64,000 bases of DNA from Candidatus Poribacteria bacterium (GTDB lineage: Bacteria > Poribacteria > WGA-4E > WGA-3G). Position numbers and translations under genes: made by a program. Shown piece after piece: positions 1-64,000 of the stretch; the stretch's first letter is position 1; each line of letters begins with the position of its first letter. Below the pieces are notes generated by a model. That model made no database searches and was not told the origin of the DNA. It saw nothing but the letters and a program-made list of their open reading frames with translations. The stretch covers positions 3,456,001-3,520,000 of the forward strand of contig OZ251518.1 in assembly GCA_965242965.1 (NCBI GenBank). Reading direction: 5' to 3'.

Positions 1-1
1 G

Positions 2-1804
2 CAGCAGGACTCCGAAACGGAAGCACTCCGCGGCAGCTATACCAGTTTCCAGAGTGGCAAGAGCGAGACTCTCAACCGCGATATCTCTGTCCAATTTAAC
101 CGAAACCCTTATCCAAACCTCGGATTCGCCTATAACTATCAGGATTTTTGGAACGAGCGGCAAGGCACCCAAATCAGCCATCTCTACACCGGTGTCTTTC
201 AATATAACCTCGGGCAAAAACTGGGGATGAAGGTGCAATATCGGCACGAAGATATCCTCGCCAAACCGGAAACGGCGACGGAGACGAGTGGCACAACGGC
301 GGCCTACTACAGTTACGGCTACGGCAGAAATCGGGATGAGAAGACAGACAGCGGTTCGGTTACGCTTAACATCGCGCCGGCAAACGCCTTCAGTCTCAAT
401 CCGAGTTACGACATTCGCCGCACACTAGAGAGACGTGAAACAAGCACTTACCGCTCGCCCCTAGGACAAAATACGGGCACGCCCACGCCTGATGAGGAGG
501 ATGCAACGGAACAGGATTTCTCCATCGCCGAACGCGAACATCGGCTGTCCCTTACGCCGCGCCTCAACCGCGATGTGCTCGGATTGCGCCCGACGGTGAC
601 AAGCCGCCTCAGTTTTCGGGAAAACTGGTTTAGCGAAGACAAAAACGCATCTCTCAACGGCAATGTCAGTCTCGGCATGAACCTCCGCATCCAAAAGTGG
701 TTCGGCTGGCTCTTACCCGAAGAGACACCCCAAACCGAGCCTAGGAATGGACAGGGTGGACAACGCAGGAGAGGCACCGGCACTACATTTCCTGAACGCT
801 TGCGCGAGGAAGGCATTGACGAAACGCAAATCCAAGAATTAGAAGAAAACCGCGGTGATTGGATCGAACGCGATAAACCCGATAGCAGAGACATCAGCGA
901 TAAACCCAATAGCAGAGAACTCCCGGACTCAAACGGCGAGGGAGCACTTCCACAAGCGGCGCGCAGACAAGAAACCCTTTTTCATCGCGTCCTCAAAACC
1001 TTCACCGTCAGCACCAATGCCAACTTCACTGCGACAGAATCCTATCGGCAGCTGGCATCCGGGATATCTGCAATTGAAATGTGGCAACTCCCTGACGATG
1101 CACAAGAACGCACTCACTCCCGGCGGAGCAATCGCTATACCGTGCGGAGTGCCGTAGATCCGTGGACATGGGCATCCCTCGGTGGCAACTACAGCACATC
1201 CGATAGTTTCCGCAAAAGTGCCGGCAGCACCTACACCTCGCATGCCGAAACTTATGAGGCAGACCTGAAGTTGAAAGCGCAAGAGAAAACCAGTTTCCAA
1301 CTCCGCTACAGTTTCACGATGCGGAATACTGCCAATCTTGCTGTCACGCTCAGCGATAGTGCCGCCCATACGCCATCGCTCAGTTGGCACCACACTTGGG
1401 GTGCAGAAACGCGCACTGCCCTAGGCATCCGCACCACCCTCCGCGACCAGGAGCGCAGCGGCATCGTGAGCAGCGCGTTCATCGTCACACCTAATATCAG
1501 TGTCGATTACCGCTACCGAACCGAAAACGGCATCCGTATCCCCTTCTTCGGCAGAATTCCATTGAAGCACGATTTGGAACTCACAAACACCTTCTCTTGG
1601 GCAATTCGCCGTGAAGAATTTGGCGCGAACCGAGAAGAACGCTCAGAACGCTATGAAACAACACTCCGTGTCGGTTACAAAATCAGCACGCACTTTACCG
1701 CCAACCTGCACCTCGGTGTCAGCTATAACAACGATAGAGTAGAAGAGGGCCGCGACTTCCTCTCCATTGCCAGCGCGCTCACCGTCCGCGGCGAGTTGCA
1801 GTAA
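2..1804 (+). CDS. C-terminal part of a large outer-membrane beta-barrel-like protein (5' truncated; possibly SprA-like)
   Basis: Frame open from window edge. Many alternating hydrophobic/polar strands rich in S/T/Y/R, a charged loop, and a C-terminal strand ALTVRGELQ. Confidence 0.5.
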   Translation, partial: QQDSETEALRGSYTSFQSGKSETLNRDISVQFNRNPYPNLGFAYNYQDFWNERQGTQISHLYTGVFQYNLGQKLGMKVQYRHEDILAKPETATETSGTTAAYYSYGYGRNRDEKTDSGSVTLNIAPANAFSLNPSYDIRRTLERRETSTYRSPLGQNTGTPTPDEEDATEQDFSIAEREHRLSLTPRLNRDVLGLRPTVTSRLSFRENWFSEDKNASLNGNVSLGMNLRIQKWFGWLLPEETPQTEPRNGQGGQRRRGTGTTFPERLREEGIDETQIQELEENRGDWIERDKPDSRDISDKPNSRELPDSNGEGALPQAARRQETLFHRVLKTFTVSTNANFTATESYRQLASGISAIEMWQLPDDAQERTHSRRSNRYTVRSAVDPWTWASLGGNYSTSDSFRKSAGSTYTSHAETYEADLKLKAQEKTSFQLRYSFTMRNTANLAVTLSDSAAHTPSLSWHHTWGAETRTALGIRTTLRDQERSGIVSSAFIVTPNISVDYRYRTENGIRIPFFGRIPLKHDLELTNTFSWAIRREEFGANREERSERYETTLRVGYKISTHFTANLHLGVSYNNDRVEEGRDFLSIASALTVRGELQ

Positions 1805-1807
1805 GTT

Positions 1808-2402
1808 GAGGGTGTTTCATAAATCCCCGTAGGAGAGACCTCCTGGTCTCGATGCAATAGGACGGCGCGCCTCCCGGGGCCGCGGCGGCAGAACCCCCCC
1901 TTCATCGTAGGGCGAGGGCCCTCGCATGCCACCCGCGCATGCGAGAGGGTTTCCCTCGCCATCGTCCGCGCAATCCAACGATCGCGGGGGACAGGCCCCC
2001 GCGCTACGAAAAAAAACGGTACTTCATCGTAGGGCGAGGGCCTGTCCCTCGCCATCGTCCCCGCGCCGAAAAAAACGTCTCTTGTTTTCTTCAGGTCCGT
2101 AGGACCTTAATGTCTATAGCACGCGCGCCCGCGAAGAACACTAAGGTCCTTTAGGTCCTTAATAGTTTTTGACATGCATCGCGTGTTTTTATTAAGGACC
2201 TAAAGGACCTTGAAGACGTAACAACACGTGCTGCTATAGACATTAAGGACCTAAAGGACCTAAAACGCCACTCTTGACGATGGTGCTCGCGGGGGAAACC
2301 CGCTCGCATGCGCGTATGGCATCCGAGGGCCACCGCGCTACGGGAACATCGAGACCGGGAGGTCTCTCCTACCGGGAAGGCATTGATATACGAAACACCC
2401 TC
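1808..2402. mobile_element. MITE-like element (family E) with REP and family-B cargo
   Basis: Left end GAGGGTGTTTCATA, inverted right end TACGAAACACCCTC. Only GTT is duplicated in the flanks. Interior is GTAG-REP hairpins plus an AAGGACCTA fold-back. Confidence 0.7.
2092..2262. repeat. Family B nested palindrome
   Basis: Outer and inner inverted repeats built from AGGTCCTTT/AAAGGACCT units and AATGTCTATAG. Near-identical copies at 30029, 33920, 34425. Confidence 0.85.
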
Positions 2403-2456
2403 GTTAAAATTAAACCGTTTTAACGTATTTGACAAAAAAAACGATTAATGATAAAT
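2402..2456 (+). promoter_or_regulatory. Putative sigma70 promoter and operator-like palindrome upstream of GH2
   Basis: CGTTAAAA-N8-TTTTAACG palindrome at 2402-2425, TTGACA at 2429, then an AT-rich -10-like region. Confidence 0.45.
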
Positions 2457-2535
2457 TAACTACAAAATTGTTGAAAAGAACGAATCATCACTAAATTAAC
2501 GCAAGAACCACAATCTCTACAGGAGACATCAACCC

Positions 2536-5238
2536 ATGACAGACATCCCGCGTCCCGAATACCCGCGCCCCGATTTTCAGCGCGGCACCGCTGAAGGCAT
2601 CGATTGGATAAACCTCAACGGCACCTGGCACTTCGCCTTCGACCCGGGCGACACCGGCGAACGCGCACACTGGTTCGCACCCGAAACGTTCCCCGATACG
2701 CCGCTCCAGATACAAGTCCCCTACCCCTGGGAAAGCCTCGCCGCCTGGGGACAAGCCGAAACCGCCGATAGCGCAACCTATCTCAGCACCAACGCCTATC
2801 TCCACCCCGAAGAAGTCACCTGCGGTGGACTCCAACGCGACGGCAATTACCGCGACGCACCGCGACATACCCTCGGCTGGTACCGAAAAACCGTCTCCGT
2901 GCCAGAGACATGGAAAACCCAACGCGTCATCCTCCACTTCGGCGCAGTCGACTGGCACGCCAAAGTCTGGGTAAACGGACACTACCTCGGCGAACACCAA
3001 AACGGATACCTCCCGTTTGAATTCGACATCACCGATGCCCTTACCCCCGGCGAATCCACTAATACAGCGGACATCATCGTGCGCGCCTACGATGCCCAAG
3101 ACCACGGCGAACAAACCGTCGGCAAACAAGCCAACTGGTATACCCGCACCAGCGGGATATGGCAGACAGTCTATCTTGAACCCAGGAACCCCACCTATCT
3201 CCAGCAGTGCCATATCACCCCCGATATCGATAACGGCACCGCTACCTTTGCCGTGAACATCGCCGGCGCAACCGCGCACCACACCCTGCGCTGGCATTGC
3301 CCTGACGCTTTGATGCACGGAGAACTCGCCGCCGCCCCGACAACCCAGTTCACCGTTCACATCCCGCCAGAACGCCTCCGGCTCTGGGATGTTGACACGC
3401 CGAACCTTTACGACGTAACCCTGGAACTCGTCTCCGATGAGACAGTGCTTGACAGAGTCAGGACCTATTTCGGCATGCGCAAAGTCTCCATCGAGAAAGC
3501 ACCCCCAACAGGCAAAGATGTCCAAAAAGACGCGCCCTACCAATACATTTACCTCAACAACCGGCCCGTCTACCTCCTCGGCGCGCTCAATCAATCCTTC
3601 ACCCCAGAAGGAGTCTATACCTTCCTGACAGACGAAGCGATACAGACAGATATCGCCCGCGCCAAAGAATTCGGGTTCAACTTCCTCCGCCTCCACATCA
3701 AGATCGATGAACCGCGCCTCTATTACTGGGCAGATAAACTCGGCATGCTCTTCATGTGCGATATCCCAAACTTCAGCACCTATACCCCGACAGCACAAGC
3801 AAATTTGGAGGAGACGCTGCGAGGCACCCTCGCCCGCGATTACAACCATCCCTCCATCATCTCCTGGTGCGTGTTCAACGAAACGTGGGGACTCGGCGGA
3901 CGCGACTTCGCCCAACTCACCGAACGGCAAGAATGGGTGCGCCAGATGTATCACCTCACCAAATCCCTAGATACCACGCGCCTCGTTGAAGATAACTCCC
4001 CGTGCCTCTATGATCACGTCGAGACAGACATCAACTCCTGGCACTTCTATATTAACGACTACGCGCGCGCGAAAGAGCACATCGCCAACGTCGTCGAACA
4101 GACATATCCCGGTTCCTCCTTCAACTATGCCGGTGACAATGTGCAAGCCGACGCGCCGCTGATTAACAGCGAATACGGCGGTATCTCCGCAGGCGCAGGC
4201 GATAAAGATGTCTCTTGGTGCTTCAAATACCTCACCAACGAGCTCCGCCTTCACCCCAAAATCTGCGGCTACATCTACACCGAACTGCAGGACATCGAAT
4301 GGGAACACAACGGCTTCATGAACTACGACAGGAGTGTCAAGGCATTCGGCTACGATGTCCGCGATATCAACGCGCTGGATTTCATCGCCATCGATTATCC
4401 GCCCGGCACCACCGTTGCCCCCGGCGACACCATCGCCATGGACATTTACGCCAGTCACTTCTCCCACAAAACCATCGAAGGGACGACGCTTAACTGGCGA
4501 CTCGACGCGCTAGATGCCACCGGGCACCTGTCCCGCGGCATCGTTTCCGGAACCCCTGTGCCTATACCCTTTCCACCCTATCAGGTAGAGAAAGTGCACC
4601 GGCTCAAATTAGAGATACCCGACATCCACCCCGCCGTCAGCACCCTGCACCTTTGGGTAGAAGACGCAACAGGTGCCGTCATTGCCCGGAACTACATCAA
4701 TTTTGAGATAGTGAAATCTAGTCCAAAAAGCGGCCCAGCCATAGGCAAAGACATAGGAAACCAGATAATCGCATGTGAATGGACATCCGAAGCCACCGTA
4801 ACCGAACAACTGTTTTCAGCCCAAGGCACAGGGTTCGTCGACATCGTCCTTCCCGCGCCAGATAGCGATGCCAAATCGCTCAAACTCATCTTTGAAGCAT
4901 CCGCCTTCAACGGCGGCGCACGCCAAACCGAACCCGAAAAATATCCCACAGATGTCACCGTTTCCATCAACGGCGTGGAGATTCAGACGATAACCCTGCC
5001 CGATTGTCCCGCGGACGCGCGCGGCGTGCTCTCTTATATCCACGGGGAACCCGGCACCTACGGCTATCTCACGCGCCTCACAATTGAAGGCAAGCAACTC
5101 GAACAAATTCGCGCCCAAAACACCGATACATTCACCATTCGATACGAAGTCAAATCCGATGCAGCACACAAAGGGGGATTCGCCCTTTACGGCAGCCGCC
5201 GTGGCCGATACCCAACCGCGCCGCATCTCCTTTTTTAA
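2536..5238 (+). CDS. Glycoside hydrolase family 2
   Basis: PRPEYPRP N-terminus, WINLNGTW, LHFGAVDW, NHPSIISWCVFNETWG acid/base motif, SEYGG nucleophile region. RBS AGGAG. Confidence 0.9.
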   Translation: MTDIPRPEYPRPDFQRGTAEGIDWINLNGTWHFAFDPGDTGERAHWFAPETFPDTPLQIQVPYPWESLAAWGQAETADSATYLSTNAYLHPEEVTCGGLQRDGNYRDAPRHTLGWYRKTVSVPETWKTQRVILHFGAVDWHAKVWVNGHYLGEHQNGYLPFEFDITDALTPGESTNTADIIVRAYDAQDHGEQTVGKQANWYTRTSGIWQTVYLEPRNPTYLQQCHITPDIDNGTATFAVNIAGATAHHTLRWHCPDALMHGELAAAPTTQFTVHIPPERLRLWDVDTPNLYDVTLELVSDETVLDRVRTYFGMRKVSIEKAPPTGKDVQKDAPYQYIYLNNRPVYLLGALNQSFTPEGVYTFLTDEAIQTDIARAKEFGFNFLRLHIKIDEPRLYYWADKLGMLFMCDIPNFSTYTPTAQANLEETLRGTLARDYNHPSIISWCVFNETWGLGGRDFAQLTERQEWVRQMYHLTKSLDTTRLVEDNSPCLYDHVETDINSWHFYINDYARAKEHIANVVEQTYPGSSFNYAGDNVQADAPLINSEYGGISAGAGDKDVSWCFKYLTNELRLHPKICGYIYTELQDIEWEHNGFMNYDRSVKAFGYDVRDINALDFIAIDYPPGTTVAPGDTIAMDIYASHFSHKTIEGTTLNWRLDALDATGHLSRGIVSGTPVPIPFPPYQVEKVHRLKLEIPDIHPAVSTLHLWVEDATGAVIARNYINFEIVKSSPKSGPAIGKDIGNQIIACEWTSEATVTEQLFSAQGTGFVDIVLPAPDSDAKSLKLIFEASAFNGGARQTEPEKYPTDVTVSINGVEIQTITLPDCPADARGVLSYIHGEPGTYGYLTRLTIEGKQLEQIRAQNTDTFTIRYEVKSDAAHKGGFALYGSRRGRYPTAPHLLF

Positions 5239-5240
5239 CG

Positions 5241-5360
5241 GTAGGAGAGCCCTCTTGGTAGGAGAGACCTCCTGGTCTCGACAATCCCCGGTAGGAGAGC
5301 CCTCCCGGTCTCGATGTTCGTCTCCATCACCGTAGCGCGGGGGCCTGTCCCCCGCGATCG
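5241..5360. repeat. Cluster of GTAG-REP hairpins
   Basis: GTAGGAGAGACCTCCTGGTCTCGA-type copies followed by GTAGCGCGGGGGCCTGTCCCCCGCG. Confidence 0.8.
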
Positions 5361-5433
5361 TCTCCGTCCAGGAAGAACCCAAACATGCAAGACTTGACAA
5401 CCTCAAGTCTGCCTAACAATAGGAACTACAAAA

Positions 5434-6510
5434 ATGTCTACAACACAATTTCTCTTTGCACGAACGCCAGACCTGGAACGGTCCTGGCCCTTTTTACACG
5501 AACAGGCAGTGAAACGCCTTGAAGCACTCGGCGTAACCACCGTGCTGAACACCACTTACCGCAGCGCGCCCATCCACGAACAAGTGCCGTTAGACGACAC
5601 CATCGGCATCGTGCACTTCGGCGGTTCACTGACAGAAGCCTGCATCGCCGCCGCACCTAACCTCAAAGTGCTCGGCACGATGACAGATAACACCGGCCAC
5701 GGCATCCCGTTTGCCGCACTGCAAGCCCGCCGCATTCCCGTGATTGAATCAACCCGAGCCTGGGCGCAATCCGTAGCCGAATGCGCCTTCGGACTCGCGC
5801 TCTCCTCGCTGCGCCGGACAGCGCAATGGCACAAACGCCTCGCCCAGGGAGAACAGCTCTGGGACTGGGAGAACCCAATATGGGGCCCGCAGAAATTGCC
5901 CGTCGCACACCAATTCTGCGATGACCCGGGTTTTGTCAACGGTGACCTCGGCACAAAACGCATCGGCGTTATCGCCCTCGGCCAGATCGGCCGGAAAATC
6001 GCACAATGGTGCAGAGTCTTCGGCGCGGACGTGATGGGCTATGATCCGTTCGTCTCCGATGCCCTGCTCCAAGAATGGGATATCCGGCGTGCTGACATGG
6101 ACGAACTCGTCGACAACGCCGAGATCATCTTCGTCGCCGTGCCGCCGACACCCTCCGCACGCCACCTGCTGAACCGCGAACGCATCTATCGGCTGCAGAA
6201 AGGCGCGCTCGTCGTCGTCATCACCCGCGCACACGCCGTCGACATGGATGCCCTACGCGAACGCATCGTCGCAGACGAACTGTCCGGCGCATTCGATGTC
6301 TACGACAAAGAGCCCCTGCCACTTGATGATGCCTTACGAAACCGCGATAACGTCGTGCATACGCCGCACATCGCCGGCAGGACAATCGATTCCAACCTGC
6401 GCGTCGCCGATATGATTGTCGATGACTTTGAGCGCGTCCTCAACGGCGAACCGCCATTAGGTGAATTGACACCCCGGTTAGCCGAAGTGAGGACATCCAC
6501 GAACCCATAA
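5434..6510 (+). CDS. D-isomer-specific 2-hydroxyacid dehydrogenase
   Basis: IGVIALGQIG NAD-binding motif, YDP, DVYDKEPL, TPHIAG. Confidence 0.9.
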   Translation: MSTTQFLFARTPDLERSWPFLHEQAVKRLEALGVTTVLNTTYRSAPIHEQVPLDDTIGIVHFGGSLTEACIAAAPNLKVLGTMTDNTGHGIPFAALQARRIPVIESTRAWAQSVAECAFGLALSSLRRTAQWHKRLAQGEQLWDWENPIWGPQKLPVAHQFCDDPGFVNGDLGTKRIGVIALGQIGRKIAQWCRVFGADVMGYDPFVSDALLQEWDIRRADMDELVDNAEIIFVAVPPTPSARHLLNRERIYRLQKGALVVVITRAHAVDMDALRERIVADELSGAFDVYDKEPLPLDDALRNRDNVVHTPHIAGRTIDSNLRVADMIVDDFERVLNGEPPLGELTPRLAEVRTSTNP

Positions 6511-6572
6511 TCATGAACGCGCAAGGTAGGAGAGACCTCCTCGTCTCAACTCCAATGCGCGGGGGATTAACT

Positions 6573-6828
6573 GAGGGTTTCATAAATTTATTCCTTGAGG
6601 GGAGGCGCATCGGGCCCACCACTGTAGTTCGGGAGCACCTGCTCCCGAACGGGTCAAGATCAGGCGATCTTGACCTACAGGCCTGGCGCACGAACGATGG
6701 CGAGGGACAGGCCCTCGCCCTACGTGAAGAGGCGGCGTTTTTTTCACCGTAGCGCGGGGCCCTCGGATGCCACATGCGCATCCGAGCGGGTTTCCCCCGC
6801 GACGTTGAGCGAGTTATGAAACACCCAC
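6573..6828. mobile_element. MITE-like element (family E) with 8-bp target-site duplication
   Basis: GAGGGTTTCATAA...TTATGAAACACCCAC, flanked by direct repeat GATTAACT at 6565-6572 and 6829-6836. Confidence 0.85.
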
Positions 6829-6873
6829 GATTAACTATCCTTAAGTCCTCGCGCGACAGGAATATCAAAACGC

Positions 6874-8223
6874 ATGCCAGAAAAACCCCCAGAAAAACCC
6901 ATTAACTCGTTCATCCGTCCAGAAATCGCGGCGATGGCACCTTATACGCCTATCGTCCCATTCAATGTCCTCAGCCGCCGACTCAACAGGCGGCCCGAAG
7001 ACATCATCAAACTCGATGCCAACGAGAATCCGTATGGCCCCTCGCCGCGCATTTACCGAGCACTCGCCGATGAAGCCTACTACCATATCTACCCAGACCC
7101 CGAGAGCACCACGCTCCGGGAAGCACTCAGTCAATATACAGGGATAGACGCGGACCACATCGTCGCCGGACACGGTGCCGATGAACTCATCGATTTGGTG
7201 ATACGGCTGTTCATCACACCCGGAGATGCAGTGCTGAACTGTCCGCCGACATTCGGGATGTATCCATTTGATACCGAACTGAACGGAGGGAGGGTTGTCA
7301 CCGTGCCGCGCCGGGAAGATTTTTCGGTGGACGTGGCGCGTCTTATAAGCACCGTCAGGCACTCTCAAAACGGGGAGGGTGCCTCTACAAAAATGCCAAA
7401 GCTGCTTTTCTTGACGAGCCCAAATAATCCGGACGGTGGGCTATTAGGAGATGACGCGCTGCGCGAACTCCTCGCATTGCCCCTCATCGTCGTCCTAGAC
7501 GAGGCATACATCGAGTTTGCAGGACAGGAAACTCCCCCGACACCCGTAGCGCGGGGGCCTGTCCCCCGCGAACCTTCACGCACAACATCAGGGACAGAAC
7601 ACGAAAACCCGCAGGAAACTCCCCCGACACCCGTAGCGCGGGGGCCTGTCCCCCGCGAACCTTCACGCGCACACTGGGTCCAAGAACACGAAAACCCGCA
7701 GCAGACTACCTCGACATCCGTAGCGCGGGGGCCTGTCCCTCGCGTTCCTTCACGCGCACACTGGGTCCAAGAATACGAGAACCTCATCGTGCTCCGGACA
7801 TTCAGCAAATGGGCAGGCTTGGCCGGCTTACGCGTCGGCTACGGAATTTTCCCGCAGTGGATTCGCACCCAACTCCTCAAAATCAAGCAGCCTTACAACG
7901 TGAACGTCGCCGGCACCGCCGCCGCCATCGCATCGCTTGAAGACACCGAATACCTGATGCAGAATGTGCAGAAAATTGTCCACGAACGCGAACAACTCCG
8001 CACCGCATTAGAACAGATTGACTTTTTGGAGCCGTATCCCAGTCACGCGAACTTTCTCCTCTGCCGCGTTAGCGGCCGCCCAGCCGCCGAACTCAAGGCA
8101 GAGTTAGCGCAGCAAGGCATTCTCATCCGTTACTTCAACACGCCGGGACTACAAGAACATATCCGCATCAGCGTCGGGAAACCATCAGAAACAGAAGCAC
8201 TGCTGAAAGCACTTGCGGGATAG
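6874..8223 (+). CDS. hisC: Histidinol-phosphate aminotransferase with an in-frame repeat insertion
   Basis: IKLDANENPY, SPNNPDG, LDEAY, LRTFSKWAGLAGLRVGY, IRISVG. Confidence 0.92.
   Translation: MPEKPPEKPINSFIRPEIAAMAPYTPIVPFNVLSRRLNRRPEDIIKLDANENPYGPSPRIYRALADEAYYHIYPDPESTTLREALSQYTGIDADHIVAGHGADELIDLVIRLFITPGDAVLNCPPTFGMYPFDTELNGGRVVTVPRREDFSVDVARLISTVRHSQNGEGASTKMPKLLFLTSPNNPDGGLLGDDALRELLALPLIVVLDEAYIEFAGQETPPTPVARGPVPREPSRTTSGTEHENPQETPPTPVARGPVPREPSRAHWVQEHENPQQTTSTSVARGPVPRVPSRAHWVQEYENLIVLRTFSKWAGLAGLRVGYGIFPQWIRTQLLKIKQPYNVNVAGTAAAIASLEDTEYLMQNVQKIVHEREQLRTALEQIDFLEPYPSHANFLLCRVSGRPAAELKAELAQQGILIRYFNTPGLQEHIRISVGKPSETEALLKALAG
7525..7779 (+). repeat. Three tandem ~87-bp REP-containing units inside hisC
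   Basis: CCGTAGCGCGGGGGCCTGTCCC(C/T)CGCG occurs three times and encodes VARGPVPR three times. Confidence 0.9.
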
Positions 8224-8240
8224 GCACGTTTGGCTAATGT

Positions 8241-8380
8241 GAGGGTGTTTCACATCTCAATTCAACCTGTAGGAGAGACCTCCTGGTCTCGATGTGCCCG
8301 TAGCGCGGGGGCCTGTCCCCCGCGAGCGCCATCGTCAAGAGGATGTTTTAGGTCCTTTAGCACCTACATGTCTATAGAAA
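8241..8380. repeat. Family E left end with REPs and a partial family-B unit
   Basis: GAGGGTGTTTCA at 8241, two GTAG hairpins, AGGTCCTTTAG...ATGTCTATAG. Confidence 0.65.
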
Positions 8381-8437
8381 AACGTGCCGGTCCCTTTTCA
8401 GGATAAATCGGTTCATTGAGTATCAAGACCGCCTGTG

Positions 8438-8983
8438 CTACGGGTCTAGATGCCGACGGGCTTCCGGAAACTGCTCGTAATACCCTTTTAAGAACTCTTC
8501 AAACTTTTTCTCTTCGGCTATGCTTCTTATGTAGTTGTCGCGCGTTTCTTTTGACAGGCGGAAGAAGATTTCGTTTTGTAAGTGGAGCCAGTCCTCATCG
8601 GAGAGTGCGTCTCCGTCAATTTCTTCTTCCAGGTTTCTGATGTGCTTGAAGGGTCTCGGCGCGTCCTCTGGCGGGATCACGCCGTCTTCATGCATCCACG
8701 CGGGTGGCCGTTCGCGTTTCTTCGCGACAGGCTGTTCCGGTCCGAGCGGCTCGGCCGCAACGTCCTCAACCTCAACAAGAGGTGTTGCAGGTCCGGTGTG
8801 TTCCGGGTGCGGCTCAGCACGCCACTCGTCACCATGCCAGTGCCCACCCGGCGCAGCCGTATCTGCCTCTATTTTCTCGATCTCCCGCTCCATCGCCTTT
8901 TGTTGCTGCACTTGTCGGTACCAGAGTGTGCCGCTGATAATGATTGCGATGAGTAGGATTCCGATTGTGATATTTTTTGACAT
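8438..8983 (-). CDS. Hypothetical membrane-anchored protein with GGHWHGDEW motif
   Basis: ATG at 8983 with AGGAG RBS and an N-terminal TM helix. The longer ORF-track start lies inside a REP. Confidence 0.7.
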   Translation of the reverse strand: MSKNITIGILLIAIIISGTLWYRQVQQQKAMEREIEKIEADTAAPGGHWHGDEWRAEPHPEHTGPATPLVEVEDVAAEPLGPEQPVAKKRERPPAWMHEDGVIPPEDAPRPFKHIRNLEEEIDGDALSDEDWLHLQNEIFFRLSKETRDNYIRSIAEEKKFEEFLKGYYEQFPEARRHLDP

Positions 8984-9114
8984 TGTTTTTCTCCTTTTCT
9001 TGTTTAGATATGAACTGCATGGCGAGGGACAGGCCCTCGCCCTACCTGAAGAGGCGGCGTTTTTTTCATCGTAGCGCGGGGCCCCAAGAGACCGGGCATG
9101 CCTCCGGTCCCACG

Positions 9115-10338
9115 TTATCGAACGCCTCGCGAACAACAAAAGAGCGGTGTAGCTTCGCTGCGGATGCAAAGATTCAATTCCTCTCTGGCCGCGTCAAGCC
9201 GCTTTTGCGCGCGTGCCACCGCCGCGTCTGCCTCCCTTCGTGCATCCCGGTGACGTTTCGCGCCGCCTACCCCGCCGCCTACCCCGCCGTTTATCACGCC
9301 GATGGCAAAACCGGTGATAGCACCGGCCGCAGTCCCCATCCCTGGAGCGACGCTACCTACGACGGCACCTATTCCCGCGCCCAAAATGCCATTCGCAACC
9401 ATACCTACAGTCATGTCGGTTGATATAGCACTCATATAGTCGCGCGCTCGGATGCTTTCACGATTCGCGTCTGCGGCGTTGATTTGTTCCGCTCTATGCG
9501 CCACCACGCGCAGATCGTAGCCGCAGGGACTTTCGTCATGGTGACGGTGTGCATGGTGATGATGTGCGTTCGCTTTGAAAACAGGGAGTTCGTTAAACTC
9601 CTTTCGTTCCCGCAGAATCACCTCTTTTTCAATCGCCAATTCACGTTTGACGATTTTATAGGCTTCGTAGGGGTTAAGGAGTTTCCGGGAGTTTCGATGA
9701 ACCAGTTCAGGTGTCGTCGTGTTGATGGACCGGTCGAGCGCATTAAAAAAGTCATCGACATCTTCCGCCGAATGGGTTTTCAAGGCTTCTCGCCGCGCAA
9801 ATTTCAGTTGTTCAGGTGACAGTAGTCCCCATGTCTTGAGCATGAGCGCGGTTTCGTCCTCGCTGGCAGCGAGACTGGCCACGGTATTGGCGCGGGATTT
9901 TTCGTAATAGGCAGTCTCCCTTTCATCGAGTCTCTTTCTCCGAATGAGCCAATGCTTAACCTCTTCGGGGATGTCGTCGGCATCTCTTATCTGTTCAGCT
10001 GTCCAGCCATAGAGGATGCCCCAATAGTTTTTCGGTGGCCCGGGCGCGTCGTAGAGCGCAAGGGCATCCGCTCCTTCAACAGTTTCAGTTTCGATCTTAT
10101 CCCCTGTTTCTGTCTCAAAAACCACCCTCGCATTCTTGAGTGCTTGCCTGCGTTCGTATTCGGCGACAACGGCAGCCCTATTTGTCCGCTTTATGACTTC
10201 AACTTCTTGTGCGTGTCTCTTTTCCTCGCGTGGCACCGTGACAAGATCCGTGCAAAGATAATTTGCCATCCCCGCAACGAAACTACAGATTGTGATGATG
10301 CGTATCACTGGGTTTTTCCAGAAGATGTTGAGAATCAT
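9115..10338 (-). CDS. Hypothetical protein: N-terminal TM, coiled coil, His-rich linker, C-terminal glycine zipper
   Basis: 407-aa ORF with HHHHAHRHH and GILGAGIGAVVGSVAPGMGTAAGAITG. The stop codon lies in a family-D repeat end. Confidence 0.7.
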   Translation of the reverse strand: MILNIFWKNPVIRIITICSFVAGMANYLCTDLVTVPREEKRHAQEVEVIKRTNRAAVVAEYERRQALKNARVVFETETGDKIETETVEGADALALYDAPGPPKNYWGILYGWTAEQIRDADDIPEEVKHWLIRRKRLDERETAYYEKSRANTVASLAASEDETALMLKTWGLLSPEQLKFARREALKTHSAEDVDDFFNALDRSINTTTPELVHRNSRKLLNPYEAYKIVKRELAIEKEVILRERKEFNELPVFKANAHHHHAHRHHDESPCGYDLRVVAHRAEQINAADANRESIRARDYMSAISTDMTVGMVANGILGAGIGAVVGSVAPGMGTAAGAITGFAIGVINGGVGGGVGGAKRHRDARREADAAVARAQKRLDAAREELNLCIRSEATPLFCCSRGVR

Positions 10339-10356
10339 GACGCTATTTTCTCATAA

Positions 10357-11595
10357 CTACGTGTCCGATGCCAAATAGGGCGCGAGCGCAACCTCTACCG
10401 GATGCACCTTCGGAAACCATCCCACGATCTTCCGCAGCACTTCGTCTAATAAGACATCCGGACAGGAGGCACCAGCAGTGAGGACGATGTCTATGACGTT
10501 ATCAAAACCCGGCAACCAATTCTCCGTCACCTCCACCCGCTTTGTCTCCAGCACCAAATGTCGGATGCGCCTCGGATTCAGCAACTCCGTCGCATCTCGG
10601 ATAAAATAAGTCGGCAATTTTTGCGCACAGAGCTCCACCAGATGACTCGTATTAGAAGAATTATAGCCGCCGACAACCACAGCCACATCCCCACCTTCCG
10701 CAATCAGCGCGAGCGTCGCATCCTGATTCTCCTTCGTCGCATAGCAGAGCGTATCCTTAGTATCCGCAAAATGCGCCGTGAGATTCTCCTCACCGTAGCG
10801 CGCTGTAATCGCATCGCGCAGCAGATCAGCGATAGCCTGTGTCTCCGTCGCAAGCATCGTCGTCTGGTTCACAACCCCAATGCGCCTCAGATGCACATCC
10901 GGATGGAAACCCGGCGAATACCTGTCCACGAAGTTATCAAAGAAAAAGCGCGCGTCCGCCTCGCCACGAATCACCCCAGCCAACTTCTCCGCCTCCCCCA
11001 AATCCCGCACCACGACAACCGGTGCCTCCGCCTGCGCATGCGAAAACGTCGCACGCGTCTCCTCATGATACCGCTTACCGTGGACAACCACCGTGTAGTC
11101 CTGCCTGCCAATCTCTTGGCTCCGCTTCCAAACCTTCTCCACGAACGGACAAGTCGTATTGTAGGCAGAAAGTTTCACGCCGCGCGCCTGCAGTGCCGCC
11201 TCCACTTCTAACGTCGTCCCAAACGCCGGAACGATGACAACATCTGCCGGCGTTAACACATCAAACGGGAGTAACGGCTTGCCCTCCGTATCCGACAAGA
11301 ACTGCACACCGCGGTGCCGCAAATTCTCGTTCACACGCGGGTTATGGATGATTTCCGAGAGCAAGAAAATCCGTTTGTCCGGATTCTCTTCAAGAGCCTG
11401 ATAGGCTATCTCAACCGCATTCTCCACGCCGTAACAAAACCCGAAATGACGCGCAATCTTAAACCGCACCGGCCCGAAGTCCAGCACCGATGGCGACAAA
11501 TCGCGCTTACGCGCATCGCGATGCCGACGCGCCTCTTTCACAACCGAAATCACCGGACTCTGATAAAAATGAGGGAGATTAAACGTTCTTGGCAT
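10357..11595 (-). CDS. ispH: 4-hydroxy-3-methylbut-2-enyl diphosphate reductase
   Basis: GFCYGV, IIHNP, TTCPFV, NQTT, DTLCYAT, SSNT, TAGASCP. Confidence 0.95.
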   Translation of the reverse strand: MPRTFNLPHFYQSPVISVVKEARRHRDARKRDLSPSVLDFGPVRFKIARHFGFCYGVENAVEIAYQALEENPDKRIFLLSEIIHNPRVNENLRHRGVQFLSDTEGKPLLPFDVLTPADVVIVPAFGTTLEVEAALQARGVKLSAYNTTCPFVEKVWKRSQEIGRQDYTVVVHGKRYHEETRATFSHAQAEAPVVVVRDLGEAEKLAGVIRGEADARFFFDNFVDRYSPGFHPDVHLRRIGVVNQTTMLATETQAIADLLRDAITARYGEENLTAHFADTKDTLCYATKENQDATLALIAEGGDVAVVVGGYNSSNTSHLVELCAQKLPTYFIRDATELLNPRRIRHLVLETKRVEVTENWLPGFDNVIDIVLTAGASCPDVLLDEVLRKIVGWFPKVHPVEVALAPYLASDT

Positions 11596-11613
11596 TCTTT
11601 ATCTCATCTAAAC

Positions 11614-11760
11614 GAGGGTGTTTCATAACTCCGTTTCGGTATCTATCCCCTTGGGGGATGGGCGAATACCGATAAAAAAAGGCATTGGGCCCACCTCTGT
11701 AGTTCGAGATCGCCCGATCTCGAACGGTTCAGGATCAGGCGATCCTGAACTACAGGGGGG
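11614..11760. mobile_element. Family E left end with internal hairpins (partial element)
   Basis: GAGGGTGTTTCATAACTCCGTTTCGGTAT is shared with 35741 and, inverted, with 62900-62928. Confidence 0.7.
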
Positions 11761-11799
11761 ATGCAGTCTGACAGCCAAACGCGATCTCAAAAGCCGCAT

Positions 11800-13221
11800 C
11801 TAAACCGTATCTCCGATGTCGTTTTCCACCAAACCCCAATCCGGTTCCGCCTCCGGATCCCCAAGGGCACCATAGGCATTACGCACAACGCGACGTTGCG
11901 CATCAAACCAATCCGTATACTGCGTCGCCGGTTGCAAAGTGTCGTTTCGGGCCGCCATTAATCGCGCGAGCTCCCCTTCCAATTCAGCCGCCAATGGCTG
12001 TGTTTCAGGGCACTCTATCAGATTCGTCAATTGCAACGGATCCGCCGCAATATCATACAGCACCCGTTTTCCATCAAGCCACCGCGCATAACTGTGCGTC
12101 TTCGTGCGCACGCCGCGCCATTCGTCGCCATCGACAAGATAATCGTAAGTCGCCCCGAAATTCATCGTCAAGACAGCCTCCTGCTCCATTGCCCCCGTTT
12201 CCCCGCGCCACGATGCAGACACATCAAAACCCTCCACCGTCCGTGGCGGCTGAATACCGCAGAGCCCACAGAGCGACGGAAACAAATCTACCGGAGAAGT
12301 CAGCGTTTCACATGTCCGGCCGCCCTCAAACACCCCGGGCAACCGCATGATGAGCGGCACCTTGATAGACTCCTCGTAAGGCTGCTTCTTCGCCCAGAAG
12401 TGATGCCCCTGCGCGCCGCCCTGCGTCCCGTGGTCTGCCCCAAAAACAAGCAACGTATTCTCCACGCGCCCGGTCCGCTCCAGATACGCCATCAACTCGC
12501 CGAGCATGTCATCGACAGCCAAAATCATCGCCAGATAATGCCGATAGAGCCCCACCGACACCTCCCGAAGTGCATCCGGAACGTTCGCCGGCAGATGCAG
12601 TGCCGCAGGAAGTCTATCGTAATACGCCAGCGGCGCAAACTCATAAGGCGTGAAATGCGCCTGATGCGGCGAGAGAAACAAGCAAAACGGCGTATCCTCG
12701 TCCACGCCGTCCATAAACTCAAAAGCATAACGGTTGAGCGCGTCTGTCTCATAGCCATCCCAGCGTTCGTTACGCCAGCCGTCAAGATTCACCTTTCCAT
12801 TGAAATAATCCGTATGGAAATTATAGCCGCGCCAATGCTCAAAACCGAGCCGGTCGCGCCCTTCCGGCACGTAGTCCCCACCGCCGATTTCCGGAAACGA
12901 ACCCGTGTGCAGATGCCACTTGCCAATCCACGCCGTCCGATAGCCGTTGCCGCGGAACACATCCCCAATGCCGATTTCATCGTGCCGGGTCTTCACGAAA
13001 TTAATCAGATGCCCCGTCGTTTGCGGATGCCGGCCCGTCAGCAGCATCGAACGGTAAGGCGTGCAGACCGGCACCGTCGCAATCGCATTGGAAAAGACGG
13101 TGCCTTGCCGAGCCAGCCTGTCAATGTTCGGTGTCTCAATCTGTTTCTCGCCGTAGACAGGGAGAGAACACGCCCGCACCTGGTCTGCCAGTAAATAGAC
13201 AATGTTCGGCGTTTGCTGCAT
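11800..13221 (-). CDS. Formylglycine-dependent sulfatase
   Basis: PNIVYLLADQ, CTPYRSMLLTGR (CxPxR), GKWHL, DHG. ATG at 13221 with GAGG RBS. Confidence 0.92.
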   Translation of the reverse strand: MQQTPNIVYLLADQVRACSLPVYGEKQIETPNIDRLARQGTVFSNAIATVPVCTPYRSMLLTGRHPQTTGHLINFVKTRHDEIGIGDVFRGNGYRTAWIGKWHLHTGSFPEIGGGDYVPEGRDRLGFEHWRGYNFHTDYFNGKVNLDGWRNERWDGYETDALNRYAFEFMDGVDEDTPFCLFLSPHQAHFTPYEFAPLAYYDRLPAALHLPANVPDALREVSVGLYRHYLAMILAVDDMLGELMAYLERTGRVENTLLVFGADHGTQGGAQGHHFWAKKQPYEESIKVPLIMRLPGVFEGGRTCETLTSPVDLFPSLCGLCGIQPPRTVEGFDVSASWRGETGAMEQEAVLTMNFGATYDYLVDGDEWRGVRTKTHSYARWLDGKRVLYDIAADPLQLTNLIECPETQPLAAELEGELARLMAARNDTLQPATQYTDWFDAQRRVVRNAYGALGDPEAEPDWGLVENDIGDTV

Positions 13222-13235
13222 GCTGTTTTCCTCCG

Positions 13236-13370
13236 CTACGCACTGATGACTTTGCGGCCCTTCGCCCGTCTGCGCGCGATAGTTTTTCTGCCCAACCGTG
13301 TGGACATCCGCTTCCGGAAACCCATCTTGTTCTTCCGTTTCCGCCGATGCGGTTGATAAGTTCGCTTCAT
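13236..13370 (-). CDS. rpmH: 50S ribosomal protein L34
   Basis: Manual translation [44 protein letters not shown]. Divergent from dnaA and too short for the ORF track. Confidence 0.97.
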
Positions 13371-13424
13371 AAGTCACATTCCTTTCTAGTTGTGAGAATT
13401 CATTTCATAAGATGCTATTAAGAA

Positions 13425-13453
13425 ATTATACCCTATTTTTCCTAATTTGTCAA
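13425..13453 (-). promoter_or_regulatory. sigma70 promoter for rpmH-sulfatase
   Basis: Minus strand reads TTGACA-17 nt-TATAAT, a perfect consensus. Confidence 0.85.
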
Positions 13454-13490
13454 ATTTTTTTATGAATTTGGCGCGAGAAGATTTTTCTTC

Positions 13491-13605
13491 TTGACAAAAT
13501 ATCGGTTTTTATGCATAATAGAGACATGCAAATTGTCCATCAATTTCGCGGACAAAAAATGTCTACGAAATGTTATTTGCTATTCTTTGAGAAAAATGAT
13601 ATAAT
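13491..13605 (+). promoter_or_regulatory. Two tandem sigma70 promoters for dnaA
   Basis: TTGACA-17-CATAAT at 13491-13519 and TTGCTA-17-TATAAT with TG extension at 13577-13605. Confidence 0.7.
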
Positions 13606-13610
13606 TAAAT

Positions 13611-13904
13611 GAGAGTGTTTCATATTTCGATGCGTTCGGTAGGAAAAACCTCGGGGCTCAATTTCCGGTAGGAGAGACCTCCTGGTCTCGATGTGCCCGT
13701 AGCGCGGGGCCCCTCGGATGCCACACGCGCATCCGAGCGGGTTTCACCCGCGCGCGTTGGAGTGCACAGACGATGGCGAGGGACAGGCCCTCGCCCTACG
13801 ATGAAGGGGCAGCGTTTTTTTCACCGGCGCGCGGGGCCCTCGGATGCCACACGCGCACCCGAGCGGGTTTCACCGCAACGTTGCGCGATTTATGAAACAC
13901 CCTC
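13611..13904. mobile_element. MITE-like element (family E) with 8-bp TSD in the dnaA leader
   Basis: GAGAGTGTTTCATA...TTATGAAACACCCTC, flanked by AATTAAAT at 13603-13610 and 13905-13912. Confidence 0.85.
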
Positions 13905-13940
13905 AATTAAATCTCAGGCACAATTGTAGGATATAGGCTC

Positions 13941-15302
13941 ATGCGGGAACGAACCCTTGATGAACTCTGGTCAGAAATATTCGCAGCGTTAGACGAAGCG
14001 GCTCAACACGATGTCTATCTGCGGCAAGCGACACCTCTCTCCTTGACAGCGGATGCGTTGACACTCGCGGTCCCGTCCGCGTTCGCCCAGGCCCGGATTG
14101 AGGAGCGGTTTCGCGCCGATATCCATCGGGCGTTAGCCGAGCACTTCGGCAATCCCGCGTGCACCCTCGCTTTTACCGTTGCACCGGCAGGTGAAACGGC
14201 GGATGCACCGGATGCACCTGCACAGGAGGCTACCGCGGACTCAACGCAACCGCCACACGGCCAGAGCGGGTTGAACCCCAACTACGTCTTCGACCGGTTT
14301 GTTGTCGGCTCCAGCAACCGCGTCTGCCACGCCACCGCCCTCGCCGTCTCCGAAAACCCCGGCGGCGACTATAATCCGCTCTTCATCTACGGCGGTGTCG
14401 GCCTCGGCAAAACACACCTCCTTCACGCCATCGGCAACCGCTTCTCGCACCGCCGACCGGAGAAGAAGGTGCTTTACGTCACCTCCGAAACGTTCATGAA
14501 CGAATACGTCGAATCCATTGTCAACCGCACCGCCGCGCAGGGATTCCGAACCAAATACCGCAAAGTCGATATGCTCCTCATCGACGACATTCAATTCCTA
14601 CAACGCAAAGAGGGCACACAAGAGGAGTTCTTTAACACCTTCAACGAACTGCACATGAACTCTAACCAGATTGTCATGAGCAGCGACCGGCCCCCGGACA
14701 CCCTTGAAACCCTCGAAGAACGATTACAGTCCCGCTTTGGATGGGGGATGGTAGCCGAGATTGACAGACCGCAATACGAAATGCGCGTCGCCATCCTCCT
14801 CCAGAAATGCCAAGACCAGGGGTTAGACAACATCGACGATGAAGTGCTGAGCTACATCGCCGAGGTAGTCACCACTAACATTCGCGAACTCGAAGGCACG
14901 CTCATCCGCCTCATCGCGCAAGCCACGATTATGAAAGAGGACATCAGCCTCGCCTTCGCGCGAAGCGTGTTGAGCGAGGCATCCACCGCACCCGCCTCAC
15001 TCACACCCGCGCCCCGAACCATCACCGCCGAAGGCGTTCAAAAAGTCGTCGCCGAACACTTCGGTGTCACACTCACAGATTTGCTCTCGCCCAAGCGGAC
15101 GAGAGCCCTCGCCCTCGCCCGGCGAACCGCCATGTATCTGTGCCGCGAATTGACACCCCTGTCACTCACCAGCATCGCCGAGGTGTTCCAACGGCGGGAC
15201 CACACCACCGTCATGAACGCTTGCCGACAGATGGAGAAGGCACTTGATAGTGAGGAGGAACTGAAACAAATCGTTGACATACTACGCCGACAACTCCGAT
15301 AA
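13941..15302 (+). CDS. dnaA: Chromosomal replication initiator
   Basis: YNPLFIYGGVGLGKTHL, LLIDDIQF, QEEFFNTFNEL, RLQSRF, NIRELEG, RDHTTV. Confidence 0.98.
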   Translation: MRERTLDELWSEIFAALDEAAQHDVYLRQATPLSLTADALTLAVPSAFAQARIEERFRADIHRALAEHFGNPACTLAFTVAPAGETADAPDAPAQEATADSTQPPHGQSGLNPNYVFDRFVVGSSNRVCHATALAVSENPGGDYNPLFIYGGVGLGKTHLLHAIGNRFSHRRPEKKVLYVTSETFMNEYVESIVNRTAAQGFRTKYRKVDMLLIDDIQFLQRKEGTQEEFFNTFNELHMNSNQIVMSSDRPPDTLETLEERLQSRFGWGMVAEIDRPQYEMRVAILLQKCQDQGLDNIDDEVLSYIAEVVTTNIRELEGTLIRLIAQATIMKEDISLAFARSVLSEASTAPASLTPAPRTITAEGVQKVVAEHFGVTLTDLLSPKRTRALALARRTAMYLCRELTPLSLTSIAEVFQRRDHTTVMNACRQMEKALDSEEELKQIVDILRRQLR

Positions 15303-15384
15303 TGGAAAACACGAACGTCTCTCTCCGTAATGTCCATATCGACGTTGTCCACTACATGAGGAAGTGAGAAATCGGCAAAAATGT

Positions 15385-15660
15385 GTATGTCTATAACCTG
15401 TGCATAACCTGTGCATAACTCTGTTAACTCCCTGTGCATAACTTGTGCATAACTTGTGCATAACTTGTTTATATCAGGGGGATGTTGATAACCTGTGGAT
15501 AACTCAAAAAGTTATGCACAGGTTATCAACAGCGATTTTGCCGAATGTATCAGGGGTTTAAGCGAGTTATGCACTTATGCACATCCCCTACTACTACTAC
15601 TAAGTACAATTTATATATTAATTGTAATTAGTACTAATAATAGACATGTGCATAACTTCA
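15385..15660. promoter_or_regulatory. Replication origin oriC
   Basis: About 13 DnaA-box-like 9-mers (mostly TTATGCACA; canonical TGTGGATAA at 15494), then CCCC + (TAC)n DnaA-trios at 15585-15602 and an AT-rich tract. Confidence 0.92.
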
Positions 15661-15714
15661 TCATTTTAGGAATTGACGATTGATCAGGAATTGCAGGTTG
15701 GAGCTCAGAAACAG

Positions 15715-17016
15715 TTGAAACTCACAAACCTCGTCTTACGCAACTTTCGGAACTATACCGCGTGTGACATCGGTTTTCCGCGGCAGGTGACGCTGATTCT
15801 CGGCGGGAACGCACAAGGGAAAACGAGTCTGTTGGAAGCCATCTATTTCCTCTGCACCGCCGAATCGCATCGCGCGTCGCCGGACGCAGAACTGATTCGG
15901 TATCATGCCGAGGGCTTCTATCTCAAGGGACTCCTAAACCCTAACGGCGATGAAAACGAAAACGCCGATGAGGTGTCCCTGTGCCTCGAAGCCACCAAAT
16001 GGGCAGCCGGACAGTTCAAACTCAAAAAGAACGGTGTGCTACAGACAAAACGCTCGGCGTGGCTTGGACAATTCAACGTCGTCTTTTTCGCACCGGAGTC
16101 ACTCACGCTGGTGAAAGGCGCGCCGATGGAACGCCGGCGATTCCTCGATCTGCTCATCTCGCAGGTAGACAAAAACTACCTGTCCGATTTGCAAGCCTAT
16201 CGCGGCGTTCTCAAACAGCGGAATGAACTGCTCAAACAGTTTCGCACCCAGAGCCGTAGTCGCGGCGGCCGCCGAGAGACAGCGCAACTCGGCGTGTGGG
16301 ACGAACTGCTCGTTGAAAGCGGCACCGCGATTATTGTCAAACGCCTAGAGGTGCTACAACAACTGAAACGTTACGCCTTACAAAAACAGATGTCACTCAC
16401 AGGCGGACGCGAAACGCTCATCTTGACATATCAGCCCGCATGGCAGCCAGCGACGAAGCCAGTTGACATTGACAGTGACAGTGACGACGACGAAGCCGCT
16501 AGGACCACGGTTTCCCCGTATACGGCGAATTCGGAGACGCGAGAAAAGCGATGCACCGCCATGAAAAACAGCGCGCAAGTTTGCACCACATTCCGCGAGA
16601 CATTACACCAGGCTCGTGAGACAGACTTACGCCGCGGCACGACTACCGTCGGCCCGCATCGTGACGATGTCCTCATGGAATTAGAGACAGAACGCCAGGG
16701 GTTTCTCATCCGAGAACGCGCGCGCGCCTACGGCTCGCAAGGACAGCAACGCACCATCGCACTCGCACTCAAATTAGCAGAAGTCGAACTCATTCGCCAG
16801 ACGACCGGCACGCCACCGCTCGTCCTGTTAGACGATGTCGTCTCCGAACTTGATGAGAAGCGGACGGTGTTCCTGTTAGATGTCCTCCAACAGGTGAACG
16901 CGCAGACGTTTATCACCGCCACGCAGCAAGCAAGCCTCTTGAACTATCTTGAGCGGCCCGCCGTTTTCACCGTCGAGAACGGACAGGTTTTTTGTTGTTC
17001 GCAAGGCGTTCGATAA
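15715..17016 (+). CDS. recF: DNA replication/repair protein RecF
   Basis: LRNFRNY, GGNAQGKTSLLEAI, RRRFLD, GPHRDD, SQGQQR, LLDDVVSELD. Start TTG at 15715 or 15673. Confidence 0.95.
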   Translation: MKLTNLVLRNFRNYTACDIGFPRQVTLILGGNAQGKTSLLEAIYFLCTAESHRASPDAELIRYHAEGFYLKGLLNPNGDENENADEVSLCLEATKWAAGQFKLKKNGVLQTKRSAWLGQFNVVFFAPESLTLVKGAPMERRRFLDLLISQVDKNYLSDLQAYRGVLKQRNELLKQFRTQSRSRGGRRETAQLGVWDELLVESGTAIIVKRLEVLQQLKRYALQKQMSLTGGRETLILTYQPAWQPATKPVDIDSDSDDDEAARTTVSPYTANSETREKRCTAMKNSAQVCTTFRETLHQARETDLRRGTTTVGPHRDDVLMELETERQGFLIRERARAYGSQGQQRTIALALKLAEVELIRQTTGTPPLVLLDDVVSELDEKRTVFLLDVLQQVNAQTFITATQQASLLNYLERPAVFTVENGQVFCCSQGVR

Positions 17017-17130
17017 CGTGGGTTGGTGCACGAACGTCTTTCTACGTAGATGCGCAATCAACGTTGTTGATTGCTTGTGGTCTGGTGCTAATTCTTGTCA
17101 CTGGAGGTTATCGTGTCGCGAACAACAAAA
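16990..17130. mobile_element. Family D MITE-like repeat overlapping the recF stop and dciA start
   Basis: TTGTTGTTCGCAAGGCGTTCGATAA...TGGTCTGGTGCTAATTCTTG...CGCGAACAACAAAA. Confidence 0.75.
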
Positions 17131-17643
17131 AACACAAAAAACACTGGAAACACAAAGAACGTTAACGAGGTGCTCACCACAATTGTCCGTCAACGACACT
17201 TTGAGGACAAGTTACACGAACAGAAAGTCTTTTCACTCTGGCGCGACGTTGTCGGCGAAGCACTCGCCAACCACGCGCGCCCGACATCGCTTTCAGCCGG
17301 TATCCTCACCGTCTGGACAGAGCATCCCGCCTATCAGACGGAGTTATCACTACTCCAGATGAAGATTCTGGCGGAACTGAACGCCCAGCTCGGACATACC
17401 GTCGTCAAGACGCTGCGGCTTGAACTGCGCCCGGGACAAGTGTCAGGGCCTGCTTTGAGAGAGGGCGCAACCTTGACGAAGCAGAATTCTCAAAACAGAA
17501 TGCCGCGGCCGAAACGCGCATTAACGGCCGAGACGCTAACGCAAGTTGAACTCTCTGTCGCTGGCATCACAGATGAAGCATTGAAGGATGCATTGCGGCG
17601 ACTCTTTGTGACGCAGTGTCAAGAAGAAGAATCGCCGCGCTAA
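17113..17643 (+). CDS. DUF721/DciA-family protein
   Basis: W-x3-VG...ARP...GILTV...ELSL pattern. Sits between recF and gyrB. GTG start with GGAGG RBS. Confidence 0.8.
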   Translation: MSRTTKNTKNTGNTKNVNEVLTTIVRQRHFEDKLHEQKVFSLWRDVVGEALANHARPTSLSAGILTVWTEHPAYQTELSLLQMKILAELNAQLGHTVVKTLRLELRPGQVSGPALREGATLTKQNSQNRMPRPKRALTAETLTQVELSVAGITDEALKDALRRLFVTQCQEEESPR

Positions 17644-17756
17644 CACTACGCTAACACCAGCGGATAGAGACATCCGACAGAAGAACTGGGCAGCAGGGCG
17701 CAGTTTTCCACGTTTTTCCACTACCTGTCAGATAGTGATAAGGTAAAATATACTAA

Positions 17757-20336
<2,580 letters not shown>

Positions 20337-20468
20337 TCGTTCGCAAGGCGTTCGGCGTGAGTGCTTGGTGTGATAACGTCTCTCTACGTAAGCCGTCATT
20401 GACGTTGTCAATGACTCGGTTTTTGATAGACGTTCTTGCACCAGCACTGCCTATTGAACGCTTTGCAA
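20337..20468. repeat. Family D copy between gyrB and gyrA
   Basis: GTTCGCAAGGCGTTCG...AACGTCTCTCTACGTAAGCCGTCATTGACGTTGTCAATGAC...GAACGCTTTGC. Confidence 0.7.
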
Positions 20469-20626
20469 GGAGCAGGATTTACAAGATTGAGCAGGATTTG
20501 CACGATTTCCAGGATTTCACAGGATTAGGTTTCCGATTAACCGAGAACGTCTTGAATATCCCCACGGTTTAGGTGCATCAGAGACCTGAATCTTGCTAAT
20601 CTTGATAAATCGTGAAAATCCTGCTC
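20469..20626. repeat. Family C fold-back of ~9-nt units
   Basis: GAGCAGGATTT/AAGATT arm, a core, then an inverted AATCTTG/AATCCTGCTC arm. Confidence 0.8.
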
Positions 20627-20640
20627 AAAAAGGAGGAAAA

Positions 20641-23160
20641 ATGCTTACCGAATACCTTGAAAACAACGAAAATATACAAGAACGCAACATCGAAAACGAA
20701 CTCAAAACATCGTATCTCACCTACGCGATGAGTGTCAACACCAATCGCGCGATACCCGATGTCCGCGACGGACTCAAACCCAGCACCCGGCGCATTATCT
20801 ACGCGATGGGACAAATCAATCTGACGGCTGAGCGGCCCTATGACAAGTGTGCAGCTGTCGTCGGCGAGGTGATGAAAAACTTCCACCCGCATGGAGACGG
20901 ACCGATTTACGGCACCCTTGTCGGCATGGCGCAGGATTTCAGCACCCGCTACCCGCTCATTGACGGACAGGGAAACTTCGGCAGTATTGACGATGATCCG
21001 CCCGGGGCCATGCGCTACACCGAATGCCGACTTGCGAAAATCGCGGGCGAAATGCTGACTGACATCCAAAAGCAGGTGGTTGACTTCCAGCCGAACTACA
21101 AAGATTCATTAGAGGAACCTACCGTCCTCCCCGGCTTGCTGCCCAATCTGCTTCTCAACGGCACGACTGGGATAGGAGTCGGCTACCTGACGCGCATCCC
21201 GCCGCACAACCTCGGCGAAATTGTCGATGCCCTGTTGTGCAAACTGGATAACCCCGATGCCGATGCCGAAACCCTAATGCAACACATCGCCGGACCCGAT
21301 TTCCCAACGGCTGGCAGTATCGTCGGCAGAAGCGGCATTAAAGCGATGTATACCACCGGCAGAGGAAGCGTCACCATCCGCGCCAAAGCCATCATCGAGC
21401 GCGTGACAACCGGTGCCCGCAAAGCACCCAGAGAGCAAATCGTCATCACCGAGATTCCGTATCAGGTGAAGAAAAACCAGCTCCTCGAACGCATGTATCA
21501 CCTCGTCGTCAACAAGACTATTACCGGCATTTCAGATATCCGCGACGAATCCGATAGCGACATCCGCATCGTCATTCCATTAAAACGCGGCGAAATTGCG
21601 CAGGTGATTCTCAACCAGCTCTATAAGCATACGCAGATGCAGACGAACTTCAGCGCGAGCCTGCTCTGTCTCGTTGACGGACTTCCTAAAGTGTTGACGC
21701 TGGACGAGATACTGCGACACTATTTGGCACATCGACGCGATGTCATCCGTCGGCGCACGCAGTTTGATTTGACGCGCGCGGAACGCCGGGCGCATATCTT
21801 AGACGGATATCTCACCGCCTTGCAAAACCTCGAGGAGATTATTGAGCTCGTCCAGAGTGCCGCATCCCCCGATGAAGCACTCGCGCAACTGCAGGAGACT
21901 TACGCCTTGAGTGAGGCACAGGCGCGCGAAATCCTAACGCTAACGCTCCGTCAACTCACGGGGTTAGAACGGCAGCGCATCCGTGACGAACACACGGATA
22001 AGTTGGAGGAGATTGCGGAACTGCGCGCTATTCTGGGCAGCGAGGCGTTAATCACGGACATCATCCGAACGGAACTGGGCGAACTGAAGGATACCTACGG
22101 GGATGAACGCCGCACCGAAATTACGGATGCAGTTAAGGCGTTTGACATCGAAGATCTGATTGCAGATGAAGAGATGGTTGTCACCCTCTCGCATGCCGGC
22201 TATCTGAAACGGTTGCCGGTGGATACTTACCGGAAGCAACGGCGTGGCGGTGTCGGCGTGAAGGGCGGCACGACGAAAGATGGCGATTTTTTGGAGCATC
22301 TCTTCATCGCATCGGCACACCAATATATCCTCTTTTTTACGGATAAAGGGAAGTGTTATTGGCTCAAGGTGTTTGAGATTCCGGAGGGCAGCCGAACGGC
22401 GGCAGGCAGAGCCGTTGTCAATCTGCTACGCCTCGCGCAGGACGAAAACATTACGGCTTTTGTGCCTGTCCGTGAATTTAACGAAGACAGGTTTGTCTTG
22501 ATGGCGACGGCGAACGGCATCGTGAAAAAGACGAACTTAGCGCAGTTTCGGAACCCGCTTGCAAGCGGCATTATTGCTGTTAATCTTGATGAGGGGGACA
22601 GGCTCATCGGCGCGCAACTCACGGATGGAGAGGCTGATGTTATTTTGGTGACGCAGAACTGCATCGCCATCCGGTTCAGTGAAAAACAGGTGAGAGCCAC
22701 GGGCCGAACCGCCCGTGGCGTGCGCGGCATCCGGCTGAGAGACGCTGACGCTGTCGTCTCGATGACTGTCACCGCACCCTTCGTGGAGGCAGCCGCCGAT
22801 TCTGCCGATGAAGGAGAAGAGACGCTCCTCATCGTCGCGCAAAACGGCTACGGCAAACGGACGTATCTTTCTGAATACCGGCCGCAAGGACGCGGCGGCA
22901 AAGGCGTGATTGCTATCAAACAGTCCGAACGCAACGGTGCGGTTGTCGCTGCCAAGCGCGTCTCGGATACCGATGCATTAGTTGTGATTAGTTCCAGCGG
23001 CTATGTGACTCGCATGGCGGTGACAGACATTCGCCCTATCGGGAGAGCGACGATAGGTGTCCGCGTCATGACACTCCACGCCGATGAAACTGTTGTCGAT
23101 ATCGGAACAATTGAATTGGAGGAAAAAAACCGTGACATATTCCTGGAATCCGAAGAGTAG
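20641..23160 (+). CDS. gyrA: DNA gyrase subunit A
   Basis: RAIPDVRDGLKP, HPHGD, AMRYTE catalytic Tyr, GyrA-box QRRGGVG, pinwheel repeats. RBS AGGAGG. Confidence 0.97.
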   Translation: MLTEYLENNENIQERNIENELKTSYLTYAMSVNTNRAIPDVRDGLKPSTRRIIYAMGQINLTAERPYDKCAAVVGEVMKNFHPHGDGPIYGTLVGMAQDFSTRYPLIDGQGNFGSIDDDPPGAMRYTECRLAKIAGEMLTDIQKQVVDFQPNYKDSLEEPTVLPGLLPNLLLNGTTGIGVGYLTRIPPHNLGEIVDALLCKLDNPDADAETLMQHIAGPDFPTAGSIVGRSGIKAMYTTGRGSVTIRAKAIIERVTTGARKAPREQIVITEIPYQVKKNQLLERMYHLVVNKTITGISDIRDESDSDIRIVIPLKRGEIAQVILNQLYKHTQMQTNFSASLLCLVDGLPKVLTLDEILRHYLAHRRDVIRRRTQFDLTRAERRAHILDGYLTALQNLEEIIELVQSAASPDEALAQLQETYALSEAQAREILTLTLRQLTGLERQRIRDEHTDKLEEIAELRAILGSEALITDIIRTELGELKDTYGDERRTEITDAVKAFDIEDLIADEEMVVTLSHAGYLKRLPVDTYRKQRRGGVGVKGGTTKDGDFLEHLFIASAHQYILFFTDKGKCYWLKVFEIPEGSRTAAGRAVVNLLRLAQDENITAFVPVREFNEDRFVLMATANGIVKKTNLAQFRNPLASGIIAVNLDEGDRLIGAQLTDGEADVILVTQNCIAIRFSEKQVRATGRTARGVRGIRLRDADAVVSMTVTAPFVEAAADSADEGEETLLIVAQNGYGKRTYLSEYRPQGRGGKGVIAIKQSERNGAVVAAKRVSDTDALVVISSSGYVTRMAVTDIRPIGRATIGVRVMTLHADETVVDIGTIELEEKNRDIFLESEE

Positions 23161-23179
23161 AAGAGGCCGCCTCGTCTCG

Positions 23180-24925
23180 ATGCGGCGGAGAAATCGCTGC
23201 GTCTCAGTGCTCATGATGCTGCTTTTCATCACCGTAACCGTGGGCAGTGCGCTCGGCGCGCCGAGTTTGTGCGAAAACACTGGTACGTCAATGGACGTTC
23301 ATGCACCACCGGTCCTTGTGGCGGAGACGAACGCGGGGGACAGGCCCCCGCGCTACGGTGCTGGAGACGCAACGGAGACGAACGCGGGGGACAGGCCCCC
23401 GCGCTACGGTGCTGGAGACGCAACGGAGGCGAACGCGGGGGATAGGCCCCCGCGCTACGGTGATGGAGACGAAATCAAACGGGCAGCGAACTACAAAGAC
23501 TTTATGTGGGCAGTCTACCATGCGCGGCGCGAACAGAACATCGCTGCTGTCAAGGCTGTCTATGACGCGCTCATTACCGATGGGATGCAGTCAAGTGTGC
23601 TTTATACGGAACGCGCGTTGCTCCGGTTCAACAAACTGCAAGATCTCCGCGGCGCAGAGGCGGATTGTCGTCAGGCACTTACGCTGAATCCTAAAAACGT
23701 GCAGGCTACTTGGGTTCTCGCGCAAGTGTTGCTCCGCCGCGAATTCGCAGGCACCCGAACGCCGAATGCCTCGCTGCTGCAGTCAGAAATGTTCACGCTC
23801 CTGAAACGGGTAGTTCACTTGGACCCGGACCACGGTGACGGACATCAGTTCCTCGGTTATATTGCGAGTGAGTTCGGCCAGACGGCACTTGCTATCACGT
23901 CTTTTAAGGCACTGACGCGGATTGAACCGTATCAGCCGCAATTCCATGAACAACTCGCGGAATTGTATGAACAGGAAGGAAAAACGCGCCTTGCCATCGG
24001 TTCTTATGAACGTGTCGCGACGATACAGCCGACGAACGTTGCTATCCGGAATCGTTTAGGCGGGCTCTATCTGCGAGAGGAGGACTATGCCAATGCTTTG
24101 ACTACGTTTCAAGCGGTGTTGGAGAGGGTTGAGAGTGGGGCTGGCGCGCAGGCACCGGTTCGCCGCGAGTGGAACGGCATCTTGCTTGATACACACTACG
24201 GCATCGGGAGAACGTATCAGGCGGTAGATGATTTTGAGAAGGCAGAATTTCACCTCACGAAGGCACTCGCGTTAACGGTTGAAAGAACGAAGCGGACGCG
24301 AAACCAGAGCGAACGGAAAGAACTCCAGGCACGGCTGACAGAGGTGCGTTACACCCTCGGCTTGGTTTACCTGCGATTCCAACACGCGCAAAAAGCGGTG
24401 GAAGTTTTTGAGGAGCTGCTGTCCGTTGAGGCGAATCATGTCGGCGCGCTGTTCAGTAGCGGCAGCGCGCATCAAACACTCGGCAACTTCCAGCAGGCAG
24501 AACGCCTTCTCCGGAGAGCCATCGTCCTTGAGCCGAATCACGCTAATGCTGCAAATGCGTTGGGTTATCTCTATGCCGAACAGGGTGTCCATTTAGAGGA
24601 GGCGGCTGCACTCGTCCAGCACGCGCTGAAGTTTGCGCCTACTTCTGGTGCGTATCTGGACAGTCTCGGCTACATCTATTTCAAACAGGGGAAGTTGGAT
24701 GAGGCGTTGGAACTGTTGGAGCAGGCATCGGAGCAACTGCCGGATACGCCGGAAATCCTGTTGCACTTGGGCGCGGCGTATGGAGAGAAAGGGTGGATGG
24801 AAAAAGCGGTGCAAACGCTGGAGCGCGCGGTGCAGTTGACACCCGAAGATTCGGATATCGGCACGGAAGTCAGAGAGAAGTTAGAAACGTTGCTGAGCAG
24901 GATTTCCAAGAGAAGACAAGATTAG
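23180..24925 (+). CDS. Exported tetratricopeptide-repeat protein
   Basis: Signal peptide, multiple TPRs, NALGYLYAE and YLDSLGY motifs. Contains a three-fold in-frame REP. Confidence 0.85.
   Translation: MRRRNRCVSVLMMLLFITVTVGSALGAPSLCENTGTSMDVHAPPVLVAETNAGDRPPRYGAGDATETNAGDRPPRYGAGDATEANAGDRPPRYGDGDEIKRAANYKDFMWAVYHARREQNIAAVKAVYDALITDGMQSSVLYTERALLRFNKLQDLRGAEADCRQALTLNPKNVQATWVLAQVLLRREFAGTRTPNASLLQSEMFTLLKRVVHLDPDHGDGHQFLGYIASEFGQTALAITSFKALTRIEPYQPQFHEQLAELYEQEGKTRLAIGSYERVATIQPTNVAIRNRLGGLYLREEDYANALTTFQAVLERVESGAGAQAPVRREWNGILLDTHYGIGRTYQAVDDFEKAEFHLTKALALTVERTKRTRNQSERKELQARLTEVRYTLGLVYLRFQHAQKAVEVFEELLSVEANHVGALFSSGSAHQTLGNFQQAERLLRRAIVLEPNHANAANALGYLYAEQGVHLEEAAALVQHALKFAPTSGAYLDSLGYIYFKQGKLDEALELLEQASEQLPDTPEILLHLGAAYGEKGWMEKAVQTLERAVQLTPEDSDIGTEVREKLETLLSRISKRRQD
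23322..23472 (+). repeat. Three tandem 48-bp REP units inside the TPR gene
   Basis: E(T/A)NAGDRPPRYG occurs three times, the REP read in antisense. Confidence 0.9.
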
Positions 24926-25053
24926 CACCCTAAAGTTTGGTGGATGCCCCGAAGGTTAAATCTTGTAAATCTTGCTCCGTGGCATGCCACGACGTTCTCG
25001 GTTAATCGGAAATCTAATCCTGTGAAATCTTTTAAATCTTGTAAATCTTGCTC
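24899..25053. repeat. Family C repeat, degenerate left arm
   Basis: AAATCTTGT units. Core GACGTTCTCGGTTAATCGGAAA is the reverse complement of the core at ~20530. Confidence 0.7.
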
Positions 25054-25066
25054 CTTTTTGTTCATT

Positions 25067-26749
25067 ATGACGGTACTGATGCAGCTGATACAGCCGAGTC
25101 TGGCGTTCCGTTGCGGCACGCCGGTGTTCAAAGCGGGCTTGCAAAACGCGCCTATCGGTATCGAAGAGCACGCGCCGACTGCCCCGGTGCATCCGGCTGC
25201 ACCCGCGCTCCCTATCGGCACGGAACGCACGTTCTTCGCGCCTGATTTTCGTAGCATGCAGCAGTATACCGTTCCGGCTGTCTTACGGGGTGTGGGACAG
25301 TTCTGTTATGTCTATGTTGAAGAGACGGAATGGGAACGCCGCGTGACACGGCGGACTGTGGATGCTATCCTCCGGGCGTTTGAGGAGACAACGCCGGCGG
25401 GTCCGCGCGGCATTTATGCTACTGTCACTGAACTTTTCGGCGCGCCACCGGATGTGGATGCAAATGGACGTGTCATCTTACTGCTGCTCAATATTCGCGA
25501 TACGGCTGAGGGCACCGGCAGCTACACGGCGGGCTTTTTTAATCCGGCAGACCAGGGACGCGGCGTTCTTCGCAATCCGGGCTTCGGGGGCCTCGCGATA
25601 CGTAGCAATGTGGCGGATATGCTCTATATTGATACGTTCCCGCTCAACATCAACGGCGAGGCGGCACACAATGTCATCGCGCACGAACTCCAACACTTAA
25701 TCCATTGGCGGCAGGATAGCCGGGAGGCGATTTGGGTAGATGAGGGATGCGCTGACTATGCGGCGTTCGTTTGCGGCTATCTGTCACGGGAACACATCGC
25801 AGCTTTTGAAAAGAACCCTTCTATCTCGCTCATCAACTGGCCCGGCGCGCCAGGAACGGCGATGCCGCATTACGGTGCCGCCTTCCTCTGGATGCTCTAC
25901 TTGCACGAACGCTATGGCGGGATGGAGACGCTGCGGCGCATTGTCAAGCATCGTGGCACCTCGATGGATGGCATCGCGGCGGTGCTCGCAGAATTGGGAC
26001 ATACGGTGACGGTGGCGGAGATGTTCTCGGACTGGAAGGTGGCTAACTACGTGTCGGAGTATCGGCACGTGAACTTGGCGTTATCTCCAACTCGCGTGCA
26101 TCGTCTCCGGGCATCTGACAGTGGGGGCGGCGAAGGTTTCCCTATTGCAGTGCTTGGGCAAACCTTGCCGGATTTCGCGGCGGCCTATCTGGTGTTTGAA
26201 TGGGTAGGAGATGGACCGCTGACGCTGGGGTTTTCGGGGGAAACGCCGGGGGGCGACTGGGGCTTGCACGTGATTGAATATGTGGACGATGTCACTTATA
26301 CGGTTGCGGCGGTGCCAGTGATGCAGCGCGCGCGCGCAGGCACGGGTTCTATTGCGGTATCGGAGGGGGTGAGGAGAGCGGTCATGATTCCGAGTTTGCA
26401 TTCTGAAACTCGGCGCATCTCCCCGCGCACGGCAATGTATGAATACAGTGCGACCCGCGGGGCGAACATCACGTTTGTCGCGGCTGTGATACCCAACCCG
26501 GTCCTCCCGCAGTATTGGGACATCGTCGCGATGCCGAGTGAGCGGCTTGTCGGCCTGATGCCGACGGTGACGTTGATGCAGGGCGCGCGGCTCTATCGGG
26601 AGACGCAGCCGATGAAGGCTCTCCAAGATGGAGAGAAGTATCGGTATACGTTTCACCTTGAACCAGAAATATCTCCCGACGCGCTCACCTGGGAACTGTT
26701 TTTGGACGGACGGCGTGTTGGAAAAGGGAGCGTGACAGACGAAGACTGA
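25067..26749 (+). CDS. Putative secreted zinc metallopeptidase (M30-like)
   Basis: AHELQHLIH (HExxH), WVDEGCA, AGFF, YGAAFLW. Start uncertain. Confidence 0.7.
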   Translation: MTVLMQLIQPSLAFRCGTPVFKAGLQNAPIGIEEHAPTAPVHPAAPALPIGTERTFFAPDFRSMQQYTVPAVLRGVGQFCYVYVEETEWERRVTRRTVDAILRAFEETTPAGPRGIYATVTELFGAPPDVDANGRVILLLLNIRDTAEGTGSYTAGFFNPADQGRGVLRNPGFGGLAIRSNVADMLYIDTFPLNINGEAAHNVIAHELQHLIHWRQDSREAIWVDEGCADYAAFVCGYLSREHIAAFEKNPSISLINWPGAPGTAMPHYGAAFLWMLYLHERYGGMETLRRIVKHRGTSMDGIAAVLAELGHTVTVAEMFSDWKVANYVSEYRHVNLALSPTRVHRLRASDSGGGEGFPIAVLGQTLPDFAAAYLVFEWVGDGPLTLGFSGETPGGDWGLHVIEYVDDVTYTVAAVPVMQRARAGTGSIAVSEGVRRAVMIPSLHSETRRISPRTAMYEYSATRGANITFVAAVIPNPVLPQYWDIVAMPSERLVGLMPTVTLMQGARLYRETQPMKALQDGEKYRYTFHLEPEISPDALTWELFLDGRRVGKGSVTDED

Positions 26750-26754
26750 GTGGC

Positions 26755-26940
26755 TTCGCGCAAGGTTCTCGTAAAAGGCTCTCGTAATGAGTGTATTGCG
26801 AACAAGGTATTTAGCCCCTTTTGGGGATAATACCTAACAAAAATCCATCAAGAGATAAGCATGCAACAACGGCGCATGCGGGTCAACGGCGAGAGACGTT
26901 CGTGCACCAACCAACTTTATCGAACGCCTCGCGAACAACC
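26755..26940. repeat. Family D copy
   Basis: GCATGCAACAACGGCGCATGCGGGTC...GACGTTCGTGCACCAACC...TCGAACGCCTCGCGAACAAC. Confidence 0.75.
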
Positions 26941-26955
26941 GGAGGAGAAAATCAA

Positions 26956-27915
26956 ATGAAACTTTATGCAGGAACAATTGGACAAAGCGTCTGGCGTAGC
27001 ACGGATAGCGGGGATACGTGGCAGCGCGCCAGTAACGGCATTTTTCCCGAAGCAGATGTCCGCGCCATCGCTGTCAATCCAAACAACGCCGATGTCGTTT
27101 ACGCCGGCACAGATAAGGGCGTTTTCCGTTCTGACAACGGCGGCGACGCTTGGAAGGCACTGCCGAGTGAAATGGACGAACTGGAAGTCTGGGCACTCGC
27201 CATTGATACAACCGCACCGGAAACGCTTTACGCCGGCACCTGTCCATCCGCCTTTTTCAAGTCCACTGACAGTGGCGAATCGTGGCGGAAACTGAACGCT
27301 GACTTGGCGCAGGAATGTGAAGGCGTGCCTATCATTCCACGCGTCACGACGTTCATCATTGACGCGGCGGATAACCAGACGCTCTACGCCGGGATTGAGA
27401 TTGATGGCATGCGCCTCAGCACCGATGGCGGCGAAACGTGGACAGAACGGAGTGAAGGACTCAGCAGTCTGGATATTCATGGACTCTGCGTGGTGCCCGG
27501 CACCCCGAAAACCATCGTCGCCGCGACGAACAACGATGTGTGCATCACGACAGATATGGGCCAGCAGTGGACACCGCTTAAGGTGAAGGAACACTATCCG
27601 TGGCCCTACTGCCGCGCGGCATTTTTCTTGAACGGCGATGCAGGCCGCGTCTTTATCGGTGCGGGGAATGGCCCGCCGGGTGATGAAGGCGGTATCTTCT
27701 CGACGCGCGATAATGGCGAAAGTTGGGAACGCGCCGATATCGGCGGCGTGGCGAACAGCACCATCTGGACGTTCGCGCACAACCCGAACGTGAACGAATT
27801 CCTCATCGCTTGCAGTGTGAGCGGGCAACTTTACCGAAGCACCGATGCCGGCAATTCTTGGACGAAACTCGCTCATGAATTCGGCGAAGTGCGAGCATTG
27901 GCCGTCGCCGGTTAA
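26956..27915 (+). CDS. BNR/Asp-box beta-propeller protein (YCF48/VPS10-like)
   Basis: Seven SxDxGxxW-like Asp-boxes. RBS GGAGG. Confidence 0.85.
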   Translation: MKLYAGTIGQSVWRSTDSGDTWQRASNGIFPEADVRAIAVNPNNADVVYAGTDKGVFRSDNGGDAWKALPSEMDELEVWALAIDTTAPETLYAGTCPSAFFKSTDSGESWRKLNADLAQECEGVPIIPRVTTFIIDAADNQTLYAGIEIDGMRLSTDGGETWTERSEGLSSLDIHGLCVVPGTPKTIVAATNNDVCITTDMGQQWTPLKVKEHYPWPYCRAAFFLNGDAGRVFIGAGNGPPGDEGGIFSTRDNGESWERADIGGVANSTIWTFAHNPNVNEFLIACSVSGQLYRSTDAGNSWTKLAHEFGEVRALAVAG

Positions 27916-28097
27916 AAAACTTGACTTTTTGTGTCGTTTGTGCTATGCTATTCTGGACAGCGCACAAAACCGAAAAGGAATGTTCATGCACCAACCGGGC
28001 TTATCGAAAAGCCACGTCTAGACTGAACTGCCTGCGTTGTTCGCAAAAGCAGGCTCCCTTTTCAGAATTACGAAAAAATAGGAGGCACATTTTTCTT

Positions 28098-28865
28098 ATG
28101 CGTTTTTGGAGTTTTTTCATACTACCGCTTCTCCTCGTCGCACACATCGGATGTGGCGGCGGGGGCGAAATCGATATTGACACACCACCGGATATTGGCG
28201 GAGCGAAGCGCATCGCGCTTGCACCGTTCTTCGCCGAAACCGAGGAAGTCAATCAACTCGGCCGCCGAATCAGCGTGAACTTAGCGGACCGGCTGAAGCT
28301 CACCTTCAAAGAGGCAGAGTGGATCTACGACATCTCAAAGAAAGTCCAGCCAGTGCGAGATAAACTGACTGAGCTCGGACTGACGTTGGACCAGGTCTAC
28401 GCAGACCCGGCACTTGCAGCCAAACTCGGCCAGGCGTTGAACGCCGATATGCTCATCATCGGCAAGGTGGAGAAGCCGAAGTTGGGACAGCGGGATTACA
28501 ACCAGCTCCTGATGAAACAGGGCCGGCAAGGGGGTATTTCTGGAACGTCAACTTACATCCGCACCCGCTTGACGGCACTCGGCAAGACACGGGTGAAAGT
28601 CGTGGATACCGCATCCGGCGAGCTGGAGTTTAACAAGAATATCCAATCCTATCTCAAGTATTGGTATGCTTATCAGACGCAGCAAAGCGAGCAGCAAATC
28701 TTTAAATCATCGGAAGACCGGCTCGCGGATTTAGGGAAAACTCTCTCTCTCCGCATCGCTTACGTCTTGCATCCGACTGGATTCAGGTCGGAGGACGAGG
28801 AGAAGATTTTGCTGAAACCGGATATGGTGTTGAAAGGCACCGGCGGTGTCGTTGAGTTTAACTAG
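28098..28865 (+). CDS. Putative lipoprotein, CsgG/TolB-N-like fold
   Basis: Signal peptide ending HIGC, RIALAPF, AAKLGQALNADMLIIGKV, KVVDTASGE. Confidence 0.6.
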   Translation: MRFWSFFILPLLLVAHIGCGGGGEIDIDTPPDIGGAKRIALAPFFAETEEVNQLGRRISVNLADRLKLTFKEAEWIYDISKKVQPVRDKLTELGLTLDQVYADPALAAKLGQALNADMLIIGKVEKPKLGQRDYNQLLMKQGRQGGISGTSTYIRTRLTALGKTRVKVVDTASGELEFNKNIQSYLKYWYAYQTQQSEQQIFKSSEDRLADLGKTLSLRIAYVLHPTGFRSEDEEKILLKPDMVLKGTGGVVEFN

Positions 28866-28866
28866 T

Positions 28867-29285
28867 GCGGGGGGGAGTCCTGTCCCTCGCCGGGGTATCG
28901 CGCGCGGAGCGCTCGCGGGGGACAGGCCCCCGCGCTACGGTGTAAGAAACCTTTTTTTGATCATCGGGCGGGGGAAACCTATCCTTCGCCCGTTTTTCGT
29001 TCATCCCTCGTAGGGCGAGGGCCTGTCCCTCGCCAGACTCATCCGCCTCGGTTATCGTAGGGCGAGGGCCTGTCCCTCGCCATGCAGCGATCGCGGGGGA
29101 CAGGCCCCCGCGCTACGGTTTTCAAGGCCGCTCCTTTCACCGTAGGGCGAGGGCCTGTCCCTCGCCATGCTGCGCTCGCGGGTGAAACCCTCTCGGATGC
29201 GCGTATGGCATCCGAGGGCCCCCGCGCTACGTTGTAATAGACTTTTTTTCTCATCGTAGGGCGTGGGAAACCTGGCCCTCGCCAA
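28867..29285. repeat. Dense array of GTAG-REP hairpins in alternating orientation
   Basis: About 8 copies of GTAGGGCGAGGGCCTGTCCCTCGCC or CGCGGGGGACAGGCCCCCGCGCTAC. Confidence 0.85.
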
Positions 29286-29299
29286 CTTCCTCACAAAAC

Positions 29300-29818
29300 T
29301 TACCTCGCGCTTTTTGCACGCTTCCCTGCAAAAAACGTCTCGATTTGTTCAATATACGCCGCGCCGTGTTTCATCAACCCGCGCGAGAGACGATACATCT
29401 CAGGCGGCGGCAGCTCCTCATAAGGATTGGCGAGTGTCTGATAACAGTTCATCGCGGCTTGGAAAAACGCCTGCGTCTCCGCCTCAATCGCACCGTGTCT
29501 CTCCATGATGATGAAGCTGTGATGCTTGTGCGCCGGCGGTGTCTCATCGCGGAAAGAGAAACCGATAACGGCGTTGTTGATGTCCACGATGCGCTGCAGA
29601 CTCATCAGCACGCAACTCTTCACGTAAGCGTGCGTCAGCGAATCGGCGGCGACGTATGCCGACTCTGTCTCCGGCAATCCGCTCTGGAGTTGTGCTAAGC
29701 ACTCTTGAACATAGTCCAGTTTGACCCGGACCGGGTTGACTTGGCGCGTTTTTGCAGCCGTTTTTTTCTTCCGGGTCTGCTTCGCACGGCCGGGGAGGGA
29801 GGTTGTCTCTTTTGGCAT
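29300..29818 (-). CDS. DUF86/HepT-like HEPN-fold protein, apparently degenerate, with a basic N-terminal tail
   Basis: KLDYVQECLAQL...LQRIVDINNAVI...PP...F..M..HGAI pattern. The R-x4-H-x-Y motif reads YQTLANPY. Confidence 0.55.
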   Translation of the reverse strand: MPKETTSLPGRAKQTRKKKTAAKTRQVNPVRVKLDYVQECLAQLQSGLPETESAYVAADSLTHAYVKSCVLMSLQRIVDINNAVIGFSFRDETPPAHKHHSFIIMERHGAIEAETQAFFQAAMNCYQTLANPYEELPPPEMYRLSRGLMKHGAAYIEQIETFFAGKRAKSAR

Positions 29819-29911
29819 GGTGTGCTCCTTTTTGATGAAATGATTTCTGGCATTTGTTTATTAGACGTTTGTGAATGCGAGAAGGTTTAAGGGAGCAATT
29901 GTCTGATTTTA

Positions 29912-30292
29912 GAGGGTGTTTCATAACTTCACCGTAGGGCGAGGGCCTGTCCCTCGCCATCGCTCGCGCAATCGAACGTTCGCGGGGGACAGGCCCCCGC
30001 GCTACGGGCCAGGGATGGGTTCTCCTCAAGGTCCGTAGGACCTTAATGTCTATAGCATACGTGGCTCGCCAATTCCTCAAGGTCCTTTAGGTCCTTAATG
30101 TTTTCTGCTGCTTATTAAGGACCTAAAGGCCCTTAGCGTTTTTTTCGTCGGCGGGTTTCTATAGACATGCAGGACCTAAAGGCCCTGAAGAGATTTTTTC
30201 GCGGATCGAACGTTCGCGGGGGACAGGCCCCCGCGCTACGATGAAAAAAACGTGCCGTTTACCGTAGGGCGAGGGCCTGTCCCTCGCCATGC
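29912..30292. mobile_element. Family E left end with REP and family-B cargo
   Basis: GAGGGTGTTTCATAAC at 29912, REPs, and an AAGGACCTA fold-back at 30029-30188. No right TIR seen. Confidence 0.65.
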
Positions 30293-30304
30293 CAATCATC
30301 TGAA

Positions 30305-30594
30305 GCAGGATTATCACGATTATCACGATTAGGAGCAGGATTTTCAAGATTTTCAAGATTTCACAGGATATGAGCAGGATTTACAAGATTTATCAAGATT
30401 AGCAAGATTATAGAGTCTGATGCATCAAACACCCCGTGGCCTGCCACAACCGCGCCGATGCACCAGAGACCTAATCCTGTGAAATCCTGTGAAATCCTGT
30501 AAATCCTGCTCCAAATCGTGAGAATCGTGAGAATCCTGCTCCTAATCTTGCTAAATCGTGAAAATCTTGAAAATCCTGCTCATATCCTGCTCAA
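30305..30594. repeat. Family C fold-back
   Basis: About 11 A(A/C/G)GATT units, TCTGATGCATC-core-GATGCACCAGA, then about 12 inverted AATC(C/G/T)TG units. Confidence 0.9.
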
Positions 30595-30602
30595 TTTTTC
30601 CC

Positions 30603-30631
30603 TTGACAATTATCCCCATTCATGTTATCAT
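30603..30631 (+). promoter_or_regulatory. sigma70 promoter giving a probably leaderless RM transcript
   Basis: TTGACA-17-TATCAT with ATG 7 nt downstream and no SD sequence. Confidence 0.6.
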
Positions 30632-30638
30632 ATCCTAC

Positions 30639-33600
30639 ATGAAACAATTAACCCTGAAACCACACCACAAACCGGTGCGCGAATACTACGCCACGCTGAA
30701 GGCATACGCCGCCCGCGATATCAAGCACGAAGGCGCAGTCAGCACGCCGTTCCAAGCACTGCTCCACGCCTGCGCGAAGCAAGTAGAGGCCACCCTCGTG
30801 CCGCAATACGCGGTCCGCACCGAAACCGGCACTCGGATTGTCATCGATGGCATGCTCCTCGATGCCTACGGGCTCCCCCTCGCCGCCTGCGAATTTAAAG
30901 ACGTTGACGACGATTTGCCGAAAGCCGTGCAAGAGAAATTCGCCGTCGGCTATCCCGACGATAACATCTTCTTCCAAACGCCAGAACGCGGGATTCTTTA
31001 CCAAAACGGGCAAAAAGTGCTTGACGCAGACCTCGGGGACCCGGGGCAATTATGCGACGCGCTTGAAAAGTTGTTCGCGAATCCGCACACGGCGATTGAA
31101 AATTGGCATGCCGCTGTCGCCGAATTCAAGGAGAAAGTGCCGGCACTCGGGGCGGAACTGACGCAGCGCATCGCCGCGGAGCGCGAGACGAACGCGGCGT
31201 ATCGCGATGCGTTCGCCGATTTCTATGCGCACTGCCGCGCCTCCATCAACCCGAACCTCTCGCAAGCCGCCGTGGAGGAGATGCTGACGCAACATATTTT
31301 GACAGAACGCACCTTCCGCACCGTTTTCGCCAATCCGGATTTCACGCGGCGGAATATCATCGCCCGCGAGATTGAAAACGTCATTGACGCGCTCACCTCG
31401 CAGGCATTTAGTCGGCACGAGTTCCTGGCAAGCCTCGATCCGTTCTATCTCGCCATTGAGCAGGCATCGCTGTTGTGCAAAGATTTTTCCCAGAAACAGC
31501 ACTTCCTGAACACCGTTTACGAGCAGTTTTTTCAAGGGTTTTCTGTCGCTGTGGCCGATACGCACGGCATCGTCTACACGCCGCAACCCCTCGTCGATTT
31601 CATGGTGAAGAGCGTCAATTATGTCCTCCAAGAAGAATTCGGCAAGACGGTATCCGATAGCGGCGTGCATCTCATCGATGCCTTTGTCGGCACCGGAAAC
31701 TTCATCGTCCGGCTGATGCGCGAGATCGATGGCCGAGCCTTGAAACGGAAATACCGCGAGGAACTGCATTGCAATGAAGTCCTCCTGCTGCCCTACTACA
31801 TCGCCAGCATGAACATTGAGCACGAATATTTTCAAGCGACGCAGTCCTACCTGCCGTTTGAGAAGATCTGCCTCGTGGACACTTTCGATACGTTTGATGT
31901 GCGCGATGCACCGAACCAGACCGGGCAGTTTGCCTATTTCTCGCAGGCGAATACCCTGCGCGTGGAGGAGCAGAAAGCCACACCGATGTTCGTCGTCATC
32001 GGAAATCCACCCTATAACGCCGGGCAGAAAAACGAGAATGACAATAACCCGAACCGCAAATATGAAGGCGTGGATGCGCGCGTGCGCGATACTTACGCCA
32101 AAGATTCTGTGGCGCAACGAAAAGGCGCGCTCTATGATCCGTATGTGAAATCCTATCGCTGGGGCACCGATAAACTCGGCATCGAGGGGCTCGTTGCTTT
32201 CGTCACGAACCGCTCCTTTATTGACGGCATCGCGTTTGACGGCATGCGCAAGCACCTCGCCCAAGATTTTGACACCCTCTATGTGCTGGATTTAGGCGGA
32301 AATATCCGCGCGGGCGACCCGGGCACCTCCAACGTCTTCGGCATCCAGGTCGGCGTGTGTATCACCATCTTGGTGAAAAAGCGAGACGCTTCGCAGAAAC
32401 CGGCCCGCATCCTCTACCACGGCGAAACCGCCAAGTGGGATGCCAGCCGCAAGATGGATTGGTTGAACGAACGCGAACACGTCGGCAATCTCACGTGGCA
32501 GGACATTCAACCCAACGAACGTCACATCTGGCTCACCGAGGGGCTCCGCGACGAATTCAACACCTTTCTCCCCATCGGCAGCAAGACGGTAAAGGCGGCG
32601 AAAGGCGCAGGCATCGGCACGATGTTTAAGACTTACAGCAACGGCGTGAAAACGGGCCGCGATGAATGGGCGATCAACTTCAACGAGGCCGCTCTCACGG
32701 CAAATCTGTCTCGGATGATGGAGTTCTACAACGCCGAAGTTGCGCGATGGCAGCAGCGCACTGATTTTGAGATACCTCTCAACAATTTTGTGAGTGCTGA
32801 CAACACCAAAATCAAGTGGGATGAAAGGCTCAAAGCGGAATTGAAAAGAGGCAACCTCGCTGCGTTCTCAGCAGCAAAGGTGCGCGATCATCTCTATCGG
32901 CCCTTTACCAAATCGAACCTCTATTTCGACAGGCAGATAGCTCATCGAGTCTCTCTGATGCCCTCCATTTTCCCGGTGCCTGAGACAGAGAACGAGAATC
33001 GCGTGATTTGCGTCAGCGGGATTGGCAGCGGCAAGCCGTTCCAAACGCTCATGACAGATTTGCTCCCATCGGTTGATATTCTTGAAAAAACGCATTGCTT
33101 TCCGTTCTACACCTACGCGGAGGATGGTTCGGAACGCCGTGAGAACATCACCGATTGGGCATTGGCGGCGTTCCGCGCGCACTACGGCGACGAAAGCATC
33201 ACGAAGTGGGACATCTTCAACTACACCTACGGCTTGTTGCATCATCCCGACTATCGCGAGACGTATGCCGATAATCTCAAATTAGATTTACCGCATATTC
33301 CGTTCGCGTCGGATTTCTGGGGGTTTGCGAAGGCGGGTGCGCAGTTGGCGGAGCTCCATGTCAATTATGAGTCGTCGCCGGAGTATGCGGGGTTGCAGCC
33401 TATTGAGAACCGCGAGCTTCCGATCGATTATCGGGTGTCAAAGAAGATGAAATTCTCGGCGGATAAAACGGCGTTGCGCTACAACGATTTCCTCACGATA
33501 GGCGGGATTCCGTCGTCGGCGTTTGCGTATCGGTTGGGTGCGTATTCGGCGTTGGAGTGGGTGGTGAATCAGTATCATGTGAAGACGCACAAACGGAGTC

Positions 33601-33722
33601 AGTTGCTCTCCGATCCGAACCGCGTTGCTGATGATGAATATATTGTTCGGCTTCTTGGGCAGGTGGTAGAGGTGAGTGTTCGGACGGTGGGTATTGTTGG
33701 GGGGTTGCCGGAGTTATTTTGA
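30639..33722 (+). CDS. Single-chain N6-adenine methyltransferase/restriction enzyme with Type ISP-like C-terminal specificity domain, no helicase
   Basis: N-terminal IDG...EFKD nuclease-like motif, GIVYTP, DAFVGTGNF, GNPPY, NGVKTGRDEW, YRPF, YTYGLLHHPDYR. Confidence 0.85.
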   Translation: MKQLTLKPHHKPVREYYATLKAYAARDIKHEGAVSTPFQALLHACAKQVEATLVPQYAVRTETGTRIVIDGMLLDAYGLPLAACEFKDVDDDLPKAVQEKFAVGYPDDNIFFQTPERGILYQNGQKVLDADLGDPGQLCDALEKLFANPHTAIENWHAAVAEFKEKVPALGAELTQRIAAERETNAAYRDAFADFYAHCRASINPNLSQAAVEEMLTQHILTERTFRTVFANPDFTRRNIIAREIENVIDALTSQAFSRHEFLASLDPFYLAIEQASLLCKDFSQKQHFLNTVYEQFFQGFSVAVADTHGIVYTPQPLVDFMVKSVNYVLQEEFGKTVSDSGVHLIDAFVGTGNFIVRLMREIDGRALKRKYREELHCNEVLLLPYYIASMNIEHEYFQATQSYLPFEKICLVDTFDTFDVRDAPNQTGQFAYFSQANTLRVEEQKATPMFVVIGNPPYNAGQKNENDNNPNRKYEGVDARVRDTYAKDSVAQRKGALYDPYVKSYRWGTDKLGIEGLVAFVTNRSFIDGIAFDGMRKHLAQDFDTLYVLDLGGNIRAGDPGTSNVFGIQVGVCITILVKKRDASQKPARILYHGETAKWDASRKMDWLNEREHVGNLTWQDIQPNERHIWLTEGLRDEFNTFLPIGSKTVKAAKGAGIGTMFKTYSNGVKTGRDEWAINFNEAALTANLSRMMEFYNAEVARWQQRTDFEIPLNNFVSADNTKIKWDERLKAELKRGNLAAFSAAKVRDHLYRPFTKSNLYFDRQIAHRVSLMPSIFPVPETENENRVICVSGIGSGKPFQTLMTDLLPSVDILEKTHCFPFYTYAEDGSERRENITDWALAAFRAHYGDESITKWDIFNYTYGLLHHPDYRETYADNLKLDLPHIPFASDFWGFAKAGAQLAELHVNYESSPEYAGLQPIENRELPIDYRVSKKMKFSADKTALRYNDFLTIGGIPSSAFAYRLGAYSALEWVVNQYHVKTHKRSQLLSDPNRVADDEYIVRLLGQVVEVSVRTVGIVGGLPELF

Positions 33723-33739
33723 AGGGTGAAAGCCGCCTT

Positions 33740-34760
33740 CATCGTAGGGCTTGGGCCCTCGGATGCCACACGCGCATGCGAGCGGGTTTCCCTCGCCATG
33801 CTGCGATCGCGGGGGACAGGCCCCCGCCCTACGGAAAAAAACGCCTCCCCGCACCGTAGGGCGAGGGCCTGTCCCTCGCCATCGTCGGTGCTACGCAAAA
33901 AAACGTCTCTTGTTCTCTTAAGTCCGTAGGACCTTAATGTCTATAGCAGCCGGCGACGTGAAGAGATTTAAGGTCCTTTAGGTCCTTAATAGGTTTTGCC
34001 ATGCGGCGCGTGTTTTTTATTAAGGACCTAAAGGACCTTGACATGGGGCTGACACGTTTTTCTATAGACATTAAGGACCTAAAGGACCTAAGACGGCATT
34101 TTGGCGATGGAGATCGCGGGGGACAGGCCCCCGCGCTACGGGGAAAAAACGCCTCCCCCCTCACCGTAGGGCTTGGGCCCTCGCATGCCACACGCGCATG
34201 CGAGCGGGTTTCCCTCGCCATGCTGCGATCGCGGGGGCCTGTCCCCCGCGCTACGGAAAAAAACGGTACGTCATCGTCCGCGCACTCCAACGATCGCGGG
34301 GGACAGGCCCCCGCGCTACGGTGAAAAAAAACGGCATTCCCTCATCGTAGGGCGGGGGCCTGTCCCTCGCCATGCTGCACTCGCGGGGGACAGGCCCCCG
34401 CGCTACGGTGGAAATAACGTCTTTTAGGTCTGTAGGACCTTAATGTCTATAGCACGTGAGGCTCCGAAGAATTCTAAGGTCCTTTAGGTCCTTAATGTGT
34501 TTTGCCAGGGCCGCGTGTTTTTTATTAAGGACCTAAAGGACCTTGACATGGGGCTGACACGTTTTTCTATAGACATTAAGGACCTAAAGGACCTAAGACG
34601 GCATTTTGGCGATGGAGATCGCGGGGGACAGGCCCCCGCGCTACGATAAAAAAAACGGTTTTGAGCCATCGCGGGGGACAGGCCCCCGCGCTACGGGCAC
34701 ATCGAGACCGGGAGGTCTCTCCTACGGGGAAGGCATCGAGACCAGGAGGTCTCTCCTACG
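33740..34760. repeat. 1-kb composite array of REPs and two family-B fold-backs
   Basis: More than 10 REP hairpins, plus an exact internal duplication (34007-34140 = 34512-34645). Confidence 0.9.
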
Positions 34761-34862
34761 GTAACATCGCTAATCCCTTTGTGCTTTTTCGATTTTGGTT
34801 TGACAACGCTTTAGACGTTATGGTATCCTATCTTCAAACGCTTTTGACGAGGTGCAGGAACG

Positions 34863-35105
34863 ATGGAAAAATTAGACCGGATTACTTTTAATCCAAATGT
34901 GATGAGCGGTAAACCAATCATCCGTGGCATGCGAGTCACGGTTGGCACGGTTGTCGGGCTAGTCGCTTCCGGGTATTCGACGGAGGAGATTCTGGATGCG
35001 TATCCTTATTTAGAAGCCGAGGATATTCGTCAGTCGTTGTTATACGCGGCGTGGCGCGTTCAGGAACGTGAGGTCCTCTTGGAGCCTTATGAAGGTGATA
35101 ATTGA
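34863..35105 (+). CDS. DUF433 antitoxin-like protein
   Basis: RITFNPNVMSGKPIIRGMRVTV...YPYLEAEDI. Confidence 0.92.
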   Translation: MEKLDRITFNPNVMSGKPIIRGMRVTVGTVVGLVASGYSTEEILDAYPYLEAEDIRQSLLYAAWRVQEREVLLEPYEGDN

Positions 35106-35463
35106 TATGAACCTTTCCCCGAAGTGGGTTCAGGTTTTTAAGCAGCAGGGGTGGCACGCGGTTCATTGGCGAACGCTAAGCGATCCGCTCGCATCGGATA
35201 GTGCCATTATGGACTGGGCACGCGAACACGGCTATGTTGTCTTCACGCGCGATCTTGACTTTGGAACGCTGCTTGCGACTACCTATGTTCAAGGCCCCAG
35301 CGTCATTCAAATTCGCGATGAGAACATGATGCCTCATCATTTGGGTGACTGGTTAGCGGCGATATTGCGTCAACACGAGGCGGAATTAGAATCTGGTGCA
35401 TTGTTAACTGTGCACAAAGATCGGACTAAGATCCGCGCGCTCCCCTTCCCTGGTGGTTTATAG
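35089..35463 (+). CDS. DUF5615 PIN-like toxin
   Basis: MKVIIDMNLS...ASDSAIMDWA...TRDLDFG. Overlaps the DUF433 stop. Confidence 0.9.
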   Translation: MKVIIDMNLSPKWVQVFKQQGWHAVHWRTLSDPLASDSAIMDWAREHGYVVFTRDLDFGTLLATTYVQGPSVIQIRDENMMPHHLGDWLAAILRQHEAELESGALLTVHKDRTKIRALPFPGGL

Positions 35464-35494
35464 GGCAAAGCCTTTTTGACGAGGTGCAGGAACG

Positions 35495-35737
35495 ATGGAA
35501 AAATTAGACCGGATTACTTTTAATCCGAATGTGATGGGCGGCAAGCCAATCATCCGTGGCATGCGCGTTACGGTGGGGATGGTTGTCGGGCTAGTCGCTT
35601 CCGGGTATTCGACGGAGGAGATTCTGGATGCGTATCCTTATTTAGAGGCAGAGGATATTCGTCAGTCGCTGTCCTATGCGGCGTGGCGCGTCCAAGAGAT
35701 TGAAATTCCCCTGGAGCCTTATGAAGGTGATGATTGA
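35495..35737 (+). CDS. DUF433 antitoxin-like protein, tandem paralog
   Basis: Nearly identical to 34863-35105, including the upstream RBS region. Confidence 0.92.
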   Translation: MEKLDRITFNPNVMGGKPIIRGMRVTVGMVVGLVASGYSTEEILDAYPYLEAEDIRQSLSYAAWRVQEIEIPLEPYEGDD

Positions 35738-35740
35738 TAT
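35721..35740 (+). pseudogene. First codons of a second PIN toxin, truncated by a family-E end
   Basis: ATGAAGGTGATGATTGATAT matches the start at 35089, then runs directly into GAGGGTGTTTCATAA. Confidence 0.7.
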
Positions 35741-35975
35741 GAGGGTGTTTCATAACTCCGTTTCGGTATTTATTTCCCCTTGCGGGGACGGGCGAATACC
35801 GATAGAAAAGCGAGGGGGCGCATCGGGCCCACCTCTGTAGTTCGGGAGCGCCCGCTCCCGAACGGATCAGGATCAGGCGATCCTGACCTACAGGGGTGAC
35901 GAGGTCTGCGAGCCAAACGCATGGCGAGGGACAGGCCCTCGCCCTACGTGAAGGGGCGGCGTTTTTTTCACCGTA
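35741..35975. mobile_element. Family E left end with REP cargo
   Basis: Same left TIR and interior as the copies at 11614 and 6573. Confidence 0.75.
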
Positions 35976-36026
35976 TCGCGAGAAAAACAAAAATCTTGCA
36001 AAATTTCTCATTAAATGTTAAAATTC

Positions 36027-36992
36027 ATGGCACAACTAAAACAGCGAACCCATCTTGAATACTGGTTTGCCCTTGCATCCGTAGAAGGGCTCGGCGGCGT
36101 GCGGATTAGGCGGCTCATGACGCGGTTCGGGAACGTGGCGAACATTTTTGATGCAGAGCTCCCCGAAATCGCGCGCTTACCCTCTTTCAATCCGGTCTTG
36201 GCATCGCGGATACTCACCGTGGCGCAGAATTTTCCGGCATTACAAGAGCGGCTAGACGCGCTCAACAGCCAGCAGGTGGAGGTGCTTTGCCCGGAAGACG
36301 CGACATACCCAGCACAGCTTAAAGCAGTGCCGGATGCCCCGGCGATTCTGTGCAGAATCGGCACCCTCTCCCAAATCCACGAACGGTGCGTCTCTATTGT
36401 GGGAAGTCAGCAACCGAGCCCGGAAGGGGTTCAGGTGACGCTGGAGCTCGCCGTGAAGTTGGCGCAGGCCGGCGTTACCGTTGTCAGTGGACTCGCCACC
36501 GGCATTGATGCAACCGCGCACAACGGTGCCTTGGCGGGAGGCGGACGCACAGTCGGCGTGTTGGCAACCGATTTTAGTGCCGTCTACCCGTTGCGAAATC
36601 AAGACCTCGCCGCGAAAATCTACGAGACAGGATGCTTGTTCACCGAACATCCGTTTCCGACATCGCCATCTCCCGGGAACTTCGTGTTGCGGAATCGGAT
36701 TATCAGTGGGCTTTCAATGGCGACAATCGTCGTAGAGTCACAAAAAAGTGGTGGCGCGATGCATACCGCACGCTACGCGCGGCGGCAAGGAAGACACCTC
36801 TTCGCATGCCGGTGGAAAACGCAAGACGAACGCAGCGAAGGAACGCGGGAACTCATTAACACCGGTGCCATCCCTTTTTTGCCTAACGAACTTGACAAAG
36901 TCGTTGAAGACGTTACGCATCCGGAACAGTTGGAAGAGCAAAGTGCCATCGGTGCATCCGGCCAACAGATGGGGCTTTTTGATGCCGGATAA
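36027..36992 (+). CDS. dprA: DNA-processing protein DprA
   Basis: YPAQLKAVPDAP, SIVGS, VVSGLATGIDATAHNGAL, RNRIISGLS, SGGAMHTA. Confidence 0.92.
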   Translation: MAQLKQRTHLEYWFALASVEGLGGVRIRRLMTRFGNVANIFDAELPEIARLPSFNPVLASRILTVAQNFPALQERLDALNSQQVEVLCPEDATYPAQLKAVPDAPAILCRIGTLSQIHERCVSIVGSQQPSPEGVQVTLELAVKLAQAGVTVVSGLATGIDATAHNGALAGGGRTVGVLATDFSAVYPLRNQDLAAKIYETGCLFTEHPFPTSPSPGNFVLRNRIISGLSMATIVVESQKSGGAMHTARYARRQGRHLFACRWKTQDERSEGTRELINTGAIPFLPNELDKVVEDVTHPEQLEEQSAIGASGQQMGLFDAG

Positions 36993-37210
36993 CCTGATGT
37001 CCGCAGCGTTTTTTTCGTAAAATAAAACATTACAAAAAAAATCGCAAAAAAATTTGATTTTTTTTTGAAAATGTGGTATACTATATATGTCTATAGACGG
37101 CATTAGGGAAGACGTGTACCCTTTTTTGATTTCACAACGTTTAAGAAATGTGGTATACTCCGAAGAAAATAGCAGGTTTTCCTAGAAAATAGGAAAAATG
37201 AAGTTTTTTC

Positions 37211-37239
37211 TTGACAAAAACAACAAATTTTTGTAGAAT
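37211..37239 (+). promoter_or_regulatory. sigma70 promoter upstream of the long structured leader
   Basis: TTGACA-17-TAGAAT. Further TGTGGTATACT -10-like sites at ~37072 and ~37149. Confidence 0.7.
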
Positions 37240-37245
37240 TGCTTC

Positions 37246-37655
37246 ATTAAATCCAAATGCAGGCAGAACTTGCAGATTTCTCTTCGTAAAATTCTCTTGA
37301 AAAAGTTTGCAAACTTTGCTAAACTTTGGATAGACACTTTCGGGCGAGGCGCGATAATCTAGATGGTATGGGGGCAAAACCCCCGCTGACGAGCCGCCCT
37401 CGCGAGATTTGTTCTCAACGTGTCGGTCCGTCCGCTGGCACACCGCAGTGGACGACAAACGAAATAGCCCAACGTTACTCGACTTTATGAGGATATCATG
37501 ATTGGTTTCCATCGCCGCCGTTGCATTGCAAACAACAGCGGTAGCGAAACCAACCGTTCCCAACGGCGAGAGCCCGCGGGACAACACCGAAAGTTTTCTA
37601 GCGGCATCTATACCCGTAGCGCGCTGACAAAACGCGCTGTCTGGATAGGTGCATT
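37246..37655 (+). ncRNA. Putative large structured RNA or cis-regulatory leader, family not recognised
   Basis: Multiple nested helices, including long-range ACTTTCGG/CCGAAAGT and a GNRA-capped hairpin. No credible ORF, and unrelated to the repeat families. Confidence 0.6.
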
Positions 37656-37688
37656 CTGATTAACCTTAAATTTAAGGAGTTAACTCAA

Positions 37689-38339
37689 ATGAAAAAAATG
37701 TTTAGAACCTTGGCTTTATTGATGGCGGCACTGCTCGCTGTCTATGTGATTGGCTGCGGTGGCGACGACGACGCAGAAGAGACGGAAGCTGCACCGGCGG
37801 CATTCCAGAGTGCAACACCGCCTGGGGGCGAAGTCGCTGCGAACGGAACAATCTCGGTTACCTTTGACAATGCCCCCTCCGGCGTTTCGGTAACCGCGGG
37901 AACTGTTACCGTAGCCGGCAAGACGGCCACCATCACGGGGCCCTTCACCCCTGGTCCGCTCGCGCTGACCATTAACTGGGATGATGGGAGCCATACGCTC
38001 AACTACACCGTTACGGCACCGGATACCACCGCGCCGACGGTCACGGGTGGCACGGTGAGTGATGGCGACAAGGATGTCGATCCCGAGCAGATCAACACCG
38101 ATGCCATGATTGAGGTTACCTTCAGCGAGGATGTCACCGGAAGCATCGCCCTGCAGACAGAGGGCGGCGATGATGTCGGCTGGCTTGGCAAAGTCGAAGG
38201 CACCACAGGCACCTTGGAACTCGTCAAGGGTAAGGAAATCGGCAATGAGACTACCTACGTTATCGCAGGTAAAGTTTCTGACGCTGCCGGCAACGCCCTT
38301 GATGTCAGCATCACCTTTGTCACAAAAGGTAAAGAGTAA
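37689..38339 (+). CDS. Lipoprotein with Ig-like (Big_5/SbsA-type) domains
   Basis: Lipobox VIGC, DTTAPTV...IEVTFSE...TYVI...VSDAAGN. RBS AAGGAG. Confidence 0.8.
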   Translation: MKKMFRTLALLMAALLAVYVIGCGGDDDAEETEAAPAAFQSATPPGGEVAANGTISVTFDNAPSGVSVTAGTVTVAGKTATITGPFTPGPLALTINWDDGSHTLNYTVTAPDTTAPTVTGGTVSDGDKDVDPEQINTDAMIEVTFSEDVTGSIALQTEGGDDVGWLGKVEGTTGTLELVKGKEIGNETTYVIAGKVSDAAGNALDVSITFVTKGKE

Positions 38340-38362
38340 GTTTGCGGCTATTTCGCTTACGC

Positions 38363-38398
38363 GGGCAGCGTATCTTTAAGATGCGCTGCCTTTTTTTA
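38363..38398 (+). terminator. Rho-independent terminator
   Basis: GGCAGCGTATCT-loop-AGATGCGCTGCC followed by T8. Confidence 0.85.
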
Positions 38399-38411
38399 TG
38401 CTCTTCAGTCC

Positions 38412-38900
38412 CGTAGGAGAGACCTCCTAGTCTCGATTCCCTGTCGTCGCGCCGTCCCGGTCTTGATTTCCCCGTAGCGCGGGGGCCTGTCCCCCGCGAT
38501 CGTTGGATTACACTTGCGCGAGAACGCTGGCGAGGGACAGGCCCTCGCCCTACGGTGAGGGCGGGCGTTTCTTATCGTAGCGCGGGGGCCTGTCCCCCGC
38601 GAGTGTTCGTCCCTCACAGCATGGCGAGGGACAGGCCCTCGCGCTACGGTGAAGGGGGCGTTTTTTTATCGTAGCGCGGGGGCCTGTCCCCCGCGATCGT
38701 TGGATTACACTTGCGCGAGAACGCTGGCGAGGGACAGGCCCTCGCGCTACGGTGAAGGCGGCGTTTTTTTTATCGTAGCGCGACGGCCCTCGGATGCCAT
38801 ACGCGCATCCGAGCGGGTTTCCCCCGCGAGCTCGCCCAGAAGGTTGCATCGAGACCGGGAGGGCTCTCCTACCGGAAAAAACGAGTTATGAAACACCCTC
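38412..38900. mobile_element. REP array ending in a family-E right TIR
   Basis: About 9 REP hairpins with an internal duplication, ending TTATGAAACACCCTC at 38886-38900. Confidence 0.75.
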
Positions 38901-38919
38901 ATTTTAATGCAAATTATTC

Positions 38920-39005
38920 TTGACAAAAAAAACGATTCACGTTAAAATCTACAATTAATAATTTATGAAAAAAGTTTGAACGGTTTTTGAAATAGGGTTG
39001 TCTAA
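38920..39005 (+). promoter_or_regulatory. sigma70-like promoter plus a possible ECF autoregulatory promoter
   Basis: TTGACA-17-TAAAAT at 38920, and GAAC-N18-GTCTA at 38978-39004. Confidence 0.5.
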
Positions 39006-39067
39006 ATAATCAGAGACAGGTAGATGCGCGCGTAGCAACGCGCAGTTACCAAAGGAGATAACGTTCC

Positions 39068-39658
39068 GTGGAAAGAACTGAGGCATTGCTCATCGCCGAA
39101 CTCTGTGAAGGGGACGAGACCGCGTTTACCGTCCTTGTGGAGAAGTATCAGCATACGGTGTATCGCCTTGCGATGCAGATTACACAAAACCACGCTGATG
39201 CCGACGATGTCATGCAAGAAACCTTCATCAAAGCCTACCGGTCCATCCACACGTTTCGGCAGAATGCCGCCTTTGAGACGTGGTTGTATCGCATCGCCGT
39301 GAACGAGGCACTCAATTTCGTCAAACGGCGGGACCGGCGGCGCGAATACGCGTTTGATGCCTCGGCGGAAGCCACGATGGATGCTGTCGCACGGTATAGA
39401 GCTGAAGAAGCGTCCGACCCGCATCTCCAAGCAGAGAAATCCGAGTTGCGGCACTGGGTCACCGAGGCTGTCAACAGTCTATCGCTGAAACACCGGACCG
39501 TCGTGCATCTCCATGAATTTGAAGGATTAACGCACGCCGAGATAGCCGCAATCCTCAACTGCTCCGAAGGAACAGTCCGGTCGCGCTTGCACTACGCCCG
39601 GAAAAAACTCAGGACTTTGCTTAAACCGTATATCGATGCCAGCACAGAACCCGAGTAA
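39068..39658 (+). CDS. ECF sigma factor
   Basis: DADDVMQETFIKAY, FETWLYRIAVN, EIAAILNCSEGTVRSRLHYAR. Confidence 0.95.
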   Translation: MERTEALLIAELCEGDETAFTVLVEKYQHTVYRLAMQITQNHADADDVMQETFIKAYRSIHTFRQNAAFETWLYRIAVNEALNFVKRRDRRREYAFDASAEATMDAVARYRAEEASDPHLQAEKSELRHWVTEAVNSLSLKHRTVVHLHEFEGLTHAEIAAILNCSEGTVRSRLHYARKKLRTLLKPYIDASTEPE

Positions 39659-39669
39659 TACCGATTCAT

Positions 39670-39970
39670 TACCGTAACGCGGGGGCCTGTCCCCCGCGAG
39701 GCTGATTTCTCAAATCAACCGGTGAACGCGACTGGCTGTTCGTCACCGTAGCGCGGGGGCCTGTCCCCCGCGAACGTTCGCGGGCCCCAGAGCTCGGCGA
39801 GGGACAGGCCCTCGCCCTACGATAACCGAGCACGTTGTCTTCACCGTAGCGCGGGGGCCTGTCCCCCGCGAGCGTTCGCGGGCCCCAGAGCTCGGCGAGG
39901 GACAGGCCCTCGCCCTACGATAACCGAGCACGTTGTCTTCACCGTAGCGCGGGGGCCTGTCCCCCGCGAC
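39670..39970. repeat. REP doublet array with a tandem duplication
   Basis: A ~118-bp unit (REP, spacer, inverted REP) is repeated. Confidence 0.85.
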
Positions 39971-39999
39971 TGGTTTCTAAAATCAAAAGGGAACGTAAC

Positions 40000-40947
40000 A
40001 TGTTGATAACAAAATGTTACACCGTCCAACACCAGTTATCTGATTACCTTGATGACACTCTTTCCGCACGGCAGAAGACTGCAGTTGCGGCGCATCTCCG
40101 CGCCTGTCAGCACTGCCGAAACGAGATGAAGGCGTTAAAGAAAACCAGCGAGCTCGTCGGGAGTTTCTACGTTACGCCCAAGGCATCCGAAGCCTATCAC
40201 GCGCGGTTTGCCGCTCGACTCCATGAACGGATGGAGCAGACACCGCGGAACGGTTTGCATCACCACATCGCCGCCGCTGTCTCCCGCTTGGGTTGGCAGC
40301 TGCAGACATACGCGCGCCGGTGCTTGCCCAGTGCCAAAAGTCTGTCTGGCTTCCCCGGCATTCCCTCGCGAGTGCTGCCTGTCTATGTGTTGTTGCTAGC
40401 GATGTCGGCGTTAGGGATTGCGACACTCCTCCTTCATGAGGACGCGCCGCTTCCCCCTGTAGCACGCGTGGAACAACAAGATACCGGGCGCGGCTCTAGT
40501 GCCGAGAAAGACGCGCTGCCGCAGATGCCCGTTGGCGAAAAGCGCGCGCTCTCTGTCGGGACATACACCGCGCGCGAGACATCCACCGGAACGCCCAACG
40601 AACCGTCGGTGACACCGAAGCCTCTTGGACATCGGCATCGGCAGGTGTCCGCCGCCCCGGTTGCCGCGGGCAGCACAAGAACGCAGCCAGCCGCACCGCG
40701 GGGAGAAACGTTCTTGCAGCAGGACGCTTTGCACCAAGACGAAAAACTGCCCACGCGCGGGATGCTCTTGACAGACACTGCCTATGGCCTCTTGTTAGTG
40801 CAAGGGCTCTTCGGCACAGCCGACGAGGGATGGAAACCTTATCAACCTAAATGGCGCGGGACACCGACAGGTTTCGGAAGGAAACTGAGGGACGTGCCGT
40901 TAGAAACACGAACTATTCGTGAAGTTTACGATGCAATTAAGTTGTAA
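40000..40947 (+). CDS. Zinc-finger (zf-HC2) membrane anti-sigma factor
   Basis: LSDYLDDTL...HLRACQHC followed by a TM helix, directly downstream of the ECF sigma. Confidence 0.85.
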   Translation: MLITKCYTVQHQLSDYLDDTLSARQKTAVAAHLRACQHCRNEMKALKKTSELVGSFYVTPKASEAYHARFAARLHERMEQTPRNGLHHHIAAAVSRLGWQLQTYARRCLPSAKSLSGFPGIPSRVLPVYVLLLAMSALGIATLLLHEDAPLPPVARVEQQDTGRGSSAEKDALPQMPVGEKRALSVGTYTARETSTGTPNEPSVTPKPLGHRHRQVSAAPVAAGSTRTQPAAPRGETFLQQDALHQDEKLPTRGMLLTDTAYGLLLVQGLFGTADEGWKPYQPKWRGTPTGFGRKLRDVPLETRTIREVYDAIKL

Positions 40948-41038
40948 ATGTCACCGTTCATTTCCGAACGGTGATGCCTATAGGAAAAGTGCCTGCGTTG
41001 CAACGCTTCTGCGGGCCATCTAGAAAAGGAGAAACTAA

Positions 41039-44000
41039 ATGAACCCAAGAATTTTGGGCATTATCGGCGGCTTGGCACTCCTCGTCGCCCTCTTATCGCC
41101 CTTCATGATGGGCAGCTCCAAGAAAGTGGAGCAACTCTTCAATTCCGCCGAAGACCTTTATGGACAAGCGGACTATGAAGGCGCGATTGCCAAATACAAC
41201 GAAGCACTTGAAGAATCCACCAAGCGCGGCGTCAAGACAGAAGTCATCGACAAAGACTTCCCCACGCTCGCGAACTTCAAGATTGCCGTCAGCTACTCGC
41301 AACTCGCCGAACAATCCGGCGATGTCAACCACTACGACACCGCGATAGCCTACATTGAGAAAGTCGCACCAACCGCCACCATCCCCAAGCACCAAGAAGG
41401 CTTAACCTACTTGTGGGGACAGATTCTCTATCGCACCGAACAGTTCGAGCTCGCCGAACCCAAGTTCATGCAGCTCATCGAGAACTTCCCGAACTCCCTG
41501 TTCGTCGAGAACGCGTGGTATGCCATCGGGCAGCTCAACTACAAGCTCCAAAACTACGAGGACTCCCGGAACGCCTTCAAATCCGTGTTGGACGGATTCC
41601 CCAACTCCGATTTCAAAGACGATTCCCAGCACCTCATCGCGCAATCCTTCCTGAACGAGTCAAACTACGAACAGGCTTATCAGGAATTTGACAAAATTGC
41701 CACCGAAGAATTCAAAAACTACCCGGACTTGCAAGCCGAAGCGATGTATAAAGCCGCCTACAGTCTCAACCAACTCGGACGAGACGACGAGGCGATTAGC
41801 CGTTATACCAACTTCATCACGCAGTTCCCGGAGAGCCAGTACGTCACCGCCGCCTACTTCGACCAGGGTGCCATTTACGCCCGGCAGAAGGATTATGATA
41901 ACGCGCGCGTCAACTACGAACTCGCCCTCCAGAACACCGCGGACCGGGTGCTCCAAGCAGAAATTCAATCCGCCATCGGGCGAACCTACTATGACCAGGG
42001 TGACTACGAGAACGCAATCACCTCCTATACCACCCTGTTAGAAGAATACCCCGAGAGCGACTTCATCGCCGAGGCAAAACTCGGCATCGCCGATAGTCAC
42101 TTCCGGCTGCAACGCTGGAACGAAGCAACCGTCGCCTACGAGCGCGTCATCAACGAGCACGAAGAGGAAACCGACTTCATTCCTTACAGCTCCTATCAGA
42201 TTGGCGAGGCTTACTACAAACTGGGCACCGTGCAACGGGAGTCGGCTCAGGATGAAGAAAGCCGAGAACAAGCAATGACAACGCTTGAGCTCGCGCTCAC
42301 CTGGTATCAGAAGACAATAGACGACTTCCCGCAAGATGCCGTCGCACCTCACGCGCTTTACGGCGCAATCTGGGCCCTAAACGACTTAGGGCGCAAAGAA
42401 GAGTTAGAGACAGTCGCCCGCGAGTTTATCGACAAAAACAGAAACGACAACGAGTTCGATATCCTCGCCGCCGAAGTCCAACTCCGCTTTGCCGACATCA
42501 AACGGCAGGAATTCAAACAATATGTCGAAGCCGCCCAAGAATACGCAAAGCTGTGGGACTACCGTCCATTACCCAAGTTCCACCTCGTCAAGCTCATGGG
42601 CAAATTCTTTGAAGGCCGCTCCTACTACGAAGCCGCCAAACCCGATGGCTATCAGGAAGGCGACACCGACGCGACGTTCAACAACGAATACCTCCAGAAC
42701 TCCGTCGCCGCCTATCAAGATGCCATCGGCATGTTCAACGACGAAGCATTCCTCCCCGGTGTCGCCGAAGAACGTTACGACGACTTCTCCGAACGCGTCG
42801 CCCAAGTCGAAGCATGCGTCATGAACGAAGCACTCTCACACGAGATGCTCGGTGACTGGGAACAGGCACGCAACCGCTACGCCGCAATTCCCGAAACCAG
42901 CGAGTATTACGAACGCGCCCTACTTCTCGTCGCCAATAGCTACGTCAAACAAGGCGACAAAGAAGGCGCGATTGACTACTACAACAGCATCCTTGCCAAA
43001 CTCGCCGATGCTGACAACCGTTCGTTGGCAGAGATTAAACTCGCCGACTTACTGCGCGCCGAGAAACGCTTCGCCGAAGCCGCTGTTCAATATCAGGCCG
43101 TCGTCGACGGCAATCCGTCCGGTGAATACGCCGACGACGCGCTCTACCTCGTCGGGCTCTGCTACTACCACGCCAGTGCCGACGATGCCACGCTTATCCC
43201 GCAATCCGAAGCCGCGTTCCAACGCGTCATCGCCGATTATGCCGATAGCCCCAACGCCGTAGAAGCATATTACGGCTTGGCTCTCGCCTATCGCGATGCC
43301 GCCCAAAAGCACGGCGATACCGAGAAGTGGCCCCTCGTCCTCCAAATCGCTGACGAAGCAAACGATAAGTATGCCAGCAGCGAAGAAGAACTGGTGCTAC
43401 GGACGCTGGGACATATTGAATTAGTGAAAGCCACCGCGATTGAGAATACCAGCGAAGATGTCGATATCGATGTCCTCGCAGCCTCCCTCAAGCGCATAGT
43501 TAACAACACCGGCGCACCCGCAGATGCACGCAGCCGTTCGCAGTTGAAACTCGGGCACACCTACTACGGCGCGAAGCGTTACGAAGAAGCACTCGCCGAG
43601 TATCTCCTCTTCGTTGAGATGTTCCCGAGCAACGAACTCGCACCGAACGCGCAGTATCAAGCCGCCGTCTGTCACTACCAAATCGCGCAAGCCGCCGGCG
43701 ACAAAGGCACGAAGGACCTGGCACTCCAGAACGCCGTCACTGCCGCCCAAAAAGTCGCAACTCTCACCGATGATGCCGACAACCGCATCAGTGCGAGTTA
43801 CACCGAAGGCTTGGCGAAATTTGGATTAGATGACGAAGCTGGCGCGGCCGCCGCTTTCAAACAGGTGACTGCATTAGAGGGACAGACAGAAGATGAAAAT
43901 CGCAAGACGCTCATCTTCCAAGCCCATTCCCGACTCGCTGAACTCAACGGAAACCTCGGGGACCACGCCGCCGCCGTCCAGGAATATCAATACATCATTG

Positions 44001-45754
44001 AGAATACCGAGGACGCCGACTTGAAAGGCCGCTCCTACTTCGCCATGGCGTTCGCGCAAGACGAGCAGTTGAAGGCGTATCCTGAAGCATTAATGGGTTA
44101 CCAAAACGCCATTCAGTTGGTAGAAGATAACCTAGTCCAAGCGCAGGCATACTATCGGATGGGGCTTATCTATCAAGACAAACTCCGACAGCCGGAGAAA
44201 GCCTTGGAGACATTCCAGACGCTCATTAGCGACTATAGCGGTTCCGAGAACGCCAGCATCGCCTCCATGGTATCCGATGCCGGCATCCGCCGTTCCTCGC
44301 TCTACGTCGAACTCGGCAGGCTCAACGAAGCAATTGCCGAAGCAGAAGAATCACTGGAACGGACGAAAGCCAATCCGACAGCATCCATGTCAGAAAAATG
44401 CGCCGCGCAATATAACCTCGGCTTCCTCTATTCTGACCAGGCGCGCTCCCTCTTCTCGAACGAAGCAGGCACTGAGTTGCAACCTTACATCGATGCAAGC
44501 CGCGCCGCCGGCACCGCCTTCTTTGAGGTGAACACACTCGCCATGCCCGTTGAAGAAGCCGCCAAAGACGCTGTCAAGAGTCAGACCGTCATTCCTTACG
44601 TCCAGAATTCACTCTTCCAAGCCGGACAGATTTACTACTCTGTCGGTATCGGAGTCAAACTGGACCAGGATTTGAGAAGCTGCCTCGCGCCGCTCACCAC
44701 GTTTGTGGATTACGTCGATAAGGGACTCTTCCCCGCATCCGGAGACTTGCGGAAAAACACCGAAACGGCACTCAACTACCTCGCCTCCGCCAACTTTGAA
44801 CTCGGCCGGATGCAGGTAGGCATGGACGGAGAAATGTCCGAAAAAGCCGTCAGCTACTTTGACGATGCCGCCGATGTCTTCCGCGCGCTAGCGAAACGCT
44901 ATCCGAATGCCAATGATGCCGCCTACTGGCAATACCAGGTCGGCGAGTCCTACTACGCTTCGCAGCAATTCGAGCGCGCCATCGGCGAATACGAAAAGGT
45001 CCGCGGTGTCAACAGCGAACACAAATCCGCCGCCGAATCGTTATACGCCATCTCAACCTGTAGCCAGCTCCTCTCCGAAGCCGCCGAAAAAGCCGGCGAC
45101 GAAGAAGCCAAGCAACGCTGGTATGACAGACTGTTCGCCGCCAACGAAGCACTCGCCGCGGAATACCCGAACAGCGTCTATACCGCCGATGCACTCATCA
45201 ATATCGGCAATAAATACTATAACGCCGGCTCCGAGGCTGACTTGGAGCAGACAGAGCGCATTCGGCTCTACCAGATGGCAATCCAGCATTATCAACGCGC
45301 CATTGATACGCCCGGCATCAGTAACGACTCCAAAGTCACAGCGCGCGGCTATCTCACCGATACCGCCAGCGCGCTCGCCTATTACGAGTATGATACTGCC
45401 ACGGCGCAATTTGACGCCGCGAAGGTAACGCAAAACGCGGACGACAAGAAGACCGCGATTGAAGCCGTTATCGCCGAGTTTGACAAAATCATCGCCGCGT
45501 ATCCGATGACGAAATACGCGGATCTCGCACTCGTTCAGATAGGCGAAGCATACATGGTGCTCGCCGATAAGGACGATGCCTATTACAATAACGCTCTGGA
45601 TTACTTCAACCGGCTCTGGGCGAAATACGAGACGACACCGCCTGTCGACACCAAGGTGGCTCAGGCACTCGACTACGCCATCCGCCAAATTCAGGGAATC
45701 CAGAACTACATGAAGAGCGAGAACATCCAGATTCAGGATGTCGGCGGCGGATAA
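41039..45754 (+). CDS. Giant (1571 aa) membrane-anchored TPR protein, BamD/YbgF-like repeats
   Basis: N-terminal hydrophobic anchor and many (F/Y)PxS-type TPR units. RBS AGGAG. Confidence 0.9.
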   Translation: MNPRILGIIGGLALLVALLSPFMMGSSKKVEQLFNSAEDLYGQADYEGAIAKYNEALEESTKRGVKTEVIDKDFPTLANFKIAVSYSQLAEQSGDVNHYDTAIAYIEKVAPTATIPKHQEGLTYLWGQILYRTEQFELAEPKFMQLIENFPNSLFVENAWYAIGQLNYKLQNYEDSRNAFKSVLDGFPNSDFKDDSQHLIAQSFLNESNYEQAYQEFDKIATEEFKNYPDLQAEAMYKAAYSLNQLGRDDEAISRYTNFITQFPESQYVTAAYFDQGAIYARQKDYDNARVNYELALQNTADRVLQAEIQSAIGRTYYDQGDYENAITSYTTLLEEYPESDFIAEAKLGIADSHFRLQRWNEATVAYERVINEHEEETDFIPYSSYQIGEAYYKLGTVQRESAQDEESREQAMTTLELALTWYQKTIDDFPQDAVAPHALYGAIWALNDLGRKEELETVAREFIDKNRNDNEFDILAAEVQLRFADIKRQEFKQYVEAAQEYAKLWDYRPLPKFHLVKLMGKFFEGRSYYEAAKPDGYQEGDTDATFNNEYLQNSVAAYQDAIGMFNDEAFLPGVAEERYDDFSERVAQVEACVMNEALSHEMLGDWEQARNRYAAIPETSEYYERALLLVANSYVKQGDKEGAIDYYNSILAKLADADNRSLAEIKLADLLRAEKRFAEAAVQYQAVVDGNPSGEYADDALYLVGLCYYHASADDATLIPQSEAAFQRVIADYADSPNAVEAYYGLALAYRDAAQKHGDTEKWPLVLQIADEANDKYASSEEELVLRTLGHIELVKATAIENTSEDVDIDVLAASLKRIVNNTGAPADARSRSQLKLGHTYYGAKRYEEALAEYLLFVEMFPSNELAPNAQYQAAVCHYQIAQAAGDKGTKDLALQNAVTAAQKVATLTDDADNRISASYTEGLAKFGLDDEAGAAAAFKQVTALEGQTEDENRKTLIFQAHSRLAELNGNLGDHAAAVQEYQYIIENTEDADLKGRSYFAMAFAQDEQLKAYPEALMGYQNAIQLVEDNLVQAQAYYRMGLIYQDKLRQPEKALETFQTLISDYSGSENASIASMVSDAGIRRSSLYVELGRLNEAIAEAEESLERTKANPTASMSEKCAAQYNLGFLYSDQARSLFSNEAGTELQPYIDASRAAGTAFFEVNTLAMPVEEAAKDAVKSQTVIPYVQNSLFQAGQIYYSVGIGVKLDQDLRSCLAPLTTFVDYVDKGLFPASGDLRKNTETALNYLASANFELGRMQVGMDGEMSEKAVSYFDDAADVFRALAKRYPNANDAAYWQYQVGESYYASQQFERAIGEYEKVRGVNSEHKSAAESLYAISTCSQLLSEAAEKAGDEEAKQRWYDRLFAANEALAAEYPNSVYTADALINIGNKYYNAGSEADLEQTERIRLYQMAIQHYQRAIDTPGISNDSKVTARGYLTDTASALAYYEYDTATAQFDAAKVTQNADDKKTAIEAVIAEFDKIIAAYPMTKYADLALVQIGEAYMVLADKDDAYYNNALDYFNRLWAKYETTPPVDTKVAQALDYAIRQIQGIQNYMKSENIQIQDVGGG

Positions 45755-45761
45755 TTTTGTC

Positions 45762-46018
45762 CTGGCGCAAAGCGTTCGGTTAGGTGGGTTGGCGCATGAA
45801 CGCCTCTCTACGTAGATCCGCAATCGACGTTGTCGATTGCTTGTGGTCTGGTGCTAATTCTTGTTATCAAGAGTCGCATCGAAAACATAGGTAGCGTGCT
45901 TACGCGGCGCGACGCACGCACGTCTTCTGTCGGCGTAACGATTGACAACGTCAATGACGGCTTACGTAGAACGATGTTCATGCACCAACCCACCTAACCG
46001 AACGCCTTGCGAACAACG
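45762..46018. mobile_element. Complete family D MITE-like element
   Basis: Long terminal inverted repeats GCGTTCGGTTAGGTGGGTTGG(C/T)GCATGAAC...GTTCATGCACCAACCCACCTAACCGAACGC. Confidence 0.85.
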
Positions 46019-46071
46019 AAAAAACAGGGCGGATATATCCATATCCGCCCATGCCTACTCGCATTTCAATA

Positions 46072-46377
46072 TCTTGCAAATCCGGAGCAGGATTATCACG
46101 ATTATCACGATTTACTAGGATTAGGAGCAGGATTATCACGATTTCCAGGATTTCACAGGATTAGGTCGCTGAGGCACCGGACACCGTTTCGGTGCATCAG
46201 AACCTATAATCTTGCTAATCTTGCCAAATCTTGTAAATCCGGCTCAATCTTGTAAATCCGGCTCAATCTTGCCAATCCGGCTCAATCTTGAAAATCTTGT
46301 AAAGCCTGCTCATCTCTTGCGAAATCGTGATAATCTTGTAAATCCTGCTTCAAATCCTGCTTCAAATCCTGCTCCTA
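46072..46377. repeat. Family C fold-back
   Basis: GGAGCAGGATTATCACGATT arm, a core hairpin, and a long AATCTTG/AATCCTGCT arm. Confidence 0.9.
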
Positions 46378-46382
46378 AAAAT

Positions 46383-47579
46383 ATGAAACCTATTACCAAC
46401 TCCCGTGAATTAACAGTCCCCACGCGCATCCTCCTCGGCCCCGGACCCAGCGAAGCCAACGCGCGCGTCCTCAAAGCCATGACAACCCCCATGCTCGGCT
46501 ATTTAGACACCGCCTTTGTTCACGTCATGGACGACACCGTCGCACTCCTCCGACAAGTCTTCGGCACAAACAACCCGCTGACGTTCCCCATCTCCGGCAC
46601 CGGCACCGCCGGCATGGAAGCCGCCCTCGTCAACGTCATCGAACCCGGTGACGCTGTCGTCGTCGGAGTCAACGGCTACTTCGGCGGCAGGATAGCCGAC
46701 ATCGCCGCCCGCTGCGGCGGTGACGTGACAACTGTTGAAGCCGAATGGGGCACGCATATCCCTGCCGAACGCATCGCCGATGCCGTGACGAAAACGCACC
46801 CCAAACTCGTCGCCCTCGTTCACGGCGAGACATCGACAGGCATACTCCAACCCCTAGACGAAGTCATCGCCATCGCGCATCAACACGACGCGCTCTTCCT
46901 CGCAGACTGCGTCACCTCCCTCGGCGGACAGCCTGTCGACGTAGATGCCCGCCGCATTGATATCGCCTATAGCTGCACCCAGAAATGCCTCGCCGGGCCC
47001 CCTGGCTTATCCCCCATCACCTTCAGCGAACGCGCCCTTAACGTCATTCGACAGCGCAAAGCACCCGTTCAAAGTTTCTACCTCGACATAACGCTCCTTG
47101 AGCAATACTGGTTTGGAACGCCCCATGCACCCCAGCGCGCATATCATCACACCGTCTCAATGTCCCTCATCTATGCCCTCCGAGAAGCACTCCGCGTCGT
47201 CATGGAAGAAGGATTAACCGCGCGCTATCGCCGACACGAACTGCACGCGCAGGCACTCCTCGCCGGCGCGAAAGCCATCGGACTCGCACCCGCAGCCGAA
47301 GAAGGCTATCGCGCACCCATGCTGACGACACTTCGTATCCCTGATGGCTGTGACGATGTCACCATTCGGAAAGGGCTCTTAGAAGAAGATGGCATTGAAA
47401 TCGGTGGAGGATTAGGCATCTTTGCCGGGAAGGCGTGGCGCATCGGCCTCATGGGCGAATCGTCCAACGAACGGAACGTCATGCTCGTGCTCAACGCGCT
47501 AGAAAAACGGCTGCGCGCTGCGGGACAAGCTATTACCCCCGGTACCGCCGTGCAAGCCGCCGCGCAGGTGTATCAATGA
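46383..47579 (+). CDS. Alanine-glyoxylate/serine-pyruvate aminotransferase (class V)
   Basis: LLGPGPS, SGTGTAGME, HGETSTG, DCVTSLGG, CTQKCL, WRIGLMG. Confidence 0.93.
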   Translation: MKPITNSRELTVPTRILLGPGPSEANARVLKAMTTPMLGYLDTAFVHVMDDTVALLRQVFGTNNPLTFPISGTGTAGMEAALVNVIEPGDAVVVGVNGYFGGRIADIAARCGGDVTTVEAEWGTHIPAERIADAVTKTHPKLVALVHGETSTGILQPLDEVIAIAHQHDALFLADCVTSLGGQPVDVDARRIDIAYSCTQKCLAGPPGLSPITFSERALNVIRQRKAPVQSFYLDITLLEQYWFGTPHAPQRAYHHTVSMSLIYALREALRVVMEEGLTARYRRHELHAQALLAGAKAIGLAPAAEEGYRAPMLTTLRIPDGCDDVTIRKGLLEEDGIEIGGGLGIFAGKAWRIGLMGESSNERNVMLVLNALEKRLRAAGQAITPGTAVQAAAQVYQ

Positions 47580-47588
47580 AGAAAAACG

Positions 47589-47749
47589 GAGCAGGATTTC
47601 CAAGATTATACAAGATTTACCAAGATTAGGTTTCTGGTGCGCCGGACACCCTTTTGGCAGGCCACGGGGTATTTGATGCACCAAGCCCTAATCGTGCGAA
47701 ATCGTGATAATCGTGCAAATCCTGCTCCTAATCGTGAGAATCCTGCTCC
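47589..47749. repeat. Family C fold-back
   Basis: Core TGGCAGGCCACGGGGTATTTGATGC is the reverse complement (1 mismatch) of the core at ~30422. Confidence 0.85.
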
Positions 47750-47764
47750 GGTGCGTCGCGGAGA

Positions 47765-47872
47765 TGACAAGAATTAGCACCAGACCACTAGCATGCAACA
47801 ACGGCGCATGCGGGTCTACGTAGAGAGACGTTCATGCGCCAACCCACCTAACCGAACGCCTTGCGCCAGTAC
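47765..47872. repeat. Family D half element
   Basis: CAAGAATTAGCACCAGACCAC...CCAACCCACCTAACCGAACGCCTTGCGCCAG. Confidence 0.8.
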
Positions 47873-47877
47873 GAAAA

Positions 47878-49494
47878 TTACTCCCATTCAATCGTGCTCG
47901 GAGGTTTGGAACTAATATCATAAACCACGCGGTTGATACCCTGCACCTCATTGATAAGCCGCGTCGAAACCCGCGCCAGCACCGCATCAGGAATCCGCGC
48001 CCAATCCGCTGTCATCGCATCGCTACTCGTGACAGCCCGGAGCGCAACCACGTTCTCATACGTCCGTTCGTCCCCCATCACGCCCACGCTCTTGATAGGA
48101 AGTAGCACCGCCAATGCCTGCCATATCGCATCGTAAAGACCGGCGGTTCGCAGTTCATCAATGAAAATCGCATCGGCAGCGCGGAGAACAGAAAGACGCG
48201 CCCGTGTCACCTCACCCAGAATCCGCACCGCCAGCCCGGGACCGGGAAACGGATGTCTACCCAGCACATGCGGCGGGACGTTCAGAGCCGCACCCAGCGC
48301 GCGCACCTCATCTTTAAACAGTTCCCGGAACGGTTCAATCAGTTCAAACGGCATATCCTCTGGCAAGCCACCGACATTGTGATGCGTCTTAATCGTCGCC
48401 GAGGGGCCCTTGACAGAGACGCTCTCAATCACATCCGGATAGAGCGTCCCTTGCGCCAGAAAATTGATGTTCGGCGTTCCGCCTGCATCCATTTCTAGAC
48501 GACTGACCACCTCCCGAAACGTCTCAATAAACCGCGCCCCAATCGCTTTCCTCTTCTCCTCCGGATGCACCACACCCGCCAGCGCGCCTAAAAACGCATC
48601 CGTCGCATCCTCAAAATGAATCGGAATCCCCAGTTCCTTGCAAGTAGCCAGCACCCCTTTCGCCTCGTTTTGACGCAGCAGCCCCGTGTCCACAAACACC
48701 GGCACCAGCGCATCCCCGATGGCCCGATGCAACAGCCTCGCCAGCACCATTGAATCGACACCGCCGCTGACTGCACACAAGACCCGTTCTCCCCGCACCT
48801 TCTCCCGCAACTCCCCTGTCACCCTCGCGATAAACGCCTCCATCGTCCACGTCGCTTGACAGCCACAGATATCGCGCACGAAATTGCCCAGAATCTTGTC
48901 AGCATCCTGCGTATGTTCAACTTCCGGGTGAAACTGAAGTCCGTAAAATCCCTTCTCTGGATGCACCATCGCCGCAATCGGTGAATTCAAAGTGTACGCA
49001 ATTCTCTTAAACCCCGTCGGGAGCGCGTCAATCCTGTCACCGTGACTCATCCATGCCGCAAACGTTGACGGTAAACCCGCGAATAATGCATCGGCGGTGA
49101 GATGCAGTTGCGCGTGCCCATATTCCCGTTCCGTCGCCGGATGCACCCTTCCGCCGTCCATGAGGTGCGCCATCAGTTGCATCCCATAGCATAAGCCGAG
49201 CACCGGGATGCCGAGCGTGAAGAGGGCTGGTTCAACTTTCGGCGCGTCGGGGGCATAGACACTCGCCGGTCCGCCGCTTAAAATGATGCCTTTCGGCGCG
49301 ATGGCTTTAATGCCAGCCAGCGGCAGCGTATACGGGTGGATGTCGCAGTAGACATGTTGCTCGCGGATGCGACGAGCAATCAACTGCGTATATTGTGAAC
49401 CGAAGTCCAGAATGAGGAGAGTATCGTGTTTTTTAGCGGCAGAGGTATCGTGCTTTTCGGATGCAACGCACGTAGTTTGTATGGGCGTGTTCAT
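47878..49494 (-). CDS. guaA: GMP synthase (glutamine-hydrolysing)
   Basis: [43 protein letters not shown]. Confidence 0.97.
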
Positions 49495-49542
49495 GTCGTC
49501 CTCAGTGTTGTCCTCGGTAAACATTGTCTCCCTCACGGGGTT

Positions 49543-49827
49543 TTAAAGGGATGGCACGTTGCTTTCTTGTGCTACGATGTCGCCTGTCTGCCGTTCAAAG
49601 ATAGTGCCGTAGTCTCCCGGCGGCGCGAACGTCTCATCGCTCAACATCGCCAGCCCGGTGTTTGCGTCCTCAACATACCAGTCGCCGCGATGCGGATGCC
49701 CCGGTGTGTCAATGCACCGGACATAATAACAGTGGTTATGGAATTGGACGGTGTTGCCGTTGACGACGATATACCTGTCGCCGAATAGGTTCAGGGCGAT
49801 CTGGTGGACAAGATAGGGGGTACTCAT
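49543..49827 (-). CDS. Small hypothetical protein
   Basis: 94-aa ORF whose ATG overlaps the upstream TGA. His/Cys-containing segment. Confidence 0.6.
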   Translation of the reverse strand: MSTPYLVHQIALNLFGDRYIVVNGNTVQFHNHCYYVRCIDTPGHPHRGDWYVEDANTGLAMLSDETFAPPGDYGTIFERQTGDIVAQESNVPSL

Positions 49828-51521
49828 GGCGTTGTTCGTATAGTGATGTCGATGCGGCGGTTCAGTTCTTCAGCGGTTCCGAGGGGTTCGGTTTCCCCTA
49901 AGCCTATCGCTGTTAGCCGTTTCTTCTCGAGTCCGCCTTCTTCAATGAGAAACATTTGCACCGCCTTTGCGCGTCCCTCGCTGATGTGCATGTTCACGCC
50001 GGCTCCACCGCTCGTCGCCGTGTGTGCTTCAATCCGGAGGGGATATTCGGCAAACGCTGTCCGCCGGAGCACCTTTGCGATTTGCGCGAACGTTGGGAAA
50101 AATGCCGGTTTCAATGCCGTGCTGCCAACGGCAAACAGGTTACCGCTGATACGAAGCCGCACGCCTTCGTTCACCTCCACTACCTCTGTCACCTTCGGGA
50201 GTTTTTGTAATGCTTGCATCAGGTTCCTTTTCGCTGAGGTGAGCTGCTGCGTATTGGCGATGGCGCGCTGCAAAGTTTCCGTGCTATCTGCGGCTGCCTG
50301 TATCGCGGCGGGATAGTCCTTCTCGGCTAACGCCGTTTTCGCCGCGGCGAGTGCATCCTGCGCAAGTTGATAGAGCCGCGCTTCCAGCCGCGGCACATCG
50401 GTGTTCGCCTGCGCTGCTATTTCCTGTTCAGCAGTCTCTACGGCACGCTGTGCTTCCGTTGTGAGGGTAGCCAATTCTTTCTGCGCACGCTGCCGGTATT
50501 CCAGAACTTCCGCAATCCCTACTGCAGTGTCAGCGCGTTGTTGAGACGCTTCCGCTGCACGCCGTGCCTGTGCATACTGACGTGCGTTGAGGTGCTGCTG
50601 CGCTGTTTTCAGGTGTGCTGCCGCTTCTTCAAACGGTTCAAGCGCGTGTTGCCTTGCACTCAGGTATTGTGCCCGTTCAATAATCAACGCTGCCTTCGCT
50701 ATCGCTACGCGTGCCTCTGTTTCTTCGGCATGCTCCTTGTTCCGATTTTGCACAGCGGTTTCATAGAGCGCGTTCGCCTGCTGCTGTGCTTCTCCTGTCG
50801 TTTTATCTGCCGCTGTGAAATCGTCCTCGCGAGCCAGGAGGCTACCTGCGAGAGCCAACGTCGCCTGCGCGCGTTCGTAGTCCGCTGTCGCTTCAATCGC
50901 GGGATAGAGTTCCTTGGCGATGTTCACGAGTAACGCTGCGCTTGATAACGTCACTTGCAGCTCTGTCCGCTGCAGCGATGCCGTTAATTCCGCTACATCT
51001 GTTGTCAACGCGCCTTCACGTTTTTTGTCCTGTCGGTGGACTGCTTCTGCTTCTGCTAGCGATTCCTTTGTGAGTTCATGCTGGATACGTGCGATGGCGA
51101 GTTCATCGGATAACGCGGCGATGCGTGCCTGCGCGGCTTGTTCGCGGACAAGCACGCGCTGTTCGCGTGCCTGGTGCTGCCGCGCCTTTGCGTGCGCAAT
51201 CCGCCCCACTAACTCCGCCTGATAGGCGAACTCCGCGCTCTGTGCGATGTCACCGTTCTCCTGCGCCTCTTGAGCAAGCGCGAGCAGTTTGACAGCGCGC
51301 CCGAACTCCTCTATCGGCAACCTCTCTGCCTCAAGTTCAGATGCACTCTCAATCGCCTGTTGCGCGCCTTGGAGCGATGTCTCCAGCAGCACGCTGTCTA
51401 TTTTCGGGCCCGCGCATCCGAACAACAGGATGAACAGGACGAGCAAGCCTATTTTTGGTATTTCGCCATGCGTTTGATTTTTTTGTTGTTCGCGAGGCGT
51501 TCGATTAGGGTTTCTGTGCAT
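49824..51521 (-). CDS. Lipoprotein with DUF4398-like coiled coils and a C-terminal OmpA-like domain
   Basis: Lipobox LFGC, long Ala-rich helices, LFAVGS...IEAHT...SEGRAKAV...GLGETEP...NRRIDI. Start uncertain (inside a repeat). Confidence 0.8.
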   Translation of the reverse strand: MHRNPNRTPREQQKNQTHGEIPKIGLLVLFILLFGCAGPKIDSVLLETSLQGAQQAIESASELEAERLPIEEFGRAVKLLALAQEAQENGDIAQSAEFAYQAELVGRIAHAKARQHQAREQRVLVREQAAQARIAALSDELAIARIQHELTKESLAEAEAVHRQDKKREGALTTDVAELTASLQRTELQVTLSSAALLVNIAKELYPAIEATADYERAQATLALAGSLLAREDDFTAADKTTGEAQQQANALYETAVQNRNKEHAEETEARVAIAKAALIIERAQYLSARQHALEPFEEAAAHLKTAQQHLNARQYAQARRAAEASQQRADTAVGIAEVLEYRQRAQKELATLTTEAQRAVETAEQEIAAQANTDVPRLEARLYQLAQDALAAAKTALAEKDYPAAIQAAADSTETLQRAIANTQQLTSAKRNLMQALQKLPKVTEVVEVNEGVRLRISGNLFAVGSTALKPAFFPTFAQIAKVLRRTAFAEYPLRIEAHTATSGGAGVNMHISEGRAKAVQMFLIEEGGLEKKRLTAIGLGETEPLGTAEELNRRIDITIRTTP

Positions 51522-51590
51522 GAACGTCTCTCTCCGTAAACCCGCAACGGCTGGCACGTGTGCCAGACCTTGCATCATTGTTGCATGCTT
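51482..51590. repeat. Family D copy
   Basis: TTGTTGTTCGCGAGGCGTTCGATTAGGGTTTC...GCAACGGCTGGCACGTGTGCCAGACCTTGC, near-identical to the copy at 54597. Confidence 0.85.
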
Positions 51591-51610
51591 GATTTCTGTT
51601 GTGATACTTG

Positions 51611-51985
51611 TCACGGTTTCCTGTTCTGGAGTTCCGTGAGTGCTTGGCGCGTTTCGGCGGCTCGCTGTTGACTGATGACGAGTTGCGCCTCCGCTTCTTG
51701 GAGGGCGGCTTCTAGTTGGAGAGCGTGTGCTGTCTCGGTTGCGATGCGCGCGTGGAGATAAGCGCGCAATGCCAAGCGATAGGCGCGCTCTGTATCCCCC
51801 GATTCCATTGCGGCTGTCGCCCCAGTCAGGAGTTCTTGCGCGGTGTGCGTCTCGGGCGCGCCGGATGCTTCCGCCGCCGCTAAAGTTACCTGTGCGTTTT
51901 CCAGTGTCTCCACGGCGAGGTGCTGCAGTTGCCCACCGCATCCAAGCAGCCCCACGAAGAGGATGATACCGATTAGCCGTTTCAT
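51611..51985 (-). CDS. Small DUF4398-like lipoprotein
   Basis: MKRLIGIILFVGLLGC lipobox and Ala-rich helices, upstream of the OmpA-domain gene. Confidence 0.75.
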   Translation of the reverse strand: MKRLIGIILFVGLLGCGGQLQHLAVETLENAQVTLAAAEASGAPETHTAQELLTGATAAMESGDTERAYRLALRAYLHARIATETAHALQLEAALQEAEAQLVISQQRAAETRQALTELQNRKP

Positions 51986-52020
51986 AAGCCTACTCTCCTT
52001 ACACGCTATCCATGAAAAGA

Positions 52021-52048
52021 GAAAAAGCCCCGCCCGCGGCGAGGCTCT
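52021..52048 (-). terminator. Putative terminator after rpmA
   Basis: Minus strand AGCCTCGCC-loop-GGCGGGGCT followed by TTTTCTTTT. Confidence 0.6.
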
Positions 52049-52097
52049 ATCAGGGTTGTCCTTCGGGAATTCTCCCATCGGGATGGGAGCGGATTCC

Positions 52098-52364
52098 CTA
52101 ACATTCAGGACGTTCTGTATAGACACTCACCTTCCGGCGATATTTGTCTTTTCGCTCGAACGCGACGTAGCCGTTAATCTTCGAGAAGAGCGTGTAATCT
52201 CTTCCCACACCGACGTTGCTGCCGGCGTGCAGATGCGTGCCACGCTGTCGGACGAGAATGCTGCCGGCGGTGACATAGTTGCCGGCGAAGCGTTTCACAC
52301 CGAGCCGTTTGCCGATGCTATCGCGTCCGTTTCGGGTGCTTCCCCCGCCTTTCTTATGTGCCAT
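52098..52364 (-). CDS. rpmA: 50S ribosomal protein L27
   Basis: [16 protein letters not shown]...RLGVK...ILVRQRGT. Confidence 0.98.
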
Positions 52365-52713
52365 GGGATTCTTCCTCCTCAGCAGAATGGTTTCCGTTTT
52401 CCGCGCCGATGGCGGTAATTTTTACGCGGGTAAACGATTGCCGATGTCCGAGTTTGCGCTTGTAGCCTTTGCGCCGTTTGGACTTGAACACAATCGTCTT
52501 TTTCGCGCGTGCCTGTTGAACTACCTCACCCGTGACGGCGGTATCCGCCAGATAAGGGGTGCCGGCTTGCAACTGGCCCTCTTGGTTAACAATGGCTAAA
52601 ACGGATGGAAACGTGACGGTGTCGCCTACGGCGGCATCCAATTTCTCAACATCAATGAGGGTGCCTACCTCGGCGCGATGTTGTTTCCCTCCGCTTGCAA
52701 ATACTGCATACAT
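52354..52713 (-). CDS. rplU: 50S ribosomal protein L21
   Basis: [11 protein letters not shown]...FKSKRRKGY...GHRQ. Confidence 0.97.
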
Positions 52714-52735
52714 TTTTGACTATAACTCCTTTTTT

Positions 52736-52971
52736 CGTCCTGGCGCAAAGCGTTCGATTAGGTGGTTGGTGCATGAACAGCTCTCTGCGTAGACCCGCAT
52801 GCGCCGTTGTTGCATGCTATAGTTCTGGTGCTAATTTTTGTTATCAAGATTAGCATCGAAAACCGAGTCATTGACAACGTCAAACGGCTGGCAGCGAGTG
52901 CCAGACCTTGACGGCTTACGTAGAACGATGTTCATGCATTCACCACTCAAATCGAACGCCTTGCGAACAAC
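52736..52971. mobile_element. Complete family D element between rne and rplU
   Basis: GCGCAAAGCGTTCGATT...AATCGAACGCCTTGCGAACAAC. Confidence 0.85.
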
Positions 52972-52972
52972 A

Positions 52973-54574
52973 TTATTCCAAAAACACCTCTTCGCCGTTC
53001 CCTGCAAAGATGCGGTAATCTTCGAGGTGCAAGTTGATGTCGGGTTCAAGGACGAGGTTCAACTTCAGCGAACGCTTCAAATCGCGCAATTTATCCGACA
53101 TTGCCGACTTCAGGTGCGAGACGACATCGTCATTGGCGATAACGCGCAATTCGGGCTTCTGTGTTTGCCGATGCGCCGCTTTTATTGCCCGGAACAACTG
53201 AATGCCGACGGTTTCAATGGAGAGCACGGTGCCGTGTCCATCGCAATAAGGGCACGGCTCCATCAGGAGCGTAGAGAGACTGGGCCGCGTGCGCTGCCGC
53301 GTCATCTCCACGAGCCCCAAATCCGAGAAGTGGAGGATGTTGGTGCGCGCCCGGTCCTTCCGCAACGCGTCTTGCAACATTTTGAAGACACGCTTCCGGT
53401 GAGAAGCCTCTTCCATATCAATGAAATCGACGACGATGATGCCGCCCAAATCGCGCAGCTGCAGTTGCCGCACGACTTCCTCGACTGCCTCCATGTTGGC
53501 ACTCAGAATCGTGTTATCCGGGTCGGATTTTCCAACGAACCTGCCGGTGTTGACATCAATGGATACCATCGCCTCGGTCTGCTGGATAATAATGTGTCCG
53601 CCACACTTGAGCCAGATTTTCTCGCTGAGTGCATTCCTGAGTTCACGCTCCACGCCGAATGCGTTAAACAGCGCGGTCTTCTCTTGGTAGAGGGTTACCC
53701 GCTTCTGCAAATCGGGCATCACGGATGAGACGTAATCCATCGTTTCTTGATACCCGGCTTTTGAGTCAATGAGAAGCTGCTTGACATCTTTCGTGAACAT
53801 GTCGCGGACGATACGGTTCGTAAACCCGAGGTCTTTGCTCACGAGGCTGGGTGCGGATTTCCGATTTGCGCGCGCCAGCGTCTGCTTCCATTGGTTAATC
53901 AGGTATCGGATTTCGGCGGCGAACTCGGCTTCGTTGAGTCCTTCGGCGGCGGTGCGGATGATAAACCCGCCTTCCACGTCTGCCTTGACTGTCTGCGCCA
54001 TGTTTCGGAGTCTATCGCGTTCACTCGCGGATTCGATGCGGCGTGACACGCCGATATTAGAAGAATTCGGCATGTAGACGACGTAACGTCCGGGCAGCGT
54101 GATGTTGCTGGTGACGCGTGCCCCCTTGTTTCCCATGGGCTCCTTGCCGACTTGGACGAGGATTTCCTGCTTTTTTGAGATGAGGTCGCTTATCAAAAAA
54201 GGGAATCCCCGTCCGCCGCGCGATGCCTTGGGCCGCTTCGCTTTCAAATCCAAAACAGTATTCTTGGCCGACTTGCCGTTCCGGTTGCCATTGCCGTTGC
54301 CGTTCCGGTTGCCGTTACCGTTACCGTTCAAGGTTACGTCCACGCTTTCATACTTCAAATCGGAGATATGAAGGAAGGCGTGCCGGTCCAAGCCGATGTC
54401 GACAAAAGCGACTTGCATCCCCGGTAAGACGTTCGCGACGCGTCCCTTGTAGAGATTTCCCAGCGTCTGGGTATCGGCTTTCCGTTCGATGTAAATTTCG
54501 TTCAACACGCCGTGTTCAAGAACGGCACAGCGTGTTTCGTACTCGTCATCAGAAATAAGTATCTCCTTTTCCAT
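52973..54574 (-). CDS. Ribonuclease E/G family
   Basis: GNLYKGRV...PGMQVAFVDIG, KEPMGNKGAR, IDVNTG, RDLGGIIVVDFIDM, CPYC. Confidence 0.95.
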   Translation of the reverse strand: MEKEILISDDEYETRCAVLEHGVLNEIYIERKADTQTLGNLYKGRVANVLPGMQVAFVDIGLDRHAFLHISDLKYESVDVTLNGNGNGNRNGNGNGNRNGKSAKNTVLDLKAKRPKASRGGRGFPFLISDLISKKQEILVQVGKEPMGNKGARVTSNITLPGRYVVYMPNSSNIGVSRRIESASERDRLRNMAQTVKADVEGGFIIRTAAEGLNEAEFAAEIRYLINQWKQTLARANRKSAPSLVSKDLGFTNRIVRDMFTKDVKQLLIDSKAGYQETMDYVSSVMPDLQKRVTLYQEKTALFNAFGVERELRNALSEKIWLKCGGHIIIQQTEAMVSIDVNTGRFVGKSDPDNTILSANMEAVEEVVRQLQLRDLGGIIVVDFIDMEEASHRKRVFKMLQDALRKDRARTNILHFSDLGLVEMTRQRTRPSLSTLLMEPCPYCDGHGTVLSIETVGIQLFRAIKAAHRQTQKPELRVIANDDVVSHLKSAMSDKLRDLKRSLKLNLVLEPDINLHLEDYRIFAGNGEEVFLE

Positions 54575-54596
54575 TTATGACTTGTTAGAAAAACTT

Positions 54597-54797
54597 TTTT
54601 GTTGTTCGCGAGGCGTTCGATTAGGGTTTCCGTGCATGAACGTTTCTCTGCGTAACTCCGCAACGGCTGGCACGTGTGCCAGACCTTGCATCATTGTTGC
54701 ATGCTTAGTTCTTGTGCTAATTCTTGTTGTCAGGATTAGCATCGAAAACGTAGGTAGCGTGTTTACGCGGCGCGACGATTGAACGCCTCGCGAACAA
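54597..54797. mobile_element. Family D element
   Basis: TTGTTCGCGAGGCGTTC...GAACGCCTCGCGAACAA inverted ends. Confidence 0.85.
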
Positions 54798-55033
54798 TGC
54801 CAAGTCTGTTTGCCGTTCGGCAGCGAGTGCCGAACCTTTGCGGGTTTTTCTAACTCTCCTTTCTTTGCGTTTTGACGGATTCCTCCGTCAATCTAGGGAG
54901 ACATGCTCTAGTGCCTTGGCGGCTAGAAGATGCTCCGGCTCGTCGGAGGGTTCTGCGGCGTTCTTTCGTAGGGGGTAACCTCCGCTTTGGGGCCCGTCCC
55001 CACTCGTTTTGTTTCTACGCGTGCCCGTTTAGC

Positions 55034-56641
55034 TTAACGGGGTGTCAGCGTGACAACGGGGGTTATCAATTCGCCCATGGAAATGCCGCCGTGTTGGAAT
55101 CCTCCTTGGAACTGCCGTTTATACTTGTAAAAATCGTTAGGGTAGACGAAATAGTAGTCGTCTTTGGCGAAAATATAGTTCTTACTCGCCGTTTCTGCTG
55201 GTAGCCGGTAGACTTGCGGGTTTCGGAGATGCACGGCGTGGTTCGCGTCACATCCGAGGTTGGAACCGATTTTAAACCGGAGACTCGTCGTCGTCTCACG
55301 GTTGCCAAGGGCGCGGGTGGCTCGGTTACAAAAGACGGAACCGTGGTCGCTTGTTAAAACGACGGTGGCATCTTGCGCCGCAACGATGCGCAAAATATCA
55401 AAAAGCACGGAATGCTCAAACCAGGAACGCGTCACATCGCGGAAGGCGGCTTCATCCGGTGCAAGCTGCTGTAGGACATCCGACTGTGAGCGTTGGTGTG
55501 TCAAGATATCAACGAAGTTAACGACGAGGGCAGAGAGGCTGACGCGCGCGGCAGCGGCGACACGCTTTTTGTATGCCTGTCCGCCTCGGACATCGAAAAT
55601 TTTGAAGTATTGAAGTGCCGGCTTCAACTTGATACCCCGGCTTTTCACGTGTGCATCGAGCAGTTCGCGTTCATAGCGGTTCATACTGGTGCTCCCCTCG
55701 GCGTTTTCCTGCCAGTATTGTGGGTAGCGCGATGCCAATTCTTCGGGATATAACCCGCTAAAGAGCGCGTTTCGTGAATAGACTGTGGCACTCGGTAAAA
55801 TCGAGAAACTATAGTGTCTGTCGATTGAAAAATACGGGTACACCTGCGATTCGATGGCCATCCAGTGGTCTAACCGAAACGAGTCGACGACGATAAAATA
55901 TACCGATTTTCCGGCGCGCAGCAACGGGATGACGTGTTCATCTAACACGTTGACGGACAGCGGCGGTGCGTCCGAACTTCCTGCCACCCATTCCGGGTAG
56001 CGTGCTTCCACAAAATCGGAGAACTCCGTGTTGCACTCTTTCTTTTGTGCGAGATGCGTTTCCTCTAAGCCGCCTTCTGTCAGCCGGTCGGAGACAAGTT
56101 CCCATTCCGAGAGTTTGACATAGATGTCCACCCAGTCTTGCCAGTTGGGGTTTGACTCCTTGAGGACGCGGATGGCATTAAAATCTGCCGTGTAGCGGCC
56201 CGGGATGCTATCGTCAATAATCTGCTGCTGTTCAAGCACCCGTTTCAGGGTTGTCGCGATTTGGGCAACCCCGATAGGTTTGACGAGGAAATCGGTTACC
56301 TGTTTTCCCAGGGCGTTATTCACGAATGTGTCATCACTAGATTGCGTTACGAAAATCACCGGCACCTGTGGATGAATGGCGCGGAGCCCCTCCAACGTCT
56401 GGATACCGTCCTTGCCGGGCATCACCTGGTCAAGGAGGATAGCACTATACTGCGTGTCACCGCGCTTCAGGAGCGCGATGCCGTCTTCGCCGTTTGTGGC
56501 AGGCGTTACGGCGTATCCCCGCTCTTCTAAAAAGAGGATGTGCGGCCGCAGTGCTTCTATCTCGTCATCTATCCATAGGATGTGGTGTGATTTTTTAGTA
56601 TTTCGCAATGCGTTTGATAAAGTAGATTCGTGCAATGACAT
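55034..56641 (-). CDS. PorX-like response regulator (receiver + PglZ alkaline-phosphatase-family domain)
   Basis: ILWIDDEIEALRPHILFLEERGY, LLDQVMPG, SILPSATVYSRNALFSG, TSDHG, FQHGGISM. Start uncertain. Confidence 0.88.
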   Translation of the reverse strand: MSLHESTLSNALRNTKKSHHILWIDDEIEALRPHILFLEERGYAVTPATNGEDGIALLKRGDTQYSAILLDQVMPGKDGIQTLEGLRAIHPQVPVIFVTQSSDDTFVNNALGKQVTDFLVKPIGVAQIATTLKRVLEQQQIIDDSIPGRYTADFNAIRVLKESNPNWQDWVDIYVKLSEWELVSDRLTEGGLEETHLAQKKECNTEFSDFVEARYPEWVAGSSDAPPLSVNVLDEHVIPLLRAGKSVYFIVVDSFRLDHWMAIESQVYPYFSIDRHYSFSILPSATVYSRNALFSGLYPEELASRYPQYWQENAEGSTSMNRYERELLDAHVKSRGIKLKPALQYFKIFDVRGGQAYKKRVAAAARVSLSALVVNFVDILTHQRSQSDVLQQLAPDEAAFRDVTRSWFEHSVLFDILRIVAAQDATVVLTSDHGSVFCNRATRALGNRETTTSLRFKIGSNLGCDANHAVHLRNPQVYRLPAETASKNYIFAKDDYYFVYPNDFYKYKRQFQGGFQHGGISMGELITPVVTLTPR

Positions 56642-56708
56642 TTCTCTGCGTAACCCGACATTGACAATGTCAATAACGTCAATGCCGACGTTCTTGGATA
56701 ACAGGTGG

Positions 56709-58277
56709 CTATAGAAGCCGTTCTGGACTCCCTTTTGAGCCGGGCGCGGCCGGCAGGCGGATTTCAAACGTTGTCCCCGCCGGACTCGTTTCAAGGAGGC
56801 GAATGCTTCCTTGATGGTATTCATGAATGATGCGCCGTACGACTGTCAAGCCGAGTCCCCATCCGTGCGCTTTCGTGCTCATCCCCGGTTCAAAAACCTT
56901 TCGCTGGTTCTGGCGCGGGATGCCTCTGCCGTTATCGGTGTATCGGACGACAACTGCTGCGCGCCGTTTATCGTAGTGATGCTGCATCTCAATGCGCCCG
57001 GCCGGTTTATCCATTGCATCTAACGAGTTGCGGATGAGATTCTCGAACACCCACTGCAACAGATGCACGTTGGCGAAAATCGCCGGCGTTTCACCCGGTA
57101 ACACGTGAATTTCAACGCGATGCTGCCCGACGTGCGGGAGCCGCTTCTCAAAATATGCAAGCACTTCGGCGAACACTTCTTCTAGTTGCACCGCGGTTCG
57201 TGGCGGTTGTGTGCCAATCATTCCGAAGCGTGCAGTAGTCTTCTGCAATCGCTCCAGATCGCCCTGCATCGTTGTGGCGAGTTCTGCGAGTGCCGCGTCG
57301 TTCGTTTCTCGGCTGCGTTCCTGTAGCAATTCCGCCCATGCTAACAGCGAGGAGACCGGGGTGCCGAGTTGATGTGCTGTCTCTTTCGCCAGGCCGCCCC
57401 AGACAGCGGCGTATTCATAAGACTTTATCCGCCGGTAGATAAGAAAACAGACGATGCCAAACACCGGGAGCACAATGCCTAACACGATAGGCAGCGTCCA
57501 TTTCAACGCGTAATACGGTTTCGTCTCATAATAGAGGAGGCCTTGATACTGCGTTGGCGTTGTCTGTAGCACAGCGGACGCGGGTGCATTTTGGATGAAA
57601 AGTTCGGCGCGCCGCCGCTCCTCCGGCGTAGCCGTCTCAGCCGTGATGACATCACCCCATATCTGCCATTTCTGCGGGGCGCGCGTCGTATCTGTCAGCA
57701 CAAATGGCAATTGCGCCACCGCGCTCGGCGAGACATCACCGTAGTAGATGTAACCGTAAACCGTCCTATTTTCCAAAAAGTGCGGTATTTTACGCGGCGG
57801 ATGCTTTCGCTTCATCCGTGCCAACGTGGCAGCAAGCAGAGCCTGTTCCTTCTCTGTTAACGAAACCCCTTCTGTCAAGTTGACCTTCGTGTCAAATTCA
57901 GGGTTAACGCCTCGTGCAATCAGCGGTTTTCCGTCGGCATCCATGATAATGAATGAAAACGGCTTCGATCTGTCTTCGGCGAGTGATTCCTCCCGAAGAA
58001 TCTCAATCAGTTGTTTCTGTAGCGTCCTATCTTCGACGCTCGGCAACAGTGCGGCGAGATTCGCGAAAATGTCCACCTGTTTGTCAATATCGGCATCTAA
58101 TTGCGAGATTTGCCGCGTATAATACGCGAACGCGAAAATCAGCGTGCCTAATCCGACGACGAAGTAGAGGAGCATTAACCGCCCGGTCGGATAGTTTTTG
58201 TTGTTCGCAACCTGTTGCGCGCTTTTGCGAAGCAACGCACGCAGTTTGTCTAGGCGTAACCTTTTTGGTGCAATCAT
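56709..58277 (-). CDS. Membrane sensor histidine kinase (PorY-like by context)
   Basis: Two TM helices, WGGLAKETAHQLGTP H-box, WVFENLIRNSLDAM, DNGRG, GWGLGL. Confidence 0.9.
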   Translation of the reverse strand: MIAPKRLRLDKLRALLRKSAQQVANNKNYPTGRLMLLYFVVGLGTLIFAFAYYTRQISQLDADIDKQVDIFANLAALLPSVEDRTLQKQLIEILREESLAEDRSKPFSFIIMDADGKPLIARGVNPEFDTKVNLTEGVSLTEKEQALLAATLARMKRKHPPRKIPHFLENRTVYGYIYYGDVSPSAVAQLPFVLTDTTRAPQKWQIWGDVITAETATPEERRRAELFIQNAPASAVLQTTPTQYQGLLYYETKPYYALKWTLPIVLGIVLPVFGIVCFLIYRRIKSYEYAAVWGGLAKETAHQLGTPVSSLLAWAELLQERSRETNDAALAELATTMQGDLERLQKTTARFGMIGTQPPRTAVQLEEVFAEVLAYFEKRLPHVGQHRVEIHVLPGETPAIFANVHLLQWVFENLIRNSLDAMDKPAGRIEMQHHYDKRRAAVVVRYTDNGRGIPRQNQRKVFEPGMSTKAHGWGLGLTVVRRIIHEYHQGSIRLLETSPAGTTFEIRLPAAPGSKGSPERLL

Positions 58278-58520
58278 GTCTGTCTGCGTAACCTGTCAAG
58301 CGTTGTTCATTCAACGTTGTCGATGACTAGGTTTTTGGGCTTAATAGACATTTTAGACAAATTTTTTGATACATTAATATTATACCCTATTTTAAACAAT
58401 TTTTCAAGTTTATTTTGCAAATTTCACAAAATGGGGTATTATTTCTTGATTTTCTGGCGGCGGCGTGGTAAACTAAATGCAAGGTAACCTTGTTTCTGGG
58501 AGAGAAATAGGAAAAATTCA

Positions 58521-59276
58521 ATGCTCAAAGCAATTACGTTTGACTTTTGGCAGACACTTTATGCGGATTCGCATGAAAATTGGATGAGACGGCAGGCGGT
58601 GCGCGTAGACAAATGCCACGATTACCTGCGCGGCCGCGGGTATGCGTGTGACGTGCCAGGCGTTCAGTCTGCCTTGTCCGCCGCTTACGAGTTGACGCAC
58701 GTTCGGTGGCATCGGCATGTAGGTGTGCCTGTGGCAGTGGGGATGCAGGAATTAGCATCGGCACTTGATTTCACGCTGGATGCCGAGGAAATTGCGGCAC
58801 TCGTTTCGGTGATGGGCGCGTCCTTTTTAGCGTCACCGCCGCGTCTGATACCGCATGTTAAGCCGGTGCTGGAACGGCTCAGCGCGAAGTATCCGCTGGG
58901 GATTGTCTCCGATTCCGCGTTGACACCGGGCATGTTCGTCCGCAAGCTCATGGAACGCGATGGGCTTTTGCACTGCTTTCAAGCGTTCACGTTTTCCGAT
59001 GAGACAGCGCACACCAAACCCGAAGTCGCGCAATTCCATGCCACTTTAGCGCATCTCGGGGTGGAGCCAGCGGAAGCCGTGCATATCGGCGACATTTTCC
59101 GCACGGATATCGTCGGCGCGAAGAATGCCGGTATGAAGGCGATTCGTTTCTGTGGCTTCAACCGCAGTGAACGAAACGACACACTCAGCGATGCTGTCGT
59201 TGACGATTATCGCGAATTGGAAGAGGCTATTTTTTCGTTGTTCGCAATGCGTTTGGATAGTGCTCTGGCGCAATGA
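58521..59276 (+). CDS. HAD-superfamily hydrolase
   Basis: ITFDFWQTL, KP, HIGDIFRTDIVGAKNAGM. Confidence 0.9.
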   Translation: MLKAITFDFWQTLYADSHENWMRRQAVRVDKCHDYLRGRGYACDVPGVQSALSAAYELTHVRWHRHVGVPVAVGMQELASALDFTLDAEEIAALVSVMGASFLASPPRLIPHVKPVLERLSAKYPLGIVSDSALTPGMFVRKLMERDGLLHCFQAFTFSDETAHTKPEVAQFHATLAHLGVEPAEAVHIGDIFRTDIVGAKNAGMKAIRFCGFNRSERNDTLSDAVVDDYRELEEAIFSLFAMRLDSALAQ

Positions 59277-59368
59277 CGTAAGTTTGCATAGCTTGTCAAG
59301 GACTGGCACACGTGCTAGCCGTTTGACGTTGTTGATGACTACGTTTTTTTAGAGAGGAGGCGAGTCCT

Positions 59369-60268
59369 ATGGGAACCACCGTATTGATTACTGGCGCGAC
59401 CGGCTTTATCGGCAGTCGCGTCTGTGACGCGCTCGTCGAGAGAGGCGATGCATTTGGAGTCCTCTCTCGAAATCCGGCACGCGCGCGTGAGAAGTTCAGC
59501 GCGGCGAAAGTTGTCCACGGCTGGGATACCGAGGCGGAGTCCGTCTCAGGCGTAGAGGCAGTGATGCATCTCGCGGGTGAGACTATCGCGGGCCGGTGGA
59601 ATGCCGAGAAAAAACGGCGGATTCGAGAGAGCCGCATCACCTCCACACAGCAGCTTGTCGGTTTGCTCGCCGCTGCTGAAAAGAAGCCTTCCGTGCTGGT
59701 TTGCGCCTCGGCAATCGGTTACTACGGCGATAGCGGCGATGCAGATTTCACAGAAACTTCCGCTGCCGGTACCGACTTCCTCGCCGAAGTCTGCCAGGAG
59801 TGGGAGGCGGAGGCACTCAAAGCGACAGAACTCGGCATCCGTGTCGTCACGGTGCGCATTGGCCTGGTGCTTGGTAACGGCGGTGGATTGTTGGCGCAGG
59901 TGCTTCCGCCGTTTAAAATGGGTGTGGGCGGCAAACTCGGCAGTGGTAATCAGTGGATGTCGTGGATTCACGTTGACGATGTCGTCGGTATCTTGCTGCA
60001 TGCGATGGACAACGCCTCGGTAAGCGGTGCGCTCAACGCGACGGCACCCGCACCGGTGAGAAACATAGAATTTACGAAGACACTCGGTGCAGTGTTAGGG
60101 CGGCCGACGTTGTTCCCCGTACCGAAGTTCGGTTTGAAGTTAATGATGGGCGAATTCGCGGATTTTGTCGTGCTGAGCCAAAAAATTCTGCCGGAGAAAA
60201 CAGAAGCGAGCGGCTATGCATTTCAGCATCGGACGCTGGAATCGGCACTGAGGGCATGTCTGGCATGA
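59369..60268 (+). CDS. TIGR01777-family (YfcH-like) NAD-binding epimerase
   Basis: ITGATGFIG, HLAGE, SAIGYYG, GSGNQWMSWIH. Confidence 0.92.
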   Translation: MGTTVLITGATGFIGSRVCDALVERGDAFGVLSRNPARAREKFSAAKVVHGWDTEAESVSGVEAVMHLAGETIAGRWNAEKKRRIRESRITSTQQLVGLLAAAEKKPSVLVCASAIGYYGDSGDADFTETSAAGTDFLAEVCQEWEAEALKATELGIRVVTVRIGLVLGNGGGLLAQVLPPFKMGVGGKLGSGNQWMSWIHVDDVVGILLHAMDNASVSGALNATAPAPVRNIEFTKTLGAVLGRPTLFPVPKFGLKLMMGEFADFVVLSQKILPEKTEASGYAFQHRTLESALRACLA

Positions 60269-61599
60269 ACGTCCTTCGCGAGATTTCACTTTCTGAATAC
60301 GGAAAAGCGTCAAGCACGCCTTCCCCGATAAATCGGTTGATGACAGATTTCGCTGTTGATTTTCGGGATGGATGGGACATCAACCTCGGCGCGGGCTATG
60401 TCAACGAAAACACTATTCCGCGCGAACAGATTCTGCATGCGTGTGGAGAAGTGCTCGCGCGTCCCGAAAAGTATCGCGCCGCGCTCAATTACGGCGGCGC
60501 GCAAGGTTCGCCGAACCTGATTGCGTCCCTCCGCCGGTTTTACGTTGAGAACCGCATCGGCGGCATGACAGAACAAACCTTCCGCACGCGAGATATTCTC
60601 ATCGGCGCGAACGGCGCGACGAGTCTGTTGGAAGGCATCACGCAACTGCTACCGGCAGGTATCGTTCTCACTGCCGAACCGATGTATTATATTTACTGCA
60701 ATGACTTGGGTAGAAAGGGCTTCCGCGTTATCGCCATCCCTGAAGATGACGAAGGACTTCAGACAGAACTACTGAAGGCGAAGTTAAAGCGGTTGGGACG
60801 CGAGAAGGATGCGATTCGCTTTGTCTATGTCGTAACGGTGAACAACCCGACGAGCACCATCATGTCCAATCGCCGCATGCGGGAATTGGTGGAGATTGTT
60901 ACGCGGTTGTCTCACGAAATCGGCAGGAAAATCCCGCTCTTTTTTGATAATGCGTATCGCGATTTAGTGCATGATTCGTCTGTGGAGCCGATAGTTTCTC
61001 CGATGCTTGATGATACCCTCGGCATCGTCTATGAAATCGGCACGTTGTCCAAGATTCTCGCGCCGGGGATGCGTATCGGCTATCTTATCGGGCCGAAAGG
61101 TGATTTTTTCAACGGCATGGTGCAGCGGACTACAGATATTGGGTTTAGCGCGCCGTTAATCAACCAAGAAATCGCCAGTTACTTGCTTGACAACGGCATT
61201 GAAATGCAAATAACGAAGGTGAATGGCGCGTACCGACAGAAGGCGACACAGGTGAAAGCGTGGATAGCAGCACTGCTCGGCGATGAGATTGCGGCGTGCA
61301 GCGGCGGGAGCGCGGGGTTCTATTTCTATCTGACACTTTCACGTGTTGAGACAGGCGCGGGGAGTGACTGTTTCAAGTTTTTGACGCGGACTACCGGGGA
61401 TGCCGAGATAGATGGCACGGTAAGTGCCCCGCAGCCAAAGGTGATTTACATTCCGGGTGAGCACTGCGTCCATCCTGAAGGCGATATGGTTGAGGTTGGC
61501 AAGCGGCAGTTGCGTATCTCTTACGGGTTTGAGGAGCTCCCGCAGCTTCACACGGCGTTGAAGCTGATGAAAGCTGCGATAGATTTTAGTTCCCGGTAG
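60265..61599 (+). CDS. PLP-dependent aminotransferase, class I/II (MocR/ARO8-like)
   Basis: LNYGGAQG, NNPT, DNAY, GTLSKILAPGMRIGY, LRISYG. Confidence 0.88.
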   Translation: MNVLREISLSEYGKASSTPSPINRLMTDFAVDFRDGWDINLGAGYVNENTIPREQILHACGEVLARPEKYRAALNYGGAQGSPNLIASLRRFYVENRIGGMTEQTFRTRDILIGANGATSLLEGITQLLPAGIVLTAEPMYYIYCNDLGRKGFRVIAIPEDDEGLQTELLKAKLKRLGREKDAIRFVYVVTVNNPTSTIMSNRRMRELVEIVTRLSHEIGRKIPLFFDNAYRDLVHDSSVEPIVSPMLDDTLGIVYEIGTLSKILAPGMRIGYLIGPKGDFFNGMVQRTTDIGFSAPLINQEIASYLLDNGIEMQITKVNGAYRQKATQVKAWIAALLGDEIAACSGGSAGFYFYLTLSRVETGAGSDCFKFLTRTTGDAEIDGTVSAPQPKVIYIPGEHCVHPEGDMVEVGKRQLRISYGFEELPQLHTALKLMKAAIDFSSR

Positions 61600-61638
61600 G
61601 CGCGCTTTGCAAGCGCGCCTATTGATGCTTTGGGGAAC

Positions 61639-62457
61639 CTAGGCCGATTTGACAAATCCGATGAGCGTCTGCACCAGCCATTCTGTATCTGGGAATTCCT
61701 CAAACGTCTTATGCAGCATCGCGAATTCAAGTTCCGCGAGGTAGCGTGCCTCTTCCTGCGCGTTTATCTCCTGTCTCCATTGCTTGAGAGCCGTGCGTTT
61801 ACCCCCTGTTTCAATGTCGTGCATGCAAGCCGCAATAAGGTGGCTGTGCGTCTCCGCGGCTTTCATGAATTCCGAAGGATTTCCATTGAAATTTGCGCGT
61901 ACGTCATCGTCAAGATGGCACCATTCTGTCATCCCTGCAAGCGCGAAAATCTGAAGTTCCTGGCGGTTCCGGTGAAGTGCATGTTGCCACGGTGCCAGTT
62001 CGTTGCGGAGATGCTGGATGTCATCACGCGTTTTTACGGTGATGTTGAGATTTCCGTTAGTCCTCTCAATACCCTTACGGCCCGGATGGTGCCGGAAGAG
62101 TGTCAATTTGAGCCCGGTGATGGTAGTCGCGAGTAGCACGTCTGGGTAAAGACGATGCGCGGGAACGATGTGCGCTTCGACATGTCTGCGGAGGGATTTT
62201 TCAATGTGCGCGAGCATTGCTAGCGTGTCGCCTTCATAGTCCCACTCCTCAAGTTCATCGATGGCAGCGGGTTCAACGCCGAGGAGTTTGGCAAATTCCG
62301 ATTGCGTCAGCCCAGTGGAGGTGCGTAAATTGTAGATATGTTCGGCAATCTTTAATTTAATCTCTTCACTAAGCGGCCCTTCTATTTTGGGGTGTCGCCC
62401 TAAATAAAACTGAGATATGGACGCAACCCCAGATGTGATTCTGCTTTGTTCACTCAT
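61639..62457 (-). CDS. XRE-family HTH protein with an uncharacterised C-terminal domain
   Basis: IYNLRTSTGLTQSEFAKLLGV...IDELE. ATG at 62457 with AGGAG RBS. Confidence 0.75.
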   Translation of the reverse strand: MSEQSRITSGVASISQFYLGRHPKIEGPLSEEIKLKIAEHIYNLRTSTGLTQSEFAKLLGVEPAAIDELEEWDYEGDTLAMLAHIEKSLRRHVEAHIVPAHRLYPDVLLATTITGLKLTLFRHHPGRKGIERTNGNLNITVKTRDDIQHLRNELAPWQHALHRNRQELQIFALAGMTEWCHLDDDVRANFNGNPSEFMKAAETHSHLIAACMHDIETGGKRTALKQWRQEINAQEEARYLAELEFAMLHKTFEEFPDTEWLVQTLIGFVKSA

Positions 62458-62583
62458 TGGTGCTCTCCTGTGTGTGAGTGCCCGGGTCTTGCTCAAAATT
62501 GCGTTTGTTGCGGAGCGCGCGTTGGATTTCATTTTCGGGTGCGGCGGCACTCTTTTTGATGATGCCATGATCTCCATACATCC

Positions 62584-62928
62584 CGGTAGGAGAGACCTCC
62601 CGGTCTCGATGCCGCGGTGGGCTTATTTTCTCGTGCAGGCGTGCCTTATCTTGACCTGTTCGGGTGCAGGCGCACCCGAACTATAGGGCTTGGGTGCGCG
62701 CCGCCTGTAGTTCAGGAGCGCCTGCTCCTGAATTGGTTGTGCTAGGCGATTGCAAACGACAGCGGGTGTCTCAATGTTTTCCCGATACGAAAAATCGAGA
62801 CCGGGAGGTCTCTCCTACGGGGACATCGCTTGCATCGAGATCAGGAGGTCTCTCCTACAAGGACATCGCTTGCTCGGTATTCACCCCCAATCGGGATAAA
62901 TACCGAAACGGATTTATGAAACACCCTC
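62584..62928. mobile_element. REP cluster ending in a family-E right TIR
   Basis: GTAG hairpins, ending ATACCGAAACGGATTTATGAAACACCCTC. Confidence 0.75.
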
Positions 62929-63007
62929 ATTTTAGTCCCCGGTAGGCGCGCTTTGCAAGCGAGCCTACCGGGCCGGGGGAGGTTTTCAAGGATACGCGGA
63001 TTGGAGG

Positions 63008-63466
63008 CTAGAGAATCTCGACAACAGCTCCTAGAACTTCCAAGCGTTCCTTTATTTCCGCAGCGGCTTCGCGACTGATTCCCTCTTGGATAATGACAGG
63101 GGCAGATTCAACCTTTTCCTTTGCTTCCTTCAGGGATAATCCGGTAATGTCACTAACGACGACAATCACGTCCGCCTTTTGATGGGATTTGCCTAAACTT
63201 TCTAGGGTAACCCCATATCCTTCGCGAGAGATCTCCTCTCTTTGGACGGTAGGACCTGTCGTTTCTCCTACGATAGGATCCCTCCTTTCTTCAGCATCCT
63301 TTTTTTCACTCGGGTGCTGCTGAAGTTTGTCCAAGCTTTGCGCAATTCTCCGAAGATCTTCCGCGATGCTCTTCAGATGCACCCGCATCCCATAGAGGCT
63401 GCTGACGATGAGGATAACGATAATGATATGGATAAGGACGGCGATGAGATAGACTACTTCAACCAT
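63008..63466 (-). CDS. Membrane protein with a ribosomal L7/L12 C-terminal-like domain
   Basis: N-terminal TM helix, then ITGLSLKEAKEKVESAP...GISREAAAEIKERLEVLGAVVEI. Confidence 0.8.
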   Translation of the reverse strand: MVEVVYLIAVLIHIIIVILIVSSLYGMRVHLKSIAEDLRRIAQSLDKLQQHPSEKKDAEERRDPIVGETTGPTVQREEISREGYGVTLESLGKSHQKADVIVVVSDITGLSLKEAKEKVESAPVIIQEGISREAAAEIKERLEVLGAVVEIL

Positions 63467-63674
63467 TGCAATTTGCCTCCTTTCGTTGGGCTGCGAAACC
63501 GAGGGCGGCCCGAATACCTTCCTCAGTTAAGCGCGGATGCGCCTCAAGCAGCTGCTCGAACGTTTCGCCGGCTGATAACTTCTCCAAAATTAATTCAACC
63601 GTAAGTCGCGTGCCGGCGATAACCGGCTTCCCCATCATGATTGAGGGGTTGGATTGTATCAATTGAGTTGTCAT
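63459..63674 (-). CDS. DUF433 protein
   Basis: NPSIMMGKPVIAGTRLTVELILEKL...HPRLTEEGIRAAL. Confidence 0.9.
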   Translation of the reverse strand: MTTQLIQSNPSIMMGKPVIAGTRLTVELILEKLSAGETFEQLLEAHPRLTEEGIRAALGFAAQRKEANCNG

Positions 63675-63712
63675 GTTCAGACCTCGGGTTTTTGATTTGG
63701 TGTTGTGAGGTG

Positions 63713-64000
63713 CTACCACCGCACCTGACAAAACTCTTCATAATCAATAAGTTTGTCAATCGTCGGATTTGCGCCGCACATCGGACAATTCTCATCGTGA
63801 CGGAGTTTCAATCGCTTGAAATCCATCGTCAGCGCGTTGAAAAGCAGCAGACTGCCGATGAGCGGTTCACCGATGTTGAGCAGCACCTTAATCGCTTCAA
63901 CGGCTTGAATCGTGCCGATGATGCCGGGCAACACGCCGAAAACCCCTGCCTCTTGGCAGCTCGGCACCATCCCCGGCGGCGGGGGTTCCGGATAAAGGCA
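63713..64000 (-). CDS. moeB: MoeB/ThiF-family adenylyltransferase, C-terminal part (5' truncated)
   Basis: CLYPEPPPPGMVPSCQEAGVFGVLPGIIGTIQAVEAIK...CPMCG. Confidence 0.85.
   Translation of the reverse strand, partial: CLYPEPPPPGMVPSCQEAGVFGVLPGIIGTIQAVEAIKVLLNIGEPLIGSLLLFNALTMDFKRLKLRHDENCPMCGANPTIDKLIDYEEFCQVRW

Follow-up and report, generated by a model that had tools for sequence, protein, structure and literature searches.

The locus raises the question of what lies between the DprA gene of a Candidatus Poribacteria genome (36015-36992 of the 64,000-nt stretch analyzed here, hereafter the window; Pfam DNA_processg_A, E 2e-63) and the lipoprotein gene that follows it, and, if an RNA is made there, what that RNA does. 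A preliminary description, prepared from the letters of the window, had proposed a single-copy multi-stem RNA at 37246-37655, transcribed from a TTGACA-17-TAGAAT promoter, showing no signature of a familiar RNA family and placed upstream of an Ig-like lipoprotein gene, and had suggested a new riboswitch, ribozyme or large noncoding RNA. All features of the leader and of the lipoprotein gene given below are on the + strand.

Every stem named in that description was found at its coordinates, and each was present in the minimum free energy (MFE) fold of 37240-37690 (+). These are the outermost 5' stem ATCCAAA/TTTGGAT (37251-37257 with 37325-37331), which encloses two hairpins; a long-range stem of TAGACACTTTCGG (37331-37343) with CCGAAAGT plus TCTA (37587-37594 and 37597-37600); GCGAGG/CCTCGC (37344-37349 with 37398-37403); the hairpin GGGGG-CAAAA-CCCCC (37370-37384); CGTCCGCTG/CAGTGGACG (37429-37437 with 37446-37454); TTGGTTTC/GAAACCAA (37502-37509 with 37546-37553); the hairpin GGC-GAGA-GCC (37565-37574); and GCATCTAT/ATAGGTGC (37604-37611 with 37645-37652). 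The MFE calculated with RNAfold was -155.1 kcal/mol, against -122.4 +/- 5.1 for shuffled sequences (z -6.41; 0 of 100 shuffles as good), while the - strand of the same region gave a z of -2.69, with 1 of 100 shuffles as good. Two relatives gave fold z values of -4.80 and -3.40. The leader region occurred once in the 5.7-Mb genome, in agreement with the single-copy claim; the proposed promoter was located at 37211-37239, and the ORF at 37689-38339 carried the Big_5 domain and lipobox expected of an Ig-like lipoprotein gene.

The region was detected by BLASTN in 18 of the 24 other genomes of its own family and in none of 16 genomes from three sister families. When the invariant blocks were combined into a strict motif and searched for in one genome each of 185,579 species, 65 loci were obtained, 64 of them bearing a Candidatus or uncultured Poribacteria title and one that of "uncultured bacterium"; in metagenomes the motif gave five loci, four genuine and one a chance match lacking any other feature. 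With R1, a covariance model spanning the central 152 nt of the leader RNA, 99 of the 103 family f1 genomes gave exactly one match each, and the 47 genomes from the other three families in the order (f2 to f4) gave none. A phylum-wide draw gave R1 matches in 96 of 99 f1 genomes and in 0 of 51 genomes from eight other Poribacteria families. None of the four f1 genomes without an R1 match had a lipoprotein orthologue of the usual f1 kind (66-78% identity in genera g3 to g5 and 47-57% in g2): two had no match at E <= 1e-30, one had a 50% partial match and one had 60% matches. Two of these four assemblies were only 73-78% complete. The collection of homologues from related genomes, proposed in the preliminary description as a check, thus showed the RNA to be conserved.

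Covariation, the companion check, was found in five hairpins. An L-INS-i alignment of 67 distinct leaders (A2) gave an RNAalifold consensus of 80 pairs in 14 helices, in which 91.9% of cells were paired, compared with 39-48% when the partners were slid. Changes on both sides of a pair were seen in 252 cells, against 96.5 +/- 9 in shuffles and reached by 0 of 500 shuffles, statistics that overstate the support because the leaders are close kin in two clades. The covarying hairpins are P2, P4, P6, P7 and the terminator-like hairpin, and in these the compensatory changes are visible by eye. In an all-against-all comparison of column covariation the two-clade phylogeny drowned out the signal, and the comparison was hence discarded. 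Pairs of G with U were frequent (columns 177-191 of A2 have UG in 46 of the 67 rows), which points to the + strand only, since A-C mismatches would arise on the - strand. No conserved reading frame was found among 17 leaders (every fourth of the 67), whose longest ORFs agreed neither in strand nor in frame or length, and the ORFs that the window itself has in the leader region gave no Pfam match at the cut-off. We are highly confident that this is a real conserved RNA leader.

The extent of the RNA had to be revised. The unit that is conserved spans ~37331-37688 rather than 37246-37655, with a conserved RNA of ~330 nt and a closed domain of ~270 nt. The 5' 85 nt of the earlier extent are genus specific and contain the last of the four tandem promoter-like sites; the 37251-37331 stem, previously taken as part of the RNA, is missing or different in other genera, where promoter boxes occupy the stretch, and is better described as genus-specific promoter DNA outside the conserved unit. 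Likewise, the GGGGG/CCCCC and GGC-GAGA-GCC hairpins are confined to the window's genus (genomes G000 and G001). The stem described as preceding the ribosome binding site (RBS) exists and covaries, and relatives show a terminator-like hairpin in its place. As for the suggestion of a new riboswitch, ribozyme or large noncoding RNA, what stands is a conserved, covarying, single-copy noncoding RNA of the + strand without an Rfam family.

In the scanned region, five sigma-70-like sites were counted, against 1.2 +/- 1.1 in shuffles, four of them in tandem upstream. Site A (37054..37082) reads TTGATT-17-TATACT with a TG-extended -10, and a TGTGGTATACT-type box occupies the same relative place in other genera. 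Site B (37131..37159) is TTCACA-17-TATACT, also TG extended, where relatives have TTGACA-16-TAAATT. Site C is the TTGACA-17-TAGAAT promoter at 37211..37239, with 11 of 12 consensus matches; its counterpart in locus L009 (g5) is TTGACA-17-TATAAT, with 12 of 12. Site D (37297..37325; TTGAAA-17-TAAACT, TG extended) overlaps the genus-specific stem at 37251..37331 and is the one kept, spacer included, among the related loci read, appearing in alignments A1 and A2 as a conserved TTTACA-aagtttgcaatttttgc-TAAACT; it corresponds to the single promoter TTTACA-17-TAGACT of families f2 to f4. The palindrome AAAGTTTGCAAACTTT (37304-37319) lies within this promoter DNA.

From 5' to 3', the conserved RNA consists of the CUUUC strand, P2, UUCUCAA, P4, ACGAAAUAG with GACU, P6, P7, CCGAAAGU, the covarying hairpin and a palindrome at the Shine-Dalgarno (SD) sequence. 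The P1 5' strand ACTTTCGG (37336..37343), with its invariant CTTTC, has two possible partners, a distal one at 37587-37594 and a proximal one, GAGATT, at 37404-37409. The distal partner is the P1 3' strand CCGAAAGT, which is complementary to 37336-37343 and is followed by TTTCTA (37587..37600). Six CTTTCG/CGAAAG pairs of P1 were kept in 51 to 67 of the 67 A2 rows, two of them in all 67, and both-sided change was seen in 0 of 9 pairs of the distal helix. P2 (37344..37403), a GCGAGG/CCTCGC hairpin, has a conserved motif in its loop (ATCCAATGGT in relatives) and contains a GGGGG/CCCCC insert that is genus specific; four of six pairs changed on both sides, and in g2 the stem reads GGAAC/GTTCC. It is followed by the junction TGTTCTCAACG (37410..37420), in which TTCTCAA is invariant in 67 of 67 rows and which is a candidate for either the P3 5' strand or the 3' strand of a long 5' hairpin.

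P4 (37426..37457; GGTCCGTCCGCTG ... CAGTGGACGAC) changed on both sides in 7 of 11 pairs, and directly beyond it lies ACGAAATAG (37459..37467), invariant in 67 of 67 A2 rows and present also in divergent g2 members. The conserved ACTCGACTTTATGAGGATATCAT (37477..37499) contains a small hairpin, CTCG/TGAG, an invariant ACT within GACT and a candidate P3 3' strand, GAGGATA. As judged from the sequences, pairing in this stretch is ambiguous: P3 would be 90% paired, with both-sided change in 1 of 10 pairs in A2, and the rival P5 (CCUACG/CGUAGG) would be 77.8% paired and has one pair at which 35 of the 67 cells are unpaired. P6 (37502..37553), a two-part hairpin of TTGGTTTC ... GAAACCAA with an inner stem, changed on both sides in 11 of 12 pairs (helices 9 and 10). 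P7 (37556..37582; GTTCCC ... GGGAC, with a GAGA loop in the window) is variable, with both-sided change in three of six pairs; its length differs across A1 and A2, and it is shrunken or missing in g3, in one of two g4 members and in g2. Three motifs, CUUUC, UUCUCAA and ACGAAAUAG, are unpaired and invariant, and the nine-base and seven-base ones lie outside the hairpins backed by covariation.

The 3' part holds the elements closest to the gene. A terminator-like hairpin (GCATCTAT ... ATAGGTGC) and the conserved ATTCTGAT behind it occupy 37604..37660, with both-sided change in five of six pairs of the hairpin and a consensus of AUU(C/U)UGAU after it. The equivalent hairpin was scored as terminator-like in L009 and L015 (g5 and g2 genomes), and in the terminator scan of the window the 37604-37660 hairpin was not scored as a terminator, its U tract being weak. 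The palindrome CCTTAAATTTAAGG (37664..37679; CCUUAAAUUUAAGG as written in the leader RNA) is predicted from its base complementarity to occlude the SD sequence AAGGAG (37674-37679). Some complement to TAAGG was kept in the A2 rows inspected, in a helix for which covariation is not possible because the SD sequence is itself invariant.

Comparison with Rfam 15 (4,227 covariance models, gathering thresholds) gave no family in the whole 64-kb window and no match in 20 related loci (58,055 bases), in keeping with the earlier view that no tmRNA, RNase P, T-box or cobalamin RNA is present. When the threshold was relaxed to E <= 10 for 36950-37750, 11 weak matches were returned, all ending at or before 37327 in the AT-rich promoter region, and none within the conserved RNA, including T-box, cobalamin, glmS, tmRNA, RNase P and 6S. 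The preliminary description mentions a lineage-specific motif named "Poribacteria-1"; any such model, if within Rfam 15, gives no match to the leader. Literature searches on "Poribacteria-1" or Poribacteria RNA motifs found none, and those on Poribacteria riboswitches found unrelated genome work only. In the main text of PMC5737381 the terms "Poribacteria" and "sponge" are absent, and the supplementary motif list of that paper may bear on novelty. The leader is a previously uncatalogued structured-RNA family, restricted to one Poribacteria family.

The RNA was tightly linked to one gene: of 87 motif loci, 85 had it immediately before the same gene, for an Ig-like (Big_5) lipoprotein, at a spacing of ~220-300 nt from the motif to AAGGAG-ATG and an M..FRT...GCG lipoprotein with a shared signal peptide; of the two exceptions, one was truncated by the end of the locus and the other was a chance match. 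In the window this gene (37689..38339) encodes 216 aa with the lipobox VIGC and two Ig-like domains (Pfam Big_5, E 1.7e-8). A weak CopC match in its N-terminal domain fell below the Pfam cut-off, an NCBIfam scan gave nothing above cut-off, and a profile search found no solved relative by sequence. It had 718 homologues, the best 120 of which were 57-98% identical, a range also given as 70-98%, and the sole informative name among the homologues listed was [quoted passage not shown]. A strong intrinsic terminator, a 13-pair stem followed by T7 (38363..38391), ends this monocistronic unit. Beyond it lie a 600-nt palindromic repeat block and then genes for an ECF sigma factor, a zf-HC2 anti-sigma factor and a 1,571-aa TPR protein. 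The order DprA, leader, lipoprotein, ECF sigma is kept across f1; among 127 loci with the lipoprotein, DprA was found in at least 97 and the sigma factor in at least 83, counts that are lower bounds because the loci examined are short.

In families f2 to f4, the lipoprotein gene is also kept behind DprA, at 46-49% identity. The leaders there (~230 nt) resemble the f1 leader in their DprA-leader-lipoprotein synteny and in the similar promoter TTTACA-17-TAGACT, and they share with it a GUUCUYG/CGAGRAC helix and a pre-RBS hairpin plus U5. They differ in that their sequence is otherwise unrelated and lacks ACGAAAUAG and the other invariant motifs. As candidate homologues of the f1 RNA, they gave only E >= 1.1 with R1 when the filters were off.

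Expression was examined in sequencing runs. None of those on record as RNA contained the leader stretch. The run X16, a small one whose RNA kind is a guess and which may be DNA, carries the sequence of a relative. There, a 665-nt contig of depth 94.6 spans 37123-37795, bridging leader and ORF; lipoprotein contigs had depths of 43 and 75, and the flanking DprA and ECF sigma contigs had depths of 8.3 and 7.6. This approximately tenfold step from one single-copy gene to its neighbors would fit strong transcription of leader and ORF, in contigs that show neither ends nor strand and in a run that may be DNA. Coverage in X17, X18 and X20 was sparse or confined to repeats, so that gaps in it are without meaning, with one X17 contig starting at 37091. 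A metatranscriptome study (PMC5087111) reports three bacterial Ig-like domain genes as highly transcribed in Poribacteria SAG 3G, and the present gene may be one of these. The lipoprotein is probably abundant.

The leaders fell into two types, which differ in how the invariant strands are paired. In the main type (g1, g3, g4 and g5), ACUUUCGG pairs with the distal CCGAAAGU, closing the whole domain, and UGUUCUC pairs with GAGAAUA (P3). In the g2 type, the partner of the same P1 5' strand is GAAAGUU right after P2, and that of the invariant CUCAAA is UUUGGG. The resulting long 5' hairpin was paired in 25 of 25 g2 sequences, with C-G to U-A changes in its upper part and an invariant lower helix without covariation. 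Under constrained folding, each type was able to form the fold of the other. For six main-type sequences, the energies of the P1-distal and 5'-hairpin folds were -84.4/-80.3, -105.6/-101.8, -95.2/-88.8, -94.6/-94.3, -101.8/-93.7 and -89.7/-86.6 kcal/mol, a gap of 0.3 to 8.1 kcal/mol, and in g2 the order was reversed (P1-distal -65.8 versus 5'-hairpin -72.2 kcal/mol).

These observations suggest how the leader might act. ACUUUC would pair with the distal CCGAAAGU (P1) and close the whole domain or, alternatively, would pair with GAAA(G)UU past P2 and extend the long 5' hairpin, with GUUUAG/UUUGGG pairing with the invariant CUCAA. The P1 3' strand, freed or bound, would then lie 4-9 nt from the terminator-like hairpin and near the anti-SD/SD helix, and, by virtue of this proximity, whichever fold forms would determine read-through, translation of the lipoprotein or both. 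Candidate triggers would be a small ligand, an ion, a protein or temperature. The main reading, to which we give a probability of roughly 55%, is that of a leader of the Ig-like lipoprotein mRNA acting in cis as a two-state conformational switch. We infer this switch because of the two folds, and it stays an inference since the long-range helices are without covariation, P5 rivals P3 and a consensus antiterminator was not found by RNAalifold on truncated alignments. Folded with its 5' strand omitted, the P1 3' strand merely lengthened the terminator stem onto the U tract. A pairing of the P2 loop (GGUGU) with the 5' arm of the terminator-like hairpin (ACACC), considered as a pseudoknot or antiterminator, was rejected, as the loop variants GGAAU, AGUAU and GGUAU were unmatched in the arm.

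Several traits of riboswitches are present, namely a covarying structured domain with invariant junction and loop nucleotides and a 5' UTR position in cis to the lipoprotein gene (85 of 87 motif loci). Of the traits of an expression platform, there are the terminator-like hairpin of the relatives, the SD-occluding palindrome and the two near-isoenergetic folds, but a consensus antiterminator is missing from the set and the putative switching helices show no covariation. Orphan riboswitch candidates and large structured leaders known from comparative genomics, a class of motifs reported in PMC5737381, share with the leader a multi-stem 5' UTR RNA, covarying stems, invariant junctions, a downstream terminator-like hairpin, an occluded RBS and a narrow lineage range; in distinction, the Poribacteria leader has no Rfam 15 match, a ~270-nt domain larger than most riboswitch aptamers, a single gene and one copy per genome. 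T-box leaders are similar as multi-helix leaders of ~250-300 nt that end in a terminator hairpin before the RBS, with an alternative pairing proposed here too, but the Rfam T-box model gives no score, there is no antiterminator consensus and the target is a lipoprotein gene rather than an aminoacyl-tRNA or amino-acid gene. From its context at an Ig-like lipoprotein gene no ligand suggests itself, and we regard binding of a small ligand by the leader as doubtful. Equally tentative is the larger proposal that the leader represents a large riboswitch-like class in sponge-associated Poribacteria, toggling between two global folds to gate a surface lipoprotein. The combination of one gene, one copy and one family is equally the look of a protein-bound or merely stabilizing leader.

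The alternative that survives best, although we consider it unlikely, is that of a passive leader: an extended, structured 5' UTR would stabilize the mRNA of an abundant envelope protein and tune its translation without sensing. It is consistent with the four tandem strong promoter-like sites, the high conservation of the lipoprotein (70-98% identity in the best 120 of 718 homologues), the approximately 10-fold depth over neighboring genes in X16, whose kind is guessed, the ~230-nt leaders of unlike sequence before the orthologues of other families and the failure of RNAalifold to find an antiterminator. The ompA and lpp leaders of Escherichia coli are stabilizing 5' UTRs of abundant envelope-protein mRNAs. 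They share with the present case a long leader before a monocistronic, strongly expressed envelope gene with its own strong terminator; the Poribacteria leader, however, is far longer and more elaborate, with invariant single-stranded motifs and two conserved alternative folds. Invariant nine-base and seven-base motifs outside the covarying hairpins, whose own pairings are ambiguous, would be unexpected of a stabilizer, as would five maintained hairpins together with two near-isoenergetic folds in both clades, and no protective hairpin is predicted at the 5' end.

A stand-alone small RNA (~300 nt) transcribed from strong promoters of its own, ended at the hairpin plus U tract and acting in trans or by binding protein, with the lipoprotein expressed by read-through, appears improbable. 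The strong promoter-like sites and the covarying terminator-like hairpin, scored as a terminator in L009 and L015, would suit such an RNA, and a 297-nt X18 contig covers just 37347-37641. This contig, however, has a depth of 3, and its ends are without meaning because coverage is sparse; the U tract is weak in the window genome, and in X16 one contig joins leader and ORF at equal depth. RNA and gene are, moreover, present or absent together. Only ~30 nt separate the terminator-like hairpin from the ATG, which leaves no space for a separate promoter before the RBS, and the true terminator comes after the lipoprotein ORF. The fixed position before one gene and the lack of promoter room point to a cis-acting leader.

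A self-cleaving ribozyme or other catalytic RNA within the leader is very improbable: its size, invariant motifs and placement at a single gene recall glmS, but in these respects only, and no Rfam ribozyme family scored even at E <= 10, nor was any feature of a known ribozyme seen. That the conserved signals act as DNA (operators, promoters) or belong to a small coding gene is scarcely credible. The 280 nt upstream are promoter DNA, it is true, in which spacers are conserved and the palindrome AAAGTTTGCAAACTTT lies, but compensatory changes in five hairpins, frequent strand-specific G-U pairs, strand-dependent fold z-scores and the lack of a conserved ORF all argue for RNA.

The leader RNA probably sets lipoprotein output, and the two-state cis-acting switch is the reading that we favor for how it does so. 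What sets this RNA apart is its size, its near-universality in one symbiont family and the single gene that it marks, which encodes a two-domain Ig-like lipoprotein of 216 aa and is preceded by four tandem promoter-like sites. With at least 67 distinct sequences and a working covariance model, there is enough material for inclusion in RNA family databases and for better annotation of these genomes. Were the RNA only bound by a protein or stabilizing, it would still constitute a well-defined new RNA family; were it to sense a ligand, it would represent a new large riboswitch class and a signal relevant to symbiosis. Poribacteria are uncultivated, and conserved regulatory RNAs are therefore among the few handles on their physiology. 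If the riboswitch-like reading is true, the gated surface lipoprotein may matter for life inside the sponge.

Upstream of the lipoprotein gene, four sigma-70-like promoter sites were found in tandem on the forward strand (37054-37325; within 280 nt 5' of one monocistronic gene), three of which carry a TG-extended -10 box. The relatives that were examined also showed counterparts. A possible operator, the perfect 16-bp palindrome AAAGTTTGCAAACTTT, is located at 37304-37319, inside the spacer of site four. Between the third and fourth sites, the short hairpin TGCAGGCAGAACTTGCA and the T-rich tail behind it (37258-37274) were scored as terminator-like; they were found in the window's genus only. 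Further upstream of the leader RNA, an ORF of 1054 aa is encoded on the forward strand (30558-33722).

On the 3' side, the terminator of the lipoprotein gene is separated from the gene for the ECF sigma factor by a block of palindromic repeats (38395-38975). The repeat unit is approximately 95 nt long and palindromic, of the form TGGCGAGGGACAGGCCCTCGC...CGTAGCGCGGGGGCCTGTCCCCCGCGA. A further 255 matches to the repeat were located elsewhere in the same genome, and the block exhibited very high depth and many joints in all four of the sequencing runs compared. The repeats look like a REP or MITE-like family.

Within the window's genus, the assembly G002 (94% complete, 4 contigs) yielded neither the leader RNA nor a lipoprotein match at E <= 1e-30, and their joint absence could be due to natural loss or to an assembly gap. 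In one genome of family f3 (G032), 16 lipoprotein matches were identified (L102, L105-L107; G032:C1:335326-341054), among them approximately nine paralogues arranged in a tandem array; most other genomes carry one copy.

In family f2, the lipoprotein orthologue is preceded by a conserved structured leader of its own, approximately 250 nt upstream (L099, L100, and L120-L128). An Rfam scan of the f2 leaders gave no match in the two loci scanned (L099 and L100). Features of the f2 leader include a hairpin formed by GAUGCUU...AAGCAUU, a helix that pairs GUUCUUG with CGAGGAC, and a hairpin plus U5.
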